The notes beneath the pieces were generated by a model. That model did no database searches. It was given only the letters and a program-made list of their open reading frames with translations, and had not been told where the DNA came from. This document shows, piece by piece, positions 1 through 16,150 of a stretch of 16,150 bases of DNA. Origin of the DNA: Promethearchaeota archaeon (GTDB lineage: Archaea; Asgardarchaeota; Lokiarchaeia; Sigyniarchaeales; SOKP01). The translations under genes were made by a program, and so were the position numbers. The stretch spans positions 1 through 16,150 of the forward strand of contig RDOA01000065.1 of the NCBI GenBank assembly GCA_011364925.1. Reading direction: 5' to 3'. Within the stretch, counting starts at the first letter, position 1; each line of letters begins with the position of its first letter.

Positions 1-13
1 GATCATCCCTCAT
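1..13 (-). CDS. Possible start of a gene running off the left edge
   Basis: ATG AGG GAT GAT at 13..2 on the - strand, with a TTAAATAT box (35-42) about 25 nt upstream. Confidence 0.25.
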
Positions 14-52
14 GGTATAAATAGTAAAAAATGCATATTTAAGATTTATGAC

Positions 53-59
53 AAAAAAA
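53..59 (-). terminator. Oligo-T (T7) putative archaeal terminator downstream of gapN
   Basis: A7 run on the + strand, about 65 nt past the gapN stop. An 8-bp inverted repeat (79-86/110-117) lies between them. Confidence 0.35.
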
Positions 60-122
60 TCGAAATTACGAATTAACGATGTTACACTATAAATTGTCGA
101 ACACTGTTCTGTAACATACTTC

Positions 123-1631
123 TTATTTGCATAGTTTTATCAATTTTCCTTTATCCGATAAGTTCAATACCATTCCTTTAGGTCTACTCATTGCTTCAAT
201 CGAATATTTGATCCCTTGCGTTCCCAGCCCCGATGATTTGGTACCTAAAAACGGAAAGTGGTCTGGTCCTCTCTCGCTCCTTCCGTTTATTTGTACAATG
301 CCTACTTCTAACTCTTGCGCGATGTGAAACGCTAAATCGATGTTTTCAGTGAATATCATCCCTTGTAATCCGTATTCAGACTTATTTGATATTTCTATTG
401 CTTCTTGGATATTTTTCGTTCGAATAAAAGGTAACACCGGTCCAAACGGTTCTTCCCAAGCAATTCGCATCTCGGTTGTAACATTGTCTAGCAATGTTGG
501 CCACATGATATTTCCTTCTCGCTTATTTCCACATAGTAATGTAGCACCTTTTTCTAAAGCATCATCTATCAATCCTTGAACGAAATCACATTGTATTGAA
601 CTTATAAGCGGTCCGATTGTAGCATTTTCCTCAGGATTTCCAATCGATAAATTCAATGTTTTTTCCTTGACTAATTTGATAAGGTCGTCAGCAATTCCGG
701 GCATTGGAAGGACTCGTTTTACAGCAGTACATCTTTGCCCGCTGTACGAGAAAGCTCCCGAAACAATAGCTTTTGTGGTTAGTTCTAAATCTGCATCGTT
801 TAACACGATTGCAGCATCCTTTCCACCTAATTCTAACAGCAATGGTTTCATTCCGGCAACGCTTGCAAGATGTTTCCCCGTTTCAGAGGATCCAGTGAAG
901 CTTATCATGTTAATTAAAGGGTGTTGTACTAAATAGTCTCCAATTTCAGATCCTTTCCCTGTGATTATGTTAAAAACACCGGGAGGAACTCCAGCTTTCT
1001 CTAAAATCAACCCAAAAAATAAAGGAGAAATTGCGCCTTGGGAAGGTGGTTTAACTACAACGGTATTTCCGGCCATTAATGCAGGAGCTATTTTAGATCC
1101 AGTAAGATTAAATGGATAGTTAAAAGGACCAATACAAAGAATCACGCCTAAAGGTACTCGGTAGGTTATTGACATTTTATCTCGACTAAAACCTTTAAAC
1201 GTGTCCCCGTAAATAGCTTCCCCCTCTTGTTGCAATCCAGCTTCGGCAGTAGCTTCAAAAAACTCGGCAGTTCGGAGTATTTCTGAAATAGCGCTTTTTA
1301 GCGGCTTTCCTATTTCTTTCATCATAATGTAGCCTAAAGGATTAGCCCAATCTCTCATTAATTTAGCAGCTTTCATTAATACATCTGCCCGTTCTCTCTG
1401 AGTTTTTTCGTTCCAACACTCTACACTATCATTAGCCGTAAGTATCACTTGATTAGCCTCTTCAGTGGAGCATGCTTGCACAGTTCCTACAATCTCACCA
1501 TTATAAGGATTTTTTACACTTAGCGTTTTTCCTGAAGACGATTTTTTCCAAGTTCCAGATCCAAAATATTTGAATTCTAAACCGTCTCTCATCACGAGAG
1601 AATTCGGGATTTTTTCGAGTTCTTCAATCAT
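123..1631 (-). CDS. gapN: NADP-dependent non-phosphorylating glyceraldehyde-3-phosphate dehydrogenase (ALDH11/GapN family)
   Basis: 502 aa with ALDH motifs PFNYPFNL, SFTGS, ELGGKDA (catalytic Glu), FSYSGQRCTAVKRV (catalytic Cys) and EEPFGP, plus the GapN-typical RGPDHFPF. SD AAGGTGA lies just upstream of the ATG. Confidence 0.9.
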   Translation of the reverse strand: MIEELEKIPNSLVMRDGLEFKYFGSGTWKKSSSGKTLSVKNPYNGEIVGTVQACSTEEANQVILTANDSVECWNEKTQRERADVLMKAAKLMRDWANPLGYIMMKEIGKPLKSAISEILRTAEFFEATAEAGLQQEGEAIYGDTFKGFSRDKMSITYRVPLGVILCIGPFNYPFNLTGSKIAPALMAGNTVVVKPPSQGAISPLFFGLILEKAGVPPGVFNIITGKGSEIGDYLVQHPLINMISFTGSSETGKHLASVAGMKPLLLELGGKDAAIVLNDADLELTTKAIVSGAFSYSGQRCTAVKRVLPMPGIADDLIKLVKEKTLNLSIGNPEENATIGPLISSIQCDFVQGLIDDALEKGATLLCGNKREGNIMWPTLLDNVTTEMRIAWEEPFGPVLPFIRTKNIQEAIEISNKSEYGLQGMIFTENIDLAFHIAQELEVGIVQINGRSERGPDHFPFLGTKSSGLGTQGIKYSIEAMSRPKGMVLNLSDKGKLIKLCK

Positions 1632-1789
1632 AATCTCACCTTCCTTAACTTTTCTGATTTAGAAAATGCTTTCTTAGATTTTTTAGAACATGATTCTTAA
1701 TAAAATTATTAGTAATAAATCAAAGGTTTTTCCATCTGTCTATTTATAGAGATTTATAATGAGGAATTATAAATTATTATTATAAATTT

Positions 1790-1827
1790 AACCACGAGGT
1801 AGTAGATGGTGCCCCTGCTGCTCGGTT
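1790..1827 (+). other. GC-rich intergenic stem-loop (candidate sRNA or cis-element)
   Basis: AACC/GGTT, GAG/CTC and TAGTAG/CTGCTG (two G-U pairs) close a 9-nt loop. 22 of 34 bases at 1792-1825 are G/C in an otherwise very AT-rich spacer. Confidence 0.4.
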
Positions 1828-1839
1828 CATGACAATGTC

Positions 1840-1847
1840 AAAAAAAA
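1840..1847 (-). terminator. Oligo-T (T8) putative terminator of the flavoprotein pair
   Basis: A8 run on the + strand, about 25 nt downstream of the stop at 1873 on the - strand. Confidence 0.5.
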
Positions 1848-1872
1848 TAATTGAATTAGGTAGGAATTAATT

Positions 1873-2541
1873 TTAGTAAAGTTTTTGTTTTATCTTCTGC
1901 TTTACTCCGTATCTTTTCGCTTGCGATTTCCAGCTATAATTACCGACAAATCTATAAAGGCTATCTGGAATCAGCTTTTTTGACATAAAGTCATGAGCTT
2001 CTTGAGGAATTTCTTTATCGTCCTTTAAAGCTTGAGCTACAAGATCTAACCCCCTAATAAAATTCCTAAACATACCTGGTTTCTCTAAAAGTGGAACTCC
2101 ATTAATTGCGCCACCCCCACCAACAGCTATTCCCCCTTTCCATATAAACCCACATTCTTTAGAGAAAATTCTACAAATCTTAAGAGCCGTATCGTTCTGG
2201 GATGCTTCTGGGAAACCATTATTAGAGATAGCAATAAAATTTTGGGGTTTTTTACTATTTAAAAAAGTTTTATTATCTTTTATTAATTCCATTGCTTTTA
2301 TAACGGGTGCTGGTAAACTATCAACGTACAATGGAAAAGTAAGAATCATTAAATCCATAGCTTCAATTTCGTTCAGTAGATTTTTCACTTTCTCTTCACG
2401 ATTTACGACTCTATGTATAAATAATTTTTCGCTTGTCGTCCCAGATTCTTCTAGTTTTGAGATTAAATAATTCCCTAAGGATGCAGATGTGCTTTGTTCG
2501 ACTTTTGGACTACCCACTAATAGGAGTGCTTTTTCGATCAT
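1873..2541 (-). CDS. Flavodoxin-fold NAD(P)H-dependent flavoprotein (FMN reductase-like), no Fe-S motif
   Basis: N-terminal LLVGSPKVEQSTS phosphate-binding loop, FPLYVDSLP and NNGFPE motifs. ATGA overlap with the upstream gene and SD GGAGG. Confidence 0.8.
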   Translation of the reverse strand: MIEKALLLVGSPKVEQSTSASLGNYLISKLEESGTTSEKLFIHRVVNREEKVKNLLNEIEAMDLMILTFPLYVDSLPAPVIKAMELIKDNKTFLNSKKPQNFIAISNNGFPEASQNDTALKICRIFSKECGFIWKGGIAVGGGGAINGVPLLEKPGMFRNFIRGLDLVAQALKDDKEIPQEAHDFMSKKLIPDSLYRFVGNYSWKSQAKRYGVKQKIKQKLY

Positions 2542-3113
2542 ATTTTGACCTCCACTTTTTCTAAAATTGTATTAAATTTGTCAAAAAATTCGGATTCATT
2601 TTGATCTTTAGAAAATGTAATTGCATCGTGAATTGGAGCGCCCATATTAAGAGAATTACGGTGAACTAATTCTTTAAATGTCAATTCTTTTTCGTCATCC
2701 TGATTATTCAAAAAGCCTATCGCAATTATTGATGCTCTGTTTTGATAACGATACAAATGGTGAGTTTCTCCCTCCCTTTTTGTAAAGAAAGGTAAAATTG
2801 TGGGGAGAAACCTGTCAATAACTTTTTTAAGCTCAGAAGAATAACCTCCAAATGTAATTGGGGTAAAATGAATAATGAGATTGCTTTGAACCATTTTTTT
2901 TGCGACTTCGCGACCATCATCAGCCGTTCTACATTCTCCAGGATTTTTTACCCAACAATCAAAACACCCTTGACATGCAGCGACATTTAGATCTCTTAGT
3001 ATAATGGAATCTATCTCAAATCCTTTTGATTTAAGCTTGTCTACTATTGACGAATAAATCTTATCAATATCCGAATCCTGCTCTAAAGTTCCATTTAGCA
3101 AAAGTGCTTTCAT
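2538..3113 (-). CDS. Flavodoxin-family iron-sulfur flavoprotein (Isf-like)
   Basis: CQGCFDCWVKNPGEC (CX2CX2CX7C) cluster motif; TPITFGGYSSELKKVIDR flavodoxin motif. Confidence 0.82.
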   Translation of the reverse strand: MKALLLNGTLEQDSDIDKIYSSIVDKLKSKGFEIDSIILRDLNVAACQGCFDCWVKNPGECRTADDGREVAKKMVQSNLIIHFTPITFGGYSSELKKVIDRFLPTILPFFTKREGETHHLYRYQNRASIIAIGFLNNQDDEKELTFKELVHRNSLNMGAPIHDAITFSKDQNESEFFDKFNTILEKVEVKI

Positions 3114-3223
3114 AATATATAATCTTCAAATTGGTTTTAATAATATTACGAAATTACTTGAGTACTTAAAGTTGAGTGCCAAATTTGCCTTAAAAATTGA
3201 AACTAGATTTAGATTAAAATTTC

Positions 3224-4468
3224 TTAAAGCAAGAATTTTGAAGATGCTATCCGTTTTTTGTAAAAGATCAATCCTAAACTGAAAAAGATAACGATGTATA
3301 TTATTAAACCAAAGATGTACGCTATATTAGAGACGTTACCGGTTAAAACTGTGTTATTTAGGATGCTAAAGCAATATGTAAATGGAATTAGTTCGACGAT
3401 AAAGCGTAAAGGTTGTCCAAATAATTCGATATTTATGAATCCGCCACATAAAAATAGTGTAGCAAGGACGAAAAACATCGAAATTGGAAAAGTAAATACT
3501 TGTTCTGGGATTAGCATCCCAAAAATAGTACCGAGCACTGAACCTAAAACGATTGTCCCTAATACAATTAGAAGAAACCCTAAAAAATCAATCGGGAACG
3601 GGAGTCCTATCCACAAGAATATTATTGTAGCGCCGAGTGTAAAATTTATTATAAGTGACAGAATAGTTGTTGATAGAACCTTTCCGATGTATGTATAATA
3701 AAGGTTTATGTTCGGGGATAAGGCAAGTTCTTGCGCCATTTTGTTATTTTTTTCGTTAAATACAAATGCTGAACCAATTATCATCGAAGCAACTAACGCG
3801 ACGAAACCAAGCGCACCTACTCCAATAGTCCACATTCTTGGGAATGTTGCTCTATTAGGATCAGCATCACTATAAGAATAAATAACCTCTGTTTCATTTT
3901 TAAGCACAGTATCGTAGTAGGCTTTCAATTTGCGTTGAAATCCGAAATAAAGGTTCTTGAGATAATCCTCGTTTATGTTTAAGCACTTTAGTGTAATAAT
4001 AATTTTACCACCGGACCATGAGCTATTTTTCACATCGGAAATAATAGTTTCGAAATTTTCAGGTAAAATAGCTATCATTACAATTTCTTCGCTATACAAT
4101 CGTTCTTCAAATTCTTCTTCTGTTGTTCCTATAAATTCAATGTGGCTTTTTACTATAGTCTTGCCTACCAAACCATTATTGTTGATATAACTCAAGAATT
4201 CTTGAGTATTATTCAATTCATGATTATTGAAAGCATCATTTAGTTCCTTGTTTGAAGCGTAATCTGGAATAACGACAGCAAGAGGATAATTAAAATTAAC
4301 GGCCCCAAAAATAAGGTTCATGAAGATTAAATAAGTTATAGGAAAAAGTAAGGAAAGTATGAATAAGGTGCGGGTAGGACCTCGAAAAATTATTTTGATA
4401 TTTTTTAAGAATTCTTCTTTAATAATGCTTAACGAACCTTTTTTGATTTTATCCTTCGCCTTTTTCAA
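3224..4468 (-). CDS. ABC-2 type exporter permease
   Basis: One N-terminal TM, a large extracytoplasmic domain, then about 5 TMs with LCGGF and IPFTY, typical of ABC-2. Overlaps the upstream permease by 4 nt. Confidence 0.85.
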   Translation of the reverse strand: MKKAKDKIKKGSLSIIKEEFLKNIKIIFRGPTRTLFILSLLFPITYLIFMNLIFGAVNFNYPLAVVIPDYASNKELNDAFNNHELNNTQEFLSYINNNGLVGKTIVKSHIEFIGTTEEEFEERLYSEEIVMIAILPENFETIISDVKNSSWSGGKIIITLKCLNINEDYLKNLYFGFQRKLKAYYDTVLKNETEVIYSYSDADPNRATFPRMWTIGVGALGFVALVASMIIGSAFVFNEKNNKMAQELALSPNINLYYTYIGKVLSTTILSLIINFTLGATIIFLWIGLPFPIDFLGFLLIVLGTIVLGSVLGTIFGMLIPEQVFTFPISMFFVLATLFLCGGFINIELFGQPLRFIVELIPFTYCFSILNNTVLTGNVSNIAYIFGLIIYIVIFFSLGLIFYKKRIASSKFLL

Positions 4469-5655
4469 AGTTTAAACCCCTTTTTAGATATTACATACCA
4501 AATTATTATCGTGAAAGCGATGGTTAAGATTCCTAAAACGCCTAATCGTAATAGCGAATACGGTAAAGAAGGATAATATGTTTCTGAAAACATGATTTCA
4601 AACCAATACGTTCCGGGAAGAAATCTTGAAATAAAATATATCTGTTCTCCTAACATCCTAACTGGAGCAAAACCGCCCATAAAAAACCATAAAAACACTG
4701 AAATAACAATTGCTACAAGGATAGTGGTCATTTTATTTTTAATCCGCAACCCTATTAACCCTCCAATACACGCGTGGATCCAAGTTGACATTATAAACGC
4801 GCATATAACAATTAAGAGATTTCCGCGAAATTCTACATCATATAAAATGAATAACAAGGGCGAAGCAATTCCAACCACCATCAACCCTAATGTTACAGCA
4901 ATGAGCTGTTTTGACGCAATGTAAGCTGTCCTCTTTACAGGACTATTTAGTATCTCTATTATGGTATTATCGTCGTATTCCTTTGCAACATTTAGCGAAC
5001 CAAAAAAGAGTCCGCAGGTTAAACTGAACATACAAATGATCCCAATAACTAAACCTCGAAGCATACTTAGGTTTTGATCAATTACGTAATCTTTTTGAGC
5101 AATGATAGCAAATTGATCAACGTGACCATAAGATACGTGAACTTCTTGATTAAACGTTAAGACAGCTTCGTCTAACCTTTGGAGAAAATTCTTCACGTAA
5201 TCGTCATTTATGTTTTGAACCTCTAAATAGATAATTCCCTTTATGTTTGGATCATTAGCGCTTATATTTAATTGAAACCCTGTTGGAATGTAAATCAAAC
5301 CTAAGTACTCCAAATTAAGTAGCTTTGCTTCAGCTTCTTCGTATGTATCTATATTTATTACGTTAAACCAAGGAGCAAACTCGCTACTCACATTTCCAAT
5401 ATAGTCAGTCATTATATGTGAGTAGGGTGTATCGTCTTCGTCAACAACCATAACTGTAAATGTTTCAGGATCAGTAATTCCTGATAAAGAGGAAAAAACG
5501 ATTAAGATAACAATTGGAGGGATGATTGCACCAAAGAAATACTTTTTGACTCTTTTCGTTGAAATTAAATCTTTTCGTAAAATTGTTGCCAAGTCATAGA
5601 ACCACTGCTTTAACTTCAACCTTACCTGTTTTTCTTTACGATTTTCAGCTTTCAT
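4465..5655 (-). CDS. ABC-2 type exporter permease
   Basis: VVDEDDTPYS and IYIPTGF extracytoplasmic motifs, EYDDNTIIEILNSPV coupling helix, FMGGFAP and FLPGTY. Overlaps the ATPase gene by 11 nt. Confidence 0.88.
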   Translation of the reverse strand: MKAENRKEKQVRLKLKQWFYDLATILRKDLISTKRVKKYFFGAIIPPIVILIVFSSLSGITDPETFTVMVVDEDDTPYSHIMTDYIGNVSSEFAPWFNVINIDTYEEAEAKLLNLEYLGLIYIPTGFQLNISANDPNIKGIIYLEVQNINDDYVKNFLQRLDEAVLTFNQEVHVSYGHVDQFAIIAQKDYVIDQNLSMLRGLVIGIICMFSLTCGLFFGSLNVAKEYDDNTIIEILNSPVKRTAYIASKQLIAVTLGLMVVGIASPLLFILYDVEFRGNLLIVICAFIMSTWIHACIGGLIGLRIKNKMTTILVAIVISVFLWFFMGGFAPVRMLGEQIYFISRFLPGTYWFEIMFSETYYPSLPYSLLRLGVLGILTIAFTIIIWYVISKKGFKL

Positions 5656-6673
5656 TATCTCTAAATTCCTTTCCTGTAAGTTTTAAAAAGACATCTTCAA
5701 GAGTTGGCTTTTTAATCGTGAATTCATCGATAGAAATGTTATGAGAGGTGGTATAATTAATAAACTTTTCAAGAATTTCGTTCAAATCATACGTACCAAA
5801 TACAAATTGAAATAGTTTGTGTTGTTCACTGACTTGCTTTTCTAAAATAATTTCCCCGCCCAATTCTTTTATTAGAAAATTATCAAAAAATTCAGAATTT
5901 ATAACATCTAGAGTTGTTTTAAATTCTATGATTGATTCGGGAAAAATCTTTTTTTGAATATCCGGTAACCTAGCAGGACCTTCAATAATTGATGTATCTA
6001 AAATAATGATGCGATCTGCTAGTCGTTCTGCCTCTTCCATATAATTAGTAGTTAATAATATTGTTTTTCCCTGCTTAGGTAAATCTAAAATGTAATCGTG
6101 AATTGCTTTTCTGGATTGGACATCAATTCCTAAAGTTGGTTCATCTAAAATAATTATGTTTGGCTCGTGAAGTAATGCTCTAACCAGTTGAAGGCGCCTT
6201 TTCATCCCACCTGAATAAGTTCCAACATAATCGTTTTGACGCTCTGTTAATCCAACAATCTCTAACATCTCATCCACTTTTTGATGAAGTTTGTATTTAG
6301 GGACATTATACAATCGTGCGTGGAATGTTAAATTTTCTCGCCCTGTTAATTCATTATATAACGCGATTTCTTGTGGAACGAGTCCAAATTTCCCTACTAA
6401 TTTTTTTCGATCTAAAATTGGATCCAAATTATTAATAGTAATTTTCCCTTGAGTAAGTTTAATTTGCCCAGTTAATAATTTGACTATTGTAGATTTTCCT
6501 GCTCCATTTGGACCAATAATACAAAAAATTTCATTCTTGCGAATTGAAAACGAGACATTTTCTAACGCTGTTATATTGGGATAATCTTTACGCACATTAT
6601 CGGCTTTAATTATAACATCATTACTCTCAGCGTTGATAAAATGTTCACTAGTTACTTTTTTATTAGCTGACAT
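5645..6673 (-). CDS. ABC exporter ATP-binding protein (DrrA/NodI-like)
   Basis: Walker A GPNGAGKST, Q-loop VPQE, signature YSGGMKRR, Walker B IIILDEPT, C-terminal PTLEDVFLKLTG. The H-loop reads TTNY rather than TTHY. Confidence 0.93.
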   Translation of the reverse strand: MSANKKVTSEHFINAESNDVIIKADNVRKDYPNITALENVSFSIRKNEIFCIIGPNGAGKSTIVKLLTGQIKLTQGKITINNLDPILDRKKLVGKFGLVPQEIALYNELTGRENLTFHARLYNVPKYKLHQKVDEMLEIVGLTERQNDYVGTYSGGMKRRLQLVRALLHEPNIIILDEPTLGIDVQSRKAIHDYILDLPKQGKTILLTTNYMEEAERLADRIIILDTSIIEGPARLPDIQKKIFPESIIEFKTTLDVINSEFFDNFLIKELGGEIILEKQVSEQHKLFQFVFGTYDLNEILEKFINYTTSHNISIDEFTIKKPTLEDVFLKLTGKEFRDNES

Positions 6674-6737
6674 TACTAAGCATCTTTATTTATGGTAATA
6701 TCTCTAATTTAACCTATAATACAAAAATATATATATT

Positions 6738-6757
6738 TATACTACTATAGTAGTATA
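6738..6757. promoter_or_regulatory. Perfect 20-bp palindrome, putative TrmB-family operator in a divergent promoter
   Basis: TATACTACTA|TAGTAGTATA. It overlaps a - strand TATA-like TATAAATA (6734-6741) and lies just upstream of a + strand TTTAAAAA (6763-6770), which ends 25 nt before the regulator ATG. Confidence 0.7.
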
Positions 6758-6795
6758 TAGTATTTAAAAAGATTGTGGTTAGTTGAACGGTTTCA

Positions 6796-7647
6796 ATGGA
6801 TAATCTCACCGTACTCTTAAAACGGTTAAATTTCACTCAATATGAAGCGCAAACCCTTGAATCTCTAATAAAGTACCATGTCCTTAGCGCTCACGAGTTA
6901 CATAAATATAGCGGAGTGCCCCAACCCAAAATTTATGAAACAATGGTAAGGCTTCAACAAAAAGGTTTTATTGATATAATTCCGCGAGGAAGAAAAAAAC
7001 TTTTTATGGCTAAGCCAAGAGAATTTATTCAAGAAAAGCTATTAACCTATACGAGAGATATTGAAAAAAGTGGAAACGATTGCGTGAAAATCATCGATAC
7101 AATTTACAGTTCGGAAGAAGCTGAAGAAATCCCTTTTATTGGAGTCGCTGGAACGGAGAGAATTCAGGAATATTTGTATACATTAATTGATACCGCGAAA
7201 ACTTCTATAATTTCGTTCTTTCCGATTTCTCACTTTGACGATAAAATCATATCTATACTAAGCGAACGAGATGATAGCTTGGATATCAAGTTAATCTTTC
7301 AAGATGAGACTATAGCCATGAAGATTCAAAAGAAACTTCCAAATGTGGAAGTGCGCGTTCTTGAATCTCCTGCATTAAATAACATTCAGAACTTTTTTGG
7401 TAAAATTGGAGACTTTCTTCAACCCGAACAGAAGAATTCTTATACATTTCAAATTATAAAAAACATTATAGTAAGATTAGAAGAGATTTTTGGATTAATT
7501 GTTATAGACGAGAGAAAAAGTTTCTTTAAGATTCCTATTCCGATTGAATTACCGATGGCAATTTTTAGTACCTCTCACGAGGTAGTTCAATTTCATTTAA
7601 ATGGAATTAAAGAAATTTTAGGTTCCTCCGTTATAATAAAGAATTAA
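6796..7647 (+). CDS. TrmB-family transcriptional regulator
   Basis: N-terminal wHTH FTQYEAQT...SAHELHKYSGVPQPKIYETMVRLQQKGFI, then LIDTAKTSI and a C-terminal effector-binding-like domain (LIVIDER). Confidence 0.9.
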   Translation: MDNLTVLLKRLNFTQYEAQTLESLIKYHVLSAHELHKYSGVPQPKIYETMVRLQQKGFIDIIPRGRKKLFMAKPREFIQEKLLTYTRDIEKSGNDCVKIIDTIYSSEEAEEIPFIGVAGTERIQEYLYTLIDTAKTSIISFFPISHFDDKIISILSERDDSLDIKLIFQDETIAMKIQKKLPNVEVRVLESPALNNIQNFFGKIGDFLQPEQKNSYTFQIIKNIIVRLEEIFGLIVIDERKSFFKIPIPIELPMAIFSTSHEVVQFHLNGIKEILGSSVIIKN

Positions 7648-7710
7648 CATATTTAAAAACTATAAACAAAGTAAGAATAGAAATCGTACCAGTATTGTAG
7701 GTTTATATAA

Positions 7711-8370
7711 ATGTCTTATGTGTATATGAAAGCTTTGGAAAAAAAGGCAGAAAAATACGATAAAGGGATAAGTTATCTGACTCTTGGACACCTTCCTAAA
7801 ATTAAAAAATATATTTCAGAAAATTTCGTGCTTAAAGACGAGAAAATTCTAGATATTGGCATGGGCACGGGAACCTTTTCCATTCTTTGTGCTGAAAAGG
7901 GGGCAGTTGTTACCGGGATTGATTATTCCGAAAAAATGCTAGGGGTAGCAAATGAAAACATCAAGAAGAAAGGGTTAACAGAAAGCATCCAAATCATGAA
8001 AATACCAGTAATTGAACTAGATAAACAGTTTACGGACAAATCTTTTGATAAAGTAACAGCGATCTTAGTATTCAGCGAGCTTTACCAAGCTGAGCAGGAT
8101 TTTTGCCTTGATCAAATTAATAGAATCTTAAAGGATAATGGAGAATTTATTTTAGTCGATGAGGTTAAACCTAAAAAAGTTTGGAAAAAAATTGTTTATT
8201 TCTTTATTAGAATTCCTTTAGTAGTTATTACATATTTTAAATCCCAGTTGACAACTCAATCCTTAAAAAATATAGAACGAAGATTTAAAAGTCATAATTT
8301 TTCTTTAATTGAAGAAAGAGCTTATTTATTAGATTCTTTGAAATTGTTTAGGTTAAAAAAAATAACTTAG
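7711..8370 (+). CDS. cpaM: Class I SAM-dependent methyltransferase, corrinoid protein-associated (CpaM-like)
   Basis: Motif I ILDIGMGTG, GIDYSEKML, LKDNGEFILVDE. The N-terminus YVYMKALE...YDKGISYLTLG resembles the MTases found next to HgcAB-like fusions (recalled, not searched). Ends 28 bp before the corrinoid gene. Confidence 0.75.
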   Translation: MSYVYMKALEKKAEKYDKGISYLTLGHLPKIKKYISENFVLKDEKILDIGMGTGTFSILCAEKGAVVTGIDYSEKMLGVANENIKKKGLTESIQIMKIPVIELDKQFTDKSFDKVTAILVFSELYQAEQDFCLDQINRILKDNGEFILVDEVKPKKVWKKIVYFFIRIPLVVITYFKSQLTTQSLKNIERRFKSHNFSLIEERAYLLDSLKLFRLKKIT

Positions 8371-8398
8371 AAATAATATCGTATTAGATGAGAGAATA

Positions 8399-9490
8399 AT
8401 GAATCTAAAAAAATCCCTTAAATTATTCTTAGGTTTCTTTTTAAGGTGGACCGGTTTTCCTGTAGAACCGACCCTTTTAAAAATCGGAAACCCAACAAAA
8501 GAAAGTCCCGTTTTTGTCACTTGTAATTTTAATCTCACTGTAAAGCGAGTTTTAAAGGCACTAAAAGATCTTGACTGTTATTTATTAATTGCTCCTTCTA
8601 ATGGAATAAATGTGTGGTGTGGAGCGTGTGGTGACGATTTCCACACCGATTCTGTCTTGTCCATTATAAAAACCAGTGGAATCGATGATCTTGTGGAGCA
8701 TAGAACATTAATTTTACCGCAATTAAGCGCTCCAGGTATGGATCCAATTAGTATTAAGAAAAAGTCTGGTTGGAATGTAAAATTTGGACCTGTATACGCT
8801 AAAGATATCTACTCATACGTAGAGAACCAGTTCAATAAATCAGAATCACAGCGAATAGTGAGATTTCCAATCTCAAAAAGATTAGAAATGGCGTCTCTGT
8901 ATTTTTTTCTTTTGTTTCTTTTAACTTCCGCTGTTTATTGGATTGTTGCGATTTTTTTACCAATTTTAAATTTATTTCTTTATTTAGATACTGTTCTAAT
9001 CTTAATAGGTCTAATTTACGGCCCTATGCTAATCTTGCCGAGCATTACATGGAAAACGGGAAAACTAAAAATCTGGATTTACGAGGTAATAGCGCTTTCA
9101 TTAATAATATTGTTTAACCTATTTATTAGGTTTGACCTTCTTTATCTAATATGGAATATTGTTGCTTCGCTTTTAATTTCACTAATAATGGCTGAAGATT
9201 TTCATGGCTTAACTCCAATTTTTAAAAGTGAAATAGGTGCAAAAATCTGGAAGAAAGGTGGGGACAAAATGAGATTTTTGTTCGGTGAATATAAATTGCA
9301 GCCGTATGGTCAAATAACTCTTGAGCGAGATAAGTGTATTGGATGTAAAGTATGCATAGAAGTATGTCCTCGAAATTTATACGCATTTAATAAAGATGAT
9401 GATAAAGTAGATTTAAGAAACTCAGAAAAATGTATAAATTGTAATGCTTGCGTTAAAAGGTGTTTAGCTCAATGCCTTGAAATAAAATAA
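8399..9490 (+). CDS. Fused HgcAB-like protein: CdhD/AcsC-type corrinoid-binding domain + about 4 TM helices + 2[4Fe-4S] ferredoxin
   Basis: IGNPTKESPVFVTCNFNLT, cap helix GINVWCGACG, HRTLILPQLSAPG and VKFGPVYAKDI are HgcA-like. A hydrophobic block ending DFHGLTP is followed by CIGCKVCIEVCP and CINCNACVKRCL. Confidence 0.9.
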   Translation: MNLKKSLKLFLGFFLRWTGFPVEPTLLKIGNPTKESPVFVTCNFNLTVKRVLKALKDLDCYLLIAPSNGINVWCGACGDDFHTDSVLSIIKTSGIDDLVEHRTLILPQLSAPGMDPISIKKKSGWNVKFGPVYAKDIYSYVENQFNKSESQRIVRFPISKRLEMASLYFFLLFLLTSAVYWIVAIFLPILNLFLYLDTVLILIGLIYGPMLILPSITWKTGKLKIWIYEVIALSLIILFNLFIRFDLLYLIWNIVASLLISLIMAEDFHGLTPIFKSEIGAKIWKKGGDKMRFLFGEYKLQPYGQITLERDKCIGCKVCIEVCPRNLYAFNKDDDKVDLRNSEKCINCNACVKRCLAQCLEIK

Positions 9491-9548
9491 ATATAATGTA
9501 AGGTTAGATAAAACATATAAAAATTGATATTAGGTGGTTATATTGTCC

Positions 9549-10109
9549 ATGTCAAACGAGAATAATGCGAATAAAGATGATTTGCCGCGACCTGGATCCG
9601 TGTTGTATAATTTTAATTATCAAGACGAAGCGACCAGGAAAAAAATGTTAAGAAGATGGAAAAACCTAAATAAATATTTAATGATCCCATTGTATAGAGC
9701 AAGGATCTTGCCATTATTAGGTTTCGGAAAGATTATACTGATTCTAAAGACAAAAGGATGGAAAACAGGAAAGATAAGAAGAACTCCACTAGAATATCGA
9801 CGATACGAAGGAACAATTATTATTTTTGCTGCAAGAGGCGAGAACGCAACTTGGCTAAAAAGTATACGGGCAAATCCAGAGGATGTGTCGGTTCTGCGTG
9901 GATTTCGTAAATTTACTCCGCGCGTAGAAATTGTTTCAGATATAAACCAAAAAGTTTCAATTGCGAAATGGTACATAACAAAATACGGAAGGGCAGCAAA
10001 ATTACTATTCGGTTGGGACCCTAAAAACGACAATCTAGAAACAACTAATTTTCTAAAATTAGCAGACATTTTAACTATGGTTCTTCTTCATAAAAAGGTT
10101 GATTTATAG
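9549..10109 (+). CDS. Deazaflavin (F420)-dependent nitroreductase family protein (Ddn/FDOR-A, DUF385-like)
   Basis: LILKTKGWKTGKIRRTPL and WLKSIRANP motifs. Start moved from GTG 9534 to ATG 9549 because AGGTGG (9532-9537) looks like its SD. Confidence 0.8.
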   Translation: MSNENNANKDDLPRPGSVLYNFNYQDEATRKKMLRRWKNLNKYLMIPLYRARILPLLGFGKIILILKTKGWKTGKIRRTPLEYRRYEGTIIIFAARGENATWLKSIRANPEDVSVLRGFRKFTPRVEIVSDINQKVSIAKWYITKYGRAAKLLFGWDPKNDNLETTNFLKLADILTMVLLHKKVDL

Positions 10110-10299
10110 CTCTTAAAAAACTATTTTCATTTTATTTTAGAAATCTCTTTTTATTTCATTGATCTTTAGTTGAATTCTATAACTTTTAAGAAGTAATCTA
10201 ATTATGTCTAATCTTTTACTAAAATGTTAAATATTAAGTTGATAAATAATACCATGTCCAATGTTTTAGAAAATCATATACATAGAACAGTGTATAAAA

Positions 10300-10797
10300 T
10301 TGAAAAAGAAAGTAAAGTTAAATTTAATCTTATTGATCTCTACTGCTATACTTCTATCGTCCTCTTCAATTACACCTCAAACTATGGCACAAGAAAGCAT
10401 AACAATTTGGGCAAGCGGGTGTATTGTTTGTAATCAAGAAAATAATTATTTTTTTGTAAATTGGACTTCTACGGGTACAATTCCCCAGATATCGATCTTT
10501 ATTTACAATTTAACCTTGACGACTCTGGAATACACGGTCGTAGATGGGACGACAAATGATGGTACTTTTGGCTGGAATTTTCCTGCTTCTCATACACTTG
10601 ATGGAGAATATTATTTATTAGTGTGTGATACCAGTAATCATAATGTAAATGATACTCGTTTAATACATGTATATCCAATACAGACATATCCTCCACCACC
10701 TATACCCGGATTTCCTGTGTTAATAGTTGGATTGATAATTGGAATAACAAGCATAATAGTAGCCATCCCTTTAACTAAAAAATTAAGAAAGAGATAA
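10300..10797 (+). CDS. Secreted surface-anchored beta-sandwich protein with IPGF-TM-basic C-terminal sorting signal (PGF-/Loki-CTERM-like)
   Basis: TTG start; signal peptide MKKKVKLNLILLISTAILL; VNWTSTG...TTNDGTFGWNFP...GEYYLLV (Kre9/KNH-like); PPPP linker; IPGFPVLIVGLIIGITSIIVAIPL-TKKLRKR; sequons NWT, NLT, NDT. Confidence 0.78.
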   Translation: MKKKVKLNLILLISTAILLSSSSITPQTMAQESITIWASGCIVCNQENNYFFVNWTSTGTIPQISIFIYNLTLTTLEYTVVDGTTNDGTFGWNFPASHTLDGEYYLLVCDTSNHNVNDTRLIHVYPIQTYPPPPIPGFPVLIVGLIIGITSIIVAIPLTKKLRKR

Positions 10798-10811
10798 TTT
10801 ACTTTATCTTA

Positions 10812-10819
10812 TTTTTTTT
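10812..10819 (+). terminator. Oligo-T (T8) putative terminator
   Basis: T8 run 15 nt after the stop at 10797, between convergent genes. Confidence 0.5.
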
Positions 10820-10864
10820 ATTTTCTTGTTATTTACTTGAATTATACAAATTTCAAGAAAAGAA

Positions 10865-11383
10865 CTAACGCTCTTGAGGGATCGTAACGATAAAAGAACC
10901 AGTTTCTATATTCTTACGCAGTTCATTAAGACTAAATCCTAATCCATAGCAGAAAAGTTTCCTATTAGGAACGATTTTTATAAACACTACTCCTTCTTCT
11001 TTATCGTTTCTCTTATTTACCTCTTTTAAGTTCATTTTGAGAATTTTAGAGCCCGAGCTAAACGATTCCTGAGCATCCTTATCGCTAAAAGGCAAAATTT
11101 CTGCTGTACCTTGGAATTGAACGCACGATGCTGGTACGAATCTCAAAATATGATGAGGAAAAGGAATTACAAATGAAACGGAATCATTTATTTCTATATT
11201 CTTAACCTTCTTATAATTTCTATGCGTTAGAATGTATAACGCAAAGTGAGCTTTAGAAGACGCTACTGCATATACTATCCCTGTGGAATGAGAATGACCG
11301 TTTTTACCAATCGTGCTAATTATGCCAAATGATCTCTTTCTAATCTGCTTTTCAACAAATTCAAAATTTTGTTTTTTACTCAT
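10865..11383 (-). CDS. Pyridoxamine 5'-phosphate oxidase-like (split beta-barrel flavin/F420-binding) protein
   Basis: FGIISTIGKNGHSHSTGIVY, KKVKNIEINDSVSF, VQFQGTAEIL and FIKIVP match the PNPOx-like fold pattern. Confidence 0.75.
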   Translation of the reverse strand: MSKKQNFEFVEKQIRKRSFGIISTIGKNGHSHSTGIVYAVASSKAHFALYILTHRNYKKVKNIEINDSVSFVIPFPHHILRFVPASCVQFQGTAEILPFSDKDAQESFSSGSKILKMNLKEVNKRNDKEEGVVFIKIVPNRKLFCYGLGFSLNELRKNIETGSFIVTIPQER

Positions 11384-11407
11384 TTTAATCTACTTTTCGT
11401 ATTTTAA

Positions 11408-11429
11408 ATATTCGTTAGTAAACGAATAT
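11408..11429. promoter_or_regulatory. 9-bp perfect inverted repeat (operator or terminator hairpin)
   Basis: ATATTCGTT-AGTA-AACGAATAT, between the stop at 11432 and a - strand TTTAAAAT box (11401-11408) upstream of the 11383 start. Confidence 0.45.
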
Positions 11430-11431
11430 GT

Positions 11432-11869
11432 TCATTTTAACTCAATTAACGGCTTTTTTTTAAAATAACCAACGACTAAAAGAATGAAAATCACGCTACA
11501 CGCTAAAAGCTCAAAAGAACTAAAAGGTACAAACACAATCGAGAGTATCATCGTAATAATTAGACTTACGATACCAATCCAAAAACCCCATAATCGATTT
11601 TTAAATAGCCCTACTGCAGAAACCACCCGCATCAAAGTAAACGCCCAAAAAATGGGTGCTAAAGATAAAGGCTGAGATTCTAGAAGGGTTTGAATCAATT
11701 GCACCTCAAAATTAAAGATTAGAAGTAAGTTAGGAACTACATTTAAAATCATTAAGAGAACCACGATGCTGTCTGCCATTTCAAGTACAGAATAAATTAG
11801 CATTAGAATTGATGCTACGAACAGAGACTTATTATTTTTAATACCAAGGTGATCTTTTATATCATTCAT
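11432..11869 (-). CDS. Hypothetical membrane protein (about 4 TM)
   Basis: 145 aa with hydrophobic helices, a GLFKNRLWGFW loop and a basic C-tail. AGGA SD; 20 bp downstream of the ICMT-like gene. Confidence 0.7.
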   Translation of the reverse strand: MNDIKDHLGIKNNKSLFVASILMLIYSVLEMADSIVVLLMILNVVPNLLLIFNFEVQLIQTLLESQPLSLAPIFWAFTLMRVVSAVGLFKNRLWGFWIGIVSLIITMILSIVFVPFSSFELLACSVIFILLVVGYFKKKPLIELK

Positions 11870-11889
11870 AGAGCAATTCCTTTTGTTCC

Positions 11890-12798
11890 TTACTCTCCTC
11901 CTAATATGAACCTAAAAAAGGAACCCCAGTCTCTTATATGGGCAAAAAACGCAGGAGTTTTCCTCCTATATTCTACATATGAATCTCCAAACCGATTAAT
12001 CAATTCCTTTTCTTCTACAAAATGAATATGTATAAACATCCCGAAATACAATATTAAGAAAAACAAAATTGAGTATATCGTTAAGTGAATAAATGTTCCA
12101 CCTAGACAAACCATTAAAAGTCCACTATATGTTGGATGTCGTAAAACAGAGTAAATTTTGTGATCTTGTAATTCGCTTTCTTCGGGAAAATAGAGGTAAA
12201 CGACAGTCATATAGTCAAATCCAAAAGTAAATATAGCACGAACTGCCATTGCAACTCCCAAAATAGTGAAGAACGCTCCTAATAAGAAACGGAAATATCC
12301 AAGAAGCAGAGAAATTGGTGTTAGATAAGAGGTTAAAGGGGTTACAAATAGTGAAAAGGGAAACTGTGACCAGAAAGAAGGATTGCTTTGATTAGTAGCT
12401 AGAAAATTATGCACTACGATACTAAAAAGAAGAACAACACCAGCGAATCCCACAAGGAATATTCTTTGGTACGATAATTTACCATACTTCGCTTTTAACC
12501 GTTCGCGTTGATACCACATTTGATACACTAAAAATATCGCGATACCGCCAATAATTACAACTCCCAAAACAGGAAATACGATCGTGTAATATCCCGCTGT
12601 TCCATTTACTGGAATTAAAGAGGGAATTATATCAAAATAAATCTGAGTTGTTAGACTTAATCCAAAAACCACTAAAACGTATAACGGTAGGATAATTATC
12701 TTTTTCCCAGACAGCATAGGTATTTTTTCCAGAAATTTATCTAATCCTTTTAGCTTCAGATTGATCACGAGTCTAATATATGAAATATAACCATTCAA
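11890..12798 (-). CDS. Isoprenylcysteine carboxyl methyltransferase/PEMT-family membrane methyltransferase with an extended N-terminal TM region
   Basis: IYSVLRHPTYSG and EEKELINRFGDSYVEYRRKTP motifs. The true start may be GTG 12768 or CTG 12759. Confidence 0.82.
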   Translation of the reverse strand: MNGYISYIRLVINLKLKGLDKFLEKIPMLSGKKIIILPLYVLVVFGLSLTTQIYFDIIPSLIPVNGTAGYYTIVFPVLGVVIIGGIAIFLVYQMWYQRERLKAKYGKLSYQRIFLVGFAGVVLLFSIVVHNFLATNQSNPSFWSQFPFSLFVTPLTSYLTPISLLLGYFRFLLGAFFTILGVAMAVRAIFTFGFDYMTVVYLYFPEESELQDHKIYSVLRHPTYSGLLMVCLGGTFIHLTIYSILFFLILYFGMFIHIHFVEEKELINRFGDSYVEYRRKTPAFFAHIRDWGSFFRFILGGE

Positions 12799-12892
12799 AA
12801 GGGTATAAATACTTTGGGCTTATAGAAAGTTATTTCCATGAGAGTTCATCTGCTAAATAATTTTAATTAGATGTTCATGTTATTTTTAATAT

Positions 12893-13576
12893 ATGAGTAA
12901 TCGTGGAGAAAGTAGTTTTGTCAAATTGCCAAAATTTGCTGCGAAACAATATGACAAAATGATGCAATTAGAGCCAATGAGAGAACAACGGGTTCAAATT
13001 GCTGAGATTTTAATATTACAGATAAATGAAGGAACCCTGCTAGACATTGGAACGGGACATGGAAGATTATTAATTGAAATTAATAAATTAAATCCTAAGA
13101 TTGAGTTATATGGGCTTGATATTTCACAAAAGATGATCGATCTTGCTAAAGCTAATCTTAAAAATATTAATGCTAATTTACAAACTGGGAACATTACATC
13201 TACTAATTACGGGAATGATTATTTTGACCTCGTTACATGTACAGGAAGCTTTTACTTGTGGGATGCTCCGGTAGAAGGATTAAACGAGATTCATCGTATT
13301 TTGAAAACGAAAAAAACAGCAATATTATTTGAGAGTCACAAAGAATATAATGAGTCAAATCTTAAAGAACAAATTAAAAGAAATCTCGCTCGCGAAGGAT
13401 TCATTAATCGAAAATTAGTTCCGCGTTTTTTAAAAAAGCAGCTTAAAATGACCTATGACATAAAGGAATTAGAAGAGATAATTAACAGCTCTTTATTTAA
13501 AAACCATTATTCCATTCAGAAAATTACATTAGTGAACTTGCCAATTTGGTTAAAAATTGAAATAAAAAAGGAATAA
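12893..13576 (+). CDS. Class I SAM-dependent methyltransferase
   Basis: LLDIGTGHG, GLDISQKMI, FDLVTCTGSFYLW, EIHRILK. Confidence 0.88.
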   Translation: MSNRGESSFVKLPKFAAKQYDKMMQLEPMREQRVQIAEILILQINEGTLLDIGTGHGRLLIEINKLNPKIELYGLDISQKMIDLAKANLKNINANLQTGNITSTNYGNDYFDLVTCTGSFYLWDAPVEGLNEIHRILKTKKTAILFESHKEYNESNLKEQIKRNLAREGFINRKLVPRFLKKQLKMTYDIKELEEIINSSLFKNHYSIQKITLVNLPIWLKIEIKKE

Positions 13577-13609
13577 TTTAATTAGTTTCTATTTTGAATC
13601 TTAGAACTG

Positions 13610-14668
13610 TTAATATAAATAAAACCATCTAATAAATGTTAGAGAAAAACCTATCAAAATCGTGGCTAAAAAGATATAAAATAAATACAAATTTGCTTTA
13701 TAATGCCAAGACTTTTTGTTTAAATCTCTTTTTTTTGACTTTTTTAAACCAGTAATAGCGCCGGGTATAATCAATATCATAGAAACTAAAGCAGTTATTC
13801 CATGAATGGTATATAAAATTCCTCCTCTATTGATAATCGTAGAGATTACCCAATAAAAAAAAATGCTTAGAGACATGAGATAAAATCCAATGCCAAACGC
13901 GATATGGAATTTCTTATTTACAAATTTTGGTAAATCGTTAAAAAAAGTTGTAACAGGCGATGTTTTTAGTCCAGACATTAAAGCAATACCCCCTAGAAGA
14001 AAAGAAATCGACATTAATGAAGCATGTAAATACCAATCTGTGAAAACGGTACGATATGCATTATCGCTCCATCCTCGGCTTTCCCAATATCCTATATAGT
14101 CGTAATTCACAATTTCGATTCTTACAACCCATTTCACCCATTTATATCCTAATTGATTTGGGGCAACAACTCTAACAGGAAATCCTTGCTCAACTGGAAG
14201 AGCCTCGTGATTCATTTCGTATGCTAAAATAACATTATCCATACTTGCTTCCTCAATCGTTAATGAAGACGAATAGTCATCTGCTGCGTAAAAAACAACA
14301 TCTACAGCTCCCGTTTGAACTTGTGCTAAATCAAGTAAATTCTTAATAGGAACGCCTTTCCATAAAGCTGTTGCGGAAAACCCATCAACACAATGTAATG
14401 TCGCAACAATTTCTTTTGAAGGTTGAGAAGTAAAATTGGAGTAAGTAAATGTTAAATTATTATTTACATACCCGTCAATGGTTAAATTCCAAGTGTCAGA
14501 AGGCACATATGGAGCTTCTCCCTTGGATACTACAAAAAATTCATCGTTAGGCGTAATTGTAAAGGAGTTAATCGTGAACCCTAAAATCCCAATTAAGGGA
14601 AGACACAGTAAAATAAGAATTCCAATATATTTTAGGTACACATTGCTTTTTCTATCCATAAAACTCAT
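13610..14668 (-). CDS. Sulfite-oxidase-family (MsrP-like) molybdopterin oxidoreductase fused to a 4-TM, 4-His cytochrome b561-like domain
   Basis: WNLTIDG, LHCVDG (Mo-ligand Cys93), WKGVP, LAYEMN, QGFPVRVVAP, GYKWVKWV, GYWESRGW. N-terminal TM; four C-terminal TMs carry H215, H255, H289 and H322. Confidence 0.85.
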   Translation of the reverse strand: MSFMDRKSNVYLKYIGILILLCLPLIGILGFTINSFTITPNDEFFVVSKGEAPYVPSDTWNLTIDGYVNNNLTFTYSNFTSQPSKEIVATLHCVDGFSATALWKGVPIKNLLDLAQVQTGAVDVVFYAADDYSSSLTIEEASMDNVILAYEMNHEALPVEQGFPVRVVAPNQLGYKWVKWVVRIEIVNYDYIGYWESRGWSDNAYRTVFTDWYLHASLMSISFLLGGIALMSGLKTSPVTTFFNDLPKFVNKKFHIAFGIGFYLMSLSIFFYWVISTIINRGGILYTIHGITALVSMILIIPGAITGLKKSKKRDLNKKSWHYKANLYLFYIFLATILIGFSLTFIRWFYLY

Positions 14669-14749
14669 ATAGGTTATCCTAGTTTTAAAATGTTAGGTTG
14701 ACCTTACATAAGTATAAACCGCTTTTATATTATTGACACTGATTACAAT

Positions 14750-15346
14750 TCATTTTCGTAGTTTTGGAAAGATGGCTCCTGTATTTTTACGATATTCGCG
14801 GTATTTATCCCCGAATCGCTCAATAAGATCTTTTTCCTCATAGTAAATCATAATAGGAAAGTACACGACAATAAGTATTGATGAAATAATTATTAAAAAC
14901 CAGGAATTTAACGCAAAACTAAGAGCAACAAATAACGGAAATTCTCCAACCGATTGAGGGTGTCGAATGTATCTATAAATTCCGCTATACATTTCAGTAT
15001 CTTTCGAAGGGCTAAGTGTTTCAGATCCGGCAGCTTTAATGCCCAAATATAACATAATACAGCAAGGAATGGCAATACAAAGCCCGATAATAATTCCAAC
15101 CCATATGTTGGAACTTATTATCCATGTATTTACTATAGGCAAGGGAAACCATATCCAGAGGATTAAATTAACCATGGTGATTAGTTCGAAAAGCCCTCCT
15201 ATACTTCGGAATCTTTTGCAATCCTTCCATGCTTTCTCTCCATGCTTCTTCGCTCTCTTTACGGGTTGAATACTGAGAATGTATAAATAACCCATAAGAA
15301 GACATGCAACTATCAAAGAAATAAAATTAATTATTGCGAAAATCAT
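14750..15346 (-). CDS. Isoprenylcysteine carboxyl methyltransferase/PEMT-family membrane methyltransferase
   Basis: GIYRYIRHPQ and EEKDLIERFGDKYREYRKNTGAIFP motifs; about 5 TMs. Confidence 0.87.
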   Translation of the reverse strand: MIFAIINFISLIVACLLMGYLYILSIQPVKRAKKHGEKAWKDCKRFRSIGGLFELITMVNLILWIWFPLPIVNTWIISSNIWVGIIIGLCIAIPCCIMLYLGIKAAGSETLSPSKDTEMYSGIYRYIRHPQSVGEFPLFVALSFALNSWFLIIISSILIVVYFPIMIYYEEKDLIERFGDKYREYRKNTGAIFPKLRK

Positions 15347-15414
15347 AATGAAAAATATACAAATTTGATACTTATAATAGGGTTATCGATTAAAAAAAGG
15401 TTTGTACTCATAAC

Positions 15415-15582
15415 TTAACTTGAGGTCCATTTTTCATAACTCGCAACTTCTTCTTTGTTTACGATCTGAGTAGGATGACCTGAATGAGCTTTGTCAAATA
15501 GAGATACTTCTTTACTATTTTCGAAATCATTCTCACGAATAGGAACATACTGTTTGCATTTAAAGCATAATTTAACTCTCAT
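15415..15582 (-). CDS. Small 55-aa putative zinc-binding protein (CxxC...HxxH), absent from the ORF track
   Basis: Hand translation: MRVKLCFKCKQYVPIRENDFENSKEVSLFDKAHSGHPTQIVNKEEVASYEKWTSS*. SD-like AGGAAGTGA upstream, T7 run (15392-15398) downstream, fills an otherwise empty gap. Confidence 0.75.
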   Translation of the reverse strand: MRVKLCFKCKQYVPIRENDFENSKEVSLFDKAHSGHPTQIVNKEEVASYEKWTSS

Positions 15583-15729
15583 AGAATGTGGTCACTTCCT
15601 ACGATCTAAAGTAGTTCCAATATACAAGTAATATTCCTAATATTTAACTCTTGTTCAAATAAATCTCTGATCTACAAAAATTTGAAGATTTTGGATTTCA
15701 ATATTGAAGTCTTTATTTGAATTATTAAC

Positions 15730-16143
15730 TTAGCTTTGTTTATATTTTTGCAATGCTTCTTGCTTTCTATGCCTCAGACTGTCGAAATCATAATTTTGTT
15801 CGAAGAAAAAATCAAATGGGTCTTTTATATTCTCCACTAAGTGCTCTGAATAGAAGATTTCATACATATATCTGCCTTTGTTAGTTAATTTTACTATATT
15901 GTCATTTTCCATTCTCAATAGCCCTTGGTTTATTAAATTTTTAATTACAGAATTTATTCCTTTTTCTTTGAATAGATAAAGACCAAAATACGAAAAACTT
16001 GTATAAATCTCTTCGCTCTTCTTTAATGAAAGTTGAAATTTCTCGTTAAGCTCATTTAAAAGGATAGGTTTGGCGGTATTTTCAACTAAAACAGATAAAA
16101 TCCATTTATTGATATACTCCTCAAAATTTTCTTCATATGACAT
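15730..16143 (-). CDS. Hypothetical winged-helix domain protein (may extend beyond the window edge)
   Basis: INSVIKNLINQGLL...VKLTNKG is a wHTH recognition-helix/wing pattern. The frame stays open from the ATG to the window end. Confidence 0.55.
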   Translation of the reverse strand: MSYEENFEEYINKWILSVLVENTAKPILLNELNEKFQLSLKKSEEIYTSFSYFGLYLFKEKGINSVIKNLINQGLLRMENDNIVKLTNKGRYMYEIFYSEHLVENIKDPFDFFFEQNYDFDSLRHRKQEALQKYKQS

Positions 16144-16150
16144 TTGGAAT

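Follow-up and report, generated by a model that had tools for sequence, protein, structure and literature searches.

In mercury biogeochemistry, it has long been asked what HgcAB and its relatives do natively. Assays with purified true HgcAB showed that methylcob(III)alamin is formed from S-adenosylmethionine (SAM), that the cobalt is ligated by a thiolate and that HgcB mediates the electron transfer (PMC11588087). A C-terminal Cys-Cys pair in HgcB and an N-terminal CC/CU motif in HgcA were described as further features of these proteins (PMC11588087; bioRxiv 10.1101/2022.07.06.499078). A related family, in which both parts are joined in one chain, was named "fused HgcAB" (NF043039; Podar 2015; Gilmour 2018; Lin 2023), and its partner is CpaM (NF043040), a corrinoid protein-associated SAM methyltransferase on which no paper was found in literature searches. 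The fused-HgcAB organisms tested made no methylmercury (MeHg) (PMC4646819; PMC5893877; PMC10087281), and the statement on P. furiosus and M. methylutens, made in a preliminary description of the locus treated here, agrees with the first two of these reports. Fused HgcAB-like genes distort metagenomic counts of mercury methylators.

Here, a locus of this type from a Promethearchaeota archaeon is described. The window, i.e., the whole stretch of DNA that was analysed, comprises 16,150 nucleotides (contig RDOA01000065.1). Its positions 7711-9490 are one copy of a widespread cassette of CpaM and an HgcAB-like protein, which would relay the methyl group of SAM via the corrinoid to an acceptor that is probably not mercury.

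Gene layout and domains of the cassette

Three co-oriented genes (+ strand) are located downstream of a gene for a TrmB-family transcriptional regulator (6796..7647, + strand; PF01978, 55.8 bits), which is mentioned as context only. Gene 1 (7711..8370) encodes CpaM, a class I SAM methyltransferase of 219 aa; gene 2 (8399..9490) encodes the HgcAB-like fusion protein of 363 aa; and gene 3 (9534..10109) encodes a Ddn/FDOR-A-like split-barrel protein of 191 aa. The gap between genes 1 and 2 is 28 bp, and that between genes 2 and 3 is 43, 52 or 58 bp, counted to GTG 9534, TTG 9543 or ATG 9549, respectively. The reading frames and gaps given earlier for three closely spaced genes behind a TrmB regulator were recovered here. 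The TrmB gene is likewise found upstream of the cassette in the related loci L015 and L108; it is syntenic in the closest relatives but not conserved across the whole HgcAB-like family, and elsewhere its position is taken by a TetR gene (8 of 118 upstream genes in the Pfam tally) or by nothing.

CpaM scored 250.1 bits in the profile search with NF043040 (cut-off 180). The genome contains one CpaM gene above the cut-off and one HgcAB-like gene, and the two adjoin each other. The protein has a class I fold with a SAM-binding loop of the GxGxG type (D48-I-G-M-G-T-G54), and the residues D71, S122-E123, D150-E151, P154, R167 and P169 are conserved in the family. Its start at 7711 is backed by codons 2-5, which differ among relatives at wobble positions only, and a later start at Met6 (100% conserved) was dismissed on the same ground. 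No conserved Cys triad was present in the family alignment, and among 69 CpaM sequences no conserved Cys was seen except in a G-C-G-T-G loop (81% of the sequences; Met in the present protein). Since the family has no conserved Cys set, binding of a thiophilic metalloid by CpaM itself is unlikely; on the evidence of the alignment, this absence would fit a corrinoid substrate. An ArsM-type arsenite methyltransferase was also considered for gene 1 and rejected, as the ArsM models gave 35-41 bits, far under their cut-offs, and the As(III)-binding Cys residues are absent.

The gene 2 protein scored 375.5 bits with NF043039 (cut-off 285), and the match covered positions 2-349 of the 350 profile positions. 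Its CFeSP-type corrinoid-binding domain (aa 19-146; 8453..8836) was recognized by PF03599 (CdhD; aa 22-138, 61.6 bits), and PDB sequence searches matched it to the CFeSP large subunits 2h9a and 4djd; beyond CFeSP, these searches returned no solved HgcA-type structure. The domain contains the cap helix N-V-W-C-G-A-C-G (aa 71-78; 8609..8632), in which C74 is the presumed Co-thiolate ligand. N71, W73 and C74 are invariant and V72 is nearly so among 51 HgcAB-like family members, and the second cap-helix Cys, C77, is limited to the Asgard/Hadarchaeota rows and some all-fused forms; elsewhere the commonest cap helix is NVWCAAxGG followed by H (or L/M/I/Y). In the same chain, the corrinoid domain is combined with a membrane anchor of four predicted transmembrane (TM) helices (aa 158-266; 8870..9196) and a C-terminal HgcB-type 2x[4Fe-4S] ferredoxin domain (9314..9487; Fer4 Pfam families and NF040864) with two CX2CX2CX3C motifs (C313/316/319/323 and C345/348/351/355). 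The HgcA-type cobalamin domain, membrane anchor and HgcB-type domain that had been reported in one chain were thus all identified by domain and motif. The TM helices were predicted by a hydropathy scan, and the AlphaFold2 model (pLDDT 93.0, pTM 0.87) has them at about 158-186, 192-215, 221-244 and 247-266. Because their number is even, both soluble domains come to lie on the same side of the membrane, and the K-rich loop 218-224 is predicted to place the corrinoid and ferredoxin domains in the cytoplasm. Judged by marker genes, the genome has a completeness of 100%; no CobS was detected in it, and the cobamide would therefore have to be imported.

Coupling of CpaM to the corrinoid protein

The association of the two proteins was surveyed in 79 loci from GTDB species-representative genomes of many phyla. 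In 71 of about 73 informative loci, CpaM either adjoined the gene for the HgcAB-like protein or was fused to it, a pairing far beyond chance. The CpaM-like gene immediately precedes its partner in the same orientation, mostly with a 4-bp overlap or within 30 bp, and distant examples scored 233-300 bits on NF043040. In-frame fusion of CpaM was observed in 11 of the 79 loci and takes two architectures, MT-HgcA-TM-Fd and MT-HgcA-TM with a separate Fd. Natural fusions are present in Asgard (P0109 and P0115), and the single-chain model of P0109 forms one compact body (pLDDT 92.2, pTM 0.90), for which the Foldseek hits were limited to class I methyltransferases of a generic kind and to the published model of HgcAB, with no functional lead. 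CpaM was absent from four true hgcA loci (cap NVWCAAGK), and a CpaM partner is the most reliable marker to tell HgcAB-like genes from true hgcA. When Pfam families were counted in the two upstream and two downstream genes, no further conserved neighbour emerged: beside the TetR genes mentioned above, ABC_tran was counted in 4 of 132 downstream genes and PEMT-like genes in 3-4 loci. The divergent ABC-2 exporter of the window was dismissed as a partner, with an ABC ATPase in 11 of the 79 loci, which is about the estimated background. Near-universal adjacency and independent gene fusions strongly support the prediction that the SAM methyltransferase and the corrinoid protein are functionally coupled, and the fusions indicate that the two act as one unit. 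The earlier proposal that the methyltransferase works with the corrinoid protein is supported by the same data.

We infer which way the methyl group moves, what the ferredoxin domain does and what kind of acceptor is used, as follows. CpaM would bind to the corrinoid domain that the HgcAB-like protein, anchored in the membrane, exposes to the cytoplasm, and would move the SAM methyl group onto Co(I) of the cobamide, the lower ligand of which would be the cap-helix residue C74. The resulting methyl-Co(III) would hand its methyl group to an acceptor at the membrane face, probably not Hg(II), and the C-terminal 2[4Fe-4S] domain would supply low-potential electrons for the reduction of Co(II) to Co(I). 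Besides the failure to find CobS, one observation counts against this relay: true HgcAB takes the SAM methyl group without a separate methyltransferase (PMC11588087), which leaves the need for CpaM unexplained. CpaM could alternatively serve for reductive reactivation only, or methylate the final substrate.

The first of these alternatives can be stated more fully. CpaM and the ferredoxin domain would then be a repair device only, carrying out SAM-dependent reductive remethylation of oxidised Co(II) in the manner of the methionine synthase activation module, while the catalytic donor and acceptor would lie elsewhere and even a demethylase would be possible. Reductive methylation needs a protein that binds SAM and an electron carrier of low potential; both are indeed attached to the corrinoid domain, and single loci have genes for a RACo-type activator or URO-D/MtaA-like genes nearby. 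However, such a device requires an extra catalytic methyltransferase, and the neighbouring genes provide no other conserved partner; SAM is the catalytic donor for true HgcAB (PMC11588087); and the obligate 1:1 pairing and repeated fusions resemble those of a core catalytic subunit. A role in repair alone is accordingly considered unlikely, and the relay of the methyl group from SAM to cobalt and on to an acceptor is preferred.

The Ddn-like gene downstream of the cassette

Gene 3 matched PF04075 with 38.2 bits (cut-off 22), and its score with TIGR00026 was 39.7 bits (cut-off 46.35). It has 121 relatives, and all those with a source name are from Asgard; gene 3 can be assigned on this basis to an Asgard-only PF04075 subfamily. 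Its start is likely TTG 9543 or ATG 9549, after a conserved GGTGG, and in the intergenic alignment TTG 9543 occupies the position of the ATG start in the relatives. The genome has F420 genes above the cut-offs (CofD 318.6, CofE 281.4, CofH 461.7 and CofG 370.9 bits), and with CofD, CofE, CofG and CofH encoded, F420 is available in the organism.

The preliminary description treated CpaM, the HgcAB-like protein and the F420-dependent Ddn-like reductase as a joint module, in which the F420 enzyme gives electrons or shares the substrate. Besides the availability of F420, several observations agree with such a module. The Ddn-like gene lies 40-85 bp downstream of the cassette on the same strand in the window and in G104, L013, L107, L108, L112 and L120, and it is near the cassette in L015 (1 kb downstream) and L024 (upstream). 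An independent case was found in Anaerolineales (L080), where a PF04075 gene (60.6 bits) directly follows the split ferredoxin of a CpaM-HgcA fusion. The conserved GGTGG before the start codon of gene 3 would suit translation from a shared mRNA; on the other hand, a conserved TATA-like CATAAAAATT before gene 3 would permit a promoter of its own.

The wider distribution argues against the joint module. The survey of gene neighbourhoods that had been proposed earlier upheld the linkage of the methyltransferase but not that of the Ddn-like gene, which was present in just 4 of the 79 family loci, with the subfamily HMM included, and in 3 of 132 downstream genes in the Pfam tally. Linkage in close relatives was checked by a metagenome scan and a search of Asgard genomes: the gene adjoins the cassette in a Lokiarchaeal subclade only (about 8 of 22 close relatives) and in the one Anaerolineales genome, and about 12 close Lokiarchaeal relatives have no Ddn-like gene within at least 1.5 kb downstream of the cassette. 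Among 151 Asgard genomes, both genes were present in 11 and adjacent in only 2 (they are 67 kb apart in G071 and 126 kb apart in G054), while about 20 genomes have only the Ddn-like gene and about 16 only the cassette. At about -340 mV, F420H2 moreover lacks the reducing power to bring the cobalt of corrinoid proteins from Co(II) to Co(I), and enzymes of the FDOR-A type act on small substrates, not on Fe-S proteins. We therefore give the three-gene module little credence. The cassette and the Ddn-like gene occur independently across the Asgard genomes, and the notion of the F420 enzyme as a general part or electron supplier is not supported by an adjacency limited to part of one Lokiarchaeal clade and one Anaerolineales genome.

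Judged from its distribution, the Ddn-like gene appears to be a neighbour inherited within one Lokiarchaeal subclade and not a defining component, and an F420-type neighbour is not to be counted as part of the system. The protein would be at most accessory, e.g., an enzyme that converts the substrate or the product, and it probably does not reduce the cobalt. There is a slim chance that in the Lokiarchaeal subclade the candidate F420H2-dependent reductase was recruited as a true third component, preparing or consuming a redox-active, membrane-soluble acceptor of the SAM-to-cobalt relay. If so, the native target of the HgcAB-like family, for which there has been a long search, would become apparent from the substrate of the Ddn-like protein, and the PF04075 neighbour in Anaerolineales would represent another such recruitment.

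Comparison with known systems

It is highly improbable that gene 2 encodes a functional mercury methylase like HgcAB: although the N-V-W-C cap helix, the Co-ligand Cys and the overall HgcA/HgcB architecture are retained, the protein scored 170 bits on the true-HgcA model NF040863 (cut-off 275) and 46.5 bits on the HgcB model NF040864 (cut-off 99), its cap helix NVWCGACGDD keeps the Cys but lacks the Lys of the true N(V/I)WCA(A/G)GK, its C-terminus RCLAQCLEIK lacks the CC tail of HgcB, its first 40 residues contain no Cys and thus lack the N-terminal Cys pair of HgcA, it is separated from true HgcA by a split with 95/87 support in the corrinoid-domain tree, and the tested fused-HgcAB organisms cited above made no MeHg. 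The HgcAB-like family has no thiol motifs for mercury handling. HgcA/HgcB (P. mercurii ND132; NF040863/NF040864) and gene 2 both combine a CFeSP-type corrinoid domain, the cap helix of which carries a Cys, with a TM domain and a 2[4Fe-4S] ferredoxin, and SAM is the likely ultimate methyl source of HgcA/HgcB (PMC11588087), as proposed here for the cassette. They differ in that HgcA and HgcB are separate chains that are fused in gene 2, that HgcA is described with five TM helices and gene 2 has four, and that HgcA/HgcB loci have no dedicated SAM methyltransferase, whereas the window cassette has CpaM.

The same genome harbours a paralogue on contig C32, in which a fusion of a methyltransferase and HgcA is encoded together with HgcB in an arsR/acr3 operon. 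This paralogue is similar to the cassette in that a CpaM-like domain is coupled to a ferredoxin and to a corrinoid membrane protein of the HgcA type. Unlike gene 2, it groups with true HgcA in the corrinoid-domain tree, and the tail of its separate HgcB is rich in Cys and ends in CC, a feature absent from the window cassette. In at least 8 related genomes, paralogues of the C32 type follow acr3 and are oriented divergently to arsR, whereas the window cassette has none of these links to arsenic.

In systems of the MtaABC type, MeTr/CFeSP and the reactivation of methionine synthase, a methyl group on a protein-bound cobamide likewise stands between a loader and an acceptor, and reduction to Co(I) is fed by Fe-S proteins or flavodoxin. 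In contrast to these systems, the cassette would load the cobamide by means of a Rossmann-fold SAM methyltransferase, its carrier is anchored in the membrane and would be ligated by Cys, and a second methyltransferase for unloading is lacking. For gene 3, the nearest described enzymes are the Ddn/FDOR-A F420H2-dependent quinone and nitro-reductases (PF04075; PDB 3r5z and 3r5r), whose split-barrel core is matched by aa 65-120; it differs from them in a 60-residue N-terminal extension, in belonging to the Asgard-only subfamily, and in its position below the TIGR00026 cut-off.

The closest match to the cassette is the curated pair of NF043039 and NF043040, with which it shares architecture, gene order and pairing. 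Promethearchaeota homologues with 56-79% identity are already named HgcAB-like fusion protein in GenBank; the novelty implied in the preliminary description is not sustained in view of this curation, and the window copy brings no new kind of system. Nothing essential distinguishes it from that cassette; the Asgard clade adds the second cap-helix Cys (NVWCGACG) and, in part, a downstream Ddn-like gene.

Gene Identities and Architecture of the HgcAB-Like Protein

The window lies on contig C77 of a 3.9 Mb genome (~32% G+C), and related proteins carry the annotation Promethearchaeota (Asgard archaea). Four genes share one orientation, encoding a TrmB-family regulator (6796-7647, same strand as the cassette), the 219-aa methyltransferase CpaM (7711-8370, +), the 363-aa HgcAB-like fusion protein (8399-9490, +) and a 191-aa PF04075 (F420H2_quin_red), Ddn-like protein (9534-10109, +). 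The CpaM and HgcAB-like genes, here called the cassette, are 28 bp apart; the gap to the Ddn-like gene is 43 to 58 bp, according to which start codon is taken for the latter. CpaM scored 250 bits against NCBIfam NF043040, "corrinoid protein-associated methyltransferase CpaM" (cut-off 180), and its neighbor 375.5 bits against NF043039, "HgcAB-like fusion protein" (cut-off 285); the latter fell below the true HgcA (170 bits vs. 275) and HgcB (46.5 bits vs. 99) models. The third protein matched PF04075 with 38 bits and stayed under the TIGR00026 cut-off. The matches of all three genes agree with the preliminary description, which was correct as to the sequence, and by these profile matches the two main genes are members of families already named.

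The HgcAB-like protein comprises a CFeSP-type corrinoid domain (aa 22-138) with the cap helix N71-V-W-C74-G-A-C77-G, four transmembrane helices (~158-186, 192-215, 221-244, and 247-266), a Lys-rich loop (aa 218-224) and two CX2CX2CX3C motifs (AlphaFold2 model: pLDDT 93.0, pTM 0.87). Since the number of helices is even, the corrinoid and ferredoxin domains are predicted to face the cytoplasm together. Across 51 aligned family members N71, W73, and C74 are conserved, as are eight of the nine ferredoxin-domain cysteines examined; C313, C319, C323, C345, C348, C351, and C355 are invariant, and C316 is outside the list of residues with at least 90% conservation. The second cap-helix cysteine, C77, occurs only in Asgard and Hadarchaeota rows and in some all-fused forms; elsewhere the commonest motif is NVWCAAxGG followed by H, more rarely by L, M, I, or Y.

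CpaM as the Partner of the Corrinoid Protein

The proposal that the SAM methyltransferase is a real partner of the corrinoid protein is strongly supported. A survey with one genome per GTDB species gave 79 loci from Asgard, Hadarchaeota, Bathyarchaeota, Thermoplasmatota, Chloroflexota, Acidobacteriota, Desulfobacterota, Myxococcota, Actinomycetota, Spirochaetota, and others. A CpaM-like gene, immediately 5' of the HgcAB-like gene on the same strand (spacing typically -4 to +30 bp), or a CpaM fusion was present in 71 of them, and 2 further loci were cut at a contig end. The fusion was in frame in 11 loci, with the architecture MT-HgcA-TM-Fd or MT-HgcA-TM with a separate Fd. CpaM was not found at the four loci with the canonical cap helix NVWCAAGK (true hgcA, separate hgcB), and otherwise only L042 and L053 lacked it. 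Distant examples scored 233-300 bits on the curated NF043040 model. In the window's own genome the single above-cut-off CpaM adjoins the single HgcAB-like gene. Asgard archaea, too, have natural fusions (P0109, P0115), and the predicted fold of P0109 is one compact body (pLDDT 92.2, pTM 0.90).

Conserved in the CpaM family are the SAM loop and several acidic and polar residues, but no cysteine set like that of ArsM, which fits a corrinoid better than a thiophilic metalloid as the direct substrate. Purified HgcAB was reported to form methylcob(III)alamin from SAM with Co-thiolate ligation, HgcB relaying electrons (PMC11588087). This analogy, the obligate pairing and the fusions make SAM-to-cobalt transfer the most likely reading: CpaM would place the methyl group of SAM on Co(I), the Cys-ligated methyl-cobamide would donate this group to a membrane-located acceptor, and the ferredoxin domain would return cobalt to the reduced state. 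The same pairing might be read as CpaM and the ferredoxin serving repair only, which is the less likely alternative to CpaM loading.

The Ddn-Like Neighbor and Other Nearby Genes

The F420-type gene had been proposed to act with the cassette as a third component, and this was mostly not borne out. In favor of the three-gene reading, among close Lokiarchaeal relatives (58-86% identity) the Ddn-like gene lies immediately downstream of the cassette in L013, L107, L108, L112, and L120, and also in G104; in L015 it follows at a distance of 1 kb, and in L024 it precedes the cassette. In one independent case, L080 (Anaerolineales), a CpaM-HgcA fusion is succeeded by its split ferredoxin, with a PF04075 gene next in line. 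Against it, phmmer and a subfamily HMM detected the gene at no more than 4 of the 79 loci (L013, L015, L024, L080), and in ~12 other close relatives it was not found within at least 1.5 kb downstream. Among 151 Asgard genomes both genes occur in 11 and are adjacent in only 2, the distance reaching 67 kb in G071 and 126 kb in G054, and ~20 carry the Ddn-like gene without the cassette. The loci with the arrangement share wider synteny (TrmB, PNPOx-like, and PEMT-like genes), so most of the agreement reflects common descent. Pfam tallies revealed no conserved third gene within two genes up- or downstream of the cassette (TetR, 8 of 118 upstream genes; ABC_tran, 4 of 132, and F420H2_quin_red, 3 of 132 downstream genes).

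The F420 label itself is plausible, since CofD, CofE, CofG, and CofH are encoded in the genome. The subfamily has 121 relatives, and all with a source name are Asgard. Two conserved elements, GGTGG and CATAAAAATT, precede the gene and would allow read-through translation or its own promoter.

A PNPOx/FDOR-B-like split-barrel protein (10865-11383, -; PF01243, 35 bits; TIGR03618 below cut-off), syntenic with the cassette in L011, L015, L107, and L120, is possibly a second F420 or flavin enzyme. Three more methyltransferases are encoded within 6 kb downstream: two PEMT/ICMT-like membrane enzymes (11890-12798, -; 14750-15346, -) and one of the class I SAM type (12893-13576, +). PEMT-like genes adjoin the cassette in L014, L034, and L051, hence a weak recurrent association. 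The gene at 13610-14668 (-), unrelated to this finding, joins a molybdopterin oxidoreductase domain (PF00174) with a DUF4079 membrane domain. Divergent from the TrmB gene is an ABC-2 type exporter (3224-6673, -; ATPase and two permeases), syntenic in L015; it was rejected as a partner, as ABC ATPases occur at 11 of the 79 loci with no enrichment in other lineages.

Relation to True HgcA and Known Systems

That the cassette methylates mercury, as the split HgcA/HgcB do, is disfavored, since the HgcAB-like protein lacks the cap-helix Lys, the C-terminal Cys-Cys tail and Cys in its N-terminal 40 residues, thiol features linked to mercury handling (PMC11588087; bioRxiv 10.1101/2022.07.06.499078), and culture tests for mercury methylation were negative (PMC4646819, PMC5893877, PMC10087281).

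A midpoint-rooted corrinoid-domain tree of limited resolution (99 rows, 136 columns) separated the HgcAB-like clade, including the window's protein, from true HgcA together with Asgard MT-HgcA fusions (support 95/87). The genome also encodes such a paralogue (contig C32, L088:6836-11061), where arsR (-) is divergent from acr3, followed by a 555-aa CpaM-like::HgcA-like fusion, an HgcB-like ferredoxin and a Cys-rich 132-aa protein. This fusion has the cap helix NVWCAARG, and in the tree its type falls with true HgcA and apart from the window's protein; its ferredoxin has a Cys-rich tail with a terminal CC pair (ending SCCG). This gene order is kept in at least eight related Asgard genomes (L089-L097). 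A true ArsM (363 bits) lies beside the MT-HgcA paralogue in L095 (G125:C173), and in another Asgard genome, at L106 (G025:C110:1-8000), an ArsM-like methyltransferase lies upstream of a bona fide HgcA and HgcB pair (436 and 108 bits, respectively). Published work has already associated hgcAB with arsenic genes (PMC7438021; bioRxiv 10.1101/2022.10.17.512643); arsenic linkage was not seen at the window's cassette. CobS (TIGR00317) was not found in the genome, rated 100% complete, so the cobamide for its two HgcA-type proteins may be imported.

Literature searches for CpaM found no paper; the CpaM/HgcAB-like pair is curated in NCBIfam, and GenBank homologues are annotated accordingly. The window's cassette is an ordinary member of a known pair, locally distinguished only by the Asgard clade's CxxC cap helix and by a Ddn-like neighbor that is semi-conserved.
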